Below are positions 1 through 64,000 of a stretch of DNA of 64,000 nt, piece after piece. Location: sequence record MK977694.1. The stretch is one strand, 5' to 3'. The position numbers and the translations under genes are program-made. Source of the stretch: Escherichia phage vB_EcoM-Sa45lw. The notes beneath the pieces were generated by a model. The model made no database searches. It was not told the origin of the DNA and saw nothing but the letters and a program-made list of their open reading frames with translations. How positions within the stretch are numbered: position 1 is the stretch's first letter; the number at the start of each line of letters is the position of its first letter.

Positions 1-761
1 CTTACTCTATTGAATTAGCACAAGACCTCCGCGCTGTTCATGGTATGGATGCTGATGCTGAACTGTCTGGTATTCTGGCTACCGAAATTATGCTGGAAAT
101 CAACCGTGAAGTTGTTGATTGGATTAACTACTCAGCACAGGTTGGTAAATCTGGTATGACCCTGACTCCGGGTTCTAAAGCTGGTGTATTTGACTTCCAG
201 GACCCAATCGATATTCGTGGTGCTCGCTGGGCTGGTGAATCCTTTAAAGCTCTGTTGTTCCAGATTGACAAAGAAGCAGTTGAAATTGCTCGTCAGACCG
301 GTCGTGGTGAAGGTAACTTCATTATCGCTTCCCGTAACGTAGTTAACGTTCTGGCTTCAGTTGATACCGGCATTTCTTATGCTGCACAGGGTCTGGCAAC
401 TGGCTTTAACACTGATACTACCAAGTCAGTATTTGCTGGTGTTCTGGGTGGTAAATACCGTGTATATATCGACCAGTATGCTAAACAGGATTATTTCACT
501 GTAGGTTATAAAGGTCCGAACGAAATGGATGCTGGTATTTACTACGCTCCATATGTAGCTCTGACTCCACTGCGTGGTTCTGATCCGAAGAACTTCCAAC
601 CGGTAATGGGGTTCAAAACTCGTTACGGTATCGGTATCAACCCATTTGCAGAATCCGCTGCTCAGGCTCCGGCTTCTCGCATTCAGAGTGGTATGCCTTC
701 TATCCTGAACAGCCTTGGTAAGAACGCTTACTTCCGCCGTGTATATGTTAAAGGTATCTAA
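1..761 (+). CDS. 23: Major capsid protein gp23, C-terminal part (5' end lies outside window)
   Basis: Open frame from window edge; translation ...YSIELAQDLRAVHGMDADAELSGILATEIM...FRRVYVKGI matches remembered T4 gp23 C-terminus. Confidence 0.93.
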   Translation, partial: YSIELAQDLRAVHGMDADAELSGILATEIMLEINREVVDWINYSAQVGKSGMTLTPGSKAGVFDFQDPIDIRGARWAGESFKALLFQIDKEAVEIARQTGRGEGNFIIASRNVVNVLASVDTGISYAAQGLATGFNTDTTKSVFAGVLGGKYRVYIDQYAKQDYFTVGYKGPNEMDAGIYYAPYVALTPLRGSDPKNFQPVMGFKTRYGIGINPFAESAAQAPASRIQSGMPSILNSLGKNAYFRRVYVKGI

Positions 762-776
762 TCTTTGACGATTTAA

Positions 777-797
777 GGGACCTTCGGGTCCCTTTAG
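777..797 (+). terminator. Rho-independent terminator after gene 23
   Basis: Hairpin GGGACC-ttcg-GGTCCC followed by T-rich tract. Confidence 0.7.
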
Positions 798-809
798 TTG
801 TTTTTATGG

Positions 810-817
810 TATAAATA
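810..817 (+). promoter_or_regulatory. T4-type late promoter (TATAAATA) for gene 24
   Basis: Exact TATAAATA about 28 bp upstream of the gene 24 ATG. Confidence 0.7.
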
Positions 818-844
818 AATCATATAAACTGAAAGGAAAGCGCA

Positions 845-2128
845 ATGGCTAAAATCAACGAACTTCTGCGCGAATCAACCACAACGAATAGCAACTCAAT
901 CGGTCGCCCAAATCTCGTTGCTTTGACTCGCGCTACCACTAAATTAATATATTCTGACATTGTAGCAACGCAAAGAACTAATCAACCTGTTGCTGCTTTT
1001 TATGGTATCAAATACCTTAACCCAGACAATGAATTTACATTTAAAACTGGTGCTACTTACGCTGGCGAAGCTGGATATGTAGACCGAGAAAAAATCACAG
1101 AATTAACAGAAGAGTCTAAATTAACTCTCAATAAAGGCGATTTATTCAAATATAATAATATCGTTTATAAAGTATTAGAAGATACACCATTTGCTGATAT
1201 TGAAGAAAGCGACTTAGAGTTAGCTCTTCAGATTGCAATTGTTCTTTTAAAGGTTCGTCTATTTTCTGACGCAGCGTCAACAAGCAAATTTGAAAGCTCT
1301 GATAGTGAAATTGCGGATGCTAGATTCCAGATTAATAAATGGCAAACCACAGTTAAATCTCGCAAACTTAAAACTGGTATCACAGTTGAATTAGCACAAG
1401 ATTTAGAAGCAAACGGATTCGATGCTCCTAATTTCTTAGAAGATTTGCTTGCAACCGAAATGGCAGATGAAATCAATAAAGATATTCTGCAGTCTTTGAT
1501 TACAGTATCAAAACGTTATAAAGTTACAGGAATTACTGATACTGGATTCATTGATTTGAGTTATGCATCTGCACCTGAAGCTGGTCGTTCATTATACCGA
1601 ATGGTATGTGAAATGGTTTCGCATATCCAAAAAGAATCAACTTATACAGCAACGTTCTGTGTTGCTTCTGCTCGTGCCGCTGCGATTCTTGCTGCATCAG
1701 GTTGGTTAAAACATAAACCAGAAGATGACAAGTATCTTTCACAAAATGCCTACGGGTTCTTAGCTAATGGTTTACCGCTTTATTGCGATACTAACAGCCC
1801 ATTAGATTATGTAATCGTTGGCGTAGTAGAAAATATCGGTGAAAAAGAAATTGTTGGATCAATTTTCTATGCTCCGTATACAGAAGGTCTAGACTTAGAT
1901 GACCCTGAACATGTAGGTGCATTTAAAGTTGTTGTTGATCCAGAAAGCTTGCAACCGTCTATCGGTTTATTAGTTAGATATGCTTTATCTGCAAATCCTT
2001 ATACTGTAGCAAAAGATGAAAAAGAAGCAAGAGTAATTGATGGTGGAGACATGGATAAAATGGCGGGTCGTTCAGATTTGTCTGTTTTATTAGGTGTTAA
2101 ATTACCAAAAATTATTATCGATGAATAA
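845..2128 (+). CDS. 24: Capsid vertex protein gp24
   Basis: 427 aa, same length as T4 gp24; gp23-like fold expected; SD AGGAAAG upstream. Confidence 0.93.
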   Translation: MAKINELLRESTTTNSNSIGRPNLVALTRATTKLIYSDIVATQRTNQPVAAFYGIKYLNPDNEFTFKTGATYAGEAGYVDREKITELTEESKLTLNKGDLFKYNNIVYKVLEDTPFADIEESDLELALQIAIVLLKVRLFSDAASTSKFESSDSEIADARFQINKWQTTVKSRKLKTGITVELAQDLEANGFDAPNFLEDLLATEMADEINKDILQSLITVSKRYKVTGITDTGFIDLSYASAPEAGRSLYRMVCEMVSHIQKESTYTATFCVASARAAAILAASGWLKHKPEDDKYLSQNAYGFLANGLPLYCDTNSPLDYVIVGVVENIGEKEIVGSIFYAPYTEGLDLDDPEHVGAFKVVVDPESLQPSIGLLVRYALSANPYTVAKDEKEARVIDGGDMDKMAGRSDLSVLLGVKLPKIIIDE

Positions 2129-2134
2129 AACAAA

Positions 2135-2155
2135 GGGACCGAAAGGTCCCTTTTT
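2135..2155. terminator. Bidirectional terminator between convergent 24 and rnlB
   Basis: GGGACC-gaaa-GGTCCC hairpin flanked by A-run and T-run. Confidence 0.65.
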
Positions 2156-2157
2156 AT

Positions 2158-3162
2158 TTAGCTCACCAACTCAATCCAAGCTGGACGAAGTACATCTTGC
2201 ACCATTTTAACTAATTCCTTTTTAATCAAAGAAGGATTATCCGCTTGAGTTAGAGTAATACCTTCACGAGAAGTTTCTTCCAAAATATCTTGGACAGTTA
2301 GCCCCATCACCTTTCCAAAATCTTTAGGACCAATTTCGCCAATTTTAGAAATAACGTTATTTACTCGGTTCAGTGTAACGTAACAAGCTAAAATTCCCAC
2401 TAATTTGTTATCAGCTTCTGATAGTTCAACTTTAGCTTTAATAGGCTTATCAGACTTTTTCTTTTCACTAAATTTGGAATTCTTGCATTTAATTGCTACA
2501 CGATTTCCATTACGAAGCCAAGAAGGATAACAAGGTTTCAATACATATCCTTCAGCGGTAAATACTTCGCCTTTTGCTTCGGCATTCCAAACGCATTTAT
2601 TTGCATCAACTAATCCAGCATGGTCTACTGTAAAATTATAATCTTGGACGACAGAATCTAAATCATTTGGCAATTTAATAAGCTCTTCAAATTTACCGCG
2701 ACCTAAAAGTGGAGCCATTTTAAATTTAAATGTATTGCAGAATGATTCCATCATATAATCATCGACATAAGTCACGTCACCACTTTCTGTAGTGACAATA
2801 ATGTCAAATACATAGAAATCTTTATCACCATAATCAACATTCTTCTGAATGCCAGGTCCAGCGAATTCGCCAAAAACTTGATAAGTCACAACAGCTGAAG
2901 TTTCCATAATATCTTGTACTGCTTTAATGGAATCAGCGTAATTCTTTAGAATAATTTCATACCCAAAGAAATCTTCAGCAGGAAGAATCGGTCCAGTACG
3001 TTTAGCGCAAGTTACTTTATCACGCTCAATAATCAAAGAAAAGTTTGTTCCATGAATTTTTTCACGAGCTACCCATTCGCCGCCAGTCAATCCCAAGCTA
3101 TAAAGTTTTTCAATAAATTTAGAGTTGTAATGATTTTCAAGACTGCTATACTTTTTAAACAT
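2158..3162 (-). CDS. rnlB: RNA ligase 2 (Rnl2)
   Basis: 334 aa; ligase motif I KIHGTN; N-terminus [16 protein letters not shown] matches remembered T4 Rnl2. Confidence 0.93.
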
Positions 3163-3171
3163 AATTAATCC

Positions 3172-3450
3172 TCAAAATGTAATTTCTAACCAATCACCAT
3201 CACGCTGATCACTATTGACTTTAAAATTAAATCCTTCTTTTCTCAGCCAATCACCAATTTCTTCAGTAATCAGTTTATCGCGAGCAGTACAATAATAACT
3301 AAAATATGTTTTACCTTGTTCAGCTGCTTTATTAGCAAGTTCTGAAAAATCTTTAATAAAACACTCTAGCTTAAACTGTTTACTTTTTAATGCTTTTTCA
3401 CGTAATTGATTAGCAAAAGATTCATTTTCATAAAGATCATACTGTTCCAT
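3172..3450 (-). CDS. Hypothetical protein (positional equivalent of T4 24.2)
   Basis: 92 aa ORF, synteny only. Confidence 0.55.
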   Translation of the reverse strand: MEQYDLYENESFANQLREKALKSKQFKLECFIKDFSELANKAAEQGKTYFSYYCTARDKLITEEIGDWLRKEGFNFKVNSDQRDGDWLEITF

Positions 3451-3652
3451 TTTTCACCTTTTTATTAATGTGTCTTTTTCTATAGACAACTTTTTCTCGA
3501 GTCTCAAATTTATTCTTTGCAGTCATAGCTCGAGCCCATAATACAGCCACTTCTTTCGCCTGTAAGTTTAATTCACGAGCAATTTCAATGAATGACTTTC
3601 CAGACTCATGAAGCGTAAACACCACAACTTCAGTTCTCATAATCAATCTCAT
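3437..3652 (-). CDS. Hypothetical small protein (positional equivalent of T4 24.3)
   Basis: 71 aa ORF, synteny; possible helix-turn-helix (SFIEIARELNLQAKEVAVLWARA). Confidence 0.5.
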   Translation of the reverse strand: MRLIMRTEVVVFTLHESGKSFIEIARELNLQAKEVAVLWARAMTAKNKFETREKVVYRKRHINKKVKNGTV

Positions 3653-3710
3653 GTTATCGAGTTGGTGCCATTATATACATCATTTTCTGATTGTGTTTTG
3701 TGTGCTTTCA

Positions 3711-3735
3711 AAATGAAGAAAGGGGCCGAAGCCCC
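3711..3735 (-). terminator. Terminator downstream of hoc
   Basis: On - strand GGGGC-ttcg-GCCCC followed by TTTCTTCATTTT. Confidence 0.6.
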
Positions 3736-3741
3736 TTTCGA

Positions 3742-4872
3742 TTATGGATAAGTATAGATGATACCAGTTTCTAAAGCAGTTTTATGAATGATGTATCCAT
3801 TGCGTGATTCTTGAACATCAACTTCTGGATAGTCTTTCATCATCTTCTGAAGAGTGTAACGATGCAGGTAGTATTTACTGTCTGGATCTTCAGTTTTCCA
3901 ATCTTTACCTTCTTCGGTCATTTTTTGGATTTCATCCATAACCCACCAACCGCACCAGATATAAGCTGAAGTACGATGTGGAAGAGGATGAACATAAGGC
4001 AATTCACCTTCTGGTTCCGGAGCAACTTTATCAGTTACCTGAACTTGGCCTGTTGCTTTAACTGTTTTACTATCATAGTCGGTTGCTGTAACGACAGCAG
4101 TAACTTCAATAGTTTGACTTCCAATAGATGAGGTGTCAACGGTGTATACGTTAGTTGACCCTTCTACAGGAGAAGAATCTTTCTTCCATGAATAAGTAAT
4201 TTGCGCTGCTTCAGGTGCGCCAGTGACATTAGCGGTAAATGTAGCTGAAGCATCTTGCTGAACGTTAATAGAAGGAGGAGTCAATGTAACCTGCGGATTC
4301 ATTGTCTTCTTATTAACTGTCAATGATACTTCATTAGAAGTAACTTCCTTTTCATTGTAATTTTCTGCTGTTACTTGGGCTACGCATTTAATTCTTTTTA
4401 CTCCACTTGTAGTTGGAGTATAGCTAAATGTAGAGTTAGTTTCTCCACCAACTTGAGAATCATCTACATACCATTTATATGTAGCAGACGCTCCATCAGG
4501 TTGAGAAGCTAAGGCAGCAGTAAATTGAACTGGGGTTCCAATTACTCCTGCTGGAGGACTATTAGGAGTTACTGCCAATGTAGTTGTCTGAGTTTTATTT
4601 TTAACCGTTATAGTAGTTGATGCTTGAGCTGTTTCAGGACTACTATCTGCAACTTGGTTTGTTGCAACAACTTTAATAGTCTTTTGACCAGCAGGACCTT
4701 TTAATACATAATCAAAAGTTGCTTCAGACCCATCTTGTGGAGCATTATCTACACTCCAAGCATAAGTAATAGTTCCACCTCCAGTTTCACCACTGGGTGC
4801 AGCAGTAAACTGCTTGGTTTCATCAATAACCCCTGTCGGTGTTTTAGGAGTTATATCAACTGTAAAAGCCAT
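3742..4872 (-). CDS. hoc: Highly immunogenic outer capsid protein Hoc
   Basis: 376 aa; N-terminus MAFTVDITPKTPTG; three tandem Ig-like repeats visible in the protein. Confidence 0.9.
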   Translation of the reverse strand: MAFTVDITPKTPTGVIDETKQFTAAPSGETGGGTITYAWSVDNAPQDGSEATFDYVLKGPAGQKTIKVVATNQVADSSPETAQASTTITVKNKTQTTTLAVTPNSPPAGVIGTPVQFTAALASQPDGASATYKWYVDDSQVGGETNSTFSYTPTTSGVKRIKCVAQVTAENYNEKEVTSNEVSLTVNKKTMNPQVTLTPPSINVQQDASATFTANVTGAPEAAQITYSWKKDSSPVEGSTNVYTVDTSSIGSQTIEVTAVVTATDYDSKTVKATGQVQVTDKVAPEPEGELPYVHPLPHRTSAYIWCGWWVMDEIQKMTEEGKDWKTEDPDSKYYLHRYTLQKMMKDYPEVDVQESRNGYIIHKTALETGIIYTYP

Positions 4873-4881
4873 AAGTTATCC

Positions 4882-5562
4882 TTATTTTAATGTTACGAAA
4901 GAAGAATTGCGTGTTTCACGAATTAAAACTGATCCGTCGCGATTAATGTAATAAATTAAGCTAAACAAAGTTTGGTGTGCTGACGCGTGCTCAAAACTAG
5001 TTGGATGAGATTTCCAATCAGGAGTTTCAGCGATCCATTGATAAATCCACCAAGGAACCGTACAGAATCCTGGATTTTTCCCCAATAATTGAAGATTCGG
5101 GCTAAAGTTTTCCGGAAGAGTAAATACAGACGGCTTTTCATATTCAATAATCTCAGCTACAGCTTGTTCGAATTTTTCTTCAACAAAAGGAGTATCTTCA
5201 ATCAAAACATCAGTATTTTCAGGAATTTTATCCGTTTCTACCACTTCAATTTTAATATCAGATTTAACTGGAGAATCAATCAGAAGTGCTGCTTCTGGAT
5301 TAACTTCTTCATCGTCATATTTTAATCCCTCTGCAGCATCAGCAGCATCAATTAAGTCTTTAATAGATAACCCATCAGTCTCTGGCATAGGTTCACTAGC
5401 GAGCTTCTGGAGGGCTTCTTCAATATCAGCAACGATATTATCAAAAGATTTATTCTTTTTGACCTTTATACCAAACTGTTCAGCATATTCAGCTAATTTA
5501 GCTTTAGCTTCTTTATTATCATCAAGAGCCTTCAGCTCTGCAATATAATCTTTATCTATCAT
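4882..5562 (-). CDS. inh: Inh-like protein (inhibitor of prohead protease)
   Basis: 226 aa acidic protein at the T4 inh position between hoc and uvsW. Confidence 0.7.
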   Translation of the reverse strand: MIDKDYIAELKALDDNKEAKAKLAEYAEQFGIKVKKNKSFDNIVADIEEALQKLASEPMPETDGLSIKDLIDAADAAEGLKYDDEEVNPEAALLIDSPVKSDIKIEVVETDKIPENTDVLIEDTPFVEEKFEQAVAEIIEYEKPSVFTLPENFSPNLQLLGKNPGFCTVPWWIYQWIAETPDWKSHPTSFEHASAHQTLFSLIYYINRDGSVLIRETRNSSFVTLK

Positions 5563-5575
5563 AATATTTCCTCAG

Positions 5576-5583
5576 TATAAATA
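5576..5583 (+). promoter_or_regulatory. Late promoter (TATAAATA) for uvsW
   Basis: Exact TATAAATA about 30 bp upstream of the uvsW ATG. Confidence 0.65.
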
Positions 5584-5612
5584 TAGATATATTTATTACA
5601 TGGTATTTAGAC

Positions 5613-7124
5613 ATGACTGACATTAAAGTACATTTTTATGATTTTAGTCACGTGAGAATTGATTGTGAAGAAAGTACATTTCATGAACTCCGTGATTTCT
5701 TTAGCTTTGAAGCTGATGGGTATCGTTTTAATCCGAAATACAAATATGGCCACTGGGATGGACGAATCCGTCTTTTAGATTATAATCGTCTTCTTCCATT
5801 CGGCTTAGTCGGGCAAATTAAAAAGTTCTGTGATAACTTTGGCTATAAAGCCTGGATTGACCCACAAATTAACGAAAAAGAAGAATTATCAAGAAAAGAT
5901 TTTGATGAATGGCTTTCTAAATTAGAAATCTATTCAGGAAATAAAAGAATTGAACCACACTGGTATCAAAAAGATGCAGTGTTCGAAGGATTAGTTAATC
6001 GTCGTAGAATTCTTAATCTTCCAACATCCGCTGGTAAATCGTTAATTCAAGCTTTACTCGCTCGGTATTATTTGGAAAATTACGAAGGTAAAATTCTTAT
6101 CATTGTTCCAACAACTGCTCTAACAACTCAGATGGCTGATGACTTCGTTGACTATCGTTTATTCAGTCATGCAATGATAAAGAAAATTGGTGGCGGAGCA
6201 TCAAAAGATGATAAATATAAAAATGACGCACCAGTCGTTGTTGGTACATGGCAAACTGTAGTTAAACAACCGAAAGAATGGTTCTCACAGTTTGGAATGA
6301 TGATGAATGATGAATGCCATCTTGCTACAGGAAAAAGTATTTCATCTATCATATCAGGTTTAAATAACTGTATGTTTAAATTTGGTCTATCAGGTTCATT
6401 ACGTGATGGCAAAGCCAATATCATGCAGTATGTTGGAATGTTCGGTGAAATATTTAAGCCAGTAACGACTTCTAAATTAATGGAAGATGGACAAGTAACT
6501 GAGCTAAAAATTAATAGTATTTTTCTTCGCTATCCCGATGAGTTCACTACTAAATTAAAGGGAAAAACTTATCAAGAAGAAATAAAAATTATTACTGGGC
6601 TTAGTAAAAGAAATAAATGGATCGCTAAATTAGCTATTAAGCTTGCGCAAAAAGATGAAAACGCTTTTGTCATGTTTAAACATGTATCACATGGTAAAGC
6701 TATTTTCGATTTAATTAAAAATGAATACGATAAAGTTTATTACGTATCAGGGGAAGTTGATACCGAAACCCGCAATATAATGAAAACCTTAGCTGAAAAT
6801 GGTAAAGGAATAATTATAGTAGCTAGTTATGGTGTATTTTCTACTGGTATTTCAGTTAAAAATCTGCACCACGTTGTTTTAGCACACGGTGTTAAATCAA
6901 AAATCATTGTATTACAAACAATCGGTCGTGTATTACGTAAGCATGGTTCTAAGACAATAGCAACAGTCTGGGACCTCATAGATGATTGTGGTGTTAAGCC
7001 AAAATCTGCTAATACGAAAAAGAAATATGTTCATTTGAACTATCTTTTAAAACACGGCATTGATCGTATTCAGCGCTACGCAGATGAAAAATTTAATTAC
7101 GTAATGAAAACAGTTAATTTATAA
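5613..7124 (+). CDS. uvsW: UvsW DNA/RNA helicase
   Basis: 503 aa; Walker A LPTSAGKS, DECH box; N-terminus MTDIKVHFYDFSH matches T4 UvsW. Confidence 0.95.
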   Translation: MTDIKVHFYDFSHVRIDCEESTFHELRDFFSFEADGYRFNPKYKYGHWDGRIRLLDYNRLLPFGLVGQIKKFCDNFGYKAWIDPQINEKEELSRKDFDEWLSKLEIYSGNKRIEPHWYQKDAVFEGLVNRRRILNLPTSAGKSLIQALLARYYLENYEGKILIIVPTTALTTQMADDFVDYRLFSHAMIKKIGGGASKDDKYKNDAPVVVGTWQTVVKQPKEWFSQFGMMMNDECHLATGKSISSIISGLNNCMFKFGLSGSLRDGKANIMQYVGMFGEIFKPVTTSKLMEDGQVTELKINSIFLRYPDEFTTKLKGKTYQEEIKIITGLSKRNKWIAKLAIKLAQKDENAFVMFKHVSHGKAIFDLIKNEYDKVYYVSGEVDTETRNIMKTLAENGKGIIIVASYGVFSTGISVKNLHHVVLAHGVKSKIIVLQTIGRVLRKHGSKTIATVWDLIDDCGVKPKSANTKKKYVHLNYLLKHGIDRIQRYADEKFNYVMKTVNL

Positions 7125-7149
7125 GGGCTTCGGCCCTTTGGAGAAAAAG

Positions 7150-7383
7150 ATGTTACTAGAATTTAAACAATTTCTTTATGAAGCTTCTATTGATGAATTT
7201 ATGGGTAAAATTGCCTCTTGCCAAACGATAGAAGGTTTAGAAGAACTTGAAGCTTATTATAAGAAAAGAGTTAAAGAAACTGAATTAAAAGATACTGATG
7301 ACATCTCAGTCAGAGATGCTTTGGCAGGAAAAAGAGCTGAATTAGAAGATTCAGACGATGATGAAGTAGAAGAAAGCTTTTAA
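7150..7383 (+). CDS. uvsW.1: UvsW.1 small acidic protein
   Basis: ATG at 7150 preceded by GGAG; ORF track start at 7138 is a TTG lying inside the upstream hairpin. Confidence 0.65.
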   Translation: MLLEFKQFLYEASIDEFMGKIASCQTIEGLEELEAYYKKRVKETELKDTDDISVRDALAGKRAELEDSDDDEVEESF

Positions 7384-7438
7384 ATTAAAAAAGGCCCAAC
7401 CAAAAAGGAAGGGCCAAAACTATAGACTAAAGGTCACA

Positions 7439-7606
7439 CTATAGCAAAAGTTGTGTTTCATTTAATTGTTCTTCCGAACTTTCTGAAACTGGTAGTTCTT
7501 TAATGTAATTATAGCAAGGCCCAGGATGTACAGGACCTTTGTCTGTTTCAACAACCAATGCAGAATCGATTGGAGTTTTACAGACAACACAAATCTTATC
7601 TGACAT
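7439..7606 (-). CDS. Small Cys-containing protein (uvsY.-2 position)
   Basis: 55 aa ORF MSDKICVVCKTPIDS..., below the ORF-track cutoff; SD GAGGAG upstream. Confidence 0.45.
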   Translation of the reverse strand: MSDKICVVCKTPIDSALVVETDKGPVHPGPCYNYIKELPVSESSEEQLNETQLLL

Positions 7607-7631
7607 GATTGTCTCCTCTGAATTATATATC

Positions 7632-7639
7632 TATTTATA
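7632..7639 (-). promoter_or_regulatory. Candidate late promoter (TATAAATA on - strand) upstream of the small ORF at 7439-7606
   Basis: Plus-strand TATTTATA, 26 bp upstream of the ATG. Confidence 0.4.
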
Positions 7640-7729
7640 ACCCCATCTTAAAGCGCATTTCTTGTACACGCTTTAAACATGCTTCCATTTCTGCTAAAAG
7701 TCTAAATACTTCTTTATAATTTGTCATAT

Positions 7730-7957
7730 TTACCCCATATCTCTCATATGCATATCAATGCCCATATCTTTAGAATAAAAATATTCATCAAGATATCCGG
7801 CAAATTTTCCTTTAATATAAAGGACATCTTCACCACACGGGTGGTCGGCCAGGATACGAATATCCTGACGCTTAAGATTATGCTTTTTCATTAAGAATTG
7901 AATCTCAGTTTCAAATTCTTCTTCATAATTAAAAGCATCATCAATGTTATATCTCAT
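7730..7957 (-). CDS. Hypothetical protein (uvsY.-1 position)
   Basis: 75 aa ORF directly downstream of uvsY. Confidence 0.6.
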   Translation of the reverse strand: MRYNIDDAFNYEEEFETEIQFLMKKHNLKRQDIRILADHPCGEDVLYIKGKFAGYLDEYFYSKDMGIDMHMRDMG

Positions 7958-8370
7958 TATTTTCCAGCCTCAAATGCCCGCATGTCTTGAATATGCTTAA
8001 TAGCAAATCCACGTGATTTAATAGCATCAAGAGCTCCGCTACAGAAATCCAATAAAATTCCCCAATATTGTAATGAAGTATCAACCTTTAAAACATCCTT
8101 ATCAGCTGATAGAACTGTTTTCATTTCTGATTTCTCGTAACGATCCATACTAAATTCATCACCATCTCCTCGTCCCGAGTAGTAGTCTAATTTAGCTTTA
8201 AGAGCAACTTTTTTCTGTGCTTCAATTCTAAGCATTTCCTTTTTAATACTTGAATGCTTATTAAGCCATTTACTATATAACATCACATTATTAGCTGCTT
8301 CATACTGTAATTTAGTCGAATCTATAAACACATCTTTCTTCAATTCTTCTTGAAGATCTTCTAATCTCAT
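7957..8370 (-). CDS. uvsY: UvsY recombination mediator
   Basis: 137 aa; MRLEDLQEELKKDVFIDSTKLQYEAANN matches T4 UvsY. Confidence 0.95.
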   Translation of the reverse strand: MRLEDLQEELKKDVFIDSTKLQYEAANNVMLYSKWLNKHSSIKKEMLRIEAQKKVALKAKLDYYSGRGDGDEFSMDRYEKSEMKTVLSADKDVLKVDTSLQYWGILLDFCSGALDAIKSRGFAIKHIQDMRAFEAGK

Positions 8371-8410
8371 ATTGTTCTCTATTCAATTGTTATTGGATGG
8401 ACTTAGATTC

Positions 8411-8436
8411 ATTATACCACGTTTATACGTGAAGCA
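8411..8436 (-). promoter_or_regulatory. Candidate MotA-dependent middle promoter for uvsY
   Basis: On - strand TGCTTCA (MotA-box-like), 13 nt, then TATAAT. Confidence 0.5.
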
Positions 8437-8835
8437 TTATACTCTATTACTGGAAGCCAGTTGTAGTTTTATCTGCTCAATATCATCAGGGTTATCGATG
8501 ACTGAAAAGCGTATTTCTACTATCAAAGTATAATCATCATAAACCGGTATTACATTAACTGCTAATTTATCAATACGTGGCTCATAGTTTCTTACTGCGC
8601 TTTCGATATTACGCTCAACCGTGTCAGCAGTAAGAGGAGTCATATTCTCAAAAAGTTGGTCAGATAAATCGCATCCAAATTCAGGGTCAAACGGTCTTGA
8701 ACCTTTTCTTGTTGTAATAATTCCTAAAAGACTATTTTTAATTGACCTTAATCCAAGTGATCTTGAAACGTCTTTGTTCCAATCCATTTTCATCTCTGGG
8801 TCAATATCAGAATAAAGCTTATTAATATTTGCCAT
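8437..8835 (-). CDS. 25: Baseplate wedge protein gp25
   Basis: 132 aa; [19 protein letters not shown]; T4 gp25 size and position. Confidence 0.93.
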   Translation of the reverse strand: MANINKLYSDIDPEMKMDWNKDVSRSLGLRSIKNSLLGIITTRKGSRPFDPEFGCDLSDQLFENMTPLTADTVERNIESAVRNYEPRIDKLAVNVIPVYDDYTLIVEIRFSVIDNPDDIEQIKLQLASSNRV

Positions 8836-9461
8836 TACAATAGCTCAAAGAATTCTTTGAGTCCTCTTATTACATGAGCGTGGGTTTTTCCACACTCTGG
8901 ACATTTAATTGGAACAGCCAAATAAACAGTAGGCTTTAAAAGCATATCTTTTATAGCTACAATATCTGACTCTGTGATGATAGAATATAAATCTTCCAAT
9001 TCTTTTTCATTTAAGTCTTCAACTGGAATGCTTTCACCGTTAGCATGAATCGTTTCTATACATGATACTATCATGTGGGCTATATTTTTATCATCAAAAA
9101 TTTTAGGGTAATGGAATTTAATTTTAATGTCACCCAGTGTATACCAGAGGTCTTCTGGTGCATCTATTTGTGTATGTAATAGATTTATATGGGTTGGTAT
9201 TTCAGTTCCACAGGTGCACTTCCAGGAGTTTTCGTGATTAACTTCTCCAAGAGAATGCGCCCATAAATGAATCAGTAATAGTTCTGATTCTTGGCGGTTT
9301 AAATCTTTTGCATTTGTGCAGTCTTTGATTAGCTTTTTAACAATTACTTCTACGGAACCATTATTTTTGGCAGTAATAAGTTCTAGATATTCTTTAAGAG
9401 TAAATGCACGACAGTTGATTATTTTAGAACCAACTCTCACGTCAAATTTGTATTCATACAT
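8835..9461 (-). CDS. 26: Baseplate hub protein gp26
   Basis: 208 aa at the T4 gene 26 position. Confidence 0.85.
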
Positions 9462-9483
9462 ATTTAGCTCCTTTATTTATCAT

Positions 9484-9491
9484 ATTTATAA
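9484..9491 (-). promoter_or_regulatory. Late promoter (TATAAATA, - strand) for genes 26-25
   Basis: Plus TATTTATA, overlapping the divergent + strand late promoter. Confidence 0.6.
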
Positions 9492-9494
9492 ATA
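9487..9494 (+). promoter_or_regulatory. Late promoter (TATAAATA) for gene 51
   Basis: Exact TATAAATA 18 bp upstream of the gene 51 ATG. Confidence 0.65.
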
Positions 9495-9511
9495 GAATAA
9501 AAGGAGCATCT

Positions 9512-10261
9512 ATGGCAAACATTATTCGTTGTAAATTACCTGATGGTGTTCATCGTTTTAAACCATTTACGGTAGAAGATTATCGAGATTTTTTGTTAGT
9601 TCGAAACGATATAGAACATCGGTCATCACAAGAACAAAAAGAAGTAATTGCTGATTTAATTGCTGATTATTTTGGAGACTATCCAAAGACTTGGCAACCA
9701 TTTATATTTTTGCAGGTATTTGTAGGTTCAATAGGTAAAACTAAAGTACCAGTCACATTCATATGTCCAAAATGTAAAAAAGAAAAGACAGTTCCATTTG
9801 AAATATATCAAAAAGAATTAAAGGAACCTATTTTTGATGTAGCTAATGTTAAAATTAAATTAAATTTTCCTTCTGAGTTTTATGAAAATAAAGCAAAGAT
9901 GATTACTGAAAATATTCATTCTGTTCAAGTAGATGAAATGTGGTATGATTGGAAGGAAATTAGTGAATCAAGTCAAATAGAACTTGTTGACGCCATCGAG
10001 ATAGAAACATTAGAAAAAATTCTCGATGCAATGAATCCTATTAATTTAACATTGCACATGTCGTGTTGTGATAAGTACATTAAAAAATACACTGATATAG
10101 TAGATGTGTTTAAGCTATTAGTTAATCCAGATGAGATATTTACTTTTTATCAAATTAATCACACGCTTGTAAAAAGTAATTATAGCTTAAATTCAATAAT
10201 GAAAATGATTCCTGCCGAGCGCGGATTCGTATTAAAACTGATTGAGAAGGATAAACAATAA
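9512..10261 (+). CDS. 51: Baseplate hub assembly protein gp51
   Basis: 249 aa at the T4 gene 51 position, divergent from 26. Confidence 0.85.
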
Positions 10262-11433
10262 TGAGTATGTTGCAACGCCCCGGATATCCAAATCTCAGCG
10301 TTAAATTATTTGAGAGTTATGACGCTTGGAGTAATAATAGATTTGTTGAATTAGCTGCTACTATTACCACATTAACTATGCGTGACTCTCTTTATGGTCG
10401 AAATGAAGGAATGCTACAATTTTATGATTCTAAAAACATTCATACAAAAATGGATGGAAATGAAATAATTCAGATTTCTGTAGCTAATGCAAACGATATT
10501 AATAATGTTAAAACACGAATTTATGGATGCAAGCATTTTTCCGTGTCAGTAGATTCAAAAGGCGATAACATCATTGCTATTGAATTGGGAACTATTCATT
10601 CTATAGAAAATCTTAAATTTGGTAGACCATTTTTCCCTGATGCCGGGGAATCTATAAAGGAAATGCTTGGTGTCATTTATCAAGACCGCACATTATTAAC
10701 TCCAGCAATAAATGCTATAAATGCTTATGTTCCTGATATTCCATGGACTAGCACATTTGAAAACTATTTGTCATATGTAAGAGAAGTTGCTCTAGCGGTA
10801 GGAAGCGATAAGTTCGTATTTGTATGGCAAGACATCATGGGAGTTAACATGATGGACTATGATATGATGATAAATCAAGAACCATATCCAATGATTGTAG
10901 GTGAGCCAACTTTAATAGGTCAATTCGTCCAAGAATTGAAATATCCATTAGCATATGATTTTGTTTGGTTGACTAAATCAAACCCGCATAAACGTGATCC
11001 AATGAAAAATGCTACTATCTATGCTCATTCATTTTTAGATTCTTCATTACCAATGATTACTACAGGAAAGGGTGAAAACTCTATTGTAGTGTCAAGGTCA
11101 GGTGCTTATTCTGAAATGACTTATAGAAATGGATACGAAGAAGCTATTCGTCTTCAGACTATGGCGCAGTATGATGGTTACGCTAAATGTTCTACTGTCG
11201 GTAATTTTAACTTGACTCCTGGCGTTAAAATTATTTTTAATGATAGTAAAAACCAATTTAAAACAGAATTTTACGTTGATGAAGTTATTCACGAATTATC
11301 AAATAATAATTCCGTAACTCATCTTTATATGTTCACTAATGCAACGAAACTGGAAACAATCGACCCAGTTAAGGTTAAAAATGAATTTAAAACTGATACT
11401 ACCACTGAAGAAAGTAGTTCTTCCGATAAGTAA
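10261..11433 (+). CDS. 27: Baseplate hub protein gp27
   Basis: 390 aa; T4 gp27 size and position. Confidence 0.9.
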
Positions 11434-11914
11434 TAAAGAAGTTTCTATTCCTAAGATGGGTCTTAAACATTATAACATTTTAAAAGATGTTAAAGGTCCT
11501 GATGAAAATTTAAAGCTTCTTATTGATTCTATTTGTCCGAATTTATCACCAGCAGAAGTTGATTTCGTTTCTATTCATCTATTGGAATTTAATGGAAAGA
11601 TTAAATCTCGTAAAGAAATAGATGGTTATACTTATGATATTAACGACGTTTATGTATGCCAAAGATTGGAATTTCAATACCAAGGAAATACATTTTATTT
11701 TAGACCTCCTGGAAAATTTGAACAATTTTTAACTGTAAGCGATATGTTATCCAAATGCTTGCTTAAGGTCAATGATGAAGTTAAAGAAATTAATTTTCTT
11801 GAGATGCCAGCATTTGTTTTAAAATGGGCAAATGATATTTCTACAACTTTAGCAATTCCTGGCCCTAATGGTCCAATAACCGGAATTGGCAATATTATTG
11901 GATTATTTGAATGA
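11381..11914 (+). CDS. 28: Baseplate hub distal subunit gp28
   Basis: Start placed at internal ATG ([11 protein letters not shown]...) to give 177 aa as in T4; overlaps the gene 27 3' end out of frame. Confidence 0.8.
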
Positions 11915-13683
11915 AAAAGCCACAAGAAATGCAAACGATGCGTAGAAAAGTTATTTCAGATAATAAACCAACACAGGACGCGGCTAAATCCGCTTCTAAT
12001 ACTTTATCTGGTCTTAATGACATTTCTACAAAATTAGATGATGCTCAAGCTGCTTCTGAATTAATAGCTCAGACTGTTGAAGAAAAATCAAATGAAATAG
12101 TTGGAGCAATTGATAACGTTGAAAGCGCAGTAAGTGATACTACTGCCGGTTCTGAGTTAATTGCTGAAACTGTTGAAATTGGAAACAATATTAATAAAGA
12201 AATCGGTGAATCGCTCGGAAGCAAATTAGATAAATTAACAAGTTTACTGGAACAAAAAATTCAGACAGCTGGAATTCAGCAAACTGGAACGAGTTTAGCA
12301 GTAGTCGAAAATGCTATTCCTGTTAAAGTCGTCGAGGATGATACAGCTGAATCTGTGGGTCCTTTATTACCGGCTCCTGAAGCAGTTAATAATGATCCTG
12401 ATGCTGATTTTTTCCCTACTCCTCAGCCAATTGAACCAAAACAAGAGTCTCCAGAAGAGAAGCAAAAAAGAGACGCATTTAACTTAAAAATATCTAATGC
12501 ATTAGATAAATTAACAAAGACAGTTGATTTCGGATTTAAGAAATCTATTTCAATTACTGATAAAATATCTAGTATGCTATTTAAGTATACCGTCAGTGCT
12601 GCTATTGAAGCTGCTAAAATGGTTGCATTGATAATGGCTGTTGTTATTGGAATAGACCTGCTGATGGTTCATTTTAAATACTGGTCAGATAAATTTTCAA
12701 AAGCCTGGGATTTATTTAGCACTGATTTTACTAAATTCTCTAGCGAAACCGGAACATGGGGTCCTTTATTACAGAGCATCTTTGATTCTATTGATAAAAT
12801 TAAACAACTTTGGGAAGCTGGAGATTGGGGCGGATTGACAGTAGCTATTGTTGAAGGGCTTGGAAAGGTTCTTTATAATTTAGGAGAACTTATTCAATTA
12901 GGTATGGCTAAATTATCTGCGGCAATTCTTCGAGTTATTCCTGGTATGAAAGATACCGCTGATGAAGTAGAAGGAAGAGCGCTGGAAAATTTCCAAAATA
13001 CTACAAATGCTTCTCTTAGCAAAGAAGATCAAGAAAAAGTTGCAAATTATCAATATAAAAGAATGAATGACGATCTTGGTCCAATAGCAAAAGGATTAGA
13101 CAAAATTGCGAACTGGAAAACTCGTGCTTCTAACTGGATTCGTGGTGTTGATAATAAAGAAGCACTAACGACTGATGAAGAGAGAGCAGAGGAAGAAGAA
13201 AAATTAAAGCAACTTTCTCCGGAAGAAGCTAAAATTGCTTTAATGAAAGCTAATGAAGCTCGTGCTGCTATGAATCGTTTTGAGCAATATGCCGATTCAG
13301 CTGATATGAGTAAAGACTCAACAGTTAAATCAGTTGAATCTGCCTATGAAGACCTTAAAAAACGGATGGATGACCCGGATTTAAATAATTCACCGGCAGT
13401 TAAAAAAGAACTTGCTGCTAGATTTTCTAAAATTGATGCTACTTATCAGGAGCTCAAGAAAAATCAGCCTAATGCCAAACCTGAAACTTCTGCTAAATCA
13501 CCAGAAGCAAAACAGGTCCAGGTGATTGAAAAGAACAAAGCACAACAAGCTCCTGTTCAACAAGCATCTCCTTCAATCAATAATACTAATAATGTTATTA
13601 AGAAAAATACTGTCGTTCATAATATGACACCTGTCACAAGCACAACTGCTCCTGGTGTATTTGGTGCGACGGGAGTTAATTAA
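11911..13683 (+). CDS. 29: Tail-length tape-measure / baseplate hub protein gp29
   Basis: 590 aa, T4 gp29 length; ATGA overlap with gene 28. Confidence 0.9.
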   Translation: MKKPQEMQTMRRKVISDNKPTQDAAKSASNTLSGLNDISTKLDDAQAASELIAQTVEEKSNEIVGAIDNVESAVSDTTAGSELIAETVEIGNNINKEIGESLGSKLDKLTSLLEQKIQTAGIQQTGTSLAVVENAIPVKVVEDDTAESVGPLLPAPEAVNNDPDADFFPTPQPIEPKQESPEEKQKRDAFNLKISNALDKLTKTVDFGFKKSISITDKISSMLFKYTVSAAIEAAKMVALIMAVVIGIDLLMVHFKYWSDKFSKAWDLFSTDFTKFSSETGTWGPLLQSIFDSIDKIKQLWEAGDWGGLTVAIVEGLGKVLYNLGELIQLGMAKLSAAILRVIPGMKDTADEVEGRALENFQNTTNASLSKEDQEKVANYQYKRMNDDLGPIAKGLDKIANWKTRASNWIRGVDNKEALTTDEERAEEEEKLKQLSPEEAKIALMKANEARAAMNRFEQYADSADMSKDSTVKSVESAYEDLKKRMDDPDLNNSPAVKKELAARFSKIDATYQELKKNQPNAKPETSAKSPEAKQVQVIEKNKAQQAPVQQASPSINNTNNVIKKNTVVHNMTPVTSTTAPGVFGATGVN

Positions 13684-13691
13684 GGAATAAT

Positions 13692-14786
13692 ATGGCAATT
13701 GTTAAAGAAATAACTGCTGATTTAATTAAAAAGTCCGGTGAAACAATTTCAGCCGGACAGAGTACTAAATCAGAAGTAGGAACTAAAACATACACAGCCC
13801 AGTTTCCAACTGGGCGTGCTAGTGGTAATGACACTACAGGGGACTTCCAGGTAACAGATCTATATAAGAATGGATTATTATTTACTGCATACAATATGTC
13901 ATCTAGGGATTCTGGAAGTCTTAGAACGATGAGATCTAACTACTCTTCTTCATCTTCGAGTATTTTACGTACAGCCAGAAACACTATTAGTAGTACAGTA
14001 TCAAAACTATCAAATGGATTAATATCAGATAATAATTCAGGAACAATAAGTAAAGTTCCTGTTGCAAATATTCTTTTACCGAGATCTAAATCCGATGTTG
14101 ATACATCATCACATAGATTTAACGATGTTCAAGATAGTCTTATTACAAAAGGTGGAGGTACTGCTACTGGCGTGTTAAGCAATATGGCTTCAACTGCAGT
14201 ATTTGGAGCACTGGAAAGTATAACACAAGGTATAATGGCTGATAATAATGAACAGATTTATACGACAGCCAGAAGTATGTATGGTGGTGCTGAGAATAGA
14301 ACTAAAGTGTTCACTTGGGATTTGACTCCGCGTTCCACAGAAGATTTAATGGCTATTATTAATATCTATCAATATTTTAACTATTTTTCTTATGGTGAAA
14401 CGGGTAAATCTCAATATGCTGCTGAAATAAAAGGATATCTAGATGAGTGGTATCGCTCTACTTTTATTGAGCCATTAACTCCAGAAGATGCAGTTAAAAA
14501 TAAGACGTTATTTGAGAAAATGACATCGAGTTTAACTAACGTTCTTGTAGTTTCAAACCCGACAATTTGGATGGTTAAAAACTTTGGCGCAACTTCTAAA
14601 TTTGACGGCAAAACAGAAGTGTTTGGACCGTGTCAAATTCAAAGTATTAGATTTGATAAAACTCCGAATGGTAATTTTAACGGATTAGCTATTGCTCCTA
14701 ACCTTCCAAGTTCTTTTACACTCGAGATTACTATGAGAGAGATTATTACGTTAAACCGTGCTTCTTTATATACGGGGACTTTCTAA
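13692..14786 (+). CDS. 48: Baseplate tail-tube junction protein gp48
   Basis: 364 aa, T4 gp48 length. Confidence 0.9.
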   Translation: MAIVKEITADLIKKSGETISAGQSTKSEVGTKTYTAQFPTGRASGNDTTGDFQVTDLYKNGLLFTAYNMSSRDSGSLRTMRSNYSSSSSSILRTARNTISSTVSKLSNGLISDNNSGTISKVPVANILLPRSKSDVDTSSHRFNDVQDSLITKGGGTATGVLSNMASTAVFGALESITQGIMADNNEQIYTTARSMYGGAENRTKVFTWDLTPRSTEDLMAIINIYQYFNYFSYGETGKSQYAAEIKGYLDEWYRSTFIEPLTPEDAVKNKTLFEKMTSSLTNVLVVSNPTIWMVKNFGATSKFDGKTEVFGPCQIQSIRFDKTPNGNFNGLAIAPNLPSSFTLEITMREIITLNRASLYTGTF

Positions 14787-15751
14787 TGTATTCTTTAGAG
14801 GAATTTAATAATCAAGCAATAAACGCAGACTTCCAACGTAATAATATGTTCAGCTGTGTTTTTGCTACAACTCCATCAACTAAAAGCTCATCGTTAATAA
14901 GCTCAATTAGTAACTTTGCTTATAATAACTTGGGTCTAAATTCAGATTGGTTGGGATTAACTCAAGGTGATATTAATCAGGGAATTACCACGCTAATTAC
15001 CGCTGGCACACAAAAACTGATAAGAAAATCAGGGGTTAGTAAATATCTTATTGGTGCCATGAGTCAACGTACAGTTCAAAGTTTATTAGGCTCATTTACA
15101 GTTGGTACATATTTAATTGACTTCTTTAACATGGCATATAACTCATCTGGATTGATGATATATTCTGTAAAAATGCCAGAAAATAGATTATCCTATGAAA
15201 CTGACTGGAACTATAATTCTCCTAATATTCGTATAACTGGAAGAGAATTAGACCCTTTGGTTATTTCATTTAGAATGGATTCAGAAGCTTGTAACTATCG
15301 TGCAATGCAAGACTGGGTTAACGCCGTTCAAGACCCAGTAACTGGATTGCGTGCTTTACCGCAAGATGTCGAGGCAGATATTCAGGTCAATCTTCATTCT
15401 CGCAATGGATTACCACATACTGCGGTGATGTTCACTGGCTGTATTCCAATATCTGTGAGTGCTCCTGAGTTATCATATGATGGAGATAACCAAATAACTA
15501 CATTTGATGTTACTTTCGCTTATAGAGTCATGCAGGCTGGAGCAGTTGATAGACAAGCTGCCCTTGAATGGCTTGAATCTGCTACTATAAATGGTATTCA
15601 AAGCGTTCTCGGAAATAGTGGAGGTGTTACTGGACTATCTAATTCGCTTTCACGACTTAGTAGATTAGGGGGAACTGCAGGAAGCATTTCAAATATTAAT
15701 ACTATGACAGGAATTGTCAACTCGCAAAGTAAAATATTAGGAGCAATATAA
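14786..15751 (+). CDS. 54: Baseplate tail-tube initiator gp54
   Basis: 321 aa; T4 gp54 size and position. Confidence 0.9.
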   Translation: MYSLEEFNNQAINADFQRNNMFSCVFATTPSTKSSSLISSISNFAYNNLGLNSDWLGLTQGDINQGITTLITAGTQKLIRKSGVSKYLIGAMSQRTVQSLLGSFTVGTYLIDFFNMAYNSSGLMIYSVKMPENRLSYETDWNYNSPNIRITGRELDPLVISFRMDSEACNYRAMQDWVNAVQDPVTGLRALPQDVEADIQVNLHSRNGLPHTAVMFTGCIPISVSAPELSYDGDNQITTFDVTFAYRVMQAGAVDRQAALEWLESATINGIQSVLGNSGGVTGLSNSLSRLSRLGGTAGSISNINTMTGIVNSQSKILGAI

Positions 15752-15755
15752 CAAT

Positions 15756-15778
15756 GGGGACCGAAAGGTCCCCATGTT
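15756..15778. terminator. Bidirectional terminator between 54 and alt.-3
   Basis: GGGGACC-gaaa-GGTCCCC hairpin followed by T-run. Confidence 0.65.
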
Positions 15779-15779
15779 T

Positions 15780-16070
15780 TTATTTACGGAATGAAATAAA
15801 AGCAGCAACTGAAGCAACAGAGGTTTCTTCAATATAAACCTCAATTTTTACCGGAGCTTCTGACTCAAATTTACCTGTTACTACACCCTGAAAAATACTT
15901 TCAGTCTGTTCTGGCTTTGAAAAATTTTCAGAAGGAAAAATTCCAAACTTTTTATCGGTTCCGAAAATTTTAATAAATTCATCGTAAACTGCTTCATTAA
16001 AAGCATTATCAGCAGGAATAACGCCTTCAACTACAAGTTCTTGACCTAAAAAGCGCAAAGAAGATTTCAT
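15780..16070 (-). CDS. Hypothetical protein (alt.-3 position)
   Basis: 96 aa ORF; strong SD GAGGA and early promoter upstream. Confidence 0.6.
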   Translation of the reverse strand: MKSSLRFLGQELVVEGVIPADNAFNEAVYDEFIKIFGTDKKFGIFPSENFSKPEQTESIFQGVVTGKFESEAPVKIEVYIEETSVASVAAFISFRK

Positions 16071-16077
16071 TTTGTGT

Positions 16078-16131
16078 TCCTCATGTTATGTCAGTAAGAC
16101 TACTATAACACAACACGAGGGACTTGTAAAC
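16078..16131 (-). repeat. 54 bp promoter-leader repeat, copy 1
   Basis: Identical to 31872-31925. Confidence 0.9.
16102..16131 (-). promoter_or_regulatory. Early promoter (GTTTACA, 17 bp, TATAGT) upstream of alt.-3
   Basis: sigma70-like hexamers with TG-extended -10; part of a 54 bp block repeated at 31872-31925. Confidence 0.6.
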
Positions 16132-18188
16132 TACATTTTGAACTTTTTAGACATTCCGTTAATGTTAACCAAAGAAGCTAAGATTTGAGAAACTTCGTTT
16201 TCCTCTTCTTTTGATTCTTCTACAAGGAATTGATTAAATCCAGCCATTGGACGAACTTCACCAGTTTCCATTAGATGGTCGCCATCATATACTGATTCTT
16301 CTAATTGTTCAGAAGGAGGAACGATTGTACCTTCGATTAGATACTTGTTATAAGCAGTTTCTTTCATAAAGTAAGTACTTACTTTATTAATCTTCAGTAA
16401 AATTCCACGTGGTAGAATAACTTCAGCTTCTGATGGAAATCCTGATAAATGACCCGGAACGATAACTTTAACTCGTTCAGCTCCTTTAATTACCATACCC
16501 ACGCTAGTTTCAGCATCTTCATTAGCATATGTAGAATGACTACCCATATGCATCAAATCTTCTGCATCAACGGAACCTTCTCCTTCACCAGAAAATACTG
16601 CTCCGGAATCATCTAAGGCCATATAATTTTTACCATACTCACCAAAGATATTTGGTTTAAGTGATGTAGATACGAAGTTCTTGAAATAGAACATTTTATT
16701 TTCAATGTTATGACGCAAAGTTTTAAAAGTAACTTCTTGTCCACGGTAAAGTGTAGTTCCTGGAGGAAGAACTGAACCTTTAGCAAACGCAGAATCCATA
16801 GTCTCGATGTGCTTAATAGCGCGCTCCATGTATTCTTCACGTGTAGAATCAGGTTTACCTAAAAGGAATGAGTTCATTTCAACATACGAATCTGCACAAT
16901 AATCTTCAATTACATCAGATTCAGCCTGAGTCAATCCTTTTGGAGTTACTTCAGTGCTTGCATATTCATACGCCTGAGCAGCGGATTCATCAATTAATTT
17001 ATAAATGCCATTCATGACAAATTGAATAATAGCTGTCTTTTCATCTGGCGTAGCTTTAGAACCTTTAACTAAATCATTGACAATTTTCTTAATAACATCA
17101 AAGCTATTAGAAATATTAATGTCAGCAAGATCGCTTAAAATTTTATCAGTTTTATAATCAAAGAATTCTTTATTCTTTAAATATTCTTGAGAACCTTGAT
17201 ATGTTATATCGCTCTGCAGCTTGATAGATGGATCACGTAAACGTGCATGGGCTAATGCAATATGATTTCGGAAGCTTTCTAGTTCATAATCACTAGATTT
17301 AAAACGAGAAGCACTCCTCATACCACCGATAGCTCCTTTGCCGAAGTTTGAACCAATCTGAATAACGCCAGAGTTCATTGGTCCTTCTGCTTTATATACC
17401 GGAACTTTAGATTCAAACTCTTGATATTTCTTAGCAGCAAAGCTATCACCCTGAAGTGAAGCATCAACAGTAGAATATTGAGCTTGTGCTGCTAATCGAC
17501 GACTAATTTTAGTTTTCTGAATAACAGCTTGATCCGTACGCTTATCATTTTCTAAAGCAATAGAAGCAGCAACTGCGACAGCTTTAGGAACAGCATTACC
17601 TGTTTTAACGTCTACATAAACATCACCGACTTTCGATTCAACTTTTGTGAATAACTCAGTTGAAATAGGAGGTACACCTGGAATGTCTTCTAAATTGGCA
17701 TTTTTACGGTAAACCATAATATATGCATATTTCTTATCATAGTCCCAGATTTCCTTTAAAAGAACATATCGACCTGCTCCTTTAGTACGTACTAAACGGT
17801 CAGCAATAACTTGCATTTGACGAGCAGCGCCATTTGTTTTACTTTTTAGTACGCGGAATAGGCATGCATCAATTTTATACTGTTTCATTGTTTGAAGAGC
17901 AGTATCAAAAACCGCATTAATGACACCAATTGGATTTCCACCCAAGTTTTTAAGCTTAACTAACGATAATTTCTCATTAACACCTATCATTACGATATGC
18001 ATCATTTTGTCGCCTGGCTTAACGTTTTTATTCGTATCACCGCCAGAGGTGTATGTACAAAATCGAAATCCAGGAAGAACGCTTTCTTCACCGGCTTGAA
18101 TAGCAAAAATTTGAGGTATTTTATGCTTAGGATTTAAGTTAACAACCGGCGCCGAAGCGCCGTCAAATAATTCTGTAATAAGTTCCAT
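16131..18188 (-). CDS. Alt-like ADP-ribosyltransferase paralog (intact)
   Basis: 685 aa; N-terminus MELITELFD as in Alt; ART motifs YRGQ, FVSTSL, EVILPRG. Confidence 0.85.
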   Translation of the reverse strand: MELITELFDGASAPVVNLNPKHKIPQIFAIQAGEESVLPGFRFCTYTSGGDTNKNVKPGDKMMHIVMIGVNEKLSLVKLKNLGGNPIGVINAVFDTALQTMKQYKIDACLFRVLKSKTNGAARQMQVIADRLVRTKGAGRYVLLKEIWDYDKKYAYIMVYRKNANLEDIPGVPPISTELFTKVESKVGDVYVDVKTGNAVPKAVAVAASIALENDKRTDQAVIQKTKISRRLAAQAQYSTVDASLQGDSFAAKKYQEFESKVPVYKAEGPMNSGVIQIGSNFGKGAIGGMRSASRFKSSDYELESFRNHIALAHARLRDPSIKLQSDITYQGSQEYLKNKEFFDYKTDKILSDLADINISNSFDVIKKIVNDLVKGSKATPDEKTAIIQFVMNGIYKLIDESAAQAYEYASTEVTPKGLTQAESDVIEDYCADSYVEMNSFLLGKPDSTREEYMERAIKHIETMDSAFAKGSVLPPGTTLYRGQEVTFKTLRHNIENKMFYFKNFVSTSLKPNIFGEYGKNYMALDDSGAVFSGEGEGSVDAEDLMHMGSHSTYANEDAETSVGMVIKGAERVKVIVPGHLSGFPSEAEVILPRGILLKINKVSTYFMKETAYNKYLIEGTIVPPSEQLEESVYDGDHLMETGEVRPMAGFNQFLVEESKEEENEVSQILASLVNINGMSKKFKM

Positions 18189-18191
18189 GAT

Positions 18192-20285
18192 TTATCCTTG
18201 AACGAACTTGTAAGGCATGTTTGTAATATCTATGCAAGACGCAATAATTCCAAGAGATGATTCTACTTTCTGTTTAATATTTGATGAAACAAATGATGCA
18301 AAGTCAACTCTGTCTTCTATTTCAATATCACCTGTCATTGCAACCAATTCACCAGTTTCCATTAAATGGTCTCCATCATAGATTACCGATTCGGTGAGCT
18401 CTTCCGTGGTCATAACTTCAGCTTGAATGAGTTTTGTATTATTAGATGTTGTTCCGTCATTATTAGAAGCATCAGTTATTTTATTAACCTTGACCATCAA
18501 TCCGCGTGGTAGAATAACTTCAGCTTCTGTTGCTATTCCGAGACTTCCTGGATATACAACATTAACTTTATGAGCTCCATCAATTGCCCATCCTATTTGA
18601 ACTTTAACATATTCAGGATTTTCTTTATACGCTCTTATTTCGTTTGGATTAATAGTTATTCCTTCTTCATTTTTATCAACTGTTAATTCGTTACGAGCTT
18701 CTGGTTCTAAAAGACCAATACCAGCATGTGTGATTCCAAAACGTCCAAAAATGATAGGAGTTAAAGAAGTAGATACAAAATTTCTGAAGTAGAACACTTT
18801 ATTTTTAACTAACGCTTCATATATAGGAGCAGTCATACTTTGAGCACGATAAACTGTAATGCCTTCTGGTATACGGTCACCATTTTCAAAAGCTGAATCT
18901 AAGTTATTTATAGCAGATTCAATTTCTTTTTCACTCATTACATCGTATCGTTCTGGATTGTAACGACCTAAAAGAAGATTATTGATGTCAGTATATCCTG
19001 AACCGCAATATTCTCTAATGCCACGCTTTTGTGATGGAGTATATTTAGAACCATCGCGGGCAATAGTAATATCAATCATTGGACCAGCACCAATTCCAGA
19101 AAAACTGTAAATCATTCGTTTGAGGAATTTAGTTTTTGCTGCGTTCCAGGAATTTTTAGTTATTTCTTCCCAGACTTCATCTGGTTGTCCTTTACGATTT
19201 TTATTATGATTAGCAAGCCATTTATCTTTATAATCTTCAAAGAATTGATTTACAGCTGCTGCGTATTTCTCTAAACATTTTATTGAAGTAGTTGGTTCAT
19301 TTTTAATTGCATTAAAAATTACTTCTTTAATTTTTTCTGAAACTTCACCGACTTGACTCATTGGAAAGAATTTATAATCATAGTGAAGTTCATCTGCCGT
19401 TCCTTCAGCAATAATTTTTGCTGCCTTTGTTTTAGAAGCTAATGAATTAATTCCAATTTTCATTTCTTCTGCTTCGGGAATTAAAGGTGCAGTAGCTGGT
19501 TTATTAAAATTAGCTGCTGTAGATTCATACTTCTGGAATAATTCACTTTCAAATCTAGAAGATTCCAATGACTGACTTTGTGCAATTGCTCTACGGGAAA
19601 TTTTAACTTTAACGATTACGGCTTGGTCAGAACGTTTATCATTTTCTTGTGCAATAGATGCAGCAATTGCCTCATTTTTGGTTACTTGAGCTCCAGTATC
19701 TTTATTGATATAAACATCACCGACCTTCGATTCAACTTTAGTAAAAAGCTCGGTGCTAATTTCTGGAACTCCTGGAATGTCTTCTAGTGATACATTTTTA
19801 CGATGTATAAGAATATATGCATACTTTTTATCGTAATCCCAGAGTTCCTTAAGAAGGACGTATCTGCCACCTGAACGACTGCGGATGAGTCTATCAGCAA
19901 TAAGTTGAATTTGTCGAGCTTGACCGGCGGTTTTAGACTTAAGAATACGAAGCATGCAGGCATCAATTTTATATTGACGCATTGTTTGCATTGCAACAGT
20001 AAAAACTGAATTGATATAATTAATCGGGCTTGGACCAAGACCTTTTAATTTAGCAATTGAACCTTTAGCAGTTAATGTAAAAGGAACAATGTGCATCATT
20101 TTATCGCCCATCTTTAAATCACGATTAGTATCACCTCCAGATGTATAGGTACATAAACGAAAGCCTGGTTGTTCAATTGCATCATCAACATGAACTGAAA
20201 AAATTTGTGGTATTTTCTTCTTTGGATTTAAGTTTGTAATCGGAAGAGTAGTATCTTCGTCAAATAATTCTGTAATAAGTTCCAT
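18192..20285 (-). CDS. alt: Alt ADP-ribosyltransferase (capsid-packaged, modifies host RNA polymerase)
   Basis: 697 aa; MELITELFDEDTTLPITNL...; ART motifs YRAQ, FVSTSL, EVILPRG. Confidence 0.92.
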   Translation of the reverse strand: MELITELFDEDTTLPITNLNPKKKIPQIFSVHVDDAIEQPGFRLCTYTSGGDTNRDLKMGDKMMHIVPFTLTAKGSIAKLKGLGPSPINYINSVFTVAMQTMRQYKIDACMLRILKSKTAGQARQIQLIADRLIRSRSGGRYVLLKELWDYDKKYAYILIHRKNVSLEDIPGVPEISTELFTKVESKVGDVYINKDTGAQVTKNEAIAASIAQENDKRSDQAVIVKVKISRRAIAQSQSLESSRFESELFQKYESTAANFNKPATAPLIPEAEEMKIGINSLASKTKAAKIIAEGTADELHYDYKFFPMSQVGEVSEKIKEVIFNAIKNEPTTSIKCLEKYAAAVNQFFEDYKDKWLANHNKNRKGQPDEVWEEITKNSWNAAKTKFLKRMIYSFSGIGAGPMIDITIARDGSKYTPSQKRGIREYCGSGYTDINNLLLGRYNPERYDVMSEKEIESAINNLDSAFENGDRIPEGITVYRAQSMTAPIYEALVKNKVFYFRNFVSTSLTPIIFGRFGITHAGIGLLEPEARNELTVDKNEEGITINPNEIRAYKENPEYVKVQIGWAIDGAHKVNVVYPGSLGIATEAEVILPRGLMVKVNKITDASNNDGTTSNNTKLIQAEVMTTEELTESVIYDGDHLMETGELVAMTGDIEIEDRVDFASFVSSNIKQKVESSLGIIASCIDITNMPYKFVQG

Positions 20286-20308
20286 GTTATCCTCTCTAGT
20301 GTTTATTC

Positions 20309-20316
20309 TATTTATA
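20309..20316 (-). promoter_or_regulatory. Late promoter (TATAAATA, - strand) for alt and the downstream alt paralog
   Basis: Plus TATTTATA, 24 bp upstream of the alt ATG. Confidence 0.6.
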
Positions 20317-20323
20317 AAATTAA

Positions 20324-20337
20324 AGGCCCGAAGGCCT
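20324..20337 (-). terminator. Terminator hairpin downstream of ORF 20342-20527
   Basis: AGGCC-cgaa-GGCCT with T-rich flank on - strand. Confidence 0.5.
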
Positions 20338-20341
20338 TTAA

Positions 20342-20527
20342 TTAATAGAGAGCTAAAAGAGTACGATATACTTCAAACTTTGGACCTTTTTCATATGGAT
20401 CAAATCTTTCCGTGAATTCATCATATGCTAGTTTATCTGGGAATTCAAGAATAACCTGCGATACCGCAGTGGAAACATCTCCACCTTCTTTTTGAGCCAC
20501 GACAATTGTTTCTAAGTAAGCTTTCAT
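20342..20527 (-). CDS. Hypothetical protein
   Basis: 61 aa ORF, ATGA-type overlap with gene 30 stop. Confidence 0.5.
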   Translation of the reverse strand: MKAYLETIVVAQKEGGDVSTAVSQVILEFPDKLAYDEFTERFDPYEKGPKFEVYRTLLALY

Positions 20528-21987
20528 AAACCAGTTACCTCATGAAAATCGCCAAATACATCTTCGAACGTATTAGCTTTAGTTTTATCTTCACGTAAAC
20601 GAATTGCAATTGGAAGAAATAGCTTAACGTAATCAGTACGTCCATCTAATTTTACCCAGCCGTTGCATTCGCACTCTAGAATTTTTCCAATATAATAATT
20701 TTGGTTTTCCATAATGCGAGTACGATCAAGTTCATGCGATTTTATACCGGCTTTATCTTTTAAGCCTGAACCAGCATTTACTTTAATTTTTCCACACTCT
20801 GATTCAAGAATGAAACCACCTGCTTTAGTAGGGTCTTTACGGTGAGGATAAATTCCTACAATTTTTAAATCAACATCAATTACTTCTTTAAATTTATAAA
20901 GATTTTTTGAACGAGCATTTTCCCATAATCCATCGATATTTTTGAGAATAATACCTTCAAGACCTTGGTCAATATACTTTTTATAAATTACCTTAGCTTC
21001 ATCTAGGTTATTTACTATCTGGTTTTCAATTAAAATTACTTTATCATAGCCTGATGTCATTTGTTCTAGTTTAGAAAAACGTACATCATATTTTAAACGA
21101 AATGCTGGAAGACCATATATTTCTACTAATGGAACATAGTCCCAGACCTGAAACTTCATGCATTGTGCTTCTTTTTCAGAAATGGTTCCCTTTAAAGATT
21201 TATTAGCGATTCCATTAGAAGTAGTACGTGATTCAGCTACTTCGGCGAATTCTTTAGCTTTACTAATTTCAGGATAAGCATCAAAAAGAAAATCTAGGCC
21301 TTCTGGTTCCTTTTCAACTTGCTCATGGTATACCAATTCGCCATCAATTAACACACCTTCTGGATGAATCTGGCGAGCTTCTGCAGTCATTTTGATTAAC
21401 TCTTCCTTGAGAAGATCTAATCCTAGATATTCATTACCAGCTCGTGATAAAAGACGAACATCATCTAATTCATCACCTCTGACTTCAGCAAAGCACCGAG
21501 CTCCATCAGCTTTTAACTGGGCAAAAGCTGGAAATTTGATATTCTTATTAATGCCTTTTTCATCATAAGAACTTGCCAGCATTTGAGGTTGTTCAGGAAT
21601 TAAACCTGGCCAAACTTTGTTTGCAATAGATACTGATGCACCACATTCAAGGTCTCGCATCATCACCCGACGCAAAACTTCAACATCATCTTTTTTACCG
21701 TCAGCAATATATCCAGTTAATTCCTCAATTGCCGCATTTCCGGTCAATTTCCGAGTAGCTAACGTGAATTCAATGAAGTCAAGCATATCGGTAAGAGTCA
21801 ACATTCCAAAACTCTGGGTAGTAATACCCGGTTTAGGCCATTTCTTGATATAATACTGTAACCCACGAGAATAAGTCAGACGATATACTCGTTTAAGCAA
21901 TTCATTATCTTTATTCTTTTCAAGAATTGCTTGCTTCTGCTTAGTTGAACCAATAGATGCTATTTCGTTCAGAATTTTAAGAATCAT
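20524..21987 (-). CDS. 30: ATP-dependent DNA ligase
   Basis: 487 aa; adenylation motif KADGARC; MILKILNEIASIGSTKQKQ matches T4 ligase. Confidence 0.97.
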   Translation of the reverse strand: MILKILNEIASIGSTKQKQAILEKNKDNELLKRVYRLTYSRGLQYYIKKWPKPGITTQSFGMLTLTDMLDFIEFTLATRKLTGNAAIEELTGYIADGKKDDVEVLRRVMMRDLECGASVSIANKVWPGLIPEQPQMLASSYDEKGINKNIKFPAFAQLKADGARCFAEVRGDELDDVRLLSRAGNEYLGLDLLKEELIKMTAEARQIHPEGVLIDGELVYHEQVEKEPEGLDFLFDAYPEISKAKEFAEVAESRTTSNGIANKSLKGTISEKEAQCMKFQVWDYVPLVEIYGLPAFRLKYDVRFSKLEQMTSGYDKVILIENQIVNNLDEAKVIYKKYIDQGLEGIILKNIDGLWENARSKNLYKFKEVIDVDLKIVGIYPHRKDPTKAGGFILESECGKIKVNAGSGLKDKAGIKSHELDRTRIMENQNYYIGKILECECNGWVKLDGRTDYVKLFLPIAIRLREDKTKANTFEDVFGDFHEVTGL

Positions 21988-22253
21988 TGTTCATCCTTTA
22001 GAGTTTGGTTTACAGCTCTATTATAAATCAATTCATCATTAAGCTCAGTCAAAGACCTGTGATACGTGGTTCTAACTTTATTTCCTTGCATCCAGTGCTT
22101 GACGTAAATGAAACCTTGCTCTACACATTTTTTAAAAATTCGTTCGTCTTTTTGAGCTCGGAATTCTGGATTGCATCTAAAAAATTGATTTACGTGACCG
22201 TAATCACGTGTAGTATTACCTTCATTTTCATAAATAGTGTGAACAACAAACAT
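21984..22253 (-). CDS. Hypothetical protein (30.1 position)
   Basis: 89 aa ORF, synteny. Confidence 0.55.
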   Translation of the reverse strand: MFVVHTIYENEGNTTRDYGHVNQFFRCNPEFRAQKDERIFKKCVEQGFIYVKHWMQGNKVRTTYHRSLTELNDELIYNRAVNQTLKDEQ

Positions 22254-23089
22254 TAGAATGCTCCTTGGAAAATATTATCACCGCTAGTAGGTCTATTATA
22301 CAAATACTCTATGCCACCAGGTTTAATATAGTTCCATGTCTGAAACGGATGCGTCTGATATGGATGATATAGATTATAAGGATTAAATCCAGGAGTTCTC
22401 CAGGTAGTGTTCCAAGGAAAAGAATCGTTTTTAATCATCTTTTCAATTACATCTTTTATAGCTTTTTCACTATCAAAACTTTCTTTATTTTCCTTCGATG
22501 GAAAAAGCTTATTCTCTACATCATTCCATGTATAAACTCGCTGTGCAGTTTTTGGAATACTGTCACGCTCCCCTCGAGCCATCCAATAAACAGGAACATT
22601 TAATATTTCACTCGCGTGATCGCAGTGGTGAGCGAGATCGTCAATATAACAAATTACGTTATATTTCTCTTTTGCCTTTTTGAACAACTCTTCTTTTGAA
22701 GAATCATGACCACACATCAATACTTCTGAGAAGGCACCAGGAAAAAGAGCATTCAAATTAAATTGACGATTCAGCAGAGCGTCAATAGAATCACCCAATG
22801 CTGTAACAGCTACAAAATTATAATCTTCTTTTAATTTGTTAATTACACATAGAGCATCTTTATATGGAGACAAATAACGAATAAAATCTGAACGATTATA
22901 CTTTTCGATTAATTTAACACCAAGTTCTTCATCGCAATTAAAGAGCTTACCAGGAGAAATAAATTTTTCGTCCTGAATCATTTTTAAAATATGTTCTAAT
23001 GGAAGATTATATTTTTGGGCAAAATAAGGAAGACCTGATTGCCAGCTTAAACATACACCATCAATATCAGTCAAAATAGTAGGCTTCAT
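22253..23089 (-). CDS. HAD-superfamily hydrolase-like protein (30.2 position)
   Basis: 278 aa; N-terminal HAD motif I ILTDIDGV. Confidence 0.65.
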   Translation of the reverse strand: MKPTILTDIDGVCLSWQSGLPYFAQKYNLPLEHILKMIQDEKFISPGKLFNCDEELGVKLIEKYNRSDFIRYLSPYKDALCVINKLKEDYNFVAVTALGDSIDALLNRQFNLNALFPGAFSEVLMCGHDSSKEELFKKAKEKYNVICYIDDLAHHCDHASEILNVPVYWMARGERDSIPKTAQRVYTWNDVENKLFPSKENKESFDSEKAIKDVIEKMIKNDSFPWNTTWRTPGFNPYNLYHPYQTHPFQTWNYIKPGGIEYLYNRPTSGDNIFQGAF

Positions 23090-23550
23090 AGAGAGTCTCT
23101 TAATAGGTTTAACACATCAATAAATTCAGCTTCGGTTAGTATTGTATCATCTTTTGTTAGACCACTAGCCATGCTGTGCTTCAAAACTTTTCCTTTCGAG
23201 GCTTGTAATGCATCACGAAAGCCCTTGTTTTGGATCGCTGCTTCAAAATATGCATTTGTGTATAATTCTTTCCACGCCGGGGAGTATCTTGAAAACGGAA
23301 CTCCAAGCCAGAAGAGGGTCCCACGGTCCTGAGCTCTAGCATAAGACCTTCCAGCTTGTTGGGCGGCAAGCCCGGATAACCCAAATATACGACGTTGTTG
23401 TTCAACATTTTTCACCTTGCATCCTTGGAGGAATCCTTCAAGACCTCCAAATTGAATACCATCCATAACGAAAGGCCATTGGGCGAAATTACTTAATGCA
23501 CATGATGGCCACCTAAAATTGCTTCTAATCTCTAACTCAGACATTTTCAA
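23086..23550 (-). CDS. Hypothetical protein (30.3 position)
   Basis: 154 aa ORF. Confidence 0.55.
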   Translation of the reverse strand: MKMSELEIRSNFRWPSCALSNFAQWPFVMDGIQFGGLEGFLQGCKVKNVEQQRRIFGLSGLAAQQAGRSYARAQDRGTLFWLGVPFSRYSPAWKELYTNAYFEAAIQNKGFRDALQASKGKVLKHSMASGLTKDDTILTEAEFIDVLNLLRDSL

Positions 23551-23743
23551 TGCTTATAATTTCAACATCAGCCCAATGACCATAGCAAGGAAGACGAAAT
23601 TCAACTGGCCAGTTAGGGTCCTTTTCTAATATAATAGACTCAACTCGTGGTTCTTCATGTTCATCAGTATATGGATTTTTATCTGTTACTTTATATGTGA
23701 CCTTAATGTACTGAATTCCAAAAATCTTATTAATTATATTCAT
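23537..23743 (-). CDS. Hypothetical protein
   Basis: 68 aa ORF. Confidence 0.45.
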   Translation of the reverse strand: MNIINKIFGIQYIKVTYKVTDKNPYTDEHEEPRVESIILEKDPNWPVEFRLPCYGHWADVEIISIENV

Positions 23744-23937
23744 ACTAATTCCTTTAATCCGTAAATAGGAGATAATTCATCACCCATGCGAAGGTCTTCA
23801 TTTCCATCTACCCAAGAAACAATATAAGCCTCTTTTATTTGAATACCACTCCATTTAAATGGAGGTAGAACCTTAGAAATTAATCCAGGTATACCAACTC
23901 CCTTTAATTCAACAGTTTGACCTAAAAAGAATTTCAT
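23740..23937 (-). CDS. Hypothetical protein
   Basis: 65 aa ORF. Confidence 0.45.
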   Translation of the reverse strand: MKFFLGQTVELKGVGIPGLISKVLPPFKWSGIQIKEAYIVSWVDGNEDLRMGDELSPIYGLKELV

Positions 23938-24224
23938 TAGAACCTCATCTGAAAGCCGTGTGATTTAACATTACCGCCGCCAATATCAGAAATATTAATT
24001 TCACGCGCAATTGAAGGGTCAATGTCAATTTCACGATTAAGTTTAGCTATAGCTAAAGTATCACGCCCATTTACTGTACGGAATTCTAAAGGACAAACCA
24101 CATCAACATAATTTTTAATCGATTCACTGGTAGGTTGCAAATGAGCAGGAAGGTCTTTAGGCGCCTTAGAGAAAACAACTTCACAGAAATTTTTGCGGGT
24201 ATCAAAATAAGTAGTCATAAACAT
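23937..24224 (-). CDS. Hypothetical protein
   Basis: Start moved to ATG at 24224 (SD GAGGA 7 nt upstream); the longer ORF-track start would read through a GC hairpin. Confidence 0.5.
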   Translation of the reverse strand: MFMTTYFDTRKNFCEVVFSKAPKDLPAHLQPTSESIKNYVDVVCPLEFRTVNGRDTLAIAKLNREIDIDPSIAREINISDIGGGNVKSHGFQMRF

Positions 24225-24264
24225 AGTATTTTCCTCAGTAAGGGGCCGAAGCCCCTGTTTTATT

Positions 24265-24630
24265 TTAAATATCAAATTCGTTAAGAACTACATCAAAGAT
24301 TGCTTCAAGATGCTCAGGTTTAGCTCTGTTACTCAAAATATGACGAATCCAAGTTTTAACCAGAAGCTTACGATTAGCGCCATTCCAGCAAGGATGGGTC
24401 CCTAAATCGCGTTGACGAAAATCATCATCCAGAGCGATTTTGAAGTTTGAACCTTCCATTGTGATTGAAACCGTGATGCCATTTTCAAATCGCATATAAA
24501 CGTAGTTAGGAGTCATATACTGTTCAATTTCGCATACTGATCCATTTTGATGTTTCCAAAGGCAAATAGTATCAATAGAACCTGCAATACCATTAGAAAC
24601 ATATTTACGTTCAAAGTTGATGTAGTTCAT
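24265..24630 (-). CDS. Hypothetical protein
   Basis: 121 aa ORF, early promoter upstream. Confidence 0.55.
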   Translation of the reverse strand: MNYINFERKYVSNGIAGSIDTICLWKHQNGSVCEIEQYMTPNYVYMRFENGITVSITMEGSNFKIALDDDFRQRDLGTHPCWNGANRKLLVKTWIRHILSNRAKPEHLEAIFDVVLNEFDI

Positions 24631-24667
24631 TTTTATTCTCCGAGATGTTTAATTGCGGTACAGGTAT

Positions 24668-24696
24668 ATAATATCATATCCTGTACCAAAGTAAAC
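24668..24696 (-). promoter_or_regulatory. Early promoter (GTTTAC, 17 bp, TATTAT)
   Basis: Hexamers on - strand; -10 embedded in the 8 bp inverted repeat GGTACAGG/CCTGTACC. Confidence 0.55.
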
Positions 24697-24698
24697 AA

Positions 24699-25031
24699 TT
24701 ATTTTACTACTTTCCAGTGCTTCATGTCAAGTTTACCAACTTTTTTCATCTTCTCAATCAAACGTTCGGCACGTTGGCGAGCTGTAACATAATACCATTC
24801 GCCTAATTCATTTTGTTCAATTTTTCCAACGATTACTGTATTCAATTCATAAATCCAACCAGTAAAGAAATTATGAACTTGAATTGTAAAGGTGAAATCT
24901 GTTCCCATACCTTCTGTTGTTTCTACTTCAATAATATCACCTTCAATTGCCATTAAGAACCACATAGTTTCATCATATTTACCATTGAAGCATTTAGTCT
25001 TAACTGCAGCGTTCAGATTAATCGTTTTCAT
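24699..25031 (-). CDS. Hypothetical protein
   Basis: 110 aa ORF. Confidence 0.55.
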   Translation of the reverse strand: MKTINLNAAVKTKCFNGKYDETMWFLMAIEGDIIEVETTEGMGTDFTFTIQVHNFFTGWIYELNTVIVGKIEQNELGEWYYVTARQRAERLIEKMKKVGKLDMKHWKVVK

Positions 25032-25058
25032 TTTATTCTCCTTTGTTTGTGTAAGATA

Positions 25059-25088
25059 ATACTATCACAAAGGAACCATACTGTAAAC
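25059..25088 (-). promoter_or_regulatory. Early promoter (GTTTACA, 17 bp, TAGTAT)
   Basis: Hexamers on - strand upstream of ORF 24699-25031. Confidence 0.5.
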
Positions 25089-25117
25089 AACTTTATGCAA
25101 TCTTTGGAAAATAAAAA

Positions 25118-25138
25118 AGGACTCCCGAAGGAGTCCTT
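25118..25138 (-). terminator. Rho-independent terminator
   Basis: AAGGACTCC-ttcg-GGAGTCCTT followed by TTTTTTATTTT on - strand. Confidence 0.75.
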
Positions 25139-25141
25139 AAC

Positions 25142-25318
25142 TTATGCTTTCTGCTTACCAAAACGAGAAGCATCATCTCGAAGAACCGCACGTGCTCGGC
25201 GCATGATCTTCTCAACAGTTTGATTGATACGAGAGTTCGACCCACGCTTGTAGCCAGCGCGTTTAGAATCACCAACTTTCTTTTCAACTGCTTTCTTTGC
25301 TTTAGCTTGTTTTGCCAT
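25142..25318 (-). CDS. Small basic protein (30.9 position)
   Basis: MAKQAKAKKAVEKK...; start choice uncertain (alternative 25360). Confidence 0.45.
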   Translation of the reverse strand: MAKQAKAKKAVEKKVGDSKRAGYKRGSNSRINQTVEKIMRRARAVLRDDASRFGKQKA

Positions 25319-25561
25319 TATAAATTCTCTTTTAAATGAAAATGCAGGACTTATTGGCATTGCCTGCGCAAGCCCTCAAGGGGAACATAGGTTTTGGATA
25401 TTTAACGACAGGATAACCATAAACCCGTCATCATTCACATTCAAGAGGTACACCATAAAACTGCCGGGATCTTAAAACTATAATGATTCGCAAATCATTA
25501 ATCAGACAGTTCGATGGCTCCTCGATTTTAGCTCACACTAAGGCAGTGAATCTCCAATAAA

Positions 25562-25810
25562 TTACTTCAGTGTTACCACAAAGTGACGAACTGCTTTTCG
25601 TGCAGCAGAAGCCAGAGGCTTAGCATACTTAAGTTCATCTTTTTCCTGAAGCTCAGCAGCTAATGCAGTTTGAGCAGGATTCAGATGTTTGAAATAACGC
25701 AGGATTTCAAGAGCTTCGGCTTCAACATCAATAGATGCGCCATAGTTTTCGTGACCATTATTCCATGCGTTTCGTTGCAGTTCAAGAGCGTGTTGTAATT
25801 GTTTAATCAT
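25562..25810 (-). CDS. rIII: rIII lysis-inhibition accessory protein
   Basis: 82 aa; MIKQLQHALELQRNAWNNGHENYG matches T4 RIII. Confidence 0.9.
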   Translation of the reverse strand: MIKQLQHALELQRNAWNNGHENYGASIDVEAEALEILRYFKHLNPAQTALAAELQEKDELKYAKPLASAARKAVRHFVVTLK

Positions 25811-25949
25811 TTAAAAATTCTCGTTAGAGATTAAAACTCGGTAGTCACGTTCTTCTGAATTTCATCTTCTTTCGACAGATCTCTCAGTTGTAGACTACCA
25901 CATAGAATTGTTCGGTTAACTTATTATTCCGACACCCAATTCATATTAT

Positions 25950-25957
25950 TATTTATA
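25950..25957 (-). promoter_or_regulatory. Candidate late promoter (TATAAATA, - strand) upstream of rIII
   Basis: Plus TATTTATA immediately after the gene 31 stop. Confidence 0.4.
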
Positions 25958-26293
25958 TCACTTATAAAGACACGGAATAGCTTTATAGTGACAAGTAACG
26001 AATTTTTGTTTAATTTCTTTTGGCTGCTTAAGACCCAGAGCTACAAAAGGATGCGGAACATTTCGAATTTGACCAACTGGAAGAGAAGTCAAATCACCAA
26101 CTTCGCAGAAACCTTCAGGAACATCAGGACCGACAGAGTGAACTACACACAGTTCAGGAACTTCACCTTGAACACGTTTACCGATAATAAGTCCTGATTC
26201 TGTAACTTCTTCATCACCGGCTTGTGCGGGTTCAGAAACTAAAATAACATATTCACCGACAGCACGAATTGGTAACTGTTGTACTTCAGACAT
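25958..26293 (-). CDS. 31: Co-chaperonin gp31 (GroES analogue)
   Basis: 111 aa; [26 protein letters not shown] matches T4 gp31. Confidence 0.95.
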
Positions 26294-26349
26294 CGTTTTT
26301 CCTTTTTGTTAACAGATGAATTAATAATAACAAATAATTCTTAAAGCAT

Positions 26350-26658
26350 TTATTTACCAATAAATTGGAGTAAATGCTCAACTTTCATACCATTAACAGA
26401 AATCAATTTGTCAATAGAAAAACCTCGCCACTCGCCAAGCTCAACATCAAATACTGGAATCATGTCAGTAGATTCTTTCCGAGTAGATTCAGTCAATTTA
26501 CCAGTTTGCATAGTTGGCATAAAGTCTGCATCACGCGTACCTTTCATAGTACGAATAGTACCATCAGACTTTTCAAAAACTACGTTTGAAACACCCATGG
26601 ACAGTTTAGTTTTCAAAATTTCACGAATTGCTACTTTCTGCTCAGTTGTCAGTTTCAT
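26350..26658 (-). CDS. Hypothetical protein (31.1 position)
   Basis: 102 aa ORF. Confidence 0.55.
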   Translation of the reverse strand: MKLTTEQKVAIREILKTKLSMGVSNVVFEKSDGTIRTMKGTRDADFMPTMQTGKLTESTRKESTDMIPVFDVELGEWRGFSIDKLISVNGMKVEHLLQFIGK

Positions 26659-26895
26659 TTATTTACCTATCACAGTTTTAATATGAGTTGTTCCACGTTC
26701 TTTAAGGGTGGAAAGTAATTTTTGGCATTTTTCTAAATCAGATTTCCAACTATATGGTCTATCAATACTAGTCCAATCAGTTTTATAATACTGTTTCCAT
26801 TTAGAGAAAAAATATTTCTTATACTCTACAGCAAACGAGATGTTCTCGTTAGAATAAGAACTAATTGCTGTAAGCTTTACCAAACGAAATTTCAT
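26659..26895 (-). CDS. Hypothetical protein (31.2 position)
   Basis: 78 aa ORF. Confidence 0.5.
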   Translation of the reverse strand: MKFRLVKLTAISSYSNENISFAVEYKKYFFSKWKQYYKTDWTSIDRPYSWKSDLEKCQKLLSTLKERGTTHIKTVIGK

Positions 26896-27476
26896 TATTC
26901 ACCACAGAATTCGTTGATATTTTCCCAGTTTAACTTATTCAAGTTTTTCTTAGGAACATTAAACACTTCAATACCTGCATTTCGCAGAATATCATCCCAG
27001 CCAGGTTTATTTTTATCGTATGTTTCGCAATAAACCAGTTTTTTAATACCAGATTGAGCTATCGCTTTTGCACAATCTGGACAAGGAGAAAGTGTTACAT
27101 ACATAGTAGCACCTTCAATAGAAGAACCATTTCGTGCAGCAAACAAAATTGCATTTAGTTCAGCATGAATTTCATTTTTAGACGACCATTCAGAGTGAGC
27201 ACTACGATGTTCTTTAGCCAAGACAAAGCGATCAGTTGAACCAAATGATACGCATTCAGGTTTATGGCCTTGAATGATAGTGTGTTTAGGCTTATTCAAC
27301 AACCAACCTTGCTCAGCAGCATAATCACAACAGTTCACACCACCAGCAGGTGAACCATTATATCCGGTAGAAATAATACGTCCATTCTTTTCAATTACTG
27401 CTCCTACCTTCCAGGAGCAACATTTTGATTCCTGCGATACTAAATATGCAATTTGAAGTACTGTACTCGCTTTCAT
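26895..27476 (-). CDS. cd: dCMP deaminase
   Basis: 193 aa; zinc-binding deaminase motifs HAELNA and PCPDC. Confidence 0.95.
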   Translation of the reverse strand: MKASTVLQIAYLVSQESKCCSWKVGAVIEKNGRIISTGYNGSPAGGVNCCDYAAEQGWLLNKPKHTIIQGHKPECVSFGSTDRFVLAKEHRSAHSEWSSKNEIHAELNAILFAARNGSSIEGATMYVTLSPCPDCAKAIAQSGIKKLVYCETYDKNKPGWDDILRNAGIEVFNVPKKNLNKLNWENINEFCGE

Positions 27477-27811
27477 TTCATAATCACCAGATAAGCAGAT
27501 TTAGCAGTTTCAACACGATAAATTTCGTGACGAAGTTTAGTTATACTTTTAATAACAGAACTAATTATATTCTGCCCATCTTTAAAGCGGTTTTTCTTAT
27601 CAATAAAAATTGCACCAACCATCTTTTTGTGAAGCTCAACTGGATACTTCGTCACAATAATAGCATCATACACAGAAGGATGAATACTATTCACTAGAGT
27701 GTCATTCATTAAAGTTATTCTAATGAACTGAGCTGTTTCAGAGTCAAGCGCTCTATGATCGCCAGTATCATTTTCAAGACAATTATCAATTATATCAGTT
27801 AAATTCATCAT
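27473..27811 (-). CDS. Hypothetical protein (cd.1 position)
   Basis: 112 aa ORF. Confidence 0.5.
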   Translation of the reverse strand: MMNLTDIIDNCLENDTGDHRALDSETAQFIRITLMNDTLVNSIHPSVYDAIIVTKYPVELHKKMVGAIFIDKKNRFKDGQNIISSVIKSITKLRHEIYRVETAKSAYLVIMK

Positions 27812-28044
27812 AGTACGCCATACACCCTTTGTGCTTCAACTAATCCATCAAAATCCAATTTGAGATGTGTTATTTGGTCACCATCACCTGGATTCACAAT
27901 TACTAATACTGAACGAGGAGTTTCTGTAATAACACGAACCGATGTTTCTGGAAATCGTTCAGAAACCTTATTTACCAATTCTTGAGCAAATAGTTTAACT
28001 TTTTCTTGGAATTCTTTAACAGTAATTGGTTTTTCGCTTAGCAT
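27808..28044 (-). CDS. Hypothetical protein
   Basis: 78 aa ORF. Confidence 0.5.
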   Translation of the reverse strand: MLSEKPITVKEFQEKVKLFAQELVNKVSERFPETSVRVITETPRSVLVIVNPGDGDQITHLKLDFDGLVEAQRVYGVL

Positions 28045-28565
28045 GTTGATCCTAGCTCCTTACTTTCAACGTTTTTAACTAATTTGACAGAAACTAATTC
28101 AGCATCTTGGGTAATCATTACCGGGCCTTCTTCATACTCTTCAAGATATTCTAGAGCTTTGTTTTTAGCTTCTTCCTTCGTATCAGTTTGAGCATAGATA
28201 TAGAACATACAACCAGTAATACCTACTACTTTCCACTTAATTTCTTTATCAGTTTTAATTTCAAATTTACTGACAGAATCATCTTTTTGAACTTCTTCGA
28301 AAAAAGAATATTCTAACATATAAGTAATTGAAAATAACGGGCTAACTTTATAGGATTCGCCCATTACATCAACAGCTTTATACCAACAGTCATCAATTTC
28401 GCGTTTAATGCTAATAACATTTTTCGCAGGATCTATTTTTACTTTAAATGAATTTTCCCCAATAAACTGGGCAATTCGTTTATTAGCCCCGCAAGTTTCA
28501 TTAAAAATATCTTTATACCCAGTTTTAAAGCGATAAACCTTATCTTCTTCAAACCATTCGCTCAT
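28038..28565 (-). CDS. Hypothetical protein
   Basis: 175 aa ORF; SD GAGGA; early promoter upstream. Confidence 0.55.
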   Translation of the reverse strand: MSEWFEEDKVYRFKTGYKDIFNETCGANKRIAQFIGENSFKVKIDPAKNVISIKREIDDCWYKAVDVMGESYKVSPLFSITYMLEYSFFEEVQKDDSVSKFEIKTDKEIKWKVVGITGCMFYIYAQTDTKEEAKNKALEYLEEYEEGPVMITQDAELVSVKLVKNVESKELGSTC

Positions 28566-28595
28566 TTCAATTTCCTCGTTTGTTTTGGTAGAGCT

Positions 28596-28625
28596 ATAAT
28601 ATCACAACTCTACCGTAAAGTAAAC
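28596..28625 (-). promoter_or_regulatory. Early promoter (GTTTAC, 18 bp, TATTAT)
   Basis: -10 flanked by 7 bp inverted repeat GGTAGAG/CTCTACC. Confidence 0.5.
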
Positions 28626-28627
28626 TA

Positions 28628-28903
28628 TTAAATTGCTTTGAATTCTGATGTCTGTGATTCAAAACGAATGTCGCCTTTGATAACTAGCTCAGCATCAAGA
28701 CCGAATACAACAATGATATGCGCGGAACCTGGATACAACGTGATGGCAACAGAATCCACCTGGTCTGGAAGCAAAGTGTTCAATACATGAGTCACTTGAG
28801 CATGAATTCGAAGCTCGGCTGCGTTATCAAGCTTTTCAAACATATTATTAGCGATAATTTGACTAAACACTACTTCTACAATTTTAGAATAAGTCGGAAA
28901 CAT
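28628..28903 (-). CDS. Hypothetical protein
   Basis: Start at ATG 28903 with GAGG SD (91 aa). Confidence 0.5.
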   Translation of the reverse strand: MFPTYSKIVEVVFSQIIANNMFEKLDNAAELRIHAQVTHVLNTLLPDQVDSVAITLYPGSAHIIVVFGLDAELVIKGDIRFESQTSEFKAI

Positions 28904-28905
28904 AT

Positions 28906-29106
28906 TTACCTCACATAATTTTCTTCGAGCCAATCAATAACATCCAACGCATTATCAAAAGTTGAACCATCTACTTTGTCTTCTGTTTCATAATCAAGAA
29001 CATCTAAGCCTAATCTTCCGTTAACAATAGGCCATAAACAAAATAGATATTTCTTTTCTTTTTCAATTTTATCACAAAGACGATAAATCTTTTCTATGTT
29101 ATTCAT
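28906..29106 (-). CDS. Hypothetical protein
   Basis: 66 aa ORF. Confidence 0.45.
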   Translation of the reverse strand: MNNIEKIYRLCDKIEKEKKYLFCLWPIVNGRLGLDVLDYETEDKVDGSTFDNALDVIDWLEENYVR

Positions 29107-29292
29107 AAGTTTTCCATGGTAAAGGCAGTTTAGTTTTCTTTACTGTTAGTTCAACATCAGGATTCTTTTCTCTTAATTTAAGGCATTCCTCCCAAGCTCT
29201 GATTTCACTAGTGAATACACAAAATTGCCCATTACTAGTACCGACTAAACCACTATTTACAATAATAGCCCAAGTTTCATGATGCCACGCCA

Positions 29293-29293
<1 letters not shown>
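29099..29293 (-). CDS. Hypothetical protein
   Basis: 64 aa ORF. Confidence 0.45.
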
Positions 29294-30493
<1,200 letters not shown>

Positions 30494-30497
<4 letters not shown>

Positions 30498-30724
30498 TTA
30501 TTTTTCTCAACCAATGATTGAATATAATCATGCAGGTCTTTAGATGCTTTACCCCACTTATTTTGATATTCATTTTTGAGATTAGCGCGTGATTGAGCTA
30601 ATAAAACATCATTAGTTGGAGGTAAAGATTCTAATCGTTGAATCTGTCGTCCATAAATCATTGCAGCCATCTCGGATTCATAAATTAATCCTTTTAGATG
30701 TTCAAATTGATACCATGAAATCAT
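30494..30724 (-). CDS. Hypothetical protein
   Basis: 76 aa ORF. Confidence 0.5.
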
Positions 30725-31020
30725 TTACATTTATCCTCTTTTAGCTCTTGACGATAATAACATATCATAGTTTTCTGGTCATGTACATATCGTTTTACAT
30801 CATTAAGCCAAATACGAAATTCCTGAGAATCTTCAAATGGCATACCTACCCAAGCTTTACCATCAATAACTTTAACTTGCCAAGATAGTTTAGCTTCGTC
30901 ATATGACTTTATTTGCACAGGCCAATTAGGATGAACTGTTTCTTTCTTTACTTCTAGAGGCTTTGTCGAACAACCAACTAGAAGACCAATAGATAATATT
31001 ACTGCAGATAATTTAATCAT
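30721..31020 (-). CDS. pseT.2: Outer-membrane spanin lipoprotein (Rz1 equivalent)
   Basis: 99 aa; lipoprotein signal MIKLSAVILSIGLLVGC with lipobox LVGC; follows the i-spanin gene. Confidence 0.7.
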   Translation of the reverse strand: MIKLSAVILSIGLLVGCSTKPLEVKKETVHPNWPVQIKSYDEAKLSWQVKVIDGKAWVGMPFEDSQEFRIWLNDVKRYVHDQKTMICYYRQELKEDKCK

Positions 31021-31370
31021 TTAGAAAGGTCCTGGATGTCTTCTGCGAACTTGTTGAAGGAGTTGTTGATTTGTTTTTCAACCAATCCTGGCTTACGAGC
31101 CACCACATCCGCCTTCTTTGCATCTTTGCGCAGTTTTTCATTTTCACGCTCAATAGCAGCAATCGCCTCACGATTTTTATTATTCATCGCATCAATATAA
31201 TTATACTGAATTCGCAAATTATTTAATGCTAAGGCGTTTTCATTGGCCGTTTTTGTAATTTCTACAACAGACGTTTCTAATCTTTCAATTTTATTTTTTA
31301 AAATTAAAGAAGTTCCGCCTAATGCAATTACAATTAATAGCAAACCTGCTGTCGTATTACTTAATTGCAT
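31017..31370 (-). CDS. pseT.3: Inner-membrane spanin (Rz equivalent)
   Basis: 117 aa; N-terminal TM helix GLLLIVIALGGTSLIL then coiled-coil periplasmic region. Confidence 0.7.
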   Translation of the reverse strand: MQLSNTTAGLLLIVIALGGTSLILKNKIERLETSVVEITKTANENALALNNLRIQYNYIDAMNNKNREAIAAIERENEKLRKDAKKADVVARKPGLVEKQINNSFNKFAEDIQDLSK

Positions 31371-31867
31371 AAAGTTTTAATAACCTCTATAATATCGTCT
31401 TGAGAAAGACCGTTAATTAAAATATGATGTTCAGCTGGAGATTTAGAAATTTTAAAGCATGCCGCAACATCTTCTGCCATATCCGATGCGCTACGATTTG
31501 GATTACTAATTCCAAGACGATGTTTTCCCGTCAAAGGATTAACGATGATATAGCATTTACAGTTGTTGATATGAACATTAGGTTGAGTCTGATTAATAAA
31601 CACTTCACAATCATACTTAGCGAGTTGATTTTCTAAAAAGACTTTCATCTCCTCAACCGCATTAGGAAGCATATCACGGGCTTGCTCAAGACGACGATTT
31701 CGATATTCTTTAATGGTCGTTTTCCGCTTGACTTGCTTAGCTAAATCTTTCTTAAGATCAGTGATATATCCAACTCGACGATTTCCTTTGAATACAGAAA
31801 TCCCATCTGTAGTATCACCGTATGCTTCAGCGACCATTTCAGTAGTAATAAGCTGCAAATCCATCAT
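31361..31867 (-). CDS. alc: Alc, inhibitor of host transcription on cytosine-containing DNA
   Basis: 168 aa at the T4 alc position between pseT.3 and rnlA. Confidence 0.8.
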   Translation of the reverse strand: MMDLQLITTEMVAEAYGDTTDGISVFKGNRRVGYITDLKKDLAKQVKRKTTIKEYRNRRLEQARDMLPNAVEEMKVFLENQLAKYDCEVFINQTQPNVHINNCKCYIIVNPLTGKHRLGISNPNRSASDMAEDVAACFKISKSPAEHHILINGLSQDDIIEVIKTLCN

Positions 31868-31871
31868 AAAG

Positions 31872-31925
31872 TCCTCATGTTATGTCAGTAAGACTACTAT
31901 AACACAACACGAGGGACTTGTAAAC
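31872..31925 (-). repeat. 54 bp promoter-leader repeat, copy 2
   Basis: Identical to 16078-16131. Confidence 0.9.
31896..31925 (-). promoter_or_regulatory. Early promoter (GTTTACA, 17 bp, TATAGT) upstream of alc
   Basis: Part of 54 bp block identical to 16078-16131. Confidence 0.6.
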
Positions 31926-31928
31926 AGC

Positions 31929-33516
<1,588 letters not shown>

Positions 33517-33543
33517 AATAAAATGGGCCTTGCGGCCCACTCC

Positions 33544-34722
33544 TTAAAAGTATTTTTTAAAACTCATCATAACTTTATCATCAACATCATTATCAATCTG
33601 TGCAACAAGATAAGATGACAGTTCTACTTCTTGCGGCGCGGATTGAACATTATCAGAATTAAGGTATTCACGAATCCAAGGATATGGATGTTTAACCGGA
33701 GCATCGGTAATCGGGCATGGAAGACCACACTGTTTCATACGAGATACAGTTAAGTAATCAATAAAGCTCCACATGCTATTTGTATTTAATCCAGGAACAT
33801 CGCCATCTTTAAATAAATGAACTGCCCAATCTTTTTCTTGGCGGTTAACTTCCATGAAAATATCAACTGCTTCTTGTTCACACTCTTTGGCAATTTTAAC
33901 CCATTCATCACCATCAGTGCCAAGTTGAAGTTGACGAATAATATATTGGGTGCCTTTAAGGTGAAGCTGCTCATCACGTGCAATGAACTTCATAATCTTG
34001 GCATTACCTTCCATGATTTCCATGTTCTTATGGAAGTTAAAGGTACATGCGAAAGATACATAAAAACGAATAGCTTCCAATGCGTTGATTACATGCAGAC
34101 AAAGGTAAAGAGAACGCATTAGTTCGTATTTGCATTCTTCTACATGCATAAGGCTATTTGAATATGCGTCCAAATCATATTCATTCTCTGAAAAACACCT
34201 AAAAATTTCTTTTGCGTTTTCCCATTCACGAGTTTTCTCAATAACATCATCATAATAACGACCAATAGATTCAGCACGTTTCATGATAGCTTTATCTAAT
34301 ACAATCTCATCAAATACCTTTGACGGATCAGTATAAAGATTTCGCATAATATGAGTGTATGAACGACTGTGAATAGTTTCACTAAAAGTCCATGTAGCAA
34401 CCCATGTATCAAGGCTTGGATCTGAAATTAATGACATAAGTACAGCAGACGGTGCACGACCCTGAATGCTATCTAAAAGTGATTGATACTTCAGGTTATT
34501 AGTAAAAATATCTTGCTGATACTGGGGAAGCTTGTTAAATTGTGCAGCATCCATCATCAAGTTTACTTCTTCAGGACGCCAGAAAAATGACAATTGCTTT
34601 TCGGTTAAATCTTCAAAAACTTTATGACGTTGAATATCATAACGCGCAATACCAAGACCTGAACCGAAGAACATAGGTTCTTTTAAAACATCAACTGGAT
34701 TTGTATTAAAAACTGTGCTCAT
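33544..34722 (-). CDS. nrdB: Ribonucleotide reductase small subunit, uninterrupted
   Basis: Continuous 392 aa ORF; no intron. Confidence 0.95.
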   Translation of the reverse strand: MSTVFNTNPVDVLKEPMFFGSGLGIARYDIQRHKVFEDLTEKQLSFFWRPEEVNLMMDAAQFNKLPQYQQDIFTNNLKYQSLLDSIQGRAPSAVLMSLISDPSLDTWVATWTFSETIHSRSYTHIMRNLYTDPSKVFDEIVLDKAIMKRAESIGRYYDDVIEKTREWENAKEIFRCFSENEYDLDAYSNSLMHVEECKYELMRSLYLCLHVINALEAIRFYVSFACTFNFHKNMEIMEGNAKIMKFIARDEQLHLKGTQYIIRQLQLGTDGDEWVKIAKECEQEAVDIFMEVNRQEKDWAVHLFKDGDVPGLNTNSMWSFIDYLTVSRMKQCGLPCPITDAPVKHPYPWIREYLNSDNVQSAPQEVELSSYLVAQIDNDVDDKVMMSFKKYF

Positions 34723-34773
34723 AAATTTTCCGCTTAGTTAATAGATAGTGACTCGTCCGTGAGTCAAATTATA

Positions 34774-37038
34774 TCATAATTTACAGGATGAACAATCTTC
34801 AGCTTTTGGAGTTTCTATTTCATAATCATCAGTACCAGAACCGTCACGGGTATTATGATAATAGAAATTTTTTCCGCCAAAATACCAAAAATACAAAAGG
34901 TCATCAATCATTATTGACATTGGAACCTTTCCTTTTGGAAAAATCTGTGGGTCATAATATGTATTCGCTGAAGCTGATTGACATACCCATTTCAGCATAA
35001 TAGCTACCTGCGTAAGATAAGGTTTATTACCTTTCTTAGCTAATTTCCATGTATAATCATATAGGTCTATGTTATGTTCAATATTGGGCACGACTTGATT
35101 AAAGGAACCCTCTTTTGATTCTTTAACAGAGACTGGTCCACGTGGAGGCTCGATACCGTTTGTACTGTTAGAAACTTGGGAAGATGACTCACATGGCATA
35201 AGTGCTGATAGTGTGCTATTACGGATGCCAAAGAGCTTAAGGTCTTCCCGCAGCGACGACCAGTCACAAACGTATTTTGGAGCTGCGATTTGGTCAATCT
35301 TTTTATTGTACCAGTCGATAGGTAATTCGCCTCGAGACCAACGAGTGTCTGAATAATATTCACAAGGTCCTTTTTCTTTGGCGAGTTTAATGGATGCTTT
35401 AATGAGTCCATACTGTAATCTCTCAAATAGTTCATGTGTTAAATCGTTAGCATCTTCATAAGAAGCAAAGTTACTTGCCAACCAAGCTGCATAGTTAGTA
35501 ACACCTACACCGAGGTTACGACGCTTTTTAGCTTTTTCTGCTTCAGGAACTGGATATCCTTGGTAATCCAAAAGATTATCAAGAGCACGAACCTGGACTT
35601 CTGCCAATTCATTAATTTTATCTTGGTCTTGCCAGTCAAAATTATCTAATACGAATGCAGAGAGAGTACACAATCCAATTTCAGCATCAGGACTATTCAC
35701 ATCATTTGTTGGAATAGCAATTTCACAGCACAAGTTACTCTGACGAATAGGTGCCTTTTCACGAATAAACGGAGTATAGTTATTCGTATTATCAATGAAC
35801 TGTACATAAATCCTTGCTGTTCCTGAGCGTTCAGTCATGAGCAATTCAAATAGTTCACGAGCTTTAATACGCTTTTTACGAATATTAGGGTCTTTTTCTG
35901 CGGCTTCATACAATTCACGGAAACGGTCTTGGTCTTTAAAATAAGAATAATAAAGCTCTCCGCCCATTTCATGGGGACTGAACAAAGTAATGTAATCGTT
36001 CTTTCCGAATCGTTCCATCATCAAATCATTCAGCTGAACACCATAATCCATATGACGAATGCGGTTTTCTTCTACGCCTTTGTTATTTTTCAAAACAAGA
36101 AGATTTTCAACTTCCAAATGCCAAATAGGATAATAAGCAGTAGCAGCGCCGCCACGAATTCCACCCTGTGAGCATGATTTAACAGCAGTCTGAAAATGTT
36201 TCCAAAAAGGAATAACACCAGTATGGCGTACTTCACCCATGCCAATCTTAGAACCTTCAGCACGAATCATACCAACGTTAATACCAATTCCAGCACGTTT
36301 AGAGATATATTCAACAATTGAAGCGGAAGCCTTATTGATAGACTTTAATGAATCACCTGCCTCAATAACAACGCATGAACTAAACTGCCGAGTTGGAGTA
36401 CGGCAACCAGCCATAATAGGAGTTGGTAATGAAATCTGTCGAGTAGATACCGCTTCATAAAAACGGATAACATGTTTTAATCTATCAGCAGGTTCATCTT
36501 GATGCAATGCCATTCCAATAGTCATAAATGCAAACTGTGGAGTTTCATAAATTTGACCAGTGGTTTTATCTTTAACTAGATATTTTTCTTTTAATTGCAT
36601 CGCCCCAGAATAAGTAAATTCCATATCCCGCTCGTGCTTAATTTTTGATTCTAAAAATGTAATTTCTTCTGCTGAATATTTTGACAATAATTCAGGGTCA
36701 TATTTACCTTCATTTACACAGTAAGAAATATGGTCAATAAATGAACGTGGTTCATACTGCCCATAAACATGCTTACGAAGAGCAAACATTAAACAGCGTG
36801 CAGCTACATATTGATAATCAGGTTCTTCAACCGAAATAGAATTCGCAGCGGCCTTAATGACAATAGTCTGAATATCATCAGTTGTCATTCCATCACGGAG
36901 ATAAGATTTAATATTTTCATATAATTCATAAGGATCTACTGATGTTCCTTCAGCTGCCCAAGATAAAACTTTAATAATTTTTTGTGGGTCAAAGCTCTGA
37001 GAAACACCACTACTTTTGATAACATTAATTAATTGCAT
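34774..37038 (-). CDS. nrdA: Ribonucleotide reductase large subunit
   Basis: 754 aa; active-site NLCCEI; ATP-cone N-terminus. Confidence 0.97.
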   Translation of the reverse strand: MQLINVIKSSGVSQSFDPQKIIKVLSWAAEGTSVDPYELYENIKSYLRDGMTTDDIQTIVIKAAANSISVEEPDYQYVAARCLMFALRKHVYGQYEPRSFIDHISYCVNEGKYDPELLSKYSAEEITFLESKIKHERDMEFTYSGAMQLKEKYLVKDKTTGQIYETPQFAFMTIGMALHQDEPADRLKHVIRFYEAVSTRQISLPTPIMAGCRTPTRQFSSCVVIEAGDSLKSINKASASIVEYISKRAGIGINVGMIRAEGSKIGMGEVRHTGVIPFWKHFQTAVKSCSQGGIRGGAATAYYPIWHLEVENLLVLKNNKGVEENRIRHMDYGVQLNDLMMERFGKNDYITLFSPHEMGGELYYSYFKDQDRFRELYEAAEKDPNIRKKRIKARELFELLMTERSGTARIYVQFIDNTNNYTPFIREKAPIRQSNLCCEIAIPTNDVNSPDAEIGLCTLSAFVLDNFDWQDQDKINELAEVQVRALDNLLDYQGYPVPEAEKAKKRRNLGVGVTNYAAWLASNFASYEDANDLTHELFERLQYGLIKASIKLAKEKGPCEYYSDTRWSRGELPIDWYNKKIDQIAAPKYVCDWSSLREDLKLFGIRNSTLSALMPCESSSQVSNSTNGIEPPRGPVSVKESKEGSFNQVVPNIEHNIDLYDYTWKLAKKGNKPYLTQVAIMLKWVCQSASANTYYDPQIFPKGKVPMSIMIDDLLYFWYFGGKNFYYHNTRDGSGTDDYEIETPKAEDCSSCKL

Positions 37039-37355
37039 AAGTCCTCAACTTGAAAATCGTCTTTAAACAATCGGTTAACTATATGAGCTATTATATCACC
37101 ATGACACGGCTTTGGTTTACATGTGCATCCTAGCCTCATTCCACGTAAAGGCTCTAAATGTGCTTTAGTTATTTCTCCGGATTTAATTCGACGTATAAAA
37201 TCTTTTTTGAATAATTCAATGGCAGCCTCCCGGCTGCCAGCATCTTTACCGACGTAATTTCCCCAAAATGTACCACGGTGAATATTAACATCAAAGTCGG
37301 ATTTATATTTATTCACTACTCGGCATATACGGCCTGCGCGGTTGTAAGTGTTCAT
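37029..37355 (-). CDS. Hypothetical protein (nrdA.1 position)
   Basis: 108 aa ORF. Confidence 0.55.
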
Positions 37356-37572
37356 ATTGTTCTTCCGTTAAAACAGTAATATCGTAGTAACAGTCAGAAG
37401 AAGTTTTAACTGTGGAAATTTTATTATCAAAATACTCACGAGTCATTTTATGAGTATAATATTTTTTGCCATAAATGATAATAGGCTGATTTGGTCCTGG
37501 AACTTCTAACTCACTTGGATTAGGAAGTGTAAAAAGAACTACACCAGAAGTATCTTTAAATCGTAAAATCAT
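37309..37572 (-). CDS. Hypothetical protein (nrdA.2 position)
   Basis: ATG at 37572 (ORF-track start is TTG); 87 aa. Confidence 0.45.
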
Positions 37573-37592
37573 ATATCCTCGCAATAATAAAA

Positions 37593-38453
37593 TTACACCG
37601 CCATCTTTCCTTTAATAGGAGGATGTGATTCATAGTTGTTAAGAACAAAATTATGAGGCTTTGCAAATTGACTCAACCAAAATACCTGCGATTCTGTGTC
37701 CCATTCATCAAATTCATCTGGAAATTTTAATTGTAATTCGCATAAATCCATAGGTTCACGACATAAAATTTCTTTACATTGTTCTACGTGATTCATATAG
37801 ATATGAGTATTACCACCAGAAAATATCAAATCTCCCGGAATAAGATTACACATCTTAGCTACAATATGAACTAACGTAGCATATGATGCAATATTAAATG
37901 GAAGACCGAGGAAAACATCTACCGAACGTTGATACCACTGAAGGTCAAGGTATCCATTACGCACATTAAACTGATAGAACATATGACAAGGCGGTAATGC
38001 CATATATTTAAGTTCAGCTGGATTCCACGCAGAAACAATTTGACGCCTATCATTTGGCAGTTTTTTAATACGATCAATAACTTCTATAATTTGATCTACA
38101 CCGCCAAAATCACGCCACTGTTTTCCATAAATTGGACCAAGTTCACCGCTATGGTATCCTAAATCTTTTGCTTGATTTTCGTAATTTTCATCCCAGACTG
38201 TTTTGCCTTGAATTAATGAATCATGTTGAATTAATCGCAAATCATTGACATTTGTGCTTCCTGATAAAAACCATATTAGCTCAGCAATGCATGCATTCCA
38301 GGCGAGCTTTTTAGTTGTTACTGCAGGAAAACCTTTGGTTAAATCCCAACGCAATTTAGTACCGAACAAAGCAATTGTTCCTGTACCCGTTCGGTCATCG
38401 GTTTCATAGCCATTTTCAAAAATGTCTTTAATTAAATCTTGGTATTGTTTCAT
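37593..38453 (-). CDS. td: Thymidylate synthase, uninterrupted
   Basis: Continuous 286 aa ORF with active-site LPPCH; no intron. Confidence 0.97.
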
Positions 38454-38498
38454 TTAGTACCTTATATAAATTATAATACATTTTATGAAGCTAAATAA

Positions 38499-38846
38499 TC
38501 AATACGGTTTAGCATCAAATTTTCTCTCAATTTCAGGCGTGAAATATAATTCTTTACCGCGTTTGGAAAAGCGACCAATAATATGATAATTATTCTCATC
38601 AAACGTGATATTACCAATATCCATAGCTTTCAACCAAATATCGATATTTCTATCCAGCTTTATGTCAAAATTCCAATACGGAGAACTATTACCGAAAATA
38701 CTACAAGCGGATTCAGTGAAACAACTGCTATAAATCTTGTCTTTAGGAACTACTAATTGATAGACACCTTTAATAAACTGAGGACCCTGCCACTTTGGCT
38801 GTTTCTCATCTTTTTCTAATAGAATAGGGTAATAATTAAAATTCAT
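38499..38846 (-). CDS. Hypothetical protein inserted between frd and td
   Basis: 115 aa ORF MNFNYYPILLEKDEKQPKW...; no recognisable motif. Confidence 0.6.
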   Translation of the reverse strand: MNFNYYPILLEKDEKQPKWQGPQFIKGVYQLVVPKDKIYSSCFTESACSIFGNSSPYWNFDIKLDRNIDIWLKAMDIGNITFDENNYHIIGRFSKRGKELYFTPEIERKFDAKPY

Positions 38847-38865
38847 ATTTCCGCCACGCGTTATT

Positions 38866-39824
<959 letters not shown>

Positions 39825-39877
39825 TTTTTAAAGCATTGCATAATAGAATTCATCATTCATAAACTCAAATACAAAAA

Positions 39878-40237
39878 TTATATTATCTCCCATCGAAAAG
39901 GGTCAGGAGCATATCCGATAGAATTAATCATTTTAACTAAAGTTACCATTCCTTTGTTAACTGCTTGTGCGATTTCATCAAAAACTTCATCGCTATCATC
40001 ATAAAGGTCATTAAAAAGTTCTAACACGTTCTTCTGAACTTTTAATTTACAGCCAACAAATTCGCCTACAGTAAATTCGTTTCCGCCAACTCCAGCGTAA
40101 AACGTAATTACACCAGTTAATGGTCTTTCACTAGAACATAGGTCGTGTGATAAATTAATATAAGCCGTCCCGGGTGCAGTTTTAAGTTGGCAACGAATAC
40201 TTACTCGAGCAATTCCAGCTACACGAATGTCAGACAT
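39878..40237 (-). CDS. Hypothetical protein (frd.2 position)
   Basis: 119 aa ORF. Confidence 0.55.
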   Translation of the reverse strand: MSDIRVAGIARVSIRCQLKTAPGTAYINLSHDLCSSERPLTGVITFYAGVGGNEFTVGEFVGCKLKVQKNVLELFNDLYDDSDEVFDEIAQAVNKGMVTLVKMINSIGYAPDPFRWEII

Positions 40238-40247
40238 ATTATTTTCC

Positions 40248-40490
40248 TCAAATAGACTTTTTCACAATTTTCCAATCAGCTTTAAACTGCTCGACGTCAG
40301 AATGGTAAATCCAAAATCCTGCGCTTTCTCCATCCTCATAAAGAGGGCATCCATCACATTCATCTTCCCATCCCATATCGCGTAAAAGGTGTTCAGCTTT
40401 TTCAACAAGTTCAGAATCTTTACCGATGATATTAAAATACCATTTACCTCTAACTTCTGAATCTTTGATACTCTGACGTTGTAATCTCAT
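40248..40490 (-). CDS. Hypothetical protein (frd.3 position)
   Basis: 80 aa ORF. Confidence 0.5.
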   Translation of the reverse strand: MRLQRQSIKDSEVRGKWYFNIIGKDSELVEKAEHLLRDMGWEDECDGCPLYEDGESAGFWIYHSDVEQFKADWKIVKKSI

Positions 40491-40599
40491 TTTATTCTCC
40501 TTAGCAAGCTTTAATCAAAAGATATAAACAGACCAACATAACTGCTGCCATAATATAAGGTGCGAACATTTTCTTTTCTCCATTAGTTTTGATAGGGTA

Positions 40600-40629
40600 A
40601 TAGTATCACACTACTACCCCGTTGTAAAC
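40600..40629 (-). promoter_or_regulatory. Early promoter (GTTTACA, 17 bp, TACTAT)
   Basis: Hexamers on - strand; followed by GGAG and a 22-codon hydrophobic mini-ORF. Confidence 0.45.
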
Positions 40630-40631
40630 AA

Positions 40632-40892
40632 TTATTTTTGAATTTTATCGAGCCACTTACCAAGCTTAATCATTTCTTTAGTAGCCTTTTCCATACTTCT
40701 GAACTTAACCAATAGAGGATAGGTATCGACACCCATAACTAAACTGGTTACAAGACTGTGTTCACCCACAAGCCATAATGAATACGTTTGAATATCGAGC
40801 CCGTAATTTCTGTCTTTATGGACCCGTACACCCATCACTTCAAATTTCTCACTAGCTTTTTCTACCGCATCCAGGAAATCATCTTTAGTCAT
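40632..40892 (-). CDS. Hypothetical protein
   Basis: 86 aa from ATG at 40892, one nt after the stop of the upstream ORF. Confidence 0.5.
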   Translation of the reverse strand: MTKDDFLDAVEKASEKFEVMGVRVHKDRNYGLDIQTYSLWLVGEHSLVTSLVMGVDTYPLLVKFRSMEKATKEMIKLGKWLDKIQK

Positions 40893-40893
40893 A

Positions 40894-41295
40894 TTAGGCC
40901 TTAAAAGTTTTTCGCAAAAGTTCAATGATTTCATCTACATTGTTTTCATCAACAATGCAGTGAATTTTTGTCACGTCAGAAACCTTGTCTTCGATTTCAT
41001 CTTCTTCAGAAGTCGGTTCTTTATATTCGCGGAAACAATAAAACTCTTCTTCACGAAGTTCAAAATAATCATCATCCATACCATCATCATTATAGATTTC
41101 ACCATTAGCACAAATGATTTCGGTTACATAATCAAAGCCATCTAAACTTAATATTGATTTAACTTCAAACCAACCACCATTTTCTTGAATGATGCCGACC
41201 ATACTAGCATTTAATGAACTAATATCAATGAAAGATTTAATATGACGTGGATTTAACTCGTATTTTTTTTCCAACTTCCACTTTGATTTCCTCAT
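40894..41295 (-). CDS. Hypothetical acidic protein
   Basis: 133 aa, net charge about -15, D/E-rich C-terminal half. Confidence 0.55.
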   Translation of the reverse strand: MRKSKWKLEKKYELNPRHIKSFIDISSLNASMVGIIQENGGWFEVKSILSLDGFDYVTEIICANGEIYNDDGMDDDYFELREEEFYCFREYKEPTSEEDEIEDKVSDVTKIHCIVDENNVDEIIELLRKTFKA

Positions 41296-41327
41296 TTTAA
41301 CGGGGCTATCAAATAGCCCCTTGATAA

Positions 41328-41558
41328 TTATTGTTCAATCAGTCCCATGTAAAATTCTGCGTCTTCAGAATCCATGCCATCGCAATATTCATTAGCCATA
41401 AAGCGGGTAAGGTCTTCAAGAGGACCTTCAATGACAATAGAAAAATTGCAATAATTGGGATCATCATGAATACTTGTGATACTAAGTTCAGGATAACGAT
41501 TACGAATAATCTCTTCAATATATTCAAAATCAACGATGTCAATATCAACTTTAGCCAT
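41328..41558 (-). CDS. Hypothetical small acidic protein
   Basis: 76 aa from ATG 41558 with SD AGAGGAAA; net charge about -15. Confidence 0.5.
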
Positions 41559-41601
41559 ATTATTTTCCTCTTTAATCATCAGCAGTATTGCCGATAGTTG
41601 T

Positions 41602-41631
41602 ATAGTACCATAAAGCCTTATGTTTGTAAAC
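41602..41631 (-). promoter_or_regulatory. Early promoter (GTTTACA, 17 bp, TACTAT) immediately downstream of the gene 32 terminator
   Basis: Near-identical to the cassette at 58309-58338. Confidence 0.55.
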
Positions 41632-41652
41632 CGTTTTGTGAAAAAATTTTTG

Positions 41653-41681
41653 AAATAAAAAAGGGGACCTCTAGGGTCCCC
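41653..41681 (-). terminator. Gene 32 terminator
   Basis: GGGGACC-ctaga-GGTCCCC followed by TTTTTTATTT on - strand. Confidence 0.8.
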
Positions 41682-41703
41682 AATTAATTAGTAATATAAT
41701 CTA

Positions 41704-42612
41704 TTAAAGGTCATTCAAAAGGTCATCCAGGTCCGTGTCATCAGCACTAGATGAACTGCCAGAGCTTGAGCTCATAAAATCATCTTCAGTTTTTGTATTG
41801 AAGTCATCAACATTGAATGCATCCAAATCATCAGCAACTTTATCAGCTTTCTTAGCAGCAGTTGCAGCGGCACCGCCCATCACAGCAGTTCCCATAACTT
41901 GACCGAATTTAGTATTCAGTTCTTCAAACGATTTGAATTTATCTTTAGAAGTCATTTCAGAAAGGTCAACCATTTGTTCGAACAGTTCTTTCTGGAAAGA
42001 TTCATCGTCAATGTTTGGAATCGCAGATTGATTCAGGAATTTAGATTCGTCGTAGTTACTAAAACCAGAAACTTGTTTAACTTTCAGTACAAAGTTAGCA
42101 CCTTCCCACGGACAAGTTACATCAACCGGAGTTTCACCCATTTCAACATCAACTGCAATCATTGCATTGATTTTATCCCAGATTTTCTTACCGAAACGAT
42201 ATTTAAATACTTTACCTTCGTTTTCTGGAGCAGCTGGATCTTTTACAACAAGAATGTTAGCCCAGTAAGAAGTTTTACGTTTAACAAGACCGTACTCTTT
42301 ATTGTCAGTGTTGTACAAATCATTTTTACTGATGTACTGACATACTGGGCAAGAATCGTAATCACCGTGGGTAGATGAACAGTTTTCAATATACCATTTA
42401 CCATTTTTCTTGAAACCGTGATTTACAAGAATTGCGAATGGTGCTTGTTCATCATTTTTAGACGGAAGAAAACGAATTACTGCTTGACCGTTACCCGCAT
42501 TGTCGAGTTTCAGTTTCCACTCGCCTTTATCTTCAGAAGAAAAACCACCTTTATTTCCAGCCAGTTTAGCCATTTGCGCAGCGAGTTCAGCAGTAGATTT
42601 ACGTTTAAACAT
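41704..42612 (-). CDS. 32: Single-stranded DNA-binding protein gp32
   Basis: 302 aa; zinc site [14 protein letters not shown]; acidic C-terminal tail. Confidence 0.97.
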
Positions 42613-42711
42613 TTTTATTTCCTTTTTAATTTAATTAACAGTTGGTGCTATGACGATGTATGACCTCATAGCTGGTCAGTGAGATAATTATAATCTATTT
42701 ATAATAAGCAA

Positions 42712-43365
42712 TTAATACTTGCAAGATTTCACAGTTTCAATAAAAACTTTTTTAGCTTCCTGTGAATCGATATTTAAAATTTTTCTATAAGCTTTTAACT
42801 TTATAGAATAATTGTTCCAAACTAAATTATCAGTTTGTTCATCATGTTTATCAATTATATTTAAAAACGAATCAAGCAAGATAAACGTCTCAAACGAAAT
42901 TATGTTCGATTGCAGAAGTTTAAAAATATAACTTGATTGAACTTTTGGATTATATTCAAAAATTTCTTTAAAAGCAGAAACTTCAACTTTTTTACTAAAA
43001 TAATAAATGTTGCGAATATCTTCTTCAAACTTAAATTTAATTTGCTTTAAGCGTCCGATATATTCACGATAAAACACAAGTGCATCAGCGTCAGAGATGT
43101 CGCCAATCCAAGCATCTTGGTTAGCAACCAAATTACTTATAAAGATTAAAGCAAGTTCCTTTAATTTATATTTTTCTGATAACTTCTGGAAAAAATACTT
43201 ATCCCTTCGCTTTTGATAAGCGGCATCAGACACCCGCATGCACCAATTATACTTAATAACATCATACTTTCCATTCATATGTTGTTTTATCATTAAGTAT
43301 AATTTATAAACTGATTTACCATCAATGTATCTTTCACCACCAGCAGGCATGCGGAGTTTAATCAT
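42712..43365 (-). CDS. 59: Helicase loader gp59
   Basis: 217 aa, T4 gp59 length and position. Confidence 0.9.
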   Translation of the reverse strand: MIKLRMPAGGERYIDGKSVYKLYLMIKQHMNGKYDVIKYNWCMRVSDAAYQKRRDKYFFQKLSEKYKLKELALIFISNLVANQDAWIGDISDADALVFYREYIGRLKQIKFKFEEDIRNIYYFSKKVEVSAFKEIFEYNPKVQSSYIFKLLQSNIISFETFILLDSFLNIIDKHDEQTDNLVWNNYSIKLKAYRKILNIDSQEAKKVFIETVKSCKY

Positions 43366-43700
43366 AGTAGAAAATCTAATGTATTAGTTTTTTCACAGCG
43401 AACAACAGAAGGACGTAAAAGATTTTCGTCAATGGCTTCTGACTGAATTTTTTCAATTATACCCGAAGGAATAAATTTAGCAAATTGAGTTTCAGGAATA
43501 GAGTTTTCTTCCAAGAATGCTGTCGTAGCTTCAAGATAACTCATTCCAAACTCTTCTACCATTTTTTCAATGATAAATCCATTTTCTTGTCGATCAAGAA
43601 GCTTTGCGATTTCATCTTTTTCCTTTTTAAGGGAAAGTTCTTTTTCTGAAAGCCCGGCCTCATCGACCGGACGAATATCATTTAGAGAAAACTGTGTCAT
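43362..43700 (-). CDS. 33: Late transcription co-activator gp33
   Basis: 112 aa from MTQFSLNDIRPVDE. Confidence 0.85.
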   Translation of the reverse strand: MTQFSLNDIRPVDEAGLSEKELSLKKEKDEIAKLLDRQENGFIIEKMVEEFGMSYLEATTAFLEENSIPETQFAKFIPSGIIEKIQSEAIDENLLRPSVVRCEKTNTLDFLL

Positions 43701-43947
43701 AAAGTTCAACTACCTCTTCAGTTTCAGCTTCAAACACATCACGGTTATCTTTATGATATAGAGCCAAAAGACGATTAAACATCTTGCCATCAACACCAAG
43801 TTCATCTTTGGCACGAATTCGAATATCTTTAATCAATTCATTATAACCGGAAATTTTCAGTTTATGATCAGATGCTTCTTTAATAAATTTAGCCAAGTCT
43901 TCGCCGTGGATAGCTTCATCAAATTCAACCATTTCTTTTTTAGCCAT
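43678..43947 (-). CDS. dsbA: Double-stranded DNA-binding protein DsbA
   Basis: 89 aa at the T4 dsbA position. Confidence 0.8.
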   Translation of the reverse strand: MAKKEMVEFDEAIHGEDLAKFIKEASDHKLKISGYNELIKDIRIRAKDELGVDGKMFNRLLALYHKDNRDVFEAETEEVVELYDTVFSK

Positions 43948-43955
43948 TATTCACC

Positions 43956-44873
43956 TCAAAATTCATTAATGCTATTAGTTAATTTAGAAAGACCCGCTTT
44001 TACAAAATATGAATAAATTTTGCCACGCGGTGGTAATTTATATGAATTATAGTAATTCACAATGTTTGAAGCAATATTATTAGGAATATAATCAAAATCA
44101 ATTAGAACTAAATTTTCTTTATAACGATTATATTCAGATTCTGTGAGAAGCACCTTAGCTTGCTCACGGTCATTAGCAATAGCTTCAACGATTGAAGTTT
44201 TCATTGAAGGAGTTCGTTCACCTTCAACTTTGGTAAACCAAAAGTCAGATCGTACTTTAACTGAAGCAACGTTATCCTTTTTATCGCCTTTAAGGATTTT
44301 AGTCATACAGTCAATTTCAGCAGAACCGCTTTTAATTTTAACCCATTTCTTGTGCATCGGTGACCATTGCTTAACATTTGGATATTTGTGAAGTTGAGTA
44401 AAGTCACCATCAGATGAAATGATTAAAATCTTGTGTCCTTCTAAAGAGAACTTTTTAACAAGAACAGCAATGTGGTCATCTGCTTCATACTTATCGATAT
44501 CCATAACAATGTATGGCATATAAGCTTTCAATTCATCTATAACTTTATGACTGGATTCAAAATAACCTTCCCAGTCCCAAGTAGATTCTTCTCGTGCTTT
44601 TCCACGGTTTTTCTTATAATAATACGCGAAATCACGACGCCAATATCCAGATTTCGCATTATCAATACACAGTACAATTTTAGTGTATCCAAGAGTTTTT
44701 GCTTTTTTGACATTAAACTTAATTGAGTTCAATATCAAATGACGAACCATTGATAAATTAATTTTTTCTTTATCTGGAAAGTTTACCAAAGCAGTTGAAA
44801 GCGCAATTTGACTAAAGTCAATAAAGCAAATTCCTTCTTTGTAATCTTCATCCAGCATCATTTCTAAATCCAT
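43956..44873 (-). CDS. rnh: RNase H (5'-3' exonuclease / flap endonuclease)
   Basis: 305 aa from MDLEMMLDEDYKEG. Confidence 0.93.
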   Translation of the reverse strand: MDLEMMLDEDYKEGICFIDFSQIALSTALVNFPDKEKINLSMVRHLILNSIKFNVKKAKTLGYTKIVLCIDNAKSGYWRRDFAYYYKKNRGKAREESTWDWEGYFESSHKVIDELKAYMPYIVMDIDKYEADDHIAVLVKKFSLEGHKILIISSDGDFTQLHKYPNVKQWSPMHKKWVKIKSGSAEIDCMTKILKGDKKDNVASVKVRSDFWFTKVEGERTPSMKTSIVEAIANDREQAKVLLTESEYNRYKENLVLIDFDYIPNNIASNIVNYYNSYKLPPRGKIYSYFVKAGLSKLTNSINEF

Positions 44874-44935
44874 ATGAACCTCGTTCAATTAGTGAGATTT
44901 CTATTATATACCATCCAAATCTTAAAGTAAACAAG

Positions 44936-44943
44936 TATAAATA
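44936..44943 (+). promoter_or_regulatory. Late promoter (TATAAATA) for gene 34
   Basis: Exact TATAAATA 35 bp upstream of the ATG. Confidence 0.65.
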
Positions 44944-44977
44944 CTTATTATTGAAAACACAATAGGAGCCCGGGAGA

Positions 44978-47900
44978 ATGGCCGAGATTAAAAGAAAGTT
45001 CAGAGCAGAAGACGGTCTGGACGCAGGTGGTGATAAAATAATCAACGTAGCTTTAGCTGATCGTGCCGTAGGAACTGACGGTGTAAACGTTGATTACTTA
45101 ATTCAAGAAAACACAGTTCAACAATATGATCCAACTCGTGGATATTTAAAAGATTTTGTAATCATTTATGATAACCGCTTTTGGGCTGCTATAAATGATA
45201 TTCCAAAACCAGCAGGAGCTTTTAATAGCGTACGATGGAGAGCGTTACGCACTGATGCAAACTGGACAACTGTTTCGTCAGGACCTTATCAATTAAAATC
45301 AGGCGAATCGATTTCAGTTAACACCGCAGCGGGTAATGACATTACATTTACTTTGCCATCTTCTCCAATTGATGGTGATACTATCGTTCTCCAAGATATT
45401 GGAGGAAAACCTGGAGTTAACCAGGTTTTAATTACAGCTCCGGTACAAAGCATTGTAAACTTTAGAGGTCAACAAGTACGCTCAGTACTAATGACTCATC
45501 CAAAATCACAGATAGTTTTAATTTTTAGTAATCGTCTGTGGCAAATGTATGTTGCTGATTATAGCAGAGAAGCTGTAGTTGTAACGCCTGCAAGTCTCTA
45601 TCAGGCGCAATCAAACGATTTTATCGTACGTAGATTTACTTCTGCTTCAGCAATTAATATTAAACTTCCAAGATTTGCTAATCATGGCGATATTATTAAT
45701 TTCGTTGATTTGGATAAATTAAATCCACTTTATCACACAATTGTTACCACATACGATGAAACGACTTCAGTACAAGAAGTTGGAACTCATTCCATTGAAG
45801 GTCGTACATCTATTGATGGTTTCTTGATGTTTGATGATAATGAGAAATTGTGGAGATTGTTTGACGGGGATAGTAAAGCACGTTTACGCATTATAACGAC
45901 TAATTCTAATATTCGTCCAAATGAAGAAGTCATGGTATTTGGCGCAAATAATGGAACAACCCAAACAATTGAACTTCAGCTTCCAACTGATATTTCTATC
46001 GGTGATACTGTTAAGATTTCCATGAATTATATGAGAAAAGGACAAACAGTTAAAATCAAAGCTGCCGGTGAAGATAAAATTGCTTCTTCAGTTCAATTGC
46101 TGCAATTTCCAAAACGTTCAGAATACCCACCTGAAACTAAATGGGTGACTGTTCAAGAATTAGTTTTTAATGGCGAAACCAATTATGTTCCAGTTTTACA
46201 GCTTGCTTATATCGAAGATTCCGATGGAAAATATTGGGTTGTACAGCAAAACGTTCCAACTGTAGAAAGAGTAGACTCTTTAAATAATTCTACTAGAGCA
46301 AGATTAGGCGTAATTGCTTTAGCTACACAGGCTCAAGCTAATGCTGATCTAGAAAATTCTCCACAAAAAGAACTGGCAATTACTCCAGAAACGTTAGCTA
46401 ATCGTACTGCTACAGAAACTCGTAGAGGTATTGCAAGAATAGCAACAACTGCGCAAGTAAACCAGGATACCACATTCTCTTTTGCAGATGACCTTATCAT
46501 CACTCCTAAAAAGTTGAATGAAAGAACTGCTACAGAAACTCGTAGGGGTGTCGCTGAAATTGCTACGCAGCAAGAAACAAACACAGGAACAGATGATACA
46601 ACCATCATTACTCCTAAAAAGCTTCAAGCTCGTCAAGGTTCTGAATCATTATCTGGTATTGTAACTTTTGTATCTACTGCAGGTGCTACTCCGGCTTCTA
46701 GCCGTGAATTAAATGGTACAAATGTTTATAATAAAAACACTAATAACTTAGTTGTTTCACCTAAAGCCTTGGATCAGTATAAAGCTACTCCAACGCAACA
46801 AGGTGCAGTAATTTTAGCAGTTGAAAGTGAAGTAATTGCTGGACAAAGCCAAGAAGGATGGGCAAATGCGGTTGTAACGCCAGAAACGTTACATAAAAAG
46901 ACATCAACTGATGGAAGAATTGGTTTAATTGAAATTGCTACGCAAAGTGAAGTTAATACAGGAACTGATTATACTCGTGCAGTCACTCCTAAAACTTTAA
47001 ATGACCGTAGAGCAACTGAAAGTTTAAGTGGTATAGCTGAAATTGCTACACAAGTTGAATTCGACGCAGGCGTCGACGATACTCGTATCTCTACACCATT
47101 AAAAATTAAAACTAGATTTAATAGTACTGATCGTACTTCTGTTGTTGCTCTATCTGGATTAGTTGAATCAGGAACTCTCTGGGACCATTATACCCTTAAT
47201 ATTCTTGAAGCAAATGAGACACAACGTGGTACACTTCGTGTGGCTACACAAGTTGAAGCTGCTGCCGGAAAATTAGATAATGTTTTAATAACTCCTAAAA
47301 AGCTTTTAGGTACTAAATCTACCGAATCGCAAGAAGGTGTTATTAAAGTTGCAACTCAGTCTGAAACTGTGGCTGGAACGTCAGCAAACACTGCTGTATC
47401 TCCAAAAAATTTAAAATGGATTGTACAGAGTGAACCTACCTGGGCAGCTACTACTGCGATAAGAGGTTTTGTTAAAACTTCATCTGGTTCAATTACATTT
47501 GTCGGTAATGATACAGTCGGTTCTACCCAAGATTTAGAACTGTATGAGAAAAATAGCTATGCAGTATCACCATATGAATTAAACCGTGTATTAGCAAATT
47601 ATTTACCGTTAAAAGCAAAAGCTGCTGATAGTAATTTATTGGATGGTCTAGATTCATCTCAGTTCATTCGTAGGGATATTGCACAGACGGTTAATGGTTC
47701 ACTAACCTTAACCCAACAAACGAATCTGAGTGCCCCTCTTGTATCATCTAGTACTGCTACGTTCGGTGGATCAGTTTCAGCAAATAGTACATTAACTATT
47801 TCTAATACTGGAACAGCAACTCGATTGATTTTTGAGAAAGGACCTCAAACTGGAACAAACCCAGCCCAAACGATGACTGTTAGAGTGTGGGGAAATCAAT

Positions 47901-48847
47901 TTAGTGGGGAATTAGATACAACACGTTCTACCGTATTTGAAGTTAGTGATGAAACATCTAGTCATTTTTATTCTCAGCGCAATAAAGCCGGAAATATAAC
48001 ATTTAATATCAACGGTACAGTAACACCGATAAATGTTAATGCTTCAGGAACATTGAATGCAAATGGCGTAGCAACATTTGGTAATTCAGTCACTGCAACT
48101 GGTGAAATTATTTCTCGAAGCGCAAATGCTTTCCGTGCTATTAACGGAAATTACGGTTTCATTGTTCGCAATGATGGATCAGTAACGAATTTTATGCTTA
48201 CTGCATCGGGTGATCAGACTGGTGGATTTAATGGATTACGCCCATTAGCTATTAATAATGCATCTGGCCAAGTAACGATTGGTGAAAGCTTAATCATTGC
48301 CAAAGGTGCTACTATAAATTCAGGTGGTTTGACTGTTAACTCGAGAATTCGTTCTCAAGGTACTAAAACATCTGACTTATATACACGTGCGCCAACATCT
48401 GATACTGTAGGATTCTGGTCAATTGATATTAACGATTCAGCTACTTATAACCAGTTCCCAGGTTATTTTAAAATGGTTGAAAAAACTAATGAAGTGACTG
48501 GTCTTCCATATTTAGAACGTGGCGAAGAAGTTAAATCTCCTGGTACACTGACTCAGTTTGGTAACACACTTGATTCGCTTTACCAAGATTGGATTACTTA
48601 TCCAACAACGCCAGAAGCGCGTACCACTCGCTGGACACGTACATGGCAGAAAACCAAAAATTCTTGGTCAAGTTTTGTTCAGGTATTTGATGGAGGTAAC
48701 CCTCCTCAACCGTCTGATATCGGTGCTTTACCATCTGATAATGCTACAATGGGTAATCTTACTATTCGTGATTTCTTACGAATTGGTAATGTTCGCATTA
48801 TTCCTGACCCAGTGAATAAAACTGTTAAATTTGAATGGGTTGAATAA
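44978..48847 (+). CDS. 34: Long tail fiber proximal subunit gp34
   Basis: 1289 aa (T4 gp34 length); internal repeated motif TATETRRG-IA-IAT. Confidence 0.95.
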   Translation: MAEIKRKFRAEDGLDAGGDKIINVALADRAVGTDGVNVDYLIQENTVQQYDPTRGYLKDFVIIYDNRFWAAINDIPKPAGAFNSVRWRALRTDANWTTVSSGPYQLKSGESISVNTAAGNDITFTLPSSPIDGDTIVLQDIGGKPGVNQVLITAPVQSIVNFRGQQVRSVLMTHPKSQIVLIFSNRLWQMYVADYSREAVVVTPASLYQAQSNDFIVRRFTSASAINIKLPRFANHGDIINFVDLDKLNPLYHTIVTTYDETTSVQEVGTHSIEGRTSIDGFLMFDDNEKLWRLFDGDSKARLRIITTNSNIRPNEEVMVFGANNGTTQTIELQLPTDISIGDTVKISMNYMRKGQTVKIKAAGEDKIASSVQLLQFPKRSEYPPETKWVTVQELVFNGETNYVPVLQLAYIEDSDGKYWVVQQNVPTVERVDSLNNSTRARLGVIALATQAQANADLENSPQKELAITPETLANRTATETRRGIARIATTAQVNQDTTFSFADDLIITPKKLNERTATETRRGVAEIATQQETNTGTDDTTIITPKKLQARQGSESLSGIVTFVSTAGATPASSRELNGTNVYNKNTNNLVVSPKALDQYKATPTQQGAVILAVESEVIAGQSQEGWANAVVTPETLHKKTSTDGRIGLIEIATQSEVNTGTDYTRAVTPKTLNDRRATESLSGIAEIATQVEFDAGVDDTRISTPLKIKTRFNSTDRTSVVALSGLVESGTLWDHYTLNILEANETQRGTLRVATQVEAAAGKLDNVLITPKKLLGTKSTESQEGVIKVATQSETVAGTSANTAVSPKNLKWIVQSEPTWAATTAIRGFVKTSSGSITFVGNDTVGSTQDLELYEKNSYAVSPYELNRVLANYLPLKAKAADSNLLDGLDSSQFIRRDIAQTVNGSLTLTQQTNLSAPLVSSSTATFGGSVSANSTLTISNTGTATRLIFEKGPQTGTNPAQTMTVRVWGNQFSGELDTTRSTVFEVSDETSSHFYSQRNKAGNITFNINGTVTPINVNASGTLNANGVATFGNSVTATGEIISRSANAFRAINGNYGFIVRNDGSVTNFMLTASGDQTGGFNGLRPLAINNASGQVTIGESLIIAKGATINSGGLTVNSRIRSQGTKTSDLYTRAPTSDTVGFWSIDINDSATYNQFPGYFKMVEKTNEVTGLPYLERGEEVKSPGTLTQFGNTLDSLYQDWITYPTTPEARTTRWTRTWQKTKNSWSSFVQVFDGGNPPQPSDIGALPSDNATMGNLTIRDFLRIGNVRIIPDPVNKTVKFEWVE

Positions 48848-48855
48848 GAGGTATT

Positions 48856-49971
48856 ATGGAAAAATTTATGGCAGAGTTTGGACAAGGATATGTCCAAACG
48901 CCATTTTTATCGGAAAGCAATTCAGTAAGATATAAAATAAGTATAGCGGGTTCTTGCCCGCTTTCTACCGCAGGACCATACGTTAAATTTCAAGATAATC
49001 CTGTGGGAAGTCAAACATTTAGTGCAGGTCTTCATTTAAGAGTTTTTGACCCTTCTACAGGAGCATTGGTTGATAGTAAGTCATATGTTTTTTCTACTTC
49101 AAATGATACAACATCTGCTGCTTTTGTTAGTTTCATGAATTCTTTTTCAGGCAATAGACTTGTTGCTATATTAACTAGCGGAAAGGTTAATTTTCCTCCT
49201 GAAGTAGTATCTTGGTTAAGAACGGCAGGAACATCTGCTTTTCCATCTGATTCTTTATTGTCAAGATTTGACGTATCATATGCTGCCTTTTACACTTCTT
49301 CTAAAAGAGCTATCGCACTAGAGCATGTTAAACTGAGTAACAGAAAAAGCACAGATGACTATCAAACTATATTAGATGTAGTATTTGATAGTTTAGAAGA
49401 TGTTGGAGCGACAGGATTTCCTAAAAGAACATATGAAAGCGTTGAGCAATTTATGTCAGCTGTTGGTGGAACTAATAACGAAATTGCCCGTCTACCTACA
49501 GCATCTGCAATAAGTAAACTTTCTGACTATAATTTAATTCCTGGAGATGTTCTTTATCTTAAAGCACAACTATATGCTGACGCTGATTTATTAGCGTTGG
49601 GAACTACTAATATTTCAATTCGTTTTTATAATGCGTCGAATGGATATATTTCCTCGACACAAGCTGAGTTTACTGGACAGGCTGGGTCTTGGGAATTAAA
49701 AGAAGATTATGTAGTTGTTCCAGAAAATGCAGTTGGATTTACGATATATGCACAGAGAACTGCACAAGCAGGTCAAGGCGGTATGAGAAATTTAAGCTTT
49801 TCTGAAGTGTCAAGAAATGGTGGCATTTCAAAACCTGCTGAGTTTGGCGTCAATGGTATTCGAGTTAATTATATCTGTGAATCTGCTTCACCTCCGGATA
49901 TAATGGTACTTCCTACGCAAGCATCGTCTAAAACTGGTAAAGTGTTTGGACAGGAATTTAGAGAAGTTTAA
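48856..49971 (+). CDS. 35: Long tail fiber hinge protein gp35
   Basis: 371 aa, position. Confidence 0.88.
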   Translation: MEKFMAEFGQGYVQTPFLSESNSVRYKISIAGSCPLSTAGPYVKFQDNPVGSQTFSAGLHLRVFDPSTGALVDSKSYVFSTSNDTTSAAFVSFMNSFSGNRLVAILTSGKVNFPPEVVSWLRTAGTSAFPSDSLLSRFDVSYAAFYTSSKRAIALEHVKLSNRKSTDDYQTILDVVFDSLEDVGATGFPKRTYESVEQFMSAVGGTNNEIARLPTASAISKLSDYNLIPGDVLYLKAQLYADADLLALGTTNISIRFYNASNGYISSTQAEFTGQAGSWELKEDYVVVPENAVGFTIYAQRTAQAGQGGMRNLSFSEVSRNGGISKPAEFGVNGIRVNYICESASPPDIMVLPTQASSKTGKVFGQEFREV

Positions 49972-49976
49972 ACTGA

Positions 49977-49999
49977 GGGAGCCTTCGGGTTCCCTTTTT
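49977..49999 (+). terminator. Terminator after gene 35
   Basis: GGGAGCC-ttcg-GGTTCCC followed by TTTTT. Confidence 0.65.
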
Positions 50000-50002
50000 C
50001 TT

Positions 50003-50010
50003 TATAAATA
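50003..50010 (+). promoter_or_regulatory. Late promoter (TATAAATA) for genes 36-37-38
   Basis: Exact TATAAATA 24 bp upstream of the gene 36 ATG. Confidence 0.65.
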
Positions 50011-50033
50011 CTATTAAAATAAAGGGGCATACA

Positions 50034-50690
50034 ATGGCTGATTTAAAAGTAGGTTCAACAACTGGAGGCTCTGTCATTTGGCATCAAGGAAATTTTCCAT
50101 TGAATCCAGCCGGTGACGATGTACTCTATAAATCATTTAAAATATATTCAGAATATAATAAACCACAAGCTGCTGATAACGATTTCGTTTCTAAAGCTAA
50201 TGGTGGTACATATTTAAATAAAGTAATTTTTAATAAAGGAATGACTGTTCCTGGTGCTGGGTCAGGTGACAACGGTATTTTTGCCGGTCCTGGTGATAAT
50301 GCTACATATGATACTACAAATATGGATATTGTTTCATGGTATGGTATCGGCTTTAAATCATCACAAGGGGCAGCAGGTAGAACTGTAGTAATTAACACAC
50401 GAAACGGAGATATTAGCTCAAAGGGTGTAATTGAAGCATCACAAATACGCGCAACTTCGTTATCACCAGTAAATAATTATGACCTTACGAGAAAAGATTA
50501 TGTTGATGGGGCAATAAATATTGTTACAACAAATGCAAACTCTAGAGTATTACGCTCTGGAGACACTATGACAGGAAATTTAACTGCGCCAAACCTTTTT
50601 TCACAGAATCCTGCATCTCAACCCTCGCATGTTCCGCGATTTGACCAAATCGTAATTAAGGATTCTGTTCAAGATTTCGGCTATTATTAA
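50034..50690 (+). CDS. 36: Long tail fiber distal connector gp36
   Basis: 218 aa, position. Confidence 0.88.
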   Translation: MADLKVGSTTGGSVIWHQGNFPLNPAGDDVLYKSFKIYSEYNKPQAADNDFVSKANGGTYLNKVIFNKGMTVPGAGSGDNGIFAGPGDNATYDTTNMDIVSWYGIGFKSSQGAAGRTVVINTRNGDISSKGVIEASQIRATSLSPVNNYDLTRKDYVDGAINIVTTNANSRVLRSGDTMTGNLTAPNLFSQNPASQPSHVPRFDQIVIKDSVQDFGYY

Positions 50691-50698
50691 GAGGACTT

Positions 50699-53600
50699 AT
50701 GGCTACTTTAAAACAAATACAATTTAAAAGAAGCAAAACGGCAGGTCAACGTCCAGCTGCTTCAGTATTAGCCGAAGGTGAATTGGCTATAAACTTAAAA
50801 GACCGTTTACTTTTTACTAAAGATGACCAGGGAAATATTATTGATTTAGGTTTTGCTAAAGGCGGTAGTATTGACGGGAATGTTATTCATAAAGGCAATT
50901 ATAACCAAACTGGCGATTATACTTTAAACGGTACATTCACCCAGACTGGTAATTTTAATTTAACTGGTATTGCTCGAGTAACTCGTGATATTATTGCTGC
51001 TGGGCAGATTATGACTGAAGGCGGAGAACTTATTACAAAAAGTTCAGGTACATCACATGTTCGTTTTCATGATTCAGCTGACCGTGAACGTGGAATCATT
51101 TTTTCTCCTGCTAATGATGGATTAACTACACAAGTAATTAACATCAGAGTTCAAGATTACAAAGCTGGTTCAGAAAGCACTTTCGCTTTTAATGGAAATG
51201 GTTTGTTTTCTTCACCAGAAGTTTTTGGGTGGAAATCTGTATCAACTCCGGTAATTTATACCAATAAAGTTATCACCAATAAAAAAGTTAAAGATGATTA
51301 TGACATCTATTCGATGGCAGATAATGTTCCATTATCTGAAAGCACTACTGCTATTAATCATCTTCGTGTTATGCGTAATGCAGTTGGTTCTGGTATTTTC
51401 CATGAAGTTAAAGATAATGATGGAATAACATGGTATAGTGGAGATGGATTAGACGCTTATCTTTGGTCATTTACTTGGAGCGGCGGAATTAAATCAAGTC
51501 ACTCAATTTCCATCGGTTTAACACCCGGACCTAAGGATTACTCAATATTAGGACCGTCTAGTATCGCTTTAGGAGATAATGATACTGGATTTAAATGGCA
51601 TCAAGACGGATATTATTTCAGTGTTAATAATGGCACAAAAACGTTTTTATTTAGCCCTAGCGAAACAACTAGCCTAAGAAAATTTGTAGCTGGATATTCT
51701 ACTAATGGAACCGATTTAACTACTCCTCCGACTGAAAACTATGCTCTTGCTACTGTCGTGACATATCATGACAATAACGCGTTTGGAGATGGTCAGACTC
51801 TTTTGGGGTATTATCAAGGCGGTAGATATCACCATTACTTTCGCGGAAGAGGAACAACTAATATTAATACTGCTGGAGGGTTATTAGTTACTCCTGGTAA
51901 TATTGATGTTATTGGCGGTTCTGTTAATATCGATGGTAGAAATAATGCTTCTACAGCTCTGTTTAAAGGTAACACAACAGGTAGTAGTTCTGTGGATAAC
52001 ATGACAATTTCTGTGTGGGGTAATACATTTACTAATCCTAGCGAAGGTAATCGCAAAAATGTCATGGAAATTTCCGATGCAACTAGCTGGATGAGCTATA
52101 TTCAAAGACTTACTACTGGTGAAGTAGAAATGAACGTTAACGGTTCATTTGAATCATCTGGTGTTACTGCTGGAAATAGAGGAGTTCACACAACAGGCGA
52201 AATTTCATCTGGAGCAGTGAATGCTCTTCGCATTTGGAATGCAGATTATGGAGCCATTTTTAGACGTTCAGAAGGTAGTCTTCATATTATTCCAACTGCT
52301 TACGGTGAAGGCAAAAATGGTGATATCGGTCCACTTCGTCCATTTAGTATTGCTTTGGATACTGGTAAGGTTGTTATTCCAGATTTAGAATCAAGTTATA
52401 ACACGTTTGCTGCAAATGGCTACATTAAATTTGCTGGTCACGGCGCGGGTGCAGGTGGTTATGATATTCAGTATTCACAAGCTGCTCCTATTTTCCAAGA
52501 AATCGATGATGCTGCTGTAAGCAAATATTATCCTATTGTTAAACAGAAGTTTTTAAACGGTAAAGCTGTCTGGTCTTTAGGTACTGAAATTAATTCAGGT
52601 ACATTTGTTTTACATCATCTAAAAGAAGATGGTTCACAAGGCCATACATCAAGATTTAATGCTGATGGTACAGTTAATTTCCCCGATAATGTTCAAGTCG
52701 GCGGCGGTGAAGCTACTATTGCTCGTAATGGTAATATCTTCTCTGATATTTGGAAAACATTTACTTCTGCCGGAGATACTACAAATATTCGCGATGCGAT
52801 AGCTACTCGTGTTGCCAAAGAAGGCGATACGATGACTGGCAAATTAATCGTTAGAAGAGGCTCTGACGCTATTAACATTGCTGCCGATGAAAATGATTCT
52901 TGCTATTTACTTGGAACATCGGGTGGAGCGAATTCATGGTACATCGGTAAAGGAGGAGCAGATGACACTGCTTCATTTTATAATTTCAAAACTACCGCAG
53001 GAATTACTCTTAATAGTGTTGGTGATATTGATTTTAACGTCAAAAATCAAGCTACTGCAGCTTCATTAAATTTTTATCGTTTATATTTAAATGGAAGACA
53101 ATGGACAGCTACACAAGGTCACGGCTATAATAATCAATGGCAAACAGAAGCCCCATTCTTCGTTGACTTTGGTGAATCTGTTCCGAAAGATAGTTATATG
53201 CCTATAATTAAAGGAAGAAGCCAAATCATTAACGAAGGATATGCCACAAAGGCAGATTTTGGTATTATTCGATTGGGTGGAAATGCTACTTGGGGAAATG
53301 CAGTAATTCGTGTTGGTTCTGCGGAAAGCGGAGATAGCAGCCATCCTAATGCAATATTTGTGTTTCAGGCTAATGGTGATTTTAAAGCTCCGGCTGGCCT
53401 TCGTGCTGGTGTTAACTTGGGCGTCGGCACAATTCCAGTATGGGGTGGAGCATCTATCGCCATCGGGGATGATGATACCGGTTTAGTTCATGGCGGCGAT
53501 GGTCGAATTAATATGTATGCTAACGCGCAGCATATAGCATCATGGGGCACGATGTATCAATCTCATCCAGGCCTTTGGGATTCAAATGGAGCTTTTTGGA

Positions 53601-54025
53601 CAGAAGTTGGCAAAGCAATTATTTCTCATGGCCATTTAGTTCAGGCGAATGACAGCTATTCAACGTATGTCCGCGATGTTTATGTCCGCTCTGATATTCG
53701 TGTTAAAAAGGACCTAGTTAAATTTGAAAATGCTTCTGAGAAGCTTTCAAAAATTAATGGTTACACTTATATGCAGAAGCGAGGCCTAGATGAAGAAGGT
53801 AATCAGAAATGGGAACCAAACGCTGGGTTAATTGCTCAAGAAGTTCAAGCTATTTTACCTGAATTGGTTGAAGGCGATCAGGATAGTGAAGCTTTACTTC
53901 GTTTGAACTATAACGGTGTAATTGGTTTAAATACAGCTGCAATCAATGAGCATACTGCAGAAATTGCAGAACTTAAGTCAGAGATTGAAGAGCTTAAAAA
54001 ATTAGTTAAATCATTGTTAAAATAA
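50699..54025 (+). CDS. 37: Long tail fiber distal subunit gp37 with C-terminal intramolecular chaperone domain
   Basis: 1108 aa; conserved N-terminus [36 protein letters not shown]; C-terminal ~110 aa resemble the S74-type self-cleaving chaperone module. Confidence 0.9.
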
Positions 54026-54030
54026 AATGA

Positions 54031-54044
54031 GGGGCTTCGGCCCC
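54031..54044 (+). other. GC hairpin between genes 37 and 38
   Basis: GGGGC-ttcg-GCCCC without strong T-run. Confidence 0.4.
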
Positions 54045-54056
54045 TTGGAGGTTTAT

Positions 54057-54851
54057 ATGGCAGTTGAAGGACCGTGGGTAGGATGGTCTGCGAGGGTACA
54101 AACTGGAGACCCTTGGATGGGTGGTGCCGCGCAGAGATTGAGAATGGGAATTCCGTTTTGGATGAGTAATATGATAGGTCGATCTGTTGAAGTAATTCAC
54201 ACCCTTGGAGCGGACCATAACTTTAATGGTCAATGGTTCCGAGATAGATGTTTTGAGGCAGGTAGTGCACCTATAGTGTTTAATATTACCGGAAATTTGG
54301 TATCATATTCTAGAGACGTTCCTTTATTCTTCATGTACGGAGATACACCTAATGAATATGTTCAGTTGAATATTGGTGGCGGCGTCCATATGTGGGGTAG
54401 AGGTGGACAAGGTGGATGGACTCATTCCGGCGGAGATGGTAATGGTCAACAAGGTGGTCATTGTATTCAAAATGACATCGGTGGACGATTAAGAATTAAT
54501 AACGGTGGAGTAATTTGTGGTGGAGGTGGAGGTGGAGGTGGTATCGCTTATCGTCCTCACTCTGGTGCAAATTGGCAAGATATTGGTGGTGGTGGAGGAA
54601 GACCATTTGGCCCAGGAGGAGGCGGAGGTTATTCCGGCGGCGCAGCTTCTTATGATGGCCCAGGAGGTGGTTATAATTATGGTAATGCTCACTCTGGCCA
54701 GGGTGGTGATGCTGGCGCAAATGGACAAAATGCCTGGTATGATGGCGGTAAAGTTCTAAAAGTTGGAGCTGGTGGCGCTGCCGGATATGCTGTTATAGGA
54801 TCAGCTCCAACATGGCAAAATGTTGGAGTAATATATGGTCCAAGGGTATAA
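54057..54851 (+). CDS. 38: T2-type gp38 receptor-binding adhesin
   Basis: 264 aa from [10 protein letters not shown] with GGAGG SD; conserved [22 protein letters not shown] block then glycine-rich motifs (GGGGGGGG, GGGGG). Confidence 0.85.
54519..54542 (+). repeat. (GGTGGA)4 hexanucleotide repeat inside gp38
   Basis: Read directly from sequence. Confidence 0.9.
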
Positions 54852-54882
54852 TTTTGAATAAATATCCTTAAAAGGAGGGTCT

Positions 54883-55539
54883 ATGGCAGCACCTAGAATA
54901 TCATTTTCGCCCTCTGATATTCTATTTGGTGTTCTAGATCGCTTGTTCAAAGATAACGCTACCGGGAAAGTTCTTGCTTCCCGGGTAGCTGTCGTAATTC
55001 TTTTGTTTATGATGGCGATTGTTTGGTATAGGGGAGATAGTTTCTTTGAGTACTATAAGCAATCAAAGTATGAAACATACAGTGAAATTATTGAAAAGGA
55101 AAGAAATGCACGCTTTGAATCTGTCGCCCTGGAACAACTCCAGATAGTTCACATATCATCTGAGGCAGACTTTAGTGCGGTGTATTCTTTCCGCCCTAAA
55201 AACTTAAACTATTTTGTTGATATTATAGCATATGAAGGAAAATTACCTTCAACAATAAGTGAAAAATCACTTGGAGGATATCCTGTTGATAAAACTATGG
55301 ATGAATATGCAGTTCATTTAAATGGACGTCATTATTATTCCAACTCAAAATTTGCTTTTTTACCAACTAAAAAGCCTACTCCCGAAATAAACTACATGTA
55401 CAGTTGTCCATATTTTAATTTGGATAATATCTATGCTGGAACAATAACCATGTACTGGTATAGAAATGATCATATAAGTAATGACCGCCTTGAATCAATA
55501 TGTGCCCAGGCGGCCAGAATATTAGGAAGGGCTAAATAA
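54883..55539 (+). CDS. t: Holin T
   Basis: 218 aa; MAAPRISFSPSDILFGVLDRLFKDNATGK matches T4 T. Confidence 0.95.
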   Translation: MAAPRISFSPSDILFGVLDRLFKDNATGKVLASRVAVVILLFMMAIVWYRGDSFFEYYKQSKYETYSEIIEKERNARFESVALEQLQIVHISSEADFSAVYSFRPKNLNYFVDIIAYEGKLPSTISEKSLGGYPVDKTMDEYAVHLNGRHYYSNSKFAFLPTKKPTPEINYMYSCPYFNLDNIYAGTITMYWYRNDHISNDRLESICAQAARILGRAK

Positions 55540-55812
55540 TTATTTGTTCGTATACATCTCTAGATATCGATATACACCCTCAAAACCCTCGTTGAATTCG
55601 TCGATGAGGGTTTTCTTATCTTCTTGAGTTAATTCAGAAACAATTTTACGGAATGAATTCTGATTTAATTTTCTACCTTCATGCATTACTCCAATCTCAT
55701 TCAGAAATGCAATAAAATTAGCACGATTCTCAACAATATCTTCTCTGGAAAATTTAATCAAAATAGACGCAACAGTAATAATTTCACGAACTGTATCAAT
55801 ATTTTTATTCAT
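55540..55812 (-). CDS. asiA: Anti-sigma-70 factor AsiA
   Basis: 90 aa; MNKNIDTVREIITVASILIKFSREDIVENRANF matches T4 AsiA. Confidence 0.95.
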   Translation of the reverse strand: MNKNIDTVREIITVASILIKFSREDIVENRANFIAFLNEIGVMHEGRKLNQNSFRKIVSELTQEDKKTLIDEFNEGFEGVYRYLEMYTNK

Positions 55813-55824
55813 TAACTATACCAC

Positions 55825-55977
55825 TCAATTAGTTGACTTTGTTATAATATCATCAGACGTTTGTTTTGTAAACTGGTCTGTGTTATTTTCTTGAAAAATT
55901 TTTTCTACGAATTCCTTGAACGACTCACGTTCCTGAGCTACATTATGCTCGATTACTTTTTCAAGATTATGACTCAT
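55825..55977 (-). CDS. Small hypothetical protein between arn and asiA
   Basis: 50 aa ORF with ATGA overlap to the arn stop; below the ORF-track cutoff. Confidence 0.4.
   Translation of the reverse strand: MSHNLEKVIEHNVAQERESFKEFVEKIFQENNTDQFTKQTSDDIITKSTN
55844..55873 (-). promoter_or_regulatory. Early promoter (GTTTACA, 17 bp, TATTAT) for asiA
   Basis: Hexamers on - strand, GAGTGG SD-like before the asiA ATG. Confidence 0.5.
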
Positions 55978-56252
55978 TCGAAATAATCTTCAATTTCATA
56001 ATCATGGACATAAATCATTATAGTTTTTAATACATCATCAATACTTTTTCCTGGAGCTGGAATTACGTAAAAATATCCTGCTTTTGAGAGGTCTTTATAA
56101 GTTCCAATCAAGAAATCATTATTCTCGAGATGTAGTTCTTCAACTAATTCATTAACAATTGAGTGGTATAAATTTGGTAGAAACTTATACAGCTTTTCTA
56201 GAATATCAATTTTGATTGTGTATTGAACCACAGACTGAGAATCAATAATCAT
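55974..56252 (-). CDS. arn: Arn anti-restriction protein (McrBC inhibitor)
   Basis: 92 aa acidic protein at the T4 arn position. Confidence 0.85.
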   Translation of the reverse strand: MIIDSQSVVQYTIKIDILEKLYKFLPNLYHSIVNELVEELHLENNDFLIGTYKDLSKAGYFYVIPAPGKSIDDVLKTIMIYVHDYEIEDYFE

Positions 56253-56335
56253 AGACCTTCCCCTTATGTTTCTGTTTGCGATTAGATTCTTTAAACGCTT
56301 TCTTCTTATCCTTATGAACAGAAGCTTTATTAAAA

Positions 56336-56554
56336 TTATGTTTTGCGACTAAATTGTTCATAATGCTGAATTACCTCTCTTAAACATTTGCATGTGAATG
56401 AGAACTTTTTAGCTACACCACATTCAAATATATGTTCTCTTAAATCACGTGTATCAGTATATCCCATCTCAACAATAAAATGCCTTATTAGATTTTTATC
56501 TTTATCATTGAGAGAATTAAAATAATCAGATTTTGAATTAATTTCCCTGGCCAA
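56336..56554 (-). CDS. Hypothetical protein
   Basis: 72 aa ORF. Confidence 0.45.
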   Translation of the reverse strand: MAREINSKSDYFNSLNDKDKNLIRHFIVEMGYTDTRDLREHIFECGVAKKFSFTCKCLREVIQHYEQFSRKT

Positions 56555-56834
56555 ATTGAATCACCTTCAGTTGACGTTTTAATTCTTTTATCATTTCTTC
56601 GTTCATCGCAATATAAAGATCGCGTAAAGCAGGTTTTAGCATTCCATTTACCGGAGAACTAAATGGGCATACATAATCTTTTCCTACAAGCTTTTTGGTA
56701 AATTCCATATCACAAAATTTAAATGCTGGCTCATTCGCATAAATTCCCCAATTAGTTGACATCATTTTATTGGCATATTCCAATGCCTGAATTTGATTCA
56801 TAATTCCATCGATTTGAAACTTTTTAATATTCAT
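56538..56834 (-). CDS. Hypothetical protein
   Basis: 98 aa ORF. Confidence 0.5.
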   Translation of the reverse strand: MNIKKFQIDGIMNQIQALEYANKMMSTNWGIYANEPAFKFCDMEFTKKLVGKDYVCPFSSPVNGMLKPALRDLYIAMNEEMIKELKRQLKVIQFGQGN

Positions 56835-57295
56835 TAGTAAAGGTCCTCAGAGTAAAGTTCTTTTTCACTACCACCACGTTCAATACGTACTTGTCCAGCG
56901 TAAGTTGCAATAATCATTGCTTCTTCACGTGTCCAATAATTACTATATTGGTCAATAAACCCTTGGTCATCATCACAAACTTGTTGAGTAACTAATTGAG
57001 GTTTAACTACATCTAAAACTTCGGCCATATCTTTAGAATAATGACGAGCACCTGGAATAATAAGAGTTCGTCCATCTTTTAATTTAAAACGGTTGGCTGC
57101 GCAGACAATTCGTCGTTGATACTTTTGGTTTTCATCCCAATATGCAGTCTGCCAACATATTTCAGGAACTTCTTTTAGAATATCTTCTTCTGTGCATTTA
57201 TAACCATGCGCTTTAAATTTTTCAGCAAGACTTTCTGGAGTTTCACGAGATAAAGGAACATTCAGCATTTTTAAACGATTGATAAATGGGTTCAT
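56834..57295 (-). CDS. Hypothetical protein
   Basis: 153 aa ORF. Confidence 0.55.
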
Positions 57296-57621
57296 TTAAA
57301 CCATCCTTTAATACGTTGCCACAAAGTTTTCTGTTGAGCTTTGTTAACACCAATTGAGCGAATAACTGGTTGAGATTCCTGGAATTCTTTATAATCAGCA
57401 AGGTAAATTTCGTAAGCTGCATCTGTAAAGGAACTTATCGCTGCCATGAAATTATTGCGAATACCTACTGGAGCATCTTTACTTTCACGAATAATCATGT
57501 ATTTACCAGTCTTAATCTTTACAATAGTTCCAAGATAAGCTCCATGGTACCAAATATCCCAACCCTCTTGAGTAGGTTCTGCACAACGACGAAGTTCATT
57601 GACAATTTCTAACTTGTTCAT
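57292..57621 (-). CDS. Hypothetical protein
   Basis: 109 aa ORF. Confidence 0.55.
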
Positions 57622-57631
57622 TATTTATTCC

Positions 57632-58267
57632 TCACAGTTCAGATGCTACAGTGATTACAGCTTCAATGTTTTCTGCCGAGCGTTTAATGTCAAGATACAC
57701 ATTACCGTTTTTAGCGATTTTACATGACATTCCGATATCAGTAAATTTCTGAATATGATGTTCCATCATTTTGTATCCAAAAATTCGCATATTTCCATTG
57801 TTGTTAATTTCAAAATTACGAATTCCGTGAGTGCGTTTTTCTAAAATAGCGAGATAGTTACTACGATAAGTTTCGACCTTTTTAAGAACAAATCCATTTT
57901 CATCTAAAAGTTTTAACATGAGGTCTTTATCTTCTTCCATATCAGAAGTAATTTCGCGAGCTTTACGAGTTGCTCGTTTTTTCAGCAGTTCCGGAGCATT
58001 TTCCTGTGCGTATAAAGTTGCTGCGTTTGAAATAATATCCTGAGCTTCACCAGTAATGATTAATCCATCACCAGATTTCTCCACTAGGCCTTTTTTAATC
58101 AATACCCCAATATTACTATTAACTACTGCGTTACCTAAATCTGGATGCACCTCACGAACTTCTGCAGCTGTAATGAAATCTTTCTTAGCAATAGTAATTA
58201 AAATCGCAGCAGTTTTTTCATTCAGAACATCGTTAGAAGCTTTGATGATGTAAGTTACTTTAGACAT
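57632..58267 (-). CDS. motA: MotA middle-transcription activator
   Basis: 211 aa; MSKVTYIIKASNDVLNEKTAAILITIAKKDF matches T4 MotA. Confidence 0.95.
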   Translation of the reverse strand: MSKVTYIIKASNDVLNEKTAAILITIAKKDFITAAEVREVHPDLGNAVVNSNIGVLIKKGLVEKSGDGLIITGEAQDIISNAATLYAQENAPELLKKRATRKAREITSDMEEDKDLMLKLLDENGFVLKKVETYRSNYLAILEKRTHGIRNFEINNNGNMRIFGYKMMEHHIQKFTDIGMSCKIAKNGNVYLDIKRSAENIEAVITVASEL

Positions 58268-58308
58268 TTTCTAATCTCCGTAATTCTGTATCAGTAGTTG
58301 ATAGTTGT

Positions 58309-58338
58309 ATAGTACCACAGTATGCTTTGGTTGTAAAC
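58309..58338 (-). promoter_or_regulatory. Early promoter (GTTTACA, 17 bp, TACTAT) for motA
   Basis: Shares a ~40 bp near-identical upstream block with the cassette at 41602-41665. Confidence 0.55.
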
Positions 58339-58370
58339 CGGTTTGTGAAAAAAATTTTTGAAATAAAAAA

Positions 58371-58390
58371 GGGAGAGCCTCGGCTCTCCC
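58371..58390 (-). terminator. Rho-independent terminator
   Basis: GGGAGAGC-cgag-GCTCTCCC followed by TTTTTTATTT on - strand. Confidence 0.75.
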
Positions 58391-58395
58391 TAAAA

Positions 58396-58545
58396 TTACT
58401 GCATGACTGTGATAACTGTCATGATAACACGTTGAATTCCGAACGCAAGAAGACCTCCTGCTACGGCTGGAACAACACCTAAACCCGTCAGTAAAATGCT
58501 ACCGGATACTAATGCAGCGCTTGTAATACCTATGAATGGACTCAT
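58396..58545 (-). CDS. Small hydrophobic membrane peptide
   Basis: 49 aa MSPFIGITSAALVSGSILLTGLGVVPAVAGGLLAFGI...; ATGA overlap with the gene 52 stop. Confidence 0.45.
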   Translation of the reverse strand: MSPFIGITSAALVSGSILLTGLGVVPAVAGGLLAFGIQRVIMTVITVMQ

Positions 58546-59870
58546 TTGATTTCCTCTAAATCTTTGGTGTATTCTGTAACTACATTAGTAGTTTTCCAAT
58601 ATTCGTTTTCTTCTTTTTTAGCTTTAGCTTCTTCAGCAAGTTTCTTTGCTTCGTCGGAAGTCATATGAAAAATATTCATTCCAACTAATTTATCAACATA
58701 AGAAGAATACATCTCAATTTTAGAAAGTTCTTCGGTCAGTTCTTTGCGAGTTTTACCCTGTACAACAATTTCACCTGAAATTACTTTCTTAATGAAATGT
58801 GCCTTGGCAAAGGCTAAACGAAATGCTGACTCAGTTTCTTTGATTTTGTTATCAATTCGTTTTTGGACATAAGTTTTACGAACTTCAACAAAGTCTTTAA
58901 TTAAATCGACTACGTTATCGTAAACTTGTAGTTTTCCTTTCTCATTAATAACCGTAATATTCTGAGAACGACGCTCAATCAACCCGAAGTCTTTCATAAT
59001 TTTTGCGTGGCGTTCTTCTTCATTATCGCTCAAAGAATATTCTTTACGGAATTTAACTTTGAATCCAAAACCGTGCTCACCGCAAGCATCATCCCATGTA
59101 ATGAAGCCTTTATCTTCAAGTGGGTCTAAGATTTTACTCACATAAGTTTCACGATCATACTTATACGGAATCTCAGTGATATGCATTTGAGTTCGTGAAG
59201 TAAACTTATATGTTCCACGAATTTCATATTGGCCATCAATCTCAACGACTTCACCACGAAATTCTGGGAATTCTACCTTCGGTTTAGTTACTTTCTTTCC
59301 TTGAAGAGCTTGTAATACAGCTTTCTTAACAGAAGAAACACTATGAGGAAGAATGTAAGTTGCATAACCAGTTGCAATACCGGAAACACCATTAAGAAGA
59401 ACAGTAGGAATAATAGGCAAATAGAAAGCAGGCGGAATGTGTTCTTTATCTTGATGTACCGGAGCATATTCAGTATCTTTATATACGTTATAGAAATTTT
59501 TACTTACACGAGCAAAAATATAACGACTTGCTGCTGCTTTTTGGACGGTACGAGAACCAAAGTTTCCTTGACCATCTAACAGAGGAAAGTTATTATTCCA
59601 AGTGTTAGCCATCAAAGCACCTGCGTCTTGTGCAGAGTTTTCGCCATGGTGATATCCAAGGTCCGCTACACCACCTGCAATAGAAGCGAGTTTGTGAAAC
59701 TTATCTTTATTTCCTCGTGCCAAATCAAGAGCTCGAGCAATAACAAATCGTTGAACTGGCTTAAATCCATCAATCATATTTGGAATAGCACGATTTTCAA
59801 CCGTGTACATAGCATAAGCCAATGCTTCATTATCAATGATACTTTTTAAATCGCGATTATTCAGTTGCAT
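58542..59870 (-). CDS. 52: DNA topoisomerase II medium subunit gp52
   Basis: 442 aa, position and length as T4 gp52. Confidence 0.95.
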   Translation of the reverse strand: MQLNNRDLKSIIDNEALAYAMYTVENRAIPNMIDGFKPVQRFVIARALDLARGNKDKFHKLASIAGGVADLGYHHGENSAQDAGALMANTWNNNFPLLDGQGNFGSRTVQKAAASRYIFARVSKNFYNVYKDTEYAPVHQDKEHIPPAFYLPIIPTVLLNGVSGIATGYATYILPHSVSSVKKAVLQALQGKKVTKPKVEFPEFRGEVVEIDGQYEIRGTYKFTSRTQMHITEIPYKYDRETYVSKILDPLEDKGFITWDDACGEHGFGFKVKFRKEYSLSDNEEERHAKIMKDFGLIERRSQNITVINEKGKLQVYDNVVDLIKDFVEVRKTYVQKRIDNKIKETESAFRLAFAKAHFIKKVISGEIVVQGKTRKELTEELSKIEMYSSYVDKLVGMNIFHMTSDEAKKLAEEAKAKKEENEYWKTTNVVTEYTKDLEEIK

Positions 59871-59874
59871 AAAT

Positions 59875-60021
59875 TTACCATACTAGTGAATGTAGTGCCA
59901 TAATAACATCAGAAATGAAAAGCACGACTTGAATTAATCCGAACATTACTCCATAATATAGTGCTACTAATAAAGCAGCAAGGGCTAATGAATAGCCCAA
60001 GATTTTCTTAATCATTTTCAT
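59875..60021 (-). CDS. Small hydrophobic protein (52.1 position)
   Basis: 48 aa MKMIKKILGYSLALAALLVALYYG... Confidence 0.4.
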   Translation of the reverse strand: MKMIKKILGYSLALAALLVALYYGVMFGLIQVVLFISDVIMALHSLVW

Positions 60022-60160
60022 TTAATAGCCAAAACAATGATAAAATTGCTAATACGCCTTGAGCTGTTGCTTGTAAAAATACTGAAGTTTCTCCAGTTAT
60101 TACTGTTCCGGCGAATAAAAAGGACCAGCAGAAAAAGGCTATACCATAAACAAATTTCAT
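60005..60160 (-). CDS. ac: Ac-like small membrane protein (acridine sensitivity)
   Basis: 51 aa MKFVYGIAFFCWSFLFAGTVITG...; SD GAGGAAA; size and position as T4 ac. Confidence 0.5.
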
Positions 60161-60167
60161 ATTTTCC

Positions 60168-60248
60168 TCACTGGCGTCCGAAGACGCCTTTAGTTTTAAG
60201 ATTGTTACGATAGAACTGCATCACATGTTCGTTATGGAAATTACTCAT
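60168..60248 (-). CDS. stp: Stp peptide (activator of host PrrC anticodon nuclease)
   Basis: 26 aa [26 protein letters not shown], matching my recollection of T4 Stp; start overlaps ndd stop (TAATG). Confidence 0.8.
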
Positions 60249-60706
60249 TAATATGCCTGTAAAACAAATTTAAAATTATCAGCCAACATACGGTTCATTT
60301 CTTCAAGTGTTTGATACTCAGAATGATGATTACGAGTAAACGCCAGAGCTAACTGACCTTTACCAAATCCCGTCGTCAGAGGTTTCATCTTAGAAGCAGG
60401 CAGATAAAATACTGTGTATGCCATATTGTTATTTGCAATAGTACGCGCAAGCTGAGACCGGCGTTGACGAATATGACTTAGAACTGCGCTGAATCCTTGC
60501 TTAGAACGCTGATTACCTACATAAAATCGTGCTGACACACATGGATTACTAAATGGACGACCATCTAATTTACTTACTAAAAAGTAAAATCCAGGTTTAG
60601 ATAAAATATCTTTATGCGGAGTTCCCAAAAACCACTCACCGCCCTTGATTGTACCAATAACAGTAGCGCCTGCATTATTTAGATCAGTAACAGTCATATA
60701 TTTCAT
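60248..60706 (-). CDS. ndd: Ndd nucleoid disruption protein
   Basis: 152 aa from [18 protein letters not shown] with GAGGA SD. Confidence 0.9.
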
Positions 60707-60764
60707 ATTAATTTCCTCTAAATTATTTTCTACTCCAAGGCCGCATGAATACGCGGCCATTAAA

Positions 60765-60980
60765 TTAATCGTCGCAGTCGACGCTCAATTCCCAAAACTC
60801 TTCTACTGTATAAGTTTCAGTATCATTTTCAATACAGAAACGTTCATTACTGTTATTTGCTAAAGTAGCGTTAACTGTCGGTTTCTCGCTAGTGCTCTTA
60901 AGAGGTGAAATACGAATTAACTGATCACCGTTATCTAAACAGAAAATTTCACCAACTTTTACATCTTTAAAACTTTTCAT
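60765..60980 (-). CDS. Hypothetical protein
   Basis: 71 aa ORF. Confidence 0.5.
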
Positions 60981-61095
60981 AATTCACCTCAAGGAGTATA
61001 AAATCCAAATGCAGTTGTTGACCATCCCATCCAATATGGAAAATTTGCACCAATGTAAAACATAAGAATATAAAACCAACCGCTCAGCAAATTCA

Positions 61096-61293
61096 TTATT
61101 TTACACCATTCCAAATTGTTTCAACCACAGATTTTAAACCATTTTGATGAATATCAATTCCGACTACTGTCATCAAATAGATTCCAACTACAACTGAACC
61201 TAAGGCGAAAATCAGCATAAAAATGAATAAAGCCGGAAAAATATTATCGAAAAACCATTCAATAAATGTAAAAGCACCGCGTTTACGCTTCAT
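61096..61293 (-). CDS. Small membrane protein
   Basis: Start placed at MKRKRGAFTFIEWFF; one TM helix; start uncertain. Confidence 0.4.
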   Translation of the reverse strand: MKRKRGAFTFIEWFFDNIFPALFIFMLIFALGSVVVGIYLMTVVGIDIHQNGLKSVVETIWNGVK

Positions 61294-61300
61294 ATTTTCC

Positions 61301-61414
61301 TCACATAAATCCAAAGTAAACGTTTAATACATCAATCATTAAAACGATTGGGAATATACTCAAAACTATTAGTATTATAACTACATTCCATATAGCTTTA
61401 ACAATCTTTTTCAT
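61301..61414 (-). CDS. Small membrane protein
   Basis: 37 aa MKKIVKAIWNVVIILIVLSIFPIVLMIDV...; strong SD GGAGG; early promoter upstream. Confidence 0.5.
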   Translation of the reverse strand: MKKIVKAIWNVVIILIVLSIFPIVLMIDVLNVYFGFM

Positions 61415-61442
61415 TTTCTGTTCCTCCGTAGTTGATAGTTGT

Positions 61443-61472
61443 ATAATACCACAGAGGAACAGTCTTGTAAAC
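61443..61472 (-). promoter_or_regulatory. Early promoter (GTTTACA, 17 bp, TATTAT)
   Basis: Same architecture and flanking ACAACTATCAAC as the other cassettes. Confidence 0.5.
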
Positions 61473-61689
61473 AACTTTTTTAAAAATATTCGTAATAAAT
61501 GTGAATACCAACTACTACCGCTGAAACCTGTGCAACCCACCACGCACAAGCAATAAGTACAGAATTAAAAATTTTCATAATAACCTCATCACAAAAGTAA
61601 ATGTTAAACAAATTAATGGAATACTAATTAACCAAACAAAACACCACCATAATGAACTCATAGTTCAATCTCAACGATTTTCATTTTAC

Positions 61690-61896
61690 TCAATAATCCG
61701 CTAAAAGATCGACGATTGCATCACGAAGACACTTATTCGCAATACGTTTAAGAGCAATTTCAGTTTCTGGAGCATTTTGAATAATCATTGAATTCAATTC
61801 AGCCTCAGCAAACTGAAGTTCTTTAACTAATTCAGCTTTATATTTTCCTTGCCCTTTCTTAGCTTTTGCTCGTTTTAATTCAGCTGTAGTAAACAT
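61690..61896 (-). CDS. Hypothetical basic protein
   Basis: 68 aa from MFTTAELKRAKAKKGQG with GGAGA SD. Confidence 0.5.
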   Translation of the reverse strand: MFTTAELKRAKAKKGQGKYKAELVKELQFAEAELNSMIIQNAPETEIALKRIANKCLRDAIVDLLADY

Positions 61897-61930
61897 TTTA
61901 TTCTCCAAATCCGTATCAGTTGATAGTTGT

Positions 61931-61960
61931 ATATTACCACAGTCCTTGTGGTATGTAAAC
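61931..61960 (-). promoter_or_regulatory. Early promoter (GTTTACA, 17 bp, TAATAT)
   Basis: Hexamers on - strand. Confidence 0.5.
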
Positions 61961-61976
61961 CGTTTTGTGAAAATTT

Positions 61977-62534
61977 TTAAATGGAAAGATACCATCCGTT
62001 GTAGTTGCTTTTTCTTACAACCTTACGAAGGTCTTCTCTGTCACCGATGAACTTCGGAGTGTACTGGATGACACCTGGATGAATTTCTTTAGTGTTGAAT
62101 ATAATTATACAGTCAGCGACTTGATGATTTAGAATAGGCCCTAGATTTATTCCAGAACCATATGGATACTCTCCGCTGCATCCCGTTGTTACCGAAATCC
62201 AACGCGAGTCAGTTTGATGTGTCTTAACTTCTACACGAAGCCCGCAGTATCTTGGATGCGCCAATACATCCCATGCGTATGTATACGGGTCATTAACGTC
62301 CTCTTGGCCTTTGTTAACATACCCGCTTAGCCAATCTGCTACAAAAAACTCTGCGTACACCGCGATACGGCATCTTTCGATAACTTCTGCTTTATCCTGG
62401 TTCGGGTTTTGTTTTAAAGAGTATCTTGCTGTATCAGCAATTTTGACCTTCATTTCACTAGTCAAATCACTGTTCGATAGGGTAAATGTCGGAATCTGAA
62501 ATAGTCTCTGTAAACCCGGATTCGTTTTCTGCAT
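61977..62534 (-). CDS. denB: Endonuclease IV
   Basis: 185 aa, T4 DenB length and position. Confidence 0.9.
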   Translation of the reverse strand: MQKTNPGLQRLFQIPTFTLSNSDLTSEMKVKIADTARYSLKQNPNQDKAEVIERCRIAVYAEFFVADWLSGYVNKGQEDVNDPYTYAWDVLAHPRYCGLRVEVKTHQTDSRWISVTTGCSGEYPYGSGINLGPILNHQVADCIIIFNTKEIHPGVIQYTPKFIGDREDLRKVVRKSNYNGWYLSI

Positions 62535-62796
62535 TTAGACTTTCCTTTTTACCGCTGAGATAAGCGTTATATACTTTAAGAGTGCCGTAATAAATTCGGT
62601 CATTTTCATCTAAAGACTCACGGTCAAGTTCATCGAGTTCCTTTTTATCCATGACTATAACATCATTGCAATAAAGAAACCCAAGTTTTTTGTGTCCAAA
62701 CTCAAATTTATTACAGTACACAATATTAGCGTGATGATTACCATGTAGAGAAATTTCTTTTATGTCGGAATCACCGATATTCATACAATAAATCAT
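62467..62796 (-). CDS. Hypothetical protein
   Basis: 109 aa ORF; its 3' end overlaps the denB 5' end by 68 nt. Confidence 0.4.
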   Translation of the reverse strand: MIYCMNIGDSDIKEISLHGNHHANIVYCNKFEFGHKKLGFLYCNDVIVMDKKELDELDRESLDENDRIYYGTLKVYNAYLSGKKESLNAENESGFTETISDSDIYPIEQ

Positions 62797-62813
62797 AATT
62801 CACCTTAAAACAA

Positions 62814-62843
62814 AAGGGCCGAAGCCCTTATTTAAATTGTTCA
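62814..62843 (-). repeat. 30 bp repeat (last codons EQFK + stop + terminator hairpin), copy 1
   Basis: Identical to 63037-63066. Confidence 0.9.
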
Positions 62844-63022
62844 ATTCTTTTCTCTAAACAATCTGCATAAGATTTCATTGAGATAAACTGTGAAAGCAGT
62901 AATTCTTGCTCAACTGCACTAACCGTTAGAAACTTTGCGCTTTCTAAAAATTTGCTCAGTGCATTAATTTTGAGCATTAATTGATCGTATTCTTCTTTTA
63001 CTCGTGCTTGATAACCTAACAT
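62828..63022 (-). CDS. Hypothetical protein
   Basis: 64 aa ORF ending ...IEQFK. Confidence 0.5.
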   Translation of the reverse strand: MLGYQARVKEEYDQLMLKINALSKFLESAKFLTVSAVEQELLLSQFISMKSYADCLEKRIEQFK

Positions 63023-63036
63023 AATTTTCCTTAGTT

Positions 63037-63066
63037 AAGGGCCGAAGCCCTTATTTAAATTGTTCA
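63037..63066 (-). repeat. 30 bp repeat, copy 2 (3' end of rIIB + terminator)
   Basis: Identical to 62814-62843. Confidence 0.9.
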
Positions 63067-63989
63067 GTAACGTCTTCAATTACTTCGTATTGGCAGGTAC
63101 GCATTTTAGCGTCGTTGTAATCAATCGGAATTGATACTACATCACGAGGATGAACTTTAACTTTTACAACTCGGCTGGTTGAACCACCGAAGTGACGAAT
63201 ATAAGATTTAGAACACACATGCAGACCACGAGAACAAGTTTGTGTATCATCGTCATTCACACGAGTACGCGGCATTTTAACTACTTTACCAGGACTGTTA
63301 TCAAAGGTATTTGAGTGACAGTCAAAGTAATTGCTGCGAACTACTTTCCAAGCATAGAAGTAACCATCTTCTGTAATTTCAATATCGTTTGCTACCAAGA
63401 AATCAAAAAGTCGAGATACCGCTTTCTGGCTTGGGTTTTCCAGCAGATTTTCCAAGAACGGAAAATAAAATTCAAAGTTTTCGCCTTTTTCCATCGAATC
63501 AAGAATACGATCAACCAAACCAGACCGCAATTCAATATTTTGATAGAATAAGCTTCCACCTTCAATTCGAACATCGCCGGAAATATATTTTTCAACAGCG
63601 CGACGAACATTAATTTTTTGTGCCGCTTCTTCCAGCTTATCCGCTACAAGCAGATTGAGAATTTCCTGGAAGTTTGAATGAGTATTAGGTGTTGCATTAT
63701 AAGTTACACCATCGACAGTAATCGAAATGAATTTTTTAGATGCATTCCAAATAATGTCAGATTTAGTAACTGGAGCAATAACTGCATCGCTATTAACTTT
63801 AACTGTAATATCACCGCTAATAGTAACTTTAGAGCGTTTAGCTTCTTCAGCATTTTTCAAAACACGACGGATTGTATCAACCGATACACCTTGCCAATCA
63901 GCCAATTCCTGCTGAGTATAATTACCGCTTGAATACAGTTTAACAATTTCAGCTTGTTCGTTTTTGGTCAGGCATTTAATATTGTACAT
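63051..63989 (-). CDS. rIIB: rIIB membrane-associated protein
   Basis: 312 aa; MYNIKCLTKNEQAEIVKLYSSGNYTQQELAD matches T4 rIIB. Confidence 0.95.
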   Translation of the reverse strand: MYNIKCLTKNEQAEIVKLYSSGNYTQQELADWQGVSVDTIRRVLKNAEEAKRSKVTISGDITVKVNSDAVIAPVTKSDIIWNASKKFISITVDGVTYNATPNTHSNFQEILNLLVADKLEEAAQKINVRRAVEKYISGDVRIEGGSLFYQNIELRSGLVDRILDSMEKGENFEFYFPFLENLLENPSQKAVSRLFDFLVANDIEITEDGYFYAWKVVRSNYFDCHSNTFDNSPGKVVKMPRTRVNDDDTQTCSRGLHVCSKSYIRHFGGSTSRVVKVKVHPRDVVSIPIDYNDAKMRTCQYEVIEDVTEQFK

Positions 63990-64000
63990 AATTTTCCTTA

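Follow-up and report, generated by a model that had tools for sequence, protein, structure and literature searches.

Predicted terminator-early promoter cassettes at the gene 32 and motA loci of Escherichia phage vB_EcoM-Sa45lw belong to the PeSL family of T-even phages

Two intergenic regions of Escherichia phage vB_EcoM-Sa45lw, one downstream of gene 32 and the other upstream of motA, exhibit the same succession of elements on the - strand: a GC-rich hairpin with a T-run, followed by a putative early promoter. Does this resemblance reflect only common requirements for termination and strong early transcription, or are the two regions copies of one dispersed element involved in recombination of the phage genome? 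The initial annotation of this DNA had likened them to the promoter-early-stem-loop (PeSL) modules proposed to mediate gene shuffling in T4-type phages. We analyzed a stretch of 64,000 nucleotides (sequence record MK977694.1), hereafter called the window. Its group is Tequatrovirus (T4-type): both loci exhibit 95-99.7% identity to hundreds of phage records, the closest match being Escherichia phage ECO4. In the annotations of the matched records, the first locus carries gene 32 and frd.3, and the second carries motA, motA.1 and gene 52. Gene names were taken from annotated relatives, and the complete gene order from the RB51 and T4 annotation (RB51 coordinate = window coordinate + about 104,590). 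The genes that matter here are the following.

41328-41558, - strand: frd.3, an ORF with its ATG at 41556-41558, annotated as frd.3 in RB51 and T4
41704-42612, - strand: gene 32 (ssDNA-binding protein), a 302-aa ORF corresponding to gp32 in annotated relatives; the unit upstream of cassette A
57632-58267, - strand: motA, an ORF with its ATG at 58265-58267, named from the relatives' annotations
58396-58545, - strand: motA.1, an ORF of 49 aa, the final gene ahead of cassette B
58542-59870, - strand: gene 52, an ORF named from the relatives' annotations
61977-62534, - strand: denB, an ORF

The gene order around the first locus is 32, terminator-promoter, frd.3, frd.2, an ORF, a promoter and frd.1. 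The homing-endonuclease gene segG, which adjoins gene 32 in T4 and PST, is absent from the window. The intergenic region between gene 32 and frd.3 (cassette A) has the following parts, promoters being scored with a PWM built from 29 T4 sites.

41653-41681, - strand: predicted terminator, a 7-bp G+C stem with a 5-nt loop, then TTTTTTATTT
41663-41681, - strand: hairpin GGGGACC-ctaga-GGTCCCC, found by folding and terminator scan
41653-41662, - strand: T-run TTTTTTATTT, read from the sequence
41632-41652, - strand: UP-element-like block CAAAAATTTTTTCACAAAACG, with A5T6 at about -56 to -46 and AAAA at about -42 to -39
41593-41631, - strand: predicted core promoter, PWM score 56.3 bits
41626-41631, - strand: -35 GTTTAC, pattern match
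41602-41610, - strand: TGG and TACTAT, read from the sequence
41593-41601, - strand: start region ACAACTATC, just beyond the range of the initial annotation
41328-41592, - strand: leader, GAGG Shine-Dalgarno and frd.3, the unit that cassette A would drive

The spacer of cassette A is 17 nt long when counted from TTTACA, and 18 nt from GTTTAC. Its hairpin has a folding energy of -14.3 kcal/mol and is also matched by the terminator scan. The same site is annotated as a "terminator" in fPS-90, G4500, G50 and R5505, and the promoter site as a "predicted early promoter" in fPS-90. The T4 gene 32 terminator has seen experimental use. Cassette B, between motA.1 and motA, repeats this architecture.

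58361-58390, - strand: predicted terminator, a hairpin then a T-run
58371-58390, - strand: hairpin GGGAGAGCC-ga-GGCTCTCCC, found by folding and terminator scan
58361-58370, - strand: T-run TTTTTTATTT, read from the sequence
58300-58360, - strand: predicted promoter with its UP-like block, PWM score 57.1 bits, the best of the window
58333-58338, - strand: -35 GTTTAC, pattern match
between GTTTAC and TACTAT, - strand: spacer AACCAAAGCATACTGTGG, invariant in 8 phages
58309-58314, - strand: -10 TACTAT, pattern match
58300-58308, - strand: start region ACAACTATC, exact match
57632-58299, - strand: motA leader and motA, with a GGAG Shine-Dalgarno at 58276-58279

The hairpin of cassette B (-20.1 kcal/mol, z = -4.9) is likewise matched by the terminator scan, and its site is annotated as a "terminator" in G4500, G50 and R5505. 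All the elements described by the initial annotation were recovered at the places it had given. Both hairpins have the structure of intrinsic terminators and are predicted to act as such. We also considered that they might be bidirectional; neither stem is followed by a T-run on the + strand, and both look unidirectional. In T4, the counterparts of cassettes A and B have their GTTTAC starting at 146875 and 163673, respectively. The two cassettes are orthologues of these T4 early promoters and the terminators preceding them.

Two shorter versions of the cassette had been proposed at 61443-61472 and 61931-61960 (cassettes C and D below). Both indeed carry a promoter of the same subfamily; no convincing hairpin was found upstream of either (folding versus shuffles, z = -1.3 for C and -0.2 for D). 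A third cassette with both a hairpin and an early promoter is located elsewhere in the window.

61415-61490, - strand: cassette C, between ndd.5 and ndd.4, with GTTTAC at 61467-61472, TATTAT at 61443-61448 and ACAACTATC
61897-61975, - strand: cassette D, between denB and a small ORF, with a UP-like block, a predicted promoter and a leader ending GGAGAATAAAATG; by pattern and PWM, GTTTAC at 61955-61960 and TAATAT at 61931-61936, then ACAACTATC
about 25059-25137, - strand: hairpin and predicted early promoter between the 30.9 and 30.8 homologues

The last of these (fold -16.0 kcal/mol, z = -3.2) is orthologous to T4 130310, and its promoter is of a different subfamily from that of A and B.

Cassettes A and B are identical at 78 of 94 positions overall and at 65 of 74 from the T-run to the start region, in agreement with the near-identical block claimed for them. 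Aligned locally, they score 57, whereas random 92-nt pieces taken from the window score 9.0 +/- 4.1. Similarity confined to the two promoter hexamers, which would have spoken against the PeSL interpretation, is not what we find: it extends well past the -35 and -10 over the T-run, the UP-element-like block and the start region, and includes the TGG that precedes the -10. The AT-rich stretch upstream of the -35 reads CAAAAATTTTTT(T)CACAAA(A/C)CG, and the UP-like block is conserved across the alignment of the subfamily. The spacers of A and B are only about half identical; in other members of the family the similarity also extends over the spacer and the 5' leader to the ATG. GAGG or GGAG, together with the ATG, lies 35-45 nt downstream of the -10. 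A repeat search groups A, B and the denB site into one dispersed family (D2).

The pattern GTTTAC-N16-18-TANNAT has 10 matches in the window, all on the - strand, where 0.89 would be expected. The PWM scan yields 12 early promoters on the - strand and none on the + strand of the window. Cassettes A to D have the highest PWM scores (53.8-57.1 bits; shuffle maximum 19.2), and exact copies of TATACAACTATC are found in the window only at these four sites. T4 possesses 34 strict sites, every one on the - strand. Generic sigma70 scans of the A+T-rich window return about as many matches as shuffles. No match was obtained anywhere in the window with Rfam at gathering thresholds. A pattern scan of IMG/VR for the T-run-to-35 block yielded just 3 loci, not enough for a population analysis, which was based on GenBank phage records and one metagenome scan; an apparent cross-family match (121-kb PBM-1) proved to be a Tequatrovirus record matching the nrdC.11/nrdC.10 cassette.

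Such cassettes have been described before. By definition, a PeSL comprises a stem-loop terminator directly followed by AT-rich DNA, then an early promoter of the sigma70 type, and lastly the next gene's Shine-Dalgarno sequence and ATG (PMC2839356; PMC4122927), and the legend of Fig. 3 of Comeau, Arbiol & Krisch 2014 (PMC4122927) gives TTTACW-N17-TAYWAT as the PST/T4 consensus. All four cassettes have -35 and -10 elements about 17 bp apart, an AT-rich region, a Shine-Dalgarno sequence with an ATG, and dispersed copies in the same orientation. The stem-loop is present in A and B and not in C and D, which would then be "degraded" or half PeSLs in the terms of Comeau et al. The features characterizing the T4 early promoter class, UP-like tracts at about -58 to -37 and a TGn extended -10, can be recognized as putative elements. 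Because these PeSL sequence features are found in the same phage group as the T-even PeSLs, the cassettes are already known, PeSLs having been described for RB49/phi1 (2010) and for T4/PST (2014). The likeness proposed by the initial annotation is borne out in this respect.

The PST/T4 modules come from the same phage group, with the same layout and proposed role, and nothing essential differs as far as their description in PMC4122927 extends. The exchange of ndd.4/.5 and ORF268/269 downstream of denB (Fig. 6A of that paper) corresponds to the slot between cassettes D and C of the window. The RB49/phi1 PeSLs (Arbiol et al. 2010, PMC2839356) are likewise composites of a strong sigma70-like early promoter and an adjoining stem-loop terminator, and numerous copies of them flank small ORFs. 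Exchange among these copies was mapped to the AT-rich region, the loop, and the segment from the -10 to the Shine-Dalgarno/ATG (PMC2839356), and junctions of the same kinds are found here. In contrast, the promoters of RB49 conform almost perfectly to TTGACA/TATAAT and are accompanied by GGGG..CCCC stems, whereas those of the window have (G)TTTACA and TAYWAT with variable stems. PeSL-PeSL mini-circles have been demonstrated by inverse PCR in RB49/phi1 only (PMC2839356). The T4 early promoters (Hinton 2010, PMC2988021) are described as "uber" promoters with UP, -35, TGn and -10 elements; like those of the window, they have extra consensus regions and all transcribe the strand of the early genes. 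In the T4 promoter catalogue, each counts as a promoter independent of the others; the linkage to a terminator and the dispersed-repeat behaviour belong to the PeSL view. The shuffling of T-even internal-protein (IP) genes (Repoila et al. 1994, as cited in PMC4122927) also involves small non-essential genes swapped at conserved intergenic sequences, at a different locus outside the window; according to that citation, no mechanism was given at the time.

Part of the resemblance between cassettes has a functional explanation. The UP element has a distal subsite at -58 to -45 and a proximal subsite at -45 to -37 (PMC2613000), and these two subsites contain the cassettes' A5T6 and AAAA tracts, respectively. 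The extended similarity is therefore in part a known functional constraint. This is a point in favor of the view that the cassettes are the product of functional convergence only, where selection for promoter strength and termination would suffice, with no role in recombination and with nearby indels being coincidental. The shared blocks are indeed known functional elements, much of the similarity between A and B resides in constrained parts that selection alone could partly explain, and cassettes A to D are simply the best fits to a T4-wide consensus. For the spacers and the 5' leaders, no sequence requirement is known.

In T4, full terminator-promoter copies are found at nrdC.11/nrdC.10 (GTTTAC at 55384), 32/frd.3 (146875) and motA.1/motA (163673), and subfamily members without the hairpin at 27080, 53943, 70696 and 167086. 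Unrelated T4 cassette spacers have a median of about 7 of 18 bases in common. Three pairs far exceed this level.

T4 spacers 55384 and 146875: 18/18 shared
T4 spacers 166807 and 27080: 17/18 shared
T4 spacers 50973 and 2458: 17/18 shared

The nrdC.11/nrdC.10 and 32/frd.3 cassettes, which form the first pair, have a 58-nt exact tract in common. The leader ACAACTATCAACT(AC)TGATACGGATTTGGAGAATAAAATG recurs at T4 27080, 55384 and 167086, and in cassette D of the window. Given these shared spacers and leaders, the repeated unit extends from the T-run or the UP block to the ATG; where Comeau et al. (PMC4122927) draw the modules, PeSLs have the same extent. Convergence does not readily produce identical spacers and leaders at non-orthologous sites.

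At the gene 32/frd.3 locus, all the phages examined have the same terminator and the same frd.3 leader, and the base before GTTTAC together with the 18-nt spacer occurs in four forms, each listed with its matching cassette elsewhere. The record numbers refer to GenBank records with at least 95% identity to a 151-nt query, identity bands serving as a proxy for base-by-base calls.

Allele 1: window and T4; best T4 match nrdC.11/nrdC.10 (55384), 16-18/18; about 84 GenBank records
Allele 2: RB51, PST, T6, G4500, RB33 and four metagenome/IMG-VR contigs; best T4 match rnaC/e.8 (70696), 16-18/18; about 298 records
Allele 3: G50 and one contig; best T4 match the denB cassette (167086), 14/18, with the same A at -36; about 62 records
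Allele 4: two metagenome contigs; best T4 match the motA cassette, 18/18; about 59 records

The four counts total 503, against 495-513 matching records, consistent with one allele per genome. One genome, that of R5505, has gene 32 and motA cassettes with an exact tract of 45 nt in common, the whole spacer included. Since four different cores serve one locus, and each equals that of a different paralogue, convergence is a poor explanation, and transfer between copies a simple one. The start region of cassette C also varies: the window has ACAACTATC, which is absent there from seven other phages, six of them exhibiting TACCCTATC or a one-base-shorter form and G50 exhibiting TATCTTATC. The window's version matches the T4 53943 cassette. 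These data suggest that promoter cores, besides genes, are shuffled between loci. The T-even early-promoter cassettes are likely a dispersed repeat family evolving by frequent ectopic gene conversion, in which the cores at gene 32/frd.3 would have been copied from the nrdC.11/nrdC.10, rnaC/e.8, denB-downstream and motA cassettes. A literature search of incomplete coverage found no prior description of this four-allele promoter-core polymorphism, and the passages of PMC4122927 on rearrangements deal with indels and replacements, not with promoter-core copying between distant cassettes. What is added here is this polymorphism of the gene 32 locus, including its motA-type allele, which extends the PeSL idea modestly.

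Rearrangements of genes at the cassettes provide a second line of evidence. In G4500-type phages, the motA cassette is separated from motA by an insert that comprises a 228-bp ORF together with a stem-loop and a second early promoter. The insert begins right after ACAACTATCAA and is flanked by the direct repeat CTATCAAATAAATGAACTGAAAC. At a cutoff of 95% identity, 138 phage records contain the 228-bp ORF, and a homologue resides in the Gelderlandvirus UTK0003, directly upstream of a 978-bp gene similar to nrdC.10 (same length as T4 nrdC.10, annotated as "thioredoxin"). There, the ORF has a stem-loop and a promoter on one side and a promoter on the other; the two promoters form direct repeats that match over about 50 bp, between the -10 and the ATG. 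The motA cassette of PhiZZ23 has undergone a 126-bp tandem duplication with its junction at the T-run/UP boundary, and that of W143 a 63-bp tandem duplication of the promoter, each bounded by cassette parts. The Mosigvirus SA35RD has, upstream of motA, an unrelated ORF located between two near-identical promoters. We asked if this ORF might be the window's ORF following denB (61690-61896); tblastn detected no similarity between them.

The DNA right after the ATG of cassette D exists in at least four arrangements among eight phages.

denB slot with ndd.6: T4
denB slot with a 207-bp ORF: window and RB33
denB slot with a 264-bp ORF: RB51, T6 and G4500
denB slot with both the 207-bp and the 264-bp ORFs: PST and G50

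Two indels relative to T4, at 28044-28562 and 40643-40900, abut predicted early promoters with GTTTAC at 28625 and 40629, respectively. At the gene 32 cassette no gene-order change was observed among the Tequatrovirus compared. In the Gaprivervirus VR7 the order is 32, terminator-promoter, frd.2, ORF254c, promoter, frd.3, promoter, frd.1, so that frd.3 occupies a different promoter-bounded slot from that in the window. The coincidence of cassette borders with synteny breakpoints, put forward initially as a check of the PeSL interpretation, is found at the motA and denB cassettes and, downstream of the gene 32 cassette, in VR7; it does not hold for the gene 32 cassette within Tequatrovirus. In a panel of eight genomes, 4 of 22 boundaries fall within promoter footprints against 1.5 expected (P = 0.058), a weak enrichment, and many indels in the window are at ATGA gene junctions or homing-endonuclease genes and not at promoters. 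The association of breakpoints with cassettes is thus real in individual cases and not a general rule.

The non-significant enrichment, and the many indels away from promoters, also count in favor of functional convergence without recombination. Against it stand the near-identical spacers of non-orthologous cassettes, the four interchangeable spacers at one locus, the direct repeats of cassette parts flanking inserts, and the mini-circles of RB49/phi1 (PMC2839356). We regard it as quite unlikely to be the whole explanation. A dedicated mobile system, with the stem-loop recognized by a site-specific recombinase, a homing endonuclease or a hairpin-binding protein that moves the flanked genes, is very improbable. 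Arbiol et al. speculated that the GGGG...CCCC stem is a possible protein target (PMC2839356), and T4-type genomes harbor many homing endonucleases, segG being an example. However, stem sequences differ between copies, which share only the T-run and the promoter parts, and cassettes C and D border variable slots without a good hairpin. The positions of the junctions (T-run/UP boundary, -35, start region, ATG) vary as in homology-driven exchange and not as expected from a single cleavage site. Furthermore, the inserts are single ORFs of 68-88 codons with no recombinase gene alongside. A chance resemblance within A+T-rich intergenic DNA, as might be imagined from the generic sigma70 scans, is refuted by the strict-site and PWM counts on a single strand, the A/B alignment score and the retention of orthologues in hundreds of phages.

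Taken together, the observed anatomy, family structure, natural junctions and mosaic alleles make it very probable that the cassettes serve both as transcription punctuation (a terminator followed by a strong early promoter) and as homology patches for recombination. The activities in the first part of this scheme are deduced from consensus, folding and the T4 literature. The hairpin and T-run would end the upstream transcripts, that of gene 32 at cassette A and those of genes 52 and motA.1 at cassette B. The DNA downstream would form a very strong sigma70 promoter by its UP-like A/T block, TTTACA, TGn, TACTAT and start region, firing immediately after infection toward frd.3 and the genes after it (A) or toward motA (B). 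From what is known of T4, unmodified or Alt-modified host RNA polymerase would initiate there within the first minute. Cassette A would in this manner keep the immediate-early frd.x genes apart from the gene 32 message, which is long-lived and heavily expressed, and cassette B would provide an immediate-early promoter dedicated to motA, the activator of middle transcription.

As a unit of about 75-110 bp present at many intergenic sites in one orientation, the cassette would also supply short homology patches for phage homologous recombination. General recombination acting on the 40-110 bp shared by cassettes could lead to unequal exchange, excision, insertion and conversion; short homology suffices for phage general recombination (Singer et al. 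1982, as cited in PMC2839356). Exchange between copies would insert, delete or move small genes flanked by cassettes, and would also copy promoter cores between loci by ectopic gene conversion. The published role of PeSLs is that of portable homology for the gain, loss and movement of small accessory genes, leaving the transcription of neighbours undisturbed. Hundreds of sequenced phages supply natural examples, and cassettes overwriting each other's cores would constitute population-level evidence of recombination. If the proposed conversion is true, recombination over 40-80 bp of homology becomes countable in natural genomes at the gene 32 locus. For annotation purposes, these sites are to be labeled as known regulatory elements, not as unexplained repeats.

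The leaders of cassettes B, C and D exhibit a GGAG Shine-Dalgarno sequence, and GGAG in early Shine-Dalgarno sequences is the target of the RegB RNase (PMC3014915). In cassette D, GGAGAATAAAA fits the strong RegB cleavage consensus GG*AGRAYARAA (PMC3014915). These predicted leader sites may accordingly be candidates for cutting by RegB.

An ORF family of 75-78 aa with conserved sequence (…IEYDICGVRE…TFFTMIF…) is found in promoter-bounded slots that differ between genera. In Tequatrovirus the slot is upstream of motA (about 138 records), in Gelderlandvirus it is upstream of an nrdC.10-like gene, and in a Klebsiella phage it is located far from motA. The members, with coordinates within the respective sequence pieces, are:

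L007, 973-1200: family member in G4500
L015, 1468-1704: family member in UTK0003
L014, 1477-1713: family member in K65_evo1

The window also exhibits an exact direct repeat of 54 nt, the two copies of which are 15.8 kb apart:

16078-16131, - strand: copy 1, adjoining an alt-like gene
31872-31925, - strand: copy 2, in the rnlA|alc intergenic region

Each copy reads GTTTAC-N18-TATAGT followed by a leader. Thus, the copies represent a further early-promoter pair sharing the same spacer and leader. The stretches 16240-17770 and 18331-19864 are linked by several families of repeats, which are 70-82% identical and always lie about 2.09 kb apart. These point to two tandem paralogous genes, probably of the alt-type ADP-ribosyltransferase class; T4 possesses only a partial duplicate at this position.

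Relative to both T4 and RB51, the window contains an insertion of 520 bp (28044-28562), which starts exactly at the ATG following the early promoter with its GTTTAC start at 28625. In T4 this promoter lies between cd.3 and cd.2. T4 and PST carry the homing-endonuclease gene segG between genes 32 and 59; it is missing from the window at 42676-42710, as it is from RB51, T6, G4500, G50 and RB33. In the T4 literature an autoregulatory pseudoknot is placed upstream of gene 32; an Rfam search of the whole window (1-64000), including the region upstream of gene 32, returned no family at gathering score.

Between denB and denB.1, a segment of about 200 bp (62549-62750) is missing in T4, RB51, PST, G4500 and G50, and subject coordinates at its junctions overlap by 10-13 bp. 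In T6 and RB33 the alignment is unbroken across this segment, where an extra ORF is annotated (RB32ORF268c-like). An exact 30-nt repeat containing the hairpin AAGGGCCGAAGCCCTT occurs at 62814-62843 and 63037-63066. Its two copies flank the denB.1 position (about 62831-63025), so that this small gene has the same terminator-like hairpin on either side. Another hairpin, related to these, occupies 24228-24265.

Follow-up and report, generated by a model that had tools for sequence, protein, structure and literature searches.

Among the T-even phages, the genes for the Seg, Mob and intron-encoded homing endonucleases are distributed patchily, as has been on record since the late 1980s, and T2 is the classical recipient without seg genes in T4 × T2 crosses and in marker exclusion. 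T4 is an outlier with 15 endonuclease genes, most of its relatives having few (PMC2988022). In Table 5 of Petrov et al. (2010), the endonuclease genes number 15 in T4, one in T2 and four in RB51, and none are listed for RB26 and RB69 (PMC2993671). The positions of segD, segE and segG given in Table 1 of Edgell, Gibb and Belfort (2010) agree with the annotation of the T4 genome (PMC2988022). In that annotation (AF158101), segD lies between genes 23 and 24 on the opposite strand (106561-107232), segE between inh and uvsW (112057-112674) and SegG between genes 32 and 59 (147909-148541). In T4, the promoters of gene 32 sit inside segG (PMC2988022). Borjac-Natour et al. (2004) described the gene 32 pseudoknot, the 5' part of which overlaps the 3' end of T4 segG, and binding of gp32 and translational repression at the pseudoknot operator have been demonstrated for T4 and RB69 (PMC535899).

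We compared these loci with a stretch of 64,000 nucleotides from Escherichia phage vB_EcoM-Sa45lw (MK977694.1), here called the window, in which the original prediction, made from the letters and their reading frames, had noticed that the three T4 seg genes are absent. It seems, with a probability that we put at about 0.93, that the window belongs to a T2-like Tequatrovirus that never acquired the free-standing homing endonucleases of T4 at these sites, and that its spacers are uninvaded and of the ancestral type.

Identity of the window and the extent of the absence

The ORF layout and megablast comparison with phage genomes identify the window as a Tequatrovirus (T-even) segment that begins in the 3' part of gene 23 and extends to rIIB, and the nearest complete genomes in that comparison are Sf23, RB51, RB68 and AR1 at 97-98% identity. 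Positions 1-63989 follow T4 positions 105750-168903 (AF158101) in one collinear blastn path. The genes flanking segD, segE and segG in T4 are found in the window in the same order and with 93-97% identity over kilobases, enough homology for recombinational repair from a seg-carrying donor, but the seg ORFs between them are missing, as is expected of empty recipient sites. The spacers are delimited by the stop of gene 23 at 761 and the ATG of gene 24 at 845, by the ATG of inh at 5562 (minus strand) and that of uvsW at 5613, and by the ATG of gene 32 at 42612 and the stop of gene 59 at 42712-42714, both on the minus strand (Table 1). These ORF ends give the coordinates and lengths that the original prediction had stated, and its placement of the three genes in T4 was also right according to the T4 annotation and PMC2988022.

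Global MAFFT alignments were uninformative over the large indels, and we therefore relied on blastn breakpoints and on direct comparison with the spacers of T2. Each seg gene is enclosed by a pair of breakpoints: window 772/833 is equivalent to T4 106521/107311 at the segD site, 5599/5619 to 112044/112680 at the segE site and 42675/42711 to 147918/148542 at the segG site. At the last of these, T4 has 623 bp, almost all of it segG, compared to 35 bp of T2-type spacer in the window. In T2 (AP018813) the three spacers have the same lengths as in the window (83, 50 and 99 bp), and 81 of 83, 50 of 50 and 99 of 99 positions, respectively, are identical. T2 also aligns with the window in single blocks over each of these junctions and over nrdB, nrdA, td and frd, and the two have in common intron-less td and nrdB, the lack of mobE and a 115-aa ORF between td and frd. 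The agreement of the spacers and the single-block alignment show that the organisation of the window is that of T2, although the flanking genes are 96-98% and not fully identical. Judged by its sequence, the window is thus a T2-type, endonuclease-poor Tequatrovirus genome.

Table 1. Coordinates of the described features in the window; the last column names the supporting evidence or the corresponding T4 positions.
Feature	Position	Strand	Basis
23-24 spacer, 83 bp, T4 segD site empty	762..844	+	ORF ends, T4 breakpoints, T2 match
inh-uvsW spacer, 50 bp, T4 segE site empty	5563..5612	+	ORF ends, T4 breakpoints, T2 match
First ~140 nt of uvsW, seg-less (T2) type	5613..5752	+	three-way comparison, five-way alignment
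denA (endonuclease II), sole GIY-YIG-type ORF in the window	33106..33540	-	Pfam PF01541, 27.1 against a cut-off of 22.6 bits
Intron-less nrdB exon junction, group I intron with defective I-TevIII missing	34046..34049	-	T4 138457/139058
nrdA-nrdB spacer, 51 bp, T4 nrdB.1 and mobE missing	34723..34773	-	window 34722/34778 = T4 139719/140420
Intron-less td exon junction, group I intron with I-TevI missing	37904..37905	-	T4 143546/144564
gp32 codon 77, AAC (Asn)	42382..42384	-	association table, local alignment
59-32 spacer, 99 bp, T4 segG site empty	42613..42711	-	sequence, T4 breakpoints, T2 match
MotA-box-like TTGCTTA, candidate	42711-42705	-	our reading of the sequence
Late-promoter motif TATAAATA	42703-42696	-	motif scan
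-10-like TATAAT, candidate	42692-42687	-	our reading of the sequence
Gene 32 autoregulatory H-type pseudoknot, T2/T6 sequence type, followed by the AU-rich operator	42678-42647	-	fold, covariation
AU-rich operator, UUAAA-repeat tract, followed by the Shine-Dalgarno sequence and the gene 32 ATG at 42612	42646-42623	-	

The absence extends further than the list in the original prediction, which held the three seg genes and left out I-TevI with its td intron, I-TevIII with its nrdB intron, and the pair nrdB.1 and mobE. In the blastn comparison, T4 has six homing elements in this 64-kb region and the window has none of them. Accordingly, nrdB (33544-34722) is an uninterrupted ORF of 392 aa and td (37593-38453) one of 286 aa, in which the exons are joined exactly at 37904/37905.

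The claim that denA is the only ORF of the GIY-YIG or HNH type in the window withstood both a similarity and a profile search. With all 15 T4 homing endonucleases, DenA and gp49 as tblastn queries at E up to 10, no homing endonuclease found anything in the window better than E = 0.02, and only DenA was matched (99.3% identity to T4 DenA, E = 1.6e-96). Profile HMMs built from the GIY-YIG domains of T4 Seg and I-Tev and from Mob and I-TevIII were run against the 885 six-frame stop-to-stop ORFs of at least 30 aa. The Seg GIY-YIG profile gave nothing significant among them, the best being denA itself at E = 0.2, and as a positive control it found a seg-like ORF from a distant contig (L021, see below) at E = 4.6e-30. 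The best value of the Mob/HNH profile, which had no independent positive control, was E = 0.029 and not significant. Neither approach detected a seg-derived or Mob-like remnant in the window, cryptic or otherwise, and the three spacers hold no ORF at all, with or without an N-terminal GIY-YIG domain. denA is not a homing endonuclease.

Some other parts of the window also differ from T4. Between cd.2 and cd.3 lies a 175-aa ORF (28038-28565, minus strand, phrog_3710) that is missing from both T4 and T2, has no Pfam match and no match among PDB sequences, and occurs in about 300 phage records with 95-99% identity; at its locus phage PaulHMueller has an annotated putative homing endonuclease. A 100-aa ORF between pseT and pseT.1 (30195-30497, minus strand, phrog_2364) has weak sub-threshold Pfam matches, several of them coiled-coil. 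The 115-aa ORF that is also present in T2 (38499-38846, minus strand, phrog_1928) separates td from frd, genes that overlap in T4. In the interval between frd and gene 32, three ORFs on the minus strand are extra compared to T4, namely 39444-39824 (126 aa), 39878-40237 (119 aa, Pfam DUF7247) and 40632-40934 (100 aa). No nuclease domain was found with Pfam, PHROGs or NCBIfam in the window ORFs that are without a T4 counterpart. There are two full-length Alt-like ADP-ribosyltransferase paralogues on the minus strand (16131-18188 and 18192-20285, 685 and 697 aa), compared to one alt and the remnants alt.-1 and alt.-2 in T4. The distal tail-fibre region at 50865-54858, comprising the 3' part of gene 37 and a gene 38 of 274 aa, has no nucleotide similarity to T4, which presumably reflects the T2-type arrangement with a gp38 adhesin.

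Signals in the spacers and the gene 32 operator

The spacers had been described as holding only promoter and terminator signals, and this was true in part. Promoter motifs occur in all three, but a terminator only in the 23-24 spacer, and the 59-32 spacer additionally holds a pseudoknot operator. In the 23-24 spacer, the terminator scan found a G+C-rich terminator-like hairpin with a T-rich tail after gene 23 (775-794), which by reading has compensatory differences compared to the T4 hairpin, and a late-promoter motif, TATAAATA, at 810-817 is followed by the Shine-Dalgarno sequence of gene 24. The same motif faces uvsW at 5576-5583 in the inh-uvsW spacer. The terminator scan found no terminator-like site in the inh-uvsW spacer and none in the 59-32 spacer. 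Over the whole window TATAAATA is not enriched (12 found, 9.4 ± 2.7 expected), so the promoter assignments rest on position and orientation and not on statistics.

Read on the minus strand, the 59-32 spacer runs TTGCTTA, TATAAATA, TATAAT, CUGACCAGCUAUGAGGUCAUACAUCGUCAUAGC, the UUAAA-repeat tract, AAGGAAA and the ATG of gene 32, and at the matching place phage fPS-65 has an annotated predicted middle promoter. The gene 32 promoter motifs, of the middle and the late type, thus lie within the spacer itself, in contrast to T4, where they are inside segG. The 35 bp at 42676-42710, which T4 is without, contain these motifs and the first bases of pseudoknot stem 1, and the blastn homology between the window and T4 ends inside that stem.

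As in the T-even phages generally, where an H-type pseudoknot about 35-66 nt ahead of the start codon of gene 32 is followed by the AU-rich UUAAA tract and the Shine-Dalgarno sequence, the element of the window has stem 1 formed by UGACC/GGUCA and stem 2 by GCUAUGA/UCAUAGC, the latter being recovered by the minimum-free-energy fold. It is the T2/T6 variant and not the T4 variant, which differs from it in stem 1 and loop 2. In covariation counting with hand-specified pairs over eight diverged T4-like sequences, 95.8% of the cells pair, compared to 24-54% with slid partners, and 7 of the 12 pairs have compensatory changes on both sides, so that covariation supports both stems. There is no Rfam family for the element; in the whole window no family reached its gathering threshold, and the 59-32 spacer gave only chance-level matches. 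By analogy with the repression demonstrated in T4 and RB69, the spacer is the predicted route of translational self-repression by gp32 in this phage.

Other phages have a different content in the same region. A seg-like GIY-YIG ORF is found upstream of gene 32 (1622-2287) in the distant T4-like contig L021 (IMGVR_UViG_2974666281_000001), which indicates that the 59-32 region has been invaded independently in other lineages, and in VR7-type phages an endonuclease designated '32.1' is annotated there. In Shigella phage CT01 (OK018184; locus L099, 1317-2458) there is a 601-bp tandem duplication that takes in the 3' end of gene 59, the 99-bp spacer and ~290 nt at the start of gene 32. It ends on one side near the inferred SegG cut region, and it could be a scar of break repair or an assembly artefact.

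Alleles at the inferred targets of the Seg endonucleases

Two different placements have been given for the SegE site, which was mapped in the hoc.1(inh)-uvsW spacer with phages RB30 and RB52 (PMC2330249) and is placed in uvsW by Table 1 of PMC2988022. In our comparison, the window and T2 do not differ in the inh-uvsW spacer or in uvsW up to nt 224. The segE carriers T4 and G28 differ from both at 38 of 139 nt at the start of uvsW, mostly synonymously, and past nucleotide ~139 they return abruptly to near identity with the window. From its sequence pattern, the diverged 5' block of the carriers looks like a flank that was imported with segE, and positions 5613-5752 are the presumed SegE target and co-conversion flank. 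At this inferred target region the window has the seg-less type of allele.

No target was known for SegD according to Edgell, Gibb and Belfort (2010; PMC2988022, Table 1). We found no fixed difference in the gene 23 and 24 flanks between segD-carrying (n=4) and segD-less (n=5) genomes, and these flanks gave no candidate SegD site. Sokolov in 2018 reportedly saw the same SegD site in phages with and without segD, and no homing, and the lack of a fixed difference is compatible with that result.

Gene 32 of T2 is a proven SegG substrate, and the sites of SegG cleavage and insertion are said to be 332 bp apart (reportedly Liu, 2003). In our sample of 10 segG-carrying and 10 segG-less genomes, the T4-type 5' half of the pseudoknot, which adjoins the insertion point, was found in 10/10 carriers and 0/10 of the others. 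The linkage to segG weakens over the initial 200 nt of gene 32 and has a second peak at nt 230-231, within the codon that directly precedes the zinc-finger Cys77 (T4 numbering) and that we call codon 77. This codon is ACA (Thr) in all ten carriers and AAC or AAT (Asn) in 8 of the 10 segG-less genomes (Fisher exact p = 7e-4), and it is the sole position in gene 32 that is fixed in the carriers yet different in eight of the ten segG-less genomes. Its distance to the segG insertion point is about 290-330 bp. T6 and the IMG/VR locus L008 have ACA without having segG. Because the IMG/VR collection is dereplicated, its scan with gp32 gave four close relatives only, and it was used for the diversity of the pseudoknot and for the HMM control and not for frequencies.

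The association pattern suggests that codon 77 is probably a target or immunity position of SegG. The window has AAC at this codon where T2 has AAT, and its gene 32 differs from that of T2 at nt 225, 231 and 234, in a gene that is a mosaic of 22 T2-type and 17 T4-type states among 40 informative sites. The codon 77 allele is that typical of segG-less phages, which is suggestive of an intact SegG site in the window, yet the region is three nucleotides off the T2 sequence. A bolder and doubtful possibility, to which we would give about one chance in three, is that conflict with the homing endonuclease has driven the Thr/Asn dimorphism of gp32. ACA would then be the SegG-immune allele, obliged to travel with segG, and AAC/AAT, including that of the window, the cleavable one, and T6 and L008 would be scars in which homing converted the cut site and did not bring in the distant segG. 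In that case, the window would still be a live target of SegG, and an essential replication protein would owe a fixed amino-acid change to a selfish endonuclease. The sharp linkage of codon 77 to segG is a mildly new by-product and probably only rediscovers the mapped SegG site.

Origin and consequences of the empty sites

In the genus, empty seg sites outnumber occupied ones, which is ordinary and already known (PMC2988022; PMC2993671). Among the INPHARED records, the empty 23-24 spacer of the window type was found in 434 and full-length segD in 54; the uninterrupted inh-uvsW junction in 344 at ≥95% identity and segE in 169; and the window-type 59-32 spacer in 356 and full-length segG in 143. 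The empty sites thus make up ~71% (segG), ~68% (segE) and ~89% (segD) of the genus-level records, counts in which RefSeq and GenBank duplicates and laboratory variants of T4 are included. The 59-32 spacer is present at ≥99% identity in 299 records, and it was exactly 99 bp long in 10/10 segG-less genomes sampled. The query for the inh-uvsW junction was 86 bp long and also matched Mosigvirus records, which were separated by identity band: a further 104 records have the uninterrupted junction at 90-95% identity, and the one that was inspected, phage DCP548, is a Mosigvirus.

That the ancestor of this phage had segD, segE and segG and later lost each by a precise deletion, leaving the short spacers, is unlikely, and we give it only a few chances in a hundred. 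Homing endonuclease genes are expected to decay and vanish once they are fixed, according to the general cyclical model, and T4 itself carries decayed copies in the mobA pseudogene and the defective I-TevIII. However, deletion could not recreate spacer sequence that T4 is without, such as the functional 35 bp at 42676-42710. An ancestral empty form is the best reading because of this sequence, because the spacers match closely over hundreds of genomes and the inh-uvsW junction is shared even with another genus, because the seg carriers have derived and diverged flanks, of which the uvsW block looks imported with segE, and because the tblastn and profile searches found no decayed seg fragments in the window. 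The direction of change, never invaded as opposed to lost, is thus read from distribution and flank patterns and not from a rooted phylogeny.

It is less probable still that the window holds homing endonucleases of an unrecognised family, which would have to be sought in the ORFs at 28038-28565, 30195-30497, 38499-38846, 39444-40237 and 40632-40934. These are insertions of one ORF each compared to T4, the pattern that mobile ORFs typically leave, all of the window-only ORFs are of unknown function, and the annotation in PaulHMueller would point the same way for the first of them. Against this, searches of Pfam, PHROGs and NCBIfam gave no nuclease domain in any of them, nor did PDB sequences for the 175-aa ORF, this ORF with its roughly 300 records is a common accessory gene, and the three junctions hold none of the candidates. 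That the seg genes were collapsed out of the spacers by an assembly or sequencing artefact is hardly credible, since T2, T6, RB27, RB32 and AR1, which are independent genomes, have the same junctions base for base.

In T4, a seg cassette of about 620-670 bp occupies each of the spacers, and under the reading of a T2-like phage that was never invaded, the segG insertion at the 59-32 junction would have replaced the promoters together with the beginning of pseudoknot stem 1. If a cell were infected by this phage and a seg-carrying one together, the window genome would be the recipient, as follows from established Seg biology: cleavage would fall in gene 32 for SegG and close to the beginning of uvsW for SegE, and repair templated by the donor would convert the flanks and sometimes import the seg gene, which is marker exclusion.

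The finding carries little weight alone and its practical value is in annotation, where the 59-32 spacer should be entered as the promoter and translational-operator region of gene 32 and not as an empty gap. For the biology of the phage, it leads to the prediction that in co-infection with T4-type phages it would lose its markers in gene 32 and in the uvsW region.

Follow-up and report, generated by a model that had tools for sequence, protein, structure and literature searches.

The DNA analysed here, a window of 64,000 nt from Escherichia phage vB_EcoM-Sa45lw (MK977694.1), carries the genes for the distal part of the long tail fibre. Directly downstream of g37 lies g38, upstream of t, in the same order as in KIT03, T2, T6, PP01 and RB32, and the longer order g34-g35-g36-g37-g38-t is identical in KIT03, T2, T6 and PP01; g36 also holds the same position as in KIT03. 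The translated gp37 is an exact match to the deposited protein QDF15272.1 of this phage and gp38 an exact match to its deposited gp38, both of which are already named. The following features were assigned:

50003..50010, plus strand: TATAAATA, match to the late-promoter consensus upstream of g36
50034..50690, plus strand: g36, 218 aa, distal hinge connector in the long tail fibre (PF03903 Phage_T4_gp36, E 1.8e-28)
50699..54025, plus strand: g37, distal long-tail-fibre subunit precursor (ORF, 1108 aa)
52043..52351, plus strand: gp37 aa 449-551, domain common to the gp34 C-terminal trimerisation domain (PF21446, E 5e-8)
53441..53689, plus strand: gp37 aa 915-997, fibre tip and putative gp38 carrier, ends DVYVR (S16 6f45_A)
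53690..54022, plus strand: gp37 aa 998-1108, S74 intramolecular chaperone and predicted self-cleaving domain (PF13884)
54030..54045, plus strand: hairpin AGGGGC-UUCG-GCCCCU in the g37-g38 spacer (RNA fold)
54047..54051, plus strand: GGAGG, ribosome-binding site for g38 with a gap of 5 nt to the ATG, conserved
54057..54851, plus strand: g38, tail-fibre tip adhesin, 264 aa (PF21721 and PF05268; PDB 9v85, 6f45_D)
54057..54176, plus strand: gp38 aa 1-40, N-terminal attachment domain with W7, W20 and W35 (PF21721)
54408..54452, plus strand: gp38 aa 118-132, variable segment 1 (poorly conserved between the OmpA, Tsx, FadL and OmpC classes)
54519..54542, plus strand: gp38 G155-G162, eight-glycine motif, (GGTGGA)3 + GGTGGT (TRF, alignment)
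54543..54584, plus strand: gp38 aa 163-176, variable segment 2 (conservation profile)
54630..54695, plus strand: gp38 aa 192-213, variable segment 3, bounds approximate (conservation profile)
54708..54770, plus strand: gp38 aa 218-238, variable segment 4 (conservation profile)
54883..55539, plus strand: gene t, holin, bounding the module downstream (PF11031, E 5.9e-117)

The TATAAATA site is likely to start a late transcript of g36-g37-g38, and its place before g36 mirrors T4. The match is weak by itself, because 12 such sites occur in the window and 9.4 are expected. The hairpin in the g37-g38 spacer is kept in nine other T-even phages, T4 included, and scans of the whole window for Rfam families and tRNAs gave no matches. 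For g38 a longer ORF of 274 aa exists which starts at 54027. This start was rejected, as its ATG adjoins the hairpin and is unconserved, reading TAA in AV119, FL08 and PP01. The start giving 264 aa is preferred, because the ATG at 54057 is preceded by GGAGG and is invariant in all ten aligned phages; the length originally predicted for gp38 was therefore retained.

The length of 1108 aa predicted for gp37 agrees with the ORF list, and the length given for T4 gp37, about 1026 aa, proved to be 1026 aa. In its middle part, aa 418-561 match structures of the proximal subunit gp34 (PDB 4uxe/5nxf, E ~1e-12). At the distal end, aa 915-1108 are homologous to the tip and chaperone of S16 gp37 (6f45_A, E 2.6e-44), and for aa 998-1108 a match to 6f45_A has an E of 3.5e-35. 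The C-terminus had been regarded as an intramolecular chaperone and autoproteolysis domain, and the peptide quoted in support starts at S998, where a significant match to Peptidase_S74 (PF13884) also begins (aa 998-1057 of 1108, E 1.2e-12, 48.4 bits, cutoff 22). The match starts at profile position 1, exactly on the Ser of the S-D-x-R-x-K motif, and a coiled-coil-like tail closes the domain. The autoprocessing domain of MYRF is matched as well, though weakly (7dc3, E 0.014). Compared with the endosialidase-type chaperones of this family, the domain sits on a T-even fibre and not on a tailspike, and its sequence similarity to members from outside the T-even group is low. In T4 gp37, which was compared as well, the S74 domain is absent.

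At the beginning of the domain a Ser is followed by a Lys five residues on (S998-D-I-R-V-K1003). With a slash marking the cleavage position, the window's DVYVR/SDIRVKK stands in the same alignment columns as DLNVS/SDRRIKK of S16, where gp37 is cut and 113 residues are released (PMC7917993); the residue before the site is Arg in the window and Ser in S16. The DVY(V/I)R motif is common to T2, T6, RB32 and PP01, the T2 version being DVYIR/SDIRLK. Since the motif aligns with the self-cleavage site of S16, a mature fibre of 997 aa and a released fragment of 111 aa are predicted. By analogy, S998 and K1003 would form the catalytic dyad as nucleophile and base, an assignment that leans on what is established for endosialidase and S16.

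Membership of gp38 in an adhesin family was judged by a full-length profile match above the Pfam gathering scores. Gp38_N (PF21721) covers aa 1-40 on positions 1-40 of its 40-position profile (70.2 bits, cutoff 25, E 1.4e-19), and GP38 (PF05268) covers aa 45-264 on positions 1-218 of 218 (231.6 bits, cutoff 25, E 1.3e-68). The protein is moreover homologous to the solved gp38 of PP01 (9v85, E 4e-73) and of S16 (6f45_D, E 1e-48), so that its original description as a T2-type adhesin is well founded. The residues W7, W20 and W35 in the N-terminal domain are invariant in nine adhesins from four receptor classes; in S16, three Trp "prongs" dock gp38 on the gp37 trimer (PMC6851490). Glycine makes up 27% of the whole protein and 37% of aa 106-264, with runs at 107-109, 155-162, 177-181, 187-191 and 203-205. 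Conserved blocks that the OmpA, Tsx, FadL and OmpC classes have in common are GRGG (114-117), the G8 run (155-162), GGGGGRPFG (177-185) and aa 243-264. The conservation profile thus displays the anticipated arrangement of a conserved N-terminal block followed by glycine motifs which separate variable segments, four of which are seen. Segment 2 holds an R-x-H-S-G-A stretch which is an in-silico predicted OmpA contact in AV119 and FL08. Judged by homology, gp38 probably adopts a polyglycine-II sandwich fold.

In S16 the counterpart of G155-G162 is the long central polyglycine-II helix, 151-GGGGGGGG-158 (alignment; description in PMC6851490). At the DNA level a (GGTGGA)4 repeat had been claimed for 54519-54542; the repeat is real, with 3.8 copies according to TRF, but it has three perfect units (54519-54536) followed by GGTGGT (54537-54542) instead of four. 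In AV119 and FL08 other codons are used for the same G8 run, and for this reason we regard the DNA repeat as a by-product of polyglycine coding. A role as a functional DNA element was considered and rejected, the repeat being merely one of several synonymous encodings of G8.

Two alternative views concern the way in which the two proteins work together. That gp38 could be an assembly chaperone of the T4 type, found outside the virion, is suggested by older labels of relatives, with wV7 and HY03 annotating g38 as "distal long tail fiber assembly catalyst". We attach next to no probability to this view, as the adhesin families and solved adhesins described above match gp38 over its full length and the T4 RefSeq note itself calls the gp38 of the T2 subfamily unrelated and the adhesin. 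A full-length alignment with T4 gp38, sought as a refutation of the adhesin, is absent: BLASTP with the T4 protein (183 aa) gave a best E of 0.85 with 6/20 identities and no similarity. The other view, that the S74-like domain stays uncleaved on the fibre, where it might form a structural cap, and that gp38 acts only transiently, draws on the fact that cleavage of the window's gp37 is deduced from its sequence alone. It is highly improbable nevertheless, with the Ser-x4-Lys motif intact at the first position of the PF13884 profile and in register with the S16 site. In S16 the docking surface for gp38 is made by the removal of the C-terminal domain of gp37 (PMC7917993), and gp37 of T2 and T6 is stated to be cleaved and then capped by gp38 (PMC3157838, citing Drexler 1986). 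By analogy, the reading which we prefer is that the window's gp37 is processed at its C-terminus and subsequently receives gp38 as a cap.

For the assignment of a receptor class, for which an alignment with T2- and T6-like adhesins had been proposed, gp38 was aligned with those of T2, T6 and further phages, with RB32 as the OmpA reference and the K3, Ox2 and M1 adhesins left out; the RB32 record describes its gp38 as "similar to Ox2, T6, M1". Over aa 106-264, the specificity domain, identity amounts to 157/159 with RB32, 150/159 with AV119 and 149/159 with FL08, and to 94/165 with T6, 85/162 with PP01 and 77/163 with T2 (47-57%), phages which use Tsx, OmpC and FadL/OmpF, respectively. All four hypervariable segments are common to the window and the OmpA-dependent RB32, AV119 and FL08, and by similarity the protein falls into this class. 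RB32 requires OmpA, is LPS-sensitive and is also affected when waaG or waaP of the LPS core is mutated (PMC3157838, Trojet et al., 2011). An ompA deletion mutant was not plated by AV119 or FL08, for which OmpA was the sole dependence scored in a set of 12 receptor mutants (PMC12032242, Lutz et al., 2025). The earlier expectation that the segments between the glycine runs determine the receptor accords with published RB5/RB32 chimeras, in which RB5 with only a ~400-bp segment of RB32 containing the four variable segments gains RB32 specificity (PMC3157838). The OmpA-contact residues R166, H168-A171, R182, D218 and R263 (AV119 numbering +1) are kept in the window, although the contacts in AV119 and FL08 come from in-silico models only (PMC12032242).

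From loops of the RB32/AV119/FL08 class it follows that OmpA is most likely the primary receptor, possibly influenced by the LPS core. Near-identity with the OmpA class does not guarantee the same receptor, because in Ox2 mutations in these gp38 regions are reported to alter receptor specificity (PMC12892980). No published receptor of KIT03 or Sa45lw was found in the literature searched, which does not cover the primary description of Sa45lw (PMC8809338).

A PP01-like OmpC class was suggested by the best PDB match and rejected, the similarity falling outside the variable segments. The view behind it, that the module is as described and the adhesin binds OmpC as in PP01 or S16, can further refer to the isolation of the closest relatives KIT03, wV7 and typing phage 7 on E. 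coli O157:H7 and to a paper from the Sa45lw laboratory, which assumes LPS/OmpC for T4-like phages. We consider it very unlikely. The match to PP01 stems from the conserved N-terminal and glycine-rich parts, whereas all four variable segments differ; identity in the specificity domain is far higher to the OmpA-dependent phages than to PP01, and a published phylogeny ties similar gp38 proteins to the same receptor. Somewhat less improbable, yet still unlikely, is the need for two receptors or a main role for LPS, with OmpA being secondary or conditional on the LPS core, or with another outer-membrane protein serving on Salmonella. The sensitivity of RB32 to waaG and waaP mutations speaks for this, as does the lysis of Salmonella as well as E. 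coli by KIT03 and Sa45lw. Against it stand the dependence of AV119 and FL08 on OmpA alone and the consideration that LPS effects may be indirect, via the protein composition of the outer membrane (Trojet et al., PMC3157838). Conservation of OmpA among enterobacteria could also account for the Salmonella hosts, with no second receptor needed. Against the assignment to OmpA itself, two loop positions separate the window from RB32, with N172 and Y228 in KIT03 and Sa45lw and K and H in RB32 and wV7. In addition, P167 of the window, which belongs to variable segment 2 and to the stretch predicted to contact OmpA, is V in AV119 and FL08.

Among known systems KIT03 is nearly the same (gp37/gp38 BBG28764/BBG28765), with DNA 98.8% identical across 50699-54851 and a gp38 of 99.6% amino acid identity, in which one residue differs (Q26L). 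[quoted passage not shown] AV119 and FL08, the "type 1" broad-range OmpA adhesins, have the same N-terminal type as the window and differ by nine to ten substitutions in the specificity domain and a one-residue deletion at V110; their gp37 is only 38-74% identical over aa 701-950. PP01 (gp38 receptor-binding domain, 9V85; OmpC of E. coli O157) provides the closest solved structure, with an N-terminal domain of the same type (98/105) and a gp37 tip and chaperone whose identity from aa 951 onwards is 72-100% in bins of 50 aa, but its receptor is different. T2 follows the same module logic of processing and capping, with a gp37 of 1341 aa compared with 1108 aa; its gp38 is 46% identical overall, has another N-terminal subtype and binds FadL/OmpF. 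The gp37 of S16 is much shorter than the window's. The S16 complex of three gp37 and one gp38 (6F45, Dunne et al., 2018) has the same architecture of trimeric tip and self-cleaving chaperone, which in the window is read from homology, and the same comparison likens the window's gp38 to the monomeric S16 protein with its three Trp prongs and polyglycine-II sandwich. The loops of S16 gp38 differ, and its receptor is Salmonella OmpC (PMC12892980).

Taken together, the locus very probably represents a Tequatrovirus distal long-tail-fibre module of a self-cleaving gp37 and a gp38 tip adhesin, with OmpA as primary receptor and sensitivity to the LPS core. According to this model g37 would give rise to a precursor of 1108 aa, the last 111 residues of which, the S74-type chaperone, would nucleate the trimerisation of the beta-helical fibre and its folding. 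The chaperone would then remove itself by a cut between R997 and S998, with Ser998 as nucleophile and Lys1003 as base, and thereby expose a flat, trimeric tip with DVYVR at its end. A single gp38 of 264 aa, in a presumed 3:1 stoichiometry, would dock on this tip via its small helical N-terminal domain with the prongs W7, W20 and W35. In its C-terminal half the conserved glycine-rich motifs may make up a polyglycine-II "sandwich", from which the four hypervariable segments would stick out in loops that contact the host receptor, most likely OmpA given their class, with LPS-core sensitivity.

The module is ordinary and already known. Its domains and its mode of action have belonged to textbook knowledge on T-even phages since the 1980s, to which crystal structures have since been added, and the discovery value is small. 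It is doubtful, though conceivable, that the gp38 variant of KIT03 and Sa45lw has a shifted or widened specificity, for example for Salmonella OmpA in addition to every OmpA loop variant of E. coli, or for a second receptor; if true, this could explain the lysis of both STEC and Salmonella by these phages. Of practical value is that a specific receptor, OmpA, is predicted for a biocontrol phage for which OmpC/LPS would generically be assumed; this bears on cocktail design and on the resistance mutations to be expected.

The tail fibre genes of Escherichia phage vB_EcoM-Sa45lw are arranged in a T-even gene block, in which the genes of the fibre protein gp37 and the tip adhesin gp38 (50699-54851) are followed by the holin gene:

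44978-48847, plus strand: g34, 1289 aa
48856-49971, plus strand: g35, 371 aa
50034-50690, plus strand: g36, 218 aa
50699-54025, plus strand: g37, 1108 aa
54057-54851, plus strand: g38, 264 aa
54883-55539, plus strand: t (holin), 218 aa

The 264-aa gp38 of the original prediction is borne out by a GGAGG ribosome-binding site (54047-54051) and by the ATG at 54057, which is unchanged in an alignment of 10 T-even phages. The longest g38 ORF obtained by a mechanical ORF call starts at 54027 and comprises 274 aa, and this in-frame ATG (54027-54029) is used in the NCBI entry EOC8912514.1 (274 aa, labelled Shigella sonnei). The longer start is probably an annotation artefact, since the aligned position is TAA in AV119, FL08 and PP01.

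For gp38, the original reading was an adhesin of the T2 type, as opposed to a chaperone of the T4 type. Within gp38, Pfam assigned aa 1-40 to Gp38_N (PF21721, E 1.4e-19) and aa 45-264 to GP38 (PF05268, E 1.3e-68, whole profile covered). Clear homologues with solved structures are the receptor-binding domain of PP01 gp38 (9v85, E 4e-73) and gp38 of Salmonella phage S16 bound to the gp37 tip (6f45_D, E 1e-48). BLASTP detected no similarity to T4 gp38 (E 0.85) and hence nothing like a full-length alignment; together with the adhesin families and solved homologues this rules out the chaperone and confirms the adhesin. Nine adhesins from four receptor classes were aligned, and the tryptophans W7, W20 and W35 occur in all of them; the matching tryptophans of S16 gp38 are prongs inserted into pockets of the gp37 trimer (PMC6851490). 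Conserved blocks were found at aa 114-117, 155-162, 177-185 and 243-264 (C-terminal), and four poorly conserved variable segments (118-132, 163-176, approximately 192-213 and 218-238) alternate with the conserved glycine motifs, as had been described from the sequence. This layout was defined by Trojet et al. (PMC3157838) and corresponds structurally, in T2-type gp38, to a polyglycine-II sandwich with protruding loops (PMC6851490, among others). The (GGTGGA)4 repeat reported at 54519-54542 exists and encodes glycines, its 24 bases being the codons of G155-G162, but only three units are perfect (54519-54536) and the fourth reads GGTGGT (TRF: 3.8 copies). Because AV119 and FL08 use unrelated codons for the same eight glycines, the DNA repeat is incidental to poly-Gly coding.

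For the determination of the receptor class, identities were compared over the specificity domain of gp38 (aa 106-264).

Identity to Sa45lw gp38 over the specificity domain, with receptors
KIT03: 159/159
RB32: 157/159 (N172K, Y228H); OmpA + LPS
wV7: 157/159
AV119: 150/159; OmpA
FL08: 149/159; OmpA
T6: 94/165; Tsx
PP01: 85/162; OmpC
T2: 77/163; FadL/OmpF

RB32 needs OmpA and is affected by LPS core mutations; a segment of about 400 bp with its four variable segments alone confers OmpA/LPS specificity on RB5 chimeras (PMC3157838), in agreement with the original proposal that these segments set the receptor. AV119 and FL08 no longer infect MG1655 when ompA is deleted, and their "type 1" adhesins accepted 8/8 tested OmpA loop variants (PMC12032242). 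The in silico predicted OmpA contacts of AV119 (R165, V166, H167-A170, R181, D217, R262; PMC12032242) are conserved in Sa45lw gp38 at numbering +1, with the exception of V166, which is Pro here and likewise in RB32. On the basis of these identities, the OmpA dependence of the three phages and the conserved predicted contacts, gp38 was assigned to the OmpA class, with OmpA as predicted receptor. Some doubt remains, since mutations in the corresponding gp38 regions of Ox2 are reported to have altered receptor specificity (PMC12892980) and literature searches found no published receptor data for Sa45lw.

The C-terminus of gp37 had been likened to an intramolecular chaperone domain, and PF13884 (Peptidase_S74, "chaperone of endosialidase") indeed matches aa 998-1057 from profile position 1 (E 1.2e-12). 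Residues 915-1108 align to the gp37 construct in the S16 structure 6F45 (E 2.6e-44), and there is a weak match of the last 129 aa to the autoprocessing domain of MYRF (7dc3, E 0.014). S16 gp37 removes its own last 113 residues by a cut at DLNVS/SDRRIKK, and the surface on which gp38 docks is thereby uncovered (PMC7917993). The alignment columns of this site are occupied in Sa45lw by DVYVR/S998-D-I-R-V-K1003-K, which predicts a mature fibre of 997 aa and a released fragment of 111 aa. DVYIR/SD.R.K is present in gp37 of T2, T6, RB32 and PP01; for T2 and T6, cleavage of gp37 followed by capping with gp38 is described in PMC3157838 (citing Drexler et al., 1986). In the gp37 comparison a Peptidase_S74-type C-terminal domain was absent from T4 gp37, whose length of 1026 aa agrees with the figure originally given. 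Sa45lw gp37 therefore carries an intramolecular chaperone at its C-terminus and, judging from sequence comparison, would cleave itself.

Sa45lw gp37 is a mosaic. Compared with wV7, it shows 54-84% identity at aa 101-200, 251-300 and 451-500 with nearly identical flanks. Against AV119, FL08 and PP01, identity is 32-74% at aa 701-950 and 72-100% per 50-aa bin in tip and chaperone. The pattern points to recombination inside the fibre shaft. Residues 418-561 (51950-52381) are homologous to the trimerisation domain at the C-terminus of gp34, the proximal subunit (PF21446; PDB 4uxe, 5nxf and 9x3r, E ~1e-12). In RB32 gp38 (4501-5301 of the RB32 sequence), the specificity domain shared with Sa45lw is fused near aa 46-47 to a T6-type N-terminal attachment domain, and RB32 gp37 has a T6-type tip and chaperone to pair with it. 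RB32 is a natural domain swap with a matched gp37-gp38 interface, in keeping with the "lock-and-key" model, in which C-terminal subtypes of gp37 pair with N-terminal subtypes of gp38 (PMC3157838).

The late-promoter consensus TATAAATA occurs just upstream of g34 (44936-44943) and g36 (50003-50010), its 12 sites in the window not exceeding chance (9.4 expected). Since neither g37 nor g38 has such a site immediately in front of it, co-transcription of g36-g37-g38 is suggested. The 31-nt g37-g38 spacer is filled by a hairpin, AGGGGC-UUCG-GCCCCU (54030-54045, extended stem 54028-54047), which lies directly 5' of the g38 Shine-Dalgarno sequence and overlaps part of it. It is kept in KIT03, wV7, AV119, FL08, PP01 and T2; RB32 and T6 have the variant GGGGCTTTGCCCC, and even T4, with its unrelated g38, has the hairpin. 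The hairpin is presumably the classical T4 intercistronic C(UUCG)G type; its fold is not significant against shuffles (z-score -0.83). No tRNA genes or Rfam families (gathering thresholds) were found in the 64-kb window (1-64000).

Over the 4153 nt of g37-g38, identity is 98.8% to KIT03 and 94-95% to the UFV phages, wV7 and O157 typing phage 7; the upstream backbone (26000-50000) shares 96-98% identity with many Tequatrovirus genomes. By exact-match look-up, identical gp38 and near-identical gp37 are also deposited under isolate assemblies of Salmonella enterica, Shigella sonnei and E. coli. The contigs that hold these copies measure 166-169 kb, so "bacterial" assemblies of pathogen surveillance contain complete genomes of T4-like phages, as carrier state or contamination.

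Both Sa45lw proteins are already deposited and correctly named (gp37, QDF15272.1, "large distal long tail fiber subunit"; gp38, "Receptor-recognizing protein gp38"), so the module is known, and its mechanism is understood from T2, S16 and PP01. The original observation is confirmed and its interpretation supported, for a kind of module already described. The sole increment is the prediction of OmpA as receptor, which is at odds with the generic LPS/OmpC assumption that a later paper applies to Sa45lw.

Follow-up and report, generated by a model that had tools for sequence, protein, structure and literature searches.

The window, a 64,000-nucleotide stretch of the genome of Escherichia phage vB_EcoM-Sa45lw (sequence record MK977694.1), carries three ORFs of fewer than 60 codons between gene 52 and ndd, packed together with overlapping or adjacent stop and start codons. 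The ORF list and a reading of each junction bear out the initial annotation in this respect, and its interval of 59875-60248 encloses the three ORFs exactly. The gene names that it proposed, 52.1, ac and stp, are right as well: the T4 reference record lists 52, 52.1 (141 nt), ac (156 nt), stp (81 nt) and ndd in the order and with the overlaps seen here, and the RB32 record annotates the same five genes with the same order and overlaps. The features of the locus are as follows.

60248-60703, minus strand: ndd, the nucleoid disruption gene, upstream of stp (PF06591, 1.5e-94)
60168-60248, minus strand: stp, 26 aa, predicted to inhibit type IC restriction enzymes and to activate the host PrrC anticodon nuclease
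60173-60188, minus strand: C(UUCG)G tetraloop hairpin GGCGUC-UUCG-GACGCC, in stp codons 21-26 (GGC GUC UUC GGA CGC C)
60166-60169, minus strand: GAGG Shine-Dalgarno sequence of ac, read from the sequence, overlapping the stp stop codon TGA (60168-60170)
60008-60160, minus strand: ac, type II, encoding a 50-aa hydrophobic homologue of the T4 acridine-sensitivity protein Ac
59875-60015, minus strand: 52.1, 46 aa, very hydrophobic, DUF7396; an in-frame ATG at 60021 would give 48 aa (59875-60021)
58542-59870, minus strand: gene 52, topoisomerase II medium subunit, downstream of 52.1 (PF00521, 9e-77; PHROG 551, 9e-221)
58370-58391, minus strand: intrinsic terminator after motA.1 (9-bp stem with 6 GC pairs, followed by a T-run)

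The stop codon of ndd and the start codon of stp share a single nucleotide (TAATG). The ndd ORF remains open up to an ATG at 60760 (60248-60760 in the ORF list), the T4-equivalent start being at 60703; the product appears as a 151-aa form in the T4 annotation and as a 170-aa form in that of RB32. At the next junction, the stp stop codon TGA lies inside TGAGGAAAATATG, which places GAGG 5 nt before the ATG of ac; the spacer between stp and ac measures 7 nt. The end of ac overlaps the conserved start of 52.1 by 8 nt (ATGATTAA), the last ac codons AAT GAT TAA overlapping ATG ATT AAG of 52.1; counted from the window-specific upstream ATG, the overlap is 14 nt. This ATG is absent from T4, RB32 and wV7, all of which start 52.1 at MIKKIL; the ORF finder lists 48 aa because an A has become a G within the end of ac, giving a further in-frame ATG two codons ahead of the conserved start. 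Finally, the 52.1 stop codon is separated from the ATG of gene 52 by 4 nt.

Of the 584 phage records matched by a 701-nt query around the cluster, almost all come from T4-like phages of Escherichia, Shigella or Yersinia, the best full-length matches (wV7 and relatives) reaching 98.4% identity; with a 24-kb query, identity to wV7, KIT03 and CAM-21 is 96-98%. Nucleotide identity with T4 is high on either side of ac (ndd 96%, stp 98.8%, the 7-nt spacer 100%; 52.1 98.6%, gene 52 99.3%) and falls to 58.6% within ac itself; the divergent type of Ac is the only local departure from T4. The cluster consists of the long-known T4 genes stp, ac and 52.1 at their T4 place, with nothing new in the interval. 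With a probability of roughly 0.93, the segment is the T4 early-gene stretch ndd-stp-ac-52.1-52-motA.1 in a T4-like Tequatrovirus of the wV7/KIT03 group.

Coding status and expression of the micro-genes

ORFs of this size can also be read as untranslated chance open frames in an AT-rich spacer. All three fall under the usual cut-offs of gene callers, and their products have no protein-level class in the T4 proteome: RNAs of T4 52.1, ac and stp are assigned to the early class, and the time-resolved proteome gives the protein class of the three products as 'NA', with Ndd being quantified (PMC9697503 Table S2). These entries neither confirm nor refute translation of the three genes. Against a chance origin stand the curated family matches in Pfam and PHROGs (PHROG 6763, 2501 and 3595, at 1e-21 to 1e-25), the hundreds of conserved copies found by tblastn in phage records (798 for Stp, 729 for gp52.1 and 243 for the window-type Ac), and T4 genetics for stp and ac. 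The pattern of variation argues in the same direction. When distinct sequences from the T4-like and Dhaka-like loci carrying each gene are compared, variable sites at the first, second and third codon positions number 4, 3 and 15 in stp, 12, 6 and 25 in 52.1, and 0, 1 and 6 in T4-type ac, and this third-position excess points to purifying selection on the proteins. An antisense ORF at 60037-60213 on the plus strand (58 aa), annotated in none of the compared records, merely mirrors the frame of ac and was set aside. A chance origin of the three ORFs is hardly credible, and they are treated here as the genes of the T4 early stretch.

The warning that automated ORF calling would miss the peptide gene proved well founded. 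According to the RB32 annotators, 52.1 and stp were 'not predicted by GeneMarkS or Glimmer'; the wV7 record lacks a CDS for stp; and among 37 evenly sampled full-length tblastn hits in T4-like phages, 31 list only Ndd beneath the match and two name a Stp-type product. Most deposited T4-like genomes lack an annotated stp, as do nearly all siphovirus genomes with a homologue, so that surveys of anti-restriction genes and of PrrC triggers undercount it.

Regarding expression, wV7 annotates a rho-independent terminator at the same place as the strong intrinsic one found here after motA.1, and this terminator puts the micro-genes inside a polycistronic unit that runs from ndd, or from further upstream, through 52 and motA.1. 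The three micro-genes would be translated from one polycistronic early transcript ending after motA.1, with stp starting on the ndd stop codon (TAATG) and ac using the GAGG that overlaps the stp stop codon. A clear Shine-Dalgarno sequence is present only for ac, and those of stp and 52.1 are weak or absent. Since stp and 52.1 start on or within the preceding stop, both are probably translationally coupled to the preceding genes, and the position of the 52.1 start, 8 nt within the end of ac, suggests coupling by termination and reinitiation. A MotA-box-like motif inside 52.1 (TGCTTTA-N12-TATTAT) was considered as a conserved middle promoter and dropped, because it occurs only in T4, wV7 and one other locus and is absent from RB32 and most relatives. 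A scan for sigma-70-like promoters returned 16 sites against 14.4 expected, which equals background and is uninformative on the promoter of the unit.

The two hydrophobic products of about 50 aa had been proposed as candidate membrane effectors, and a membrane location agrees with T4, where both are annotated as predicted membrane proteins. Their GRAVY values are 1.73 for gp52.1 and 1.03 for Ac, and the latter has two hydrophobic stretches with TGETSVFLQATAQG between them. gp52.1 matches Pfam DUF7396 (80.9 bits against a cut-off of 27, E 7e-23) and PHROG 3595; it is most likely an inner-membrane protein that works together with Ac, its apparent partner in translational coupling.

Stp and its distance from the tRNA repair genes

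The identification of the 26-aa peptide as Stp stands, its alignment with T4 Stp being 100% identical without a mismatch. The peptide covers profile positions 1-26 of 26 in Pfam PF08133 (75.3 bits against a cut-off of 25, E 2e-21) and matches PHROG 6763 at 4.4e-21. Stp alleviates restriction by the type IC enzymes EcoprrI and EcoR124I and has no effect on type IA enzymes; its action unmasks PrrC, leading to cleavage of tRNA-Lys, with repair by Pnkp and Rnl1 (PMC3014915; the mechanism of Stp is also covered in PMC12707154). Loss-of-function mutations cluster at residues 4-14, and removal of the last 8 codons lowers the activities only moderately (PMC3014915). The N-proximal 18 residues are intact in the window, as all 26 are those of T4. 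Because the peptide is identical, the published properties of T4 Stp apply here, and inhibition of type IC enzymes together with activation of PrrC in prr+ cells would be expected of the Stp of this phage.

The pathway that follows is taken from the literature, and the identities of the genes, their synteny, their junctions and the coding constraint come from the present analysis. Stp would inhibit type IC enzymes such as EcoprrI and EcoR124I; in hosts with prrC, this inhibition would free latent PrrC, which would cut tRNA-Lys in the anticodon loop, and the cut tRNA would be healed by polynucleotide kinase/phosphatase and sealed by RNA ligase 1, encoded 27-30 kb away. A PDB search with Stp gave no match even at E<=10, and no structural study of Stp/PrrC turned up in the literature searched. 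The RNA repair genes of the window are listed below.

29293-30198, minus strand: pseT, polynucleotide kinase/phosphatase for the healing step, 301 aa (HAD_PNKP, 1e-59, plus a kinase domain; PDB 1ltq, 7e-186)
31929-33053, minus strand: rnlA, RNA ligase 1 for the sealing step, 374 aa (T4_Rnl1_C, 2e-39; RNA_lig_T4_1, 2e-25; PDB 2c5u, 1e-254)
2158-3162, minus strand: rnlB, RNA ligase 2 (PHROG 548 'RNA ligase', 1.4e-139 over the full 334 aa)

Matches in Pfam, PDB and PHROGs confirm that the window encodes polynucleotide kinase, RNA ligase 1 and RNA ligase 2, as had been claimed. The accompanying statement that Stp lies alongside its counter-module goes too far: pseT lies 30.0 kb and rnlA 27.1 kb from stp, in other transcription units. 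A reading in which stp, pseT and rnlA form a physically linked island of trigger and counter-module, with their co-occurrence reflecting functional clustering, can draw on their presence on the same strand within one 64-kb window and on the T4 annotation, which ties rnlA and pseT to prr hosts. Dozens of genes, and also terminators, however, occupy the distances just given, and the spacing in T4 is the same (stp at 165505, pseT at 134002-134907, rnlA at 136340-137464); the genes share the window only because 64 kb exceeds one third of the genome.

Homologues outside the T4-like phages also speak against such an island. The DNA search matched Kagunavirus RP180 (88.9% over 72 nt) and Bas95, each with one unannotated 25-aa Stp-like ORF, and further homologues with a good Shine-Dalgarno sequence were found in Ro145c2YLVW, ZL19, XT34, YX3973 and KKP 3830. 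When the KKP 3830 peptide was used as a tblastn query, 185 records were matched, nearly all of them siphoviruses of 42-52 kb and mostly without a feature under the match. The siphovirus ORFs encode 25-26 aa with a common core, MS(N/S)xHNEH(V/I)MQxYR, have their own Shine-Dalgarno sequence and are mostly unannotated; some of the genes are 88% identical in DNA sequence to the T4-like gene. Carriers of Stp-like ORFs include Kagunavirus, Drexlerviridae and unclassified phages of Salmonella, Klebsiella, Citrobacter and Enterobacter. In RP180, a search for Rnl1 and Rnl2 detected no homologue, and PseT was represented only by a weak match to its phosphatase domain. A linked island is very improbable, and the favoured reading remains that of an stp gene in the T4 early stretch, at its usual distance from the repair genes.

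The divergent ac gene and plasticity of the ndd-52 interval

For ac, the gene identity proposed in the initial annotation holds by homology, PHROG family and slot; the gene is of a divergent type II and not the T4 allele. The protein shares 38% identity over 47 aa with T4 Ac (BLASTP E 8e-9), 96% with wV7 Ac and 80% with RB32 Ac. PHROG 2501 is common to the window Ac (8.7e-23) and T4 Ac (2.2e-25), and Pfam offered no family for either of the two Ac queries tested. At 90% identity or more, the window-type ac is found in only about 16 database records. The product would be a small membrane protein and a divergent second type of the T4 acridine-sensitivity family.

Both types of ac stand in tandem in T4_ev151, where the arrangement stp, type II, type I, 52.1 was read directly, each copy being preceded by a TGAGGA...ATG junction. 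PhiZZ6, Shfl2, UFV-AREG1 and slur07 are taken to share this arrangement, since in these phages the query matches in two pieces over a region about 170 bp longer than in the window. In the two-copy phages, the window type adjoins stp and the T4 type adjoins 52.1. Over residues 1-43, the Ac of the window matches the stp-proximal copy at 93% identity, and its C-terminus (LLNEND) resembles that of the 52.1-proximal copy.

The activity of Ac is established for the T4 type. T4 Ac makes infected cells acridine-sensitive, with sensitivity in the presence of T4-type ac and resistance upon its loss, and in the model put forward by a preprint, Ac enters the membrane and interferes with AcrAB-TolC efflux (bioRxiv 10.1101/2025.06.30.662393), a proposal that is repeated as an assumption in a 2026 PNAS paper (PMC13250531). 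The published BLASTN survey of ac comprised only alleles 93-100% identical to that of T4 (bioRxiv 10.1101/2025.06.30.662393), and for type II Ac acridine sensitivity is therefore a predicted property, by extension from the T4 type.

It is conceivable that this ac ORF and T4 ac are paralogues that differ in activity, and that 'acridine resistance protein' represents an annotation transfer only. The 38% identity to T4 Ac contrasts with the 100% of the flanking Stp and gp52.1, the drop in nucleotide identity to 58.6% extends exactly from the ac ATG to the 52.1 ATG, and the published survey was limited to T4-like alleles; in addition, retention of both tandem copies in T4_ev151 and in the other two-piece matches suggests that the types are not redundant. 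Against this, both types fall into one PHROG family (1e-23 to 1e-25) and have in common their length, hydropathy pattern, SVF-QA-AQG core, position and overlap with 52.1. A paralogue of different activity is considered rather unlikely, and the gene is regarded here as a second type of ac. In either case, the label 'acridine resistance protein' covers at least two Ac types that are under 40% identical, of which only one has been tested.

The interval itself is variable. Across 37 ndd-anchored IMG/VR loci, between 254 and 853 nt separate ndd from gene 52, and 52.1 is the most widely kept gene. Among these loci, stp is present in the close T4-like ones (ndd 96-99% identical) and in part of a Dhaka-like group (ndd about 59-62%), and it was not detected in the other, more distant ones. 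The slot between the hairpin/Shine-Dalgarno junction and the 52.1 start holds different hydrophobic micro-ORFs across the 37 loci. Duplication of the cassette at a shared GAGTAAT microhomology has left two Dhaka-like loci with a frameshifted fragment of 52.1, a remnant of stp that lacks a start codon, and a 53-aa hydrophobic ORF of a third kind. An apparent 52.1-stp fusion in these two loci was rejected, the sequence being the start-less stp remnant, out of frame with the frameshifted 52.1 fragment.

The stp hairpin and comparison with T4

The C(UUCG)G hairpin at the 3' end of stp has a folding energy of -11.5 kcal/mol, equalled by 3 of 200 shuffles. It is kept in all 19 stp copies examined (T4-like and Dhaka-like), in which the changes amount to two or three single-sided substitutions that keep a G-U pair and one in the loop (UUCG to UUUG). 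In the same copies, TGAGGAAAATATG is invariant and always abuts the hairpin, whichever gene comes after. In a wider fold of 131 nt around stp (z-score -0.26), only this local 16-nt hairpin stands out, and an Rfam scan of 59500-60900 at E<=1 returned only a chance-level match to CncR1 (16 bits against a gathering score of 76). The window as a whole contains 14 C(UUCG)G hairpins with stems of 4 bp or more, where shuffled sequences would lead one to expect 0.7, and several of them stand directly before a Shine-Dalgarno sequence and ATG.

Siphovirus homologues of Stp encode GVFGK without forming a hairpin, from which the codon choice of T4-like stp appears to be set by RNA structure; the confidence in this view is only moderate, because no double compensatory change was found. 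A more far-reaching proposal, tentative and less likely than not, is that selection on the 3' quarter of stp acts mostly on an RNA element and that the C-terminus of the peptide is less important; equally tentatively, the hairpin would protect upstream mRNA or present the ribosome-binding site of ac. The stable fold, its retention in every copy with stem changes that keep G-U pairs, its constant abutment to TGAGGAAAATATG, the excess of similar hairpins in the window, several of them before SD-ATG, the moderate effect of losing 8 C-terminal Stp codons (PMC3014915) and the siphovirus codons that form no hairpin are all consistent with this proposal. However, covariation support is weak in view of the missing double changes, no Rfam family matches, and on the plus strand the same inverted repeat, followed by the T-run TTTAGTTTTA, is also terminator-like. 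The residues KTKGVFG, moreover, are kept in the hairpin-less siphovirus homologues, which suggests that the peptide C-terminus itself is under some constraint. The preferred description remains that of stp as a peptide gene of the T4 early stretch.

The reviews consulted treat Stp as a T4 peptide (including PMC12707154). The chances are about even that Stp is no T-even speciality: it may be horizontally mobile, and in T4-like phages the hairpin with TGAGGAAAATATG on one side and the ATGATTAA start of 52.1 on the other may act as fixed junctions, with different hydrophobic micro-genes swapped, duplicated or lost between them. If true, Stp would be a peptide directed against type IC enzymes and, in a wide range of phages, a potential trigger of PrrC-like guards. 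Only two leads emerge, the overlay of the hairpin on stp and the wide, mostly unannotated occurrence of Stp-like peptides, and both concern for the most part sequence outside this window; the cluster, its products and the pathway from Stp through PrrC to repair belong to textbook T4 biology and matter little for the window itself.

Among known systems, T4 provides the closest counterpart of each micro-gene. T4 stp (T4p267, NP_049878; PF08133, 'Anticodon nuclease activator family') encodes an identical 26-aa product, directly follows ndd with the TAATG overlap, and has the 3' hairpin and the junction to ac as here, the two genes differing by a single synonymous nucleotide at His-8 (CAC in T4, CAT here). 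T4 gp52.1 (T4p265, NP_049876) has an identical 46-aa sequence at the same position. T4 ac (T4p266, NP_049877) occupies the same slot between stp and 52.1, with the same stop/start overlap with 52.1, and its product resembles the Ac of the window in size (51 aa in T4, 50 aa here), hydropathy and membership of PHROG 2501, whereas amino-acid identity is 38% and nucleotide identity 58.6%; the allele of the window is of the RB32/wV7 type, which the RB32 annotators describe as 'more similar to RB69'. As for the hairpin, a class of C(UUCG)G intercistronic hairpins in T4 was reportedly described by Tuerk et al. in PNAS in 1988. The stp hairpin has the same loop and closing pair, a GC-rich 6-bp stem and a position just 5' of a Shine-Dalgarno sequence and ATG, but unlike the T4 intercistronic hairpins it lies within a coding sequence, in the last six codons of stp.

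C(UUCG)G hairpins in the window and in stp

When C(UUCG)G loops closed by a stem of at least 4 bp were counted over the whole window, 14 tetraloop hairpins were observed against 0.7 expected from shuffled sequences. Several of these lie immediately 5' of a Shine-Dalgarno sequence and ATG; the hairpin of stp (60173-60188) is located within coding sequence.

C(UUCG)G hairpins elsewhere in the window (coordinates, strand)
775-794, +
7123-7138, +
49975-49996, +
54028-54047, +
3718-3739, -
18147-18162, -
20318-20343, -
24241-24256, -
25117-25138, -
62814-62829, -
63036-63053, -

In wV7 (locus L002) and the phages of loci L014, L015 and L042, Stp is shortened to 25 aa by TAA in place of CAG (Gln-26), with an additional L17F substitution in wV7. 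By the same C-to-T change, the G-C pair closing the hairpin becomes G-U, so that the stem is kept. In the plus-strand reading, the stp hairpin precedes TTTAGTTTTA (60173-60198) and scores as an intrinsic-terminator-like site that could keep antisense transcription out of the early region.

Signals within 52.1 and ndd

A MotA-box-like motif, TGCTTTA-N12-TATTAT, is found inside 52.1 (59953-59977, minus strand) as a possible middle promoter of gene 52; T4 and wV7 share the motif, but RB32 and most other relatives lack it. The ndd frame is open for 19 codons 5' of the start annotated in T4, up to an ATG at 60760 (60704-60760, minus strand). RB32 is annotated with this long form (170 aa), whereas T4 and wV7 are annotated with shorter ones. 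In the long form, residue 19 is where the Pfam Ndd model starts.

Stp-like peptides in siphoviruses

Stp-like ORFs of 25-26 aa, each with its own Shine-Dalgarno sequence, were detected in siphoviruses with genomes of 42-52 kb, among them Kagunavirus and Drexlerviridae.

Stp-like ORFs in siphovirus loci
L005, 1719-1796, -
L006, 2488-2565, -
L044-L048, around 1501-1581, +

In a tblastn search, one such peptide matched 185 records, the majority with no annotated feature beneath the match; the ORF is called a PrrC activator in one BASEL record (Bas81). In the Stp-carrying siphovirus RP180, a Raoultella phage, adjoining genes (locus L050, 13561-15727, minus strand) encode a kinase-like P-loop protein, a metallophosphoesterase and a HAD phosphatase with weak similarity (26% identity, E 6e-8) to the phosphatase domain of PseT; these genes may act in either nucleotide metabolism or RNA repair. 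No RNA ligase homologue was found in RP180.

Duplicated and tandem genes around ac

In Dhaka-like phages the cassette is duplicated, with a GAGTAAT microhomology at the joint (L013, 2941-3620; L016, 3109-3790). It is made up of an stp variant (…QWHRHNLKLTGVFGRP), an ORF resembling Ac, a fragment of 52.1 with a frameshift, an stp remnant lacking a start, a hydrophobic ORF of 53 aa that represents a third type, and finally an intact 52.1. Some Tequatroviruses possess a tandem ac pair between stp and 52.1, type II preceding type I, as in T4_ev151 (L003, 1741-2065, gene orientation) and, judging from two-piece matches, probably in other phages; the junction at both copies is TGAGGA...ATG. T4 has retained only the type I gene, whereas the window holds only type II.

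Follow-up and report, generated by a model that had tools for sequence, protein, structure and literature searches.

The ndd.2 to ndd.6 block of a Tequatrovirus phage: five very small conserved genes with predicted membrane products

Gene content between ndd.1 and denB

The stretch of DNA analyzed here (64,000 nucleotides of Escherichia phage vB_EcoM-Sa45lw, record MK977694.1; hereafter the window) belongs to a T4-like phage of the genus Tequatrovirus, and the region shares 96-99% identity with genomes of this genus. The ORF map of the window places five small ORFs on the minus strand from ndd.1 to denB. Read in the direction of transcription, the first encodes 28 aa with one hydrophobic helix (61575..61661; MSSLWWCFVWLISIPLICLTFTFVMRLL; PHROG 8851, E = 3e-17) and is followed by a 32-aa ORF, also with one hydrophobic helix (61480..61578; MKIFNSVLIACAWWVAQVSAVVVGIHIYYEYF; PHROG 5011, E = 9e-26), and by a 37-aa ORF in which a Lys-rich N-terminus precedes one helix (61301..61414; MKKIVKAIWNVVIILIVLSIFPIVLMIDVLNVYFGFM; PHROG 3098). 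A 65-aa ORF (61096..61293; PHROG 2401) and a 35-aa ORF (60989..61096; MNLLSGWFYILMFYIGANFPYWMGWSTTAFGFYTP; PHROG 4135, E = 9e-24) complete the set, the five PHROG matches having E-values from 3e-17 to 2e-28. A preliminary description of this DNA had counted at least four such ORFs, with starts near 61095, 61293, 61414 and 61577; all four are present, with ATG codons within one base of those positions at 61096 (35 aa), 61293 (65 aa), 61414 (37 aa) and 61578 (32 aa), and the 28-aa ORF starting at 61661 adds a fifth.

By alignment, the five ORFs are 92-100% identical to T4 proteins at the amino-acid level. When compared with the annotations of T4, CAM-21, and RB14, they lie on the same strand between ndd/ndd.1 and denB and in the same order (.6.5.4.3/.2a.2). 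The wider T4 gene order (52, 52.1, ac, stp, ndd, ndd.1, ndd.2 to ndd.6, denB) is also kept, and the window and T4 have in common the stop/start overlaps and an early promoter before ndd.4. We regard the five ORFs as almost certainly the orthologues of T4 ndd.2, ndd.3/2a, ndd.4, ndd.5, and ndd.6 and use those names below. T4 ndd.2, ndd.2a, ndd.3, ndd.4, ndd.5, and ndd.6 are already catalogued as T4p270-T4p275 (UniProt P39244, P39245, P39249, P39247, P39248), and the existence of these ORFs is no news to the specialist.

Downstream of the small ORFs, in the same transcription unit, lies ndd.1 (60765..60980, minus strand), a 71-aa, soluble, acidic protein outside the hydrophobic set. At the other end, the slot between ndd.6 and denB is variable, with at least five architectures among related genomes. 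In the window it is filled by an inserted RB32ORF266c-like gene (61896..61690, minus strand; 68 aa, soluble) that is absent from T4 and that has homologues in Gelderlandvirus and Jiaodavirus. The promoter scan placed an early promoter in front of this gene (61960..61931, minus strand), from which ndd.6 and ndd.5 are probably transcribed here.

Where the window has a single 65-aa ORF, the T4 reference sequence of the 1990s has two, ndd.3 (26 aa) and ndd.2a (40 aa). The single ORF is found in three re-sequenced T4 genomes and in nearly all relatives, and the split exists in the reference because one G is missing there: ndd.3 and ndd.2a are one gene (ndd.2a/3). A second difference concerns ndd.4, whose annotated 42-aa start in T4 is a T4-specific ATG within the Shine-Dalgarno sequence, the conserved protein being 37 aa long. 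In the 65-aa ORF, a KRKR N-terminus precedes a long hydrophobic helix, and the C-terminus carries a conserved motif (NGLKSVVETIWNG); the ORF matched Pfam DUF7248 (PF23906) over residues 13-63 with 66.8 bits against a cut-off of 27; its AlphaFold model (pLDDT 79) has helices at 5-17 and 19-64. The DUF7248 family comprises 32 representative clusters, almost all of 40-81 aa, with the C-terminal motif common to them, and the motif GLKS(V/I)V(E/D)x(I/V)W(N/E)G was present in all small homologues retrieved. Proteins of about 900 aa in which the motif is repeated are tape-measure-like repeat proteins and were treated as convergent. All ndd.4 homologues retrieved by alignment search carry the Pfam accession PF26889 in their precomputed annotation. 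Membership of DUF7248 and PF26889 says nothing about mechanism, and apart from DUF7248, sequence searches of Pfam, NCBIfam, PADLOC, and PDB returned nothing informative for the five ORFs.

Single transmembrane helices had been predicted for these ORFs at the outset. Four of the five indeed contain a single stretch of strong hydrophobicity (best 19-residue Kyte-Doolittle mean 2.17 to 3.06), but ndd.2 is weak in this respect (1.17), and its transmembrane status is less sure because of this weaker hydropathy together with its lack of any charged residue and its 34% aromatic content. The products are probably very small hydrophobic proteins of the inner membrane, each a peptide of 28-65 residues whose one hydrophobic helix would be inserted in the host cytoplasmic membrane. 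The Lys/Arg-rich N-termini of ndd.4 and ndd.2a/3 predict an N-in, C-out orientation, in which the 65-aa protein would have its invariant GLKSVVExIWxG tail on the periplasmic side. We infer that the ORFs are translated into stable peptides with this insertion and topology, and the same applies to any target named below.

Promoters, translation signals and probable early expression

A promoter and hairpin lie immediately upstream of ndd.4 (61418..61472, minus strand), in agreement with the earlier suggestion that the ORF at 61414 has its own early promoter. The promoter itself (61472..61443) reads GTTTAC-N16-GGTATTAT, with the -35 GTTTAC at 61472 and a TG-extended -10 TATTAT at 61448..61443; it matches 10 of 12 consensus positions, and the same site is marked as a T4 early promoter in the annotation of phage SA20RB. 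It fits the PeSL pattern TTTACW-N17-TAYWAT as TTTACA-17-TATTAT with TG. The window contains four nearly identical cassettes of this T4-early type, of which this is one; the three others share its conserved initial transcribed sequence, ACAACTATCAACT. Around the promoter, a 15-bp stem (arms 61462-61448 and 61432-61418) folds with -23.2 kcal/mol (z = -5.2) and is retained in 17/17 genomes, where all changes are wobble-compatible; its 3' arm holds the ndd.4 Shine-Dalgarno.

The PeSL cassettes described for T4-like phages (Arbiol 2010; Comeau 2014, PMC4122927) likewise combine an early promoter with a stem-loop, and, as for PeSL, the ndd.4 element has near-identical copies at other sites of the genome. 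Judged by these sequence features, the element upstream of ndd.4 is a PeSL-type promoter/stem-loop cassette. It differs from PeSL as published in that the -10 box lies within the ndd.4 stem, which also pairs with the ribosome-binding site of the gene that follows; this arrangement implies promoter-dependent translation, which we did not find described in the text of PMC4122927. The ndd.4/.5 locus has been used as an example of PeSL-mediated shuffling (PMC4122927). The 'exchange' of ndd.4/.5 for ORF268/269 reported there for phage PST is really an insertion beside intact, unannotated ndd.5 and ndd.6.

Some of the ORFs had been credited with strong Shine-Dalgarno sequences, and this is borne out by GGAGG at ndd.4, 8 nt before the ATG, and by GAGG at ndd.2a/3 and ndd.5, 5 nt before the ATG; the ribosome-binding sites of ndd.6 and ndd.2 are weak. 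The ndd.5 ATG overlaps the ndd.6 stop codon (ATGA), and the ndd.2 ATG overlaps that of ndd.2a/3 (TAATG). Minus-strand transcription would begin in the first minutes of infection at sigma-70-type early promoters at 61960 and 61472, and would feed two tightly packed, partly stop/start-overlapping translation groups, ndd.6-ndd.5 and ndd.4-ndd.2a/3-ndd.2-ndd.1. Transcripts of ndd.2 to ndd.6 were classed as early by RNA-seq of T4 (PMC9697503 Table S2); this class was measured in T4, and for the present phage the window provides early-type promoters. The T4 time-course proteome has no peptide from ndd.2 to ndd.6 (Class_P = NA), and the ndd.1 protein was detected as early (PMC9697503 Table S2). This absence from the proteome carries little weight, since a normal tryptic peptide is to be expected from the 65-aa protein alone.

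Conservation and purifying selection

The five frames are open in 17 related genomes, the exceptions being the artefactual T4 reference and a frameshifted 'UNVERIFIED' record, ESh16. Pooled over the 17 genomes, variable sites fall 18/7/50 by codon position (chi-square p = 2e-9), and pN/pS is 0.13 (binomial p = 2e-18). Individually, all five ORFs have pN/pS values of 0.07-0.25 with a strong third-position bias, as in ndd.5 (1/0/9, pN/pS 0.07), the 65-aa ORF (4/2/23, 0.09), and ndd.2 (6/4/12, 0.20). About 491 phage records cover at least 80% of the length of the five-ORF block, at 95-98% DNA identity; for comparison, a Tequatrovirus-type ndd is present in 494. The region had been called hypervariable, a label that does not suit the block within Tequatrovirus; what varies is the ndd.6-denB slot and, between genera, the gene content. 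Absence of conservation of any frame in related phages, with no ribosome occupancy, had been named as grounds for refutation; the frames are clearly conserved, and the ORFs therefore stand as genes.

Conservation extends beyond the genus for three of the genes. By tblastn, ndd.6 was found in 493 phage records and ndd.4 in 596; 102 of the latter, from other genera, do not exceed 80% identity. Outside Tequatrovirus, four or five genera of the Tevenvirinae (Dhaka-, Mosig-, Karam-, Jiaoda-, and Gelderlandvirus) have homologues of ndd.4, ndd.6, and the 65-aa ORF, which show 24-65% cross-genus amino-acid identity and invariant residues. Those of ndd.6 are 43-50% identical in Dhaka-, Mosig-, and Gelderlandvirus, with M1, S2, S3, W6, W10, I14, P15, I17, C18, and F21 invariant, and ndd.4 keeps K2, F21, and D28 across genera. 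Among the genera compared, ndd.5 is restricted to Tequatrovirus. A 36-aa ORF at the ndd.5 position of Mosigvirus was considered as a homologue and rejected, with no detectable similarity, and weak blastn matches in Klebsiella phage KP182, PhAPEC2, and phiE142 proved to be to the shared early-promoter cassette and not to the genes. Between genera, ndd.4, ndd.6, and ndd.2a/3 form a mosaic in which ndd.4 and the 65-aa ORF are adjacent in three genera. The Acinetobacter relative ZZ1 lacks the small genes, and this absence, together with the variation between genera, indicates that none of them is part of a universal mechanism. A scan of IMG/VR with Ndd yielded five near-identical loci only, and the phage collection was used for conservation instead.

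Together, these comparisons show that the five ORFs are genuine genes under purifying selection. That they encode no functional protein, being either chance ORFs in T-rich DNA or spacers whose translation alone matters for coupling to ndd.1 and ndd, is a very improbable reading: it could draw on the shortness of the ORFs, the weak ribosome-binding sites of ndd.6 and ndd.2, the missing products in T4 proteomics, and the omission of ndd.6 or ndd.5 from many genome annotations, but it is largely refuted by the conservation pattern, in which low per-ORF pN/pS with third-position bias is joined by proteins kept across genera with invariant residues and by the fixed motif of the DUF7248 family.

Dispensability and possible functions

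The T4 deletion saΔ9, which runs from 52.1 through denB, is viable with a 50% burst (PMC6071114). CRISPRi-ART scored all of the genes as 'Not Fit', that is, without a fitness effect on knockdown (PMC11879866 supplementary file 15), and HIDEN-SEQ classed ndd.2 to ndd.6 as 'Non-essential'. Three independent approaches (saΔ9, CRISPRi-ART, and HIDEN-SEQ) thus show that ndd.2-ndd.6 are dispensable in the laboratory. We know of no phenotype for any single gene of the group.

We lean slightly toward the view that the ndd.2-ndd.6 products are accessory membrane 'micro-protein' effectors, which would act during takeover by binding inner-membrane proteins of the host or by changing membrane and lipid physiology, and would be useful in some hosts or conditions only. 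By analogy, the most plausible model for how such peptides could work is provided by the small bacterial membrane-protein regulators (AcrZ, MgrB, PmrR, SgrT, MgtS, KdpF) and the type I toxins, which the phage peptides resemble in their length of 20-65 residues and single transmembrane helix. In bacterial small membrane proteins, function hangs on a few conserved residues. The size range of these regulators and toxins (below about 65 aa, with a single helix) includes the 28-65 aa of the phage ORFs, the hydropathy of ndd.2 being only 1.17. Unlike their bacterial counterparts, the phage peptides are phage-encoded, are preceded by early promoters, and have no evident antisense RNA partner; nor are they related in sequence, and at E up to 0.1-1 neither Pfam nor NCBIfam placed them in a described family such as Hok, Ldr, Ibs, TisB, ShoB, AcrZ, or MgrB.

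The only phenotype mapped to the interval is a lipid one: saΔ9 abolishes T4-stimulated synthesis of phospholipid and phosphatidylglycerol, and the authors of that work point to the hydrophobic products of the interval (PMC6071114). A contribution to this gene-dependent stimulation would be the most concrete candidate role for ndd.2-ndd.6, and we consider it unlikely. The effect may map elsewhere, because saΔ9 removes 52.1, ac, stp, ndd, ndd.1, and denB as well. The stronger form of the idea, in which some of the micro-proteins are the T4 determinant that reprograms host phospholipid synthesis and lies behind the stimulation lost in saΔ9, is rather improbable; under it, the peptides would bind an inner-membrane enzyme or regulator (PgsA, PssA) or a stress sensor, and the strongest candidates may be the ndd.4 and 65-aa DUF7248 pair and the widely conserved ndd.6.

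The accessory-effector view has to be weighed against more specific functions. One is counter-defense, in which at least one peptide would neutralize a membrane-acting abortive-infection or other defense system of natural hosts. The neighboring rIIA/rIIB do such a job against RexAB, and it is also related to that of stp (PrrC). The surrounding accessory region has many genes for host interaction (stp, ac, ndd, denB, rIIB), the strong purifying selection comes without a laboratory phenotype, and the mosaic distribution in phages of Enterobacteriaceae, with absence from the Acinetobacter relative, would suit such a role. However, HIDEN-SEQ insertions in ndd.2-ndd.6 were unchanged in the presence of RexAB (log2FC +0.07 to +0.14, q = 1) and in another tested condition (q = 1), and the ndd genes are unmentioned among the conditional hits in the HIDEN-SEQ main text. 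PADLOC models were also unmatched, which is weak evidence because they cover defense rather than anti-defense. We consider counter-defense a doubtful explanation overall.

Superinfection exclusion, in which inner-membrane peptides would block the DNA entry or lysozyme of secondary T-even phages in the manner of T4 Imm and Sp, appears quite improbable. T4 Imm has 83 aa and two helices, and Sp (spackle) has 97 aa with an N-terminal anchor and a periplasmic domain. Like these proteins, the ndd products are small, of the early class in T4, and predicted to be associated with the inner membrane; single-infection laboratory assays show them to be dispensable, which would also hold for exclusion genes; the predicted N-terminal anchor and periplasm-facing conserved tail of the 65-aa protein give it the general N-in/C-out topology of Sp. 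Against this, the products are much shorter, with extramembrane parts of just 0-20 residues, imm and sp are already encoded elsewhere in T4, no relation to Imm, Sp, or a characterized family was found in Pfam, PHROG, NCBIfam, or PDB, and literature searches found no exclusion phenotype mapping here. The preliminary guess that these are exclusion or host-envelope effectors finds no support here: in sequence they resemble neither Imm nor Sp nor any family whose function is known, and CRISPRi-ART and HIDEN-SEQ scored them as dispensable.

Membrane-perturbing toxins, either type I-like (Hok, TisB, Ibs, Ldr) or pinholin-like, would depolarize or permeabilize the inner membrane for host shut-off or lysis timing. 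Products of 28-37 aa with a single helix and aromatic or charged ends do resemble type I toxins, and many small immediate-early T4 genes are host-lethal on cloning (Kutter et al., PMC6071114). Yet the toxin families were unmatched by sequence, toxicity of these particular genes is unreported, deletion of the whole interval lowers the burst by only about a half, and single genes are without fitness effect. Moreover, the invariant residues (D28 in ndd.4, GLKSVVExIWxG in the 65-aa protein, IP.IC in ndd.6) suggest specific binding over generic membrane damage, and a toxin function seems distinctly unlikely to us.

For annotation, the analysis allows a clean-up in which ndd.3 and ndd.2a become one gene and the conserved ndd.4 product is given as 37 aa; homologues of ndd.6 and ndd.4 are unannotated in several genera. 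The curation of phage-therapy genomes would benefit as well, since these ORFs are now mislabelled 'outer membrane protein', 'periplasmic protein' or 'naphthalene 1,2-dioxygenase'. For the biology of T4-like phages, ndd.2-ndd.6 are 'dark matter' of the best-studied phage, strongly conserved and transcribed early in T4. Kutter et al. 2018 (PMC6071114) raised the question of which genes between 52 and rIIB stimulate phosphatidylglycerol synthesis in the host, and purifying selection on all five genes provides a short list of candidates, narrowed by the three that cross genus boundaries with invariant residues. If the lipid reading were true, these peptides would be a phage counterpart to the bacterial small-protein regulators.

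Identity and coding evidence of the small ORFs

The 1.2 kb around the small-ORF run shared 95-99% identity with more than 500 Tequatrovirus (T4-like) genomes, the best match being Escherichia virus CAM-21 (98.7%), and the minus-strand order of gp52, 52.1, ac, stp, ndd, ndd.1, small ORFs and denB was that of T4. Judging from sequence, the ORFs are the annotated and already known T4 genes ndd.2-ndd.6, all on the minus strand: ndd.6 (61661..61575, 28 aa), ndd.5 (61578..61480, 32 aa), ndd.4 (61414..61301, 37 aa), a 65-aa ORF equivalent to ndd.3/2a (61293..61096) and ndd.2 (61096..60989, 35 aa). The soluble ndd.1 (60980..60765, -) flanks the run. The preliminary description had listed at least four hydrophobic ORFs; the four that it placed were present with starts right to within one base, and with ndd.6 the count is five. 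Four of the five have one strongly hydrophobic 19-residue stretch, with a Kyte-Doolittle mean of 2.17-3.06 in the best such stretch of ndd.3/2a, ndd.4, ndd.5 and ndd.6, whereas ndd.2 is weaker (maximum 1.17), has no charged residues and is 34% aromatic. Strong Shine-Dalgarno sequences, claimed for some ORFs, were found at ndd.4 (GGAGG) and at ndd.2a/3 and ndd.5 (GAGG), and the ribosome-binding sites of ndd.6 and ndd.2 were weak. The ndd.5 start overlaps the ndd.6 stop (ATGA), and the ndd.2a/3 stop overlaps the ndd.2 ATG (TAATG).

We aligned the block 61686..60700 of the window with 16 relatives (five IMG/VR contigs and T4, CAM-21, RB14, RB9, PST, N2, SH7, sb3, ESh16, F13076 and OES_C-3), making 17 genomes. 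Each of the five frames was open across the alignment with two exceptions, both in the 65-aa ORF, which was interrupted in the T4 reference and in ESh16 (a record flagged 'UNVERIFIED'). Variable sites at codon positions 1/2/3 numbered 18/7/50 (chi-square p = 2e-9), and the changes in the five ORFs were 51 synonymous and 26 non-synonymous (pooled pN/pS 0.13, binomial p = 2e-18; 0.07-0.25 for single genes). Together, the open frames, third-position bias and low pN/pS rule out chance ORFs and mere translated spacers, and the protein sequences are under selection. Absence of any conserved frame in related phages had been named beforehand as what would speak against these genes; instead, the frames are conserved.

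All five ORFs are in PHROGs and two are also in Pfam families of unknown function; searches of PHROG, Pfam, NCBIfam, PADLOC and PDB placed them in no characterised family. Many GenBank records label these ORFs 'outer membrane protein', 'periplasmic protein' or 'naphthalene 1,2-dioxygenase', labels unsupported by the sequences, which resemble inner-membrane helices. Several Tequatrovirus records (PST, RB14, CAM-21, SH7) omit ndd.5 and ndd.6.

Distribution among T4-like phages

In 491 phage records, 80% or more of the 710-bp block was covered, at 95-98% identity; the tblastn counts were 493 records for ndd.6 and 596 for ndd.4. With Ndd at ≥90% identity (494 records) as a proxy for Tequatrovirus, the five-ORF block is therefore practically universal in the genus, and the earlier view of a hypervariable region does not apply to it there. 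True variability lies in the slot from ndd.6 to denB, with at least five arrangements: no insert in T4; a single inserted ORF in the window and in CAM-21, RB9 and N2; a pair of ORFs in RB14 and PST; one ORF of a different kind in sb3, ESh16 and OES_C-3; and a longer ORF in SH7. The window's insert is an RB32ORF266c-like ORF (61896..61690, -; 68 aa, soluble, helical-looking, PHROG 4535) that T4 lacks; it carries its own early-promoter cassette (span 61690-61960) and has homologues at the matching position in Gelderlandvirus and Jiaodavirus.

Between genera, denB-ndd content differs as a mosaic. Dhakavirus (IME08) has homologues of ndd.6 and ndd.4, neither annotated (comparison locus L009, 2643-2732 and 2473-2595, -); Mosigvirus (PhAPEC2) has an unannotated ndd.6 homologue (L023 2064-2150, +) and an unrelated 36-aa ORF, likewise ATGA-coupled; Karamvirus (KMB20) and Jiaodavirus (15882-1) have adjoining ndd.4-like and 65-aa-like genes; and Gelderlandvirus (CGG4-1) has an unannotated ndd.6 homologue (L026 2078-2167, +). 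Acinetobacter phage ZZ1 had no gene of ndd.2-ndd.6 type between denB and ndd, and, among the genera compared, Tequatrovirus alone showed ndd.5 and ndd.2. Residues invariant across genera are M1 S2 S3 W6 W10 I14 P15 I17 C18 F21 in ndd.6, K2 F21 D28 in ndd.4, and the C-terminal motif of the 65-aa ORF.

On the denB side, a 109-aa RB32ORF268c-like ORF (62467-62796, -), which T4 lacks, runs into long-form denB (61977-62534, -) across 68 nt at the start of that gene; some records (CAM-21, N2) annotate a shorter denB, a possible alternative start in this clade. An exact 30-nt direct repeat (62814-62843 and 63037-63066), comprising a gene 3' end and the GGGCTTCGGCCC terminator hairpin, brackets denB.1 and is a possible substrate for cassette gain and loss.

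The ndd.4 promoter and the 65-aa DUF7248 gene

As the preliminary description stated, ndd.4 has its own early promoter, GTTTAC-N16-GGTATTAT followed by ACAACTATCAACT, at 61472. Nearly identical early-promoter cassettes, four in all, lie on the minus strand of the window (61960, 61472, 58338, 41631), and the SA20RB annotation marks a T4 early promoter at the ndd.4 site. Around it, 61462-61448 pairs with 61432-61418 (-) in a 15-bp stem, with the -10 box in the loop and the ndd.4 Shine-Dalgarno in the 3' arm (folding energy -23.2 kcal/mol, z = -5.2). The hairpin is kept in 17/17 genomes: the loop varies freely, and stem changes are wobble-compatible only (C/U opposite G or A/G opposite U). Transcripts from the ndd.4 promoter would lack the 5' arm, leaving the ribosome-binding site unmasked, and read-through transcripts from upstream would include it and sequester the site, which would make translation promoter-dependent. 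A comparable arrangement is known for T4 genes e, soc and 49, which parallels this proposed sequestration. The element fits the 'PeSL' promoter/stem-loop cassettes of Comeau et al., who took the ndd.4 locus itself as an example (PMC4122927). In T4, the annotated 42-aa ndd.4 owes its start codon to a C-to-T change, specific to T4, that makes an ATG within the Shine-Dalgarno (61415-61432, -); this codon is ACG in the window and most relatives, and the conserved product is therefore 37 aa.

The 65-aa ORF matches Pfam DUF7248 (66.8 bits vs a cut-off of 27). A single G is missing from codon 2 in the T4 reference NC_000866 (comparison locus L001, 3933-4136), which split the gene into the separately annotated 'ndd.3' (26 aa) and 'ndd.2a' (40 aa). 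The base is present in MT984581, OZ209023 and OZ035787, three re-sequenced T4 genomes whose product is identical to the window's 65-aa protein, and nearly all relatives have a single 65-aa DUF7248 protein at the equivalent of 61096-61293 (-). An exhaustive HMM search returned 32 representative clusters, nearly all of 40-81 aa, with a variable basic N-terminus, a single hydrophobic helix and a C-terminal tail that hardly varies, (N/D)GLKS(V/I)V(E/D)x(I/V)W(N/E)G. AlphaFold predicted two helices, a short one at 5-17 and a long one at 19-64, with a kink at Pro20 (mean pLDDT 79). Since the basic flank of a membrane helix lies on the cytoplasmic side (the positive-inside rule), the KRKR N-terminus would be cytoplasmic and the conserved tail periplasmic.

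In Shigella phage Sf25, a naturally occurring 62-aa protein (P0007) fuses the N-terminal part of ndd.4 in frame to the DUF7248 C-terminal part and carries the Pfam accessions of both families. Three tape-measure-like proteins (P0036, P0039, P0040; 820-976 aa) contain 9-10 tandem TTAWNGIKSV copies that resemble the DUF7248 tail, probably by convergent repeat similarity. Over their ribosome-binding sites and starts, ac and the 65-aa ORF share a perfect 16-nt repeat, GTGAGGAAAATATGAA in coding-strand orientation (60156-60171 and 61289-61304). Shigella phage ESH35 (L019 1347-1626; record flagged UNVERIFIED) has ac joined directly to ndd.4, and the loss of stp, ndd, ndd.1, ndd.2 and ndd.2a/3 is the deletion that recombination across this repeat would be expected to produce.

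Candidate roles at the host membrane

In T4, these genes are transcribed early and are dispensable. RNA-seq placed ndd.2, ndd.2a, ndd.3, ndd.4, ndd.5 and ndd.6 transcripts in the early class, and proteomics in the same study detected Ndd and Ndd.1 but not the ndd.2-ndd.6 products (PMC9697503, Table S2). This is expected because nearly all lack normal tryptic peptides: one is predicted from the 65-aa protein only, the others giving single 26-35-residue hydrophobic fragments. CRISPRi-ART scored every ndd.2-ndd.6 gene 'Not Fit' (PMC11879866, supplementary file 15), and in HIDEN-SEQ, where insertions reached 86-100% of their TA sites, all were scored 'Non-essential' (bioRxiv 10.1101/2025.11.20.689424, Extended Data Table 6).

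We propose that the peptides are made and inserted as single-pass inner-membrane micro-proteins, where they may bind host membrane components or change membrane or lipid physiology. Restriction to Enterobacteriaceae phages and the mosaic pattern point to host-specific accessory roles. Superinfection exclusion, the preliminary guess along with envelope effectors, has no direct support; nor has membrane toxicity, and the invariant polar and motif residues favour specific contacts over generic membrane damage. For counter-defence, the evidence is negative for the systems tested, and those only: the HIDEN-SEQ conditional comparison left ndd.2-ndd.6 unchanged (q = 1), and with RexAB the log2 changes were -8.6 for rIIA and -6.8 for rIIB vs +0.07 to +0.14 for ndd.2-ndd.6 (bioRxiv 10.1101/2025.11.20.689424).

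Among mapped functions, only the lipid-synthesis phenotype of saΔ9 suits membrane peptides. This deletion (52.1, ac, stp, ndd, ndd.1-ndd.6, denB), whose interval includes six other genes, gave a phage yield 50% of wild type and abolished T4 stimulation of phospholipid synthesis, phosphatidylglycerol especially; the partly overlapping rIIΔDD2 lost the PG-specific stimulation, and Kutter et al. (2018) noted that several products of the saΔ9 interval are predicted membrane proteins (PMC6071114). These results have some value for cleaner annotation and as a short list of candidates for the T4 lipid-synthesis question.
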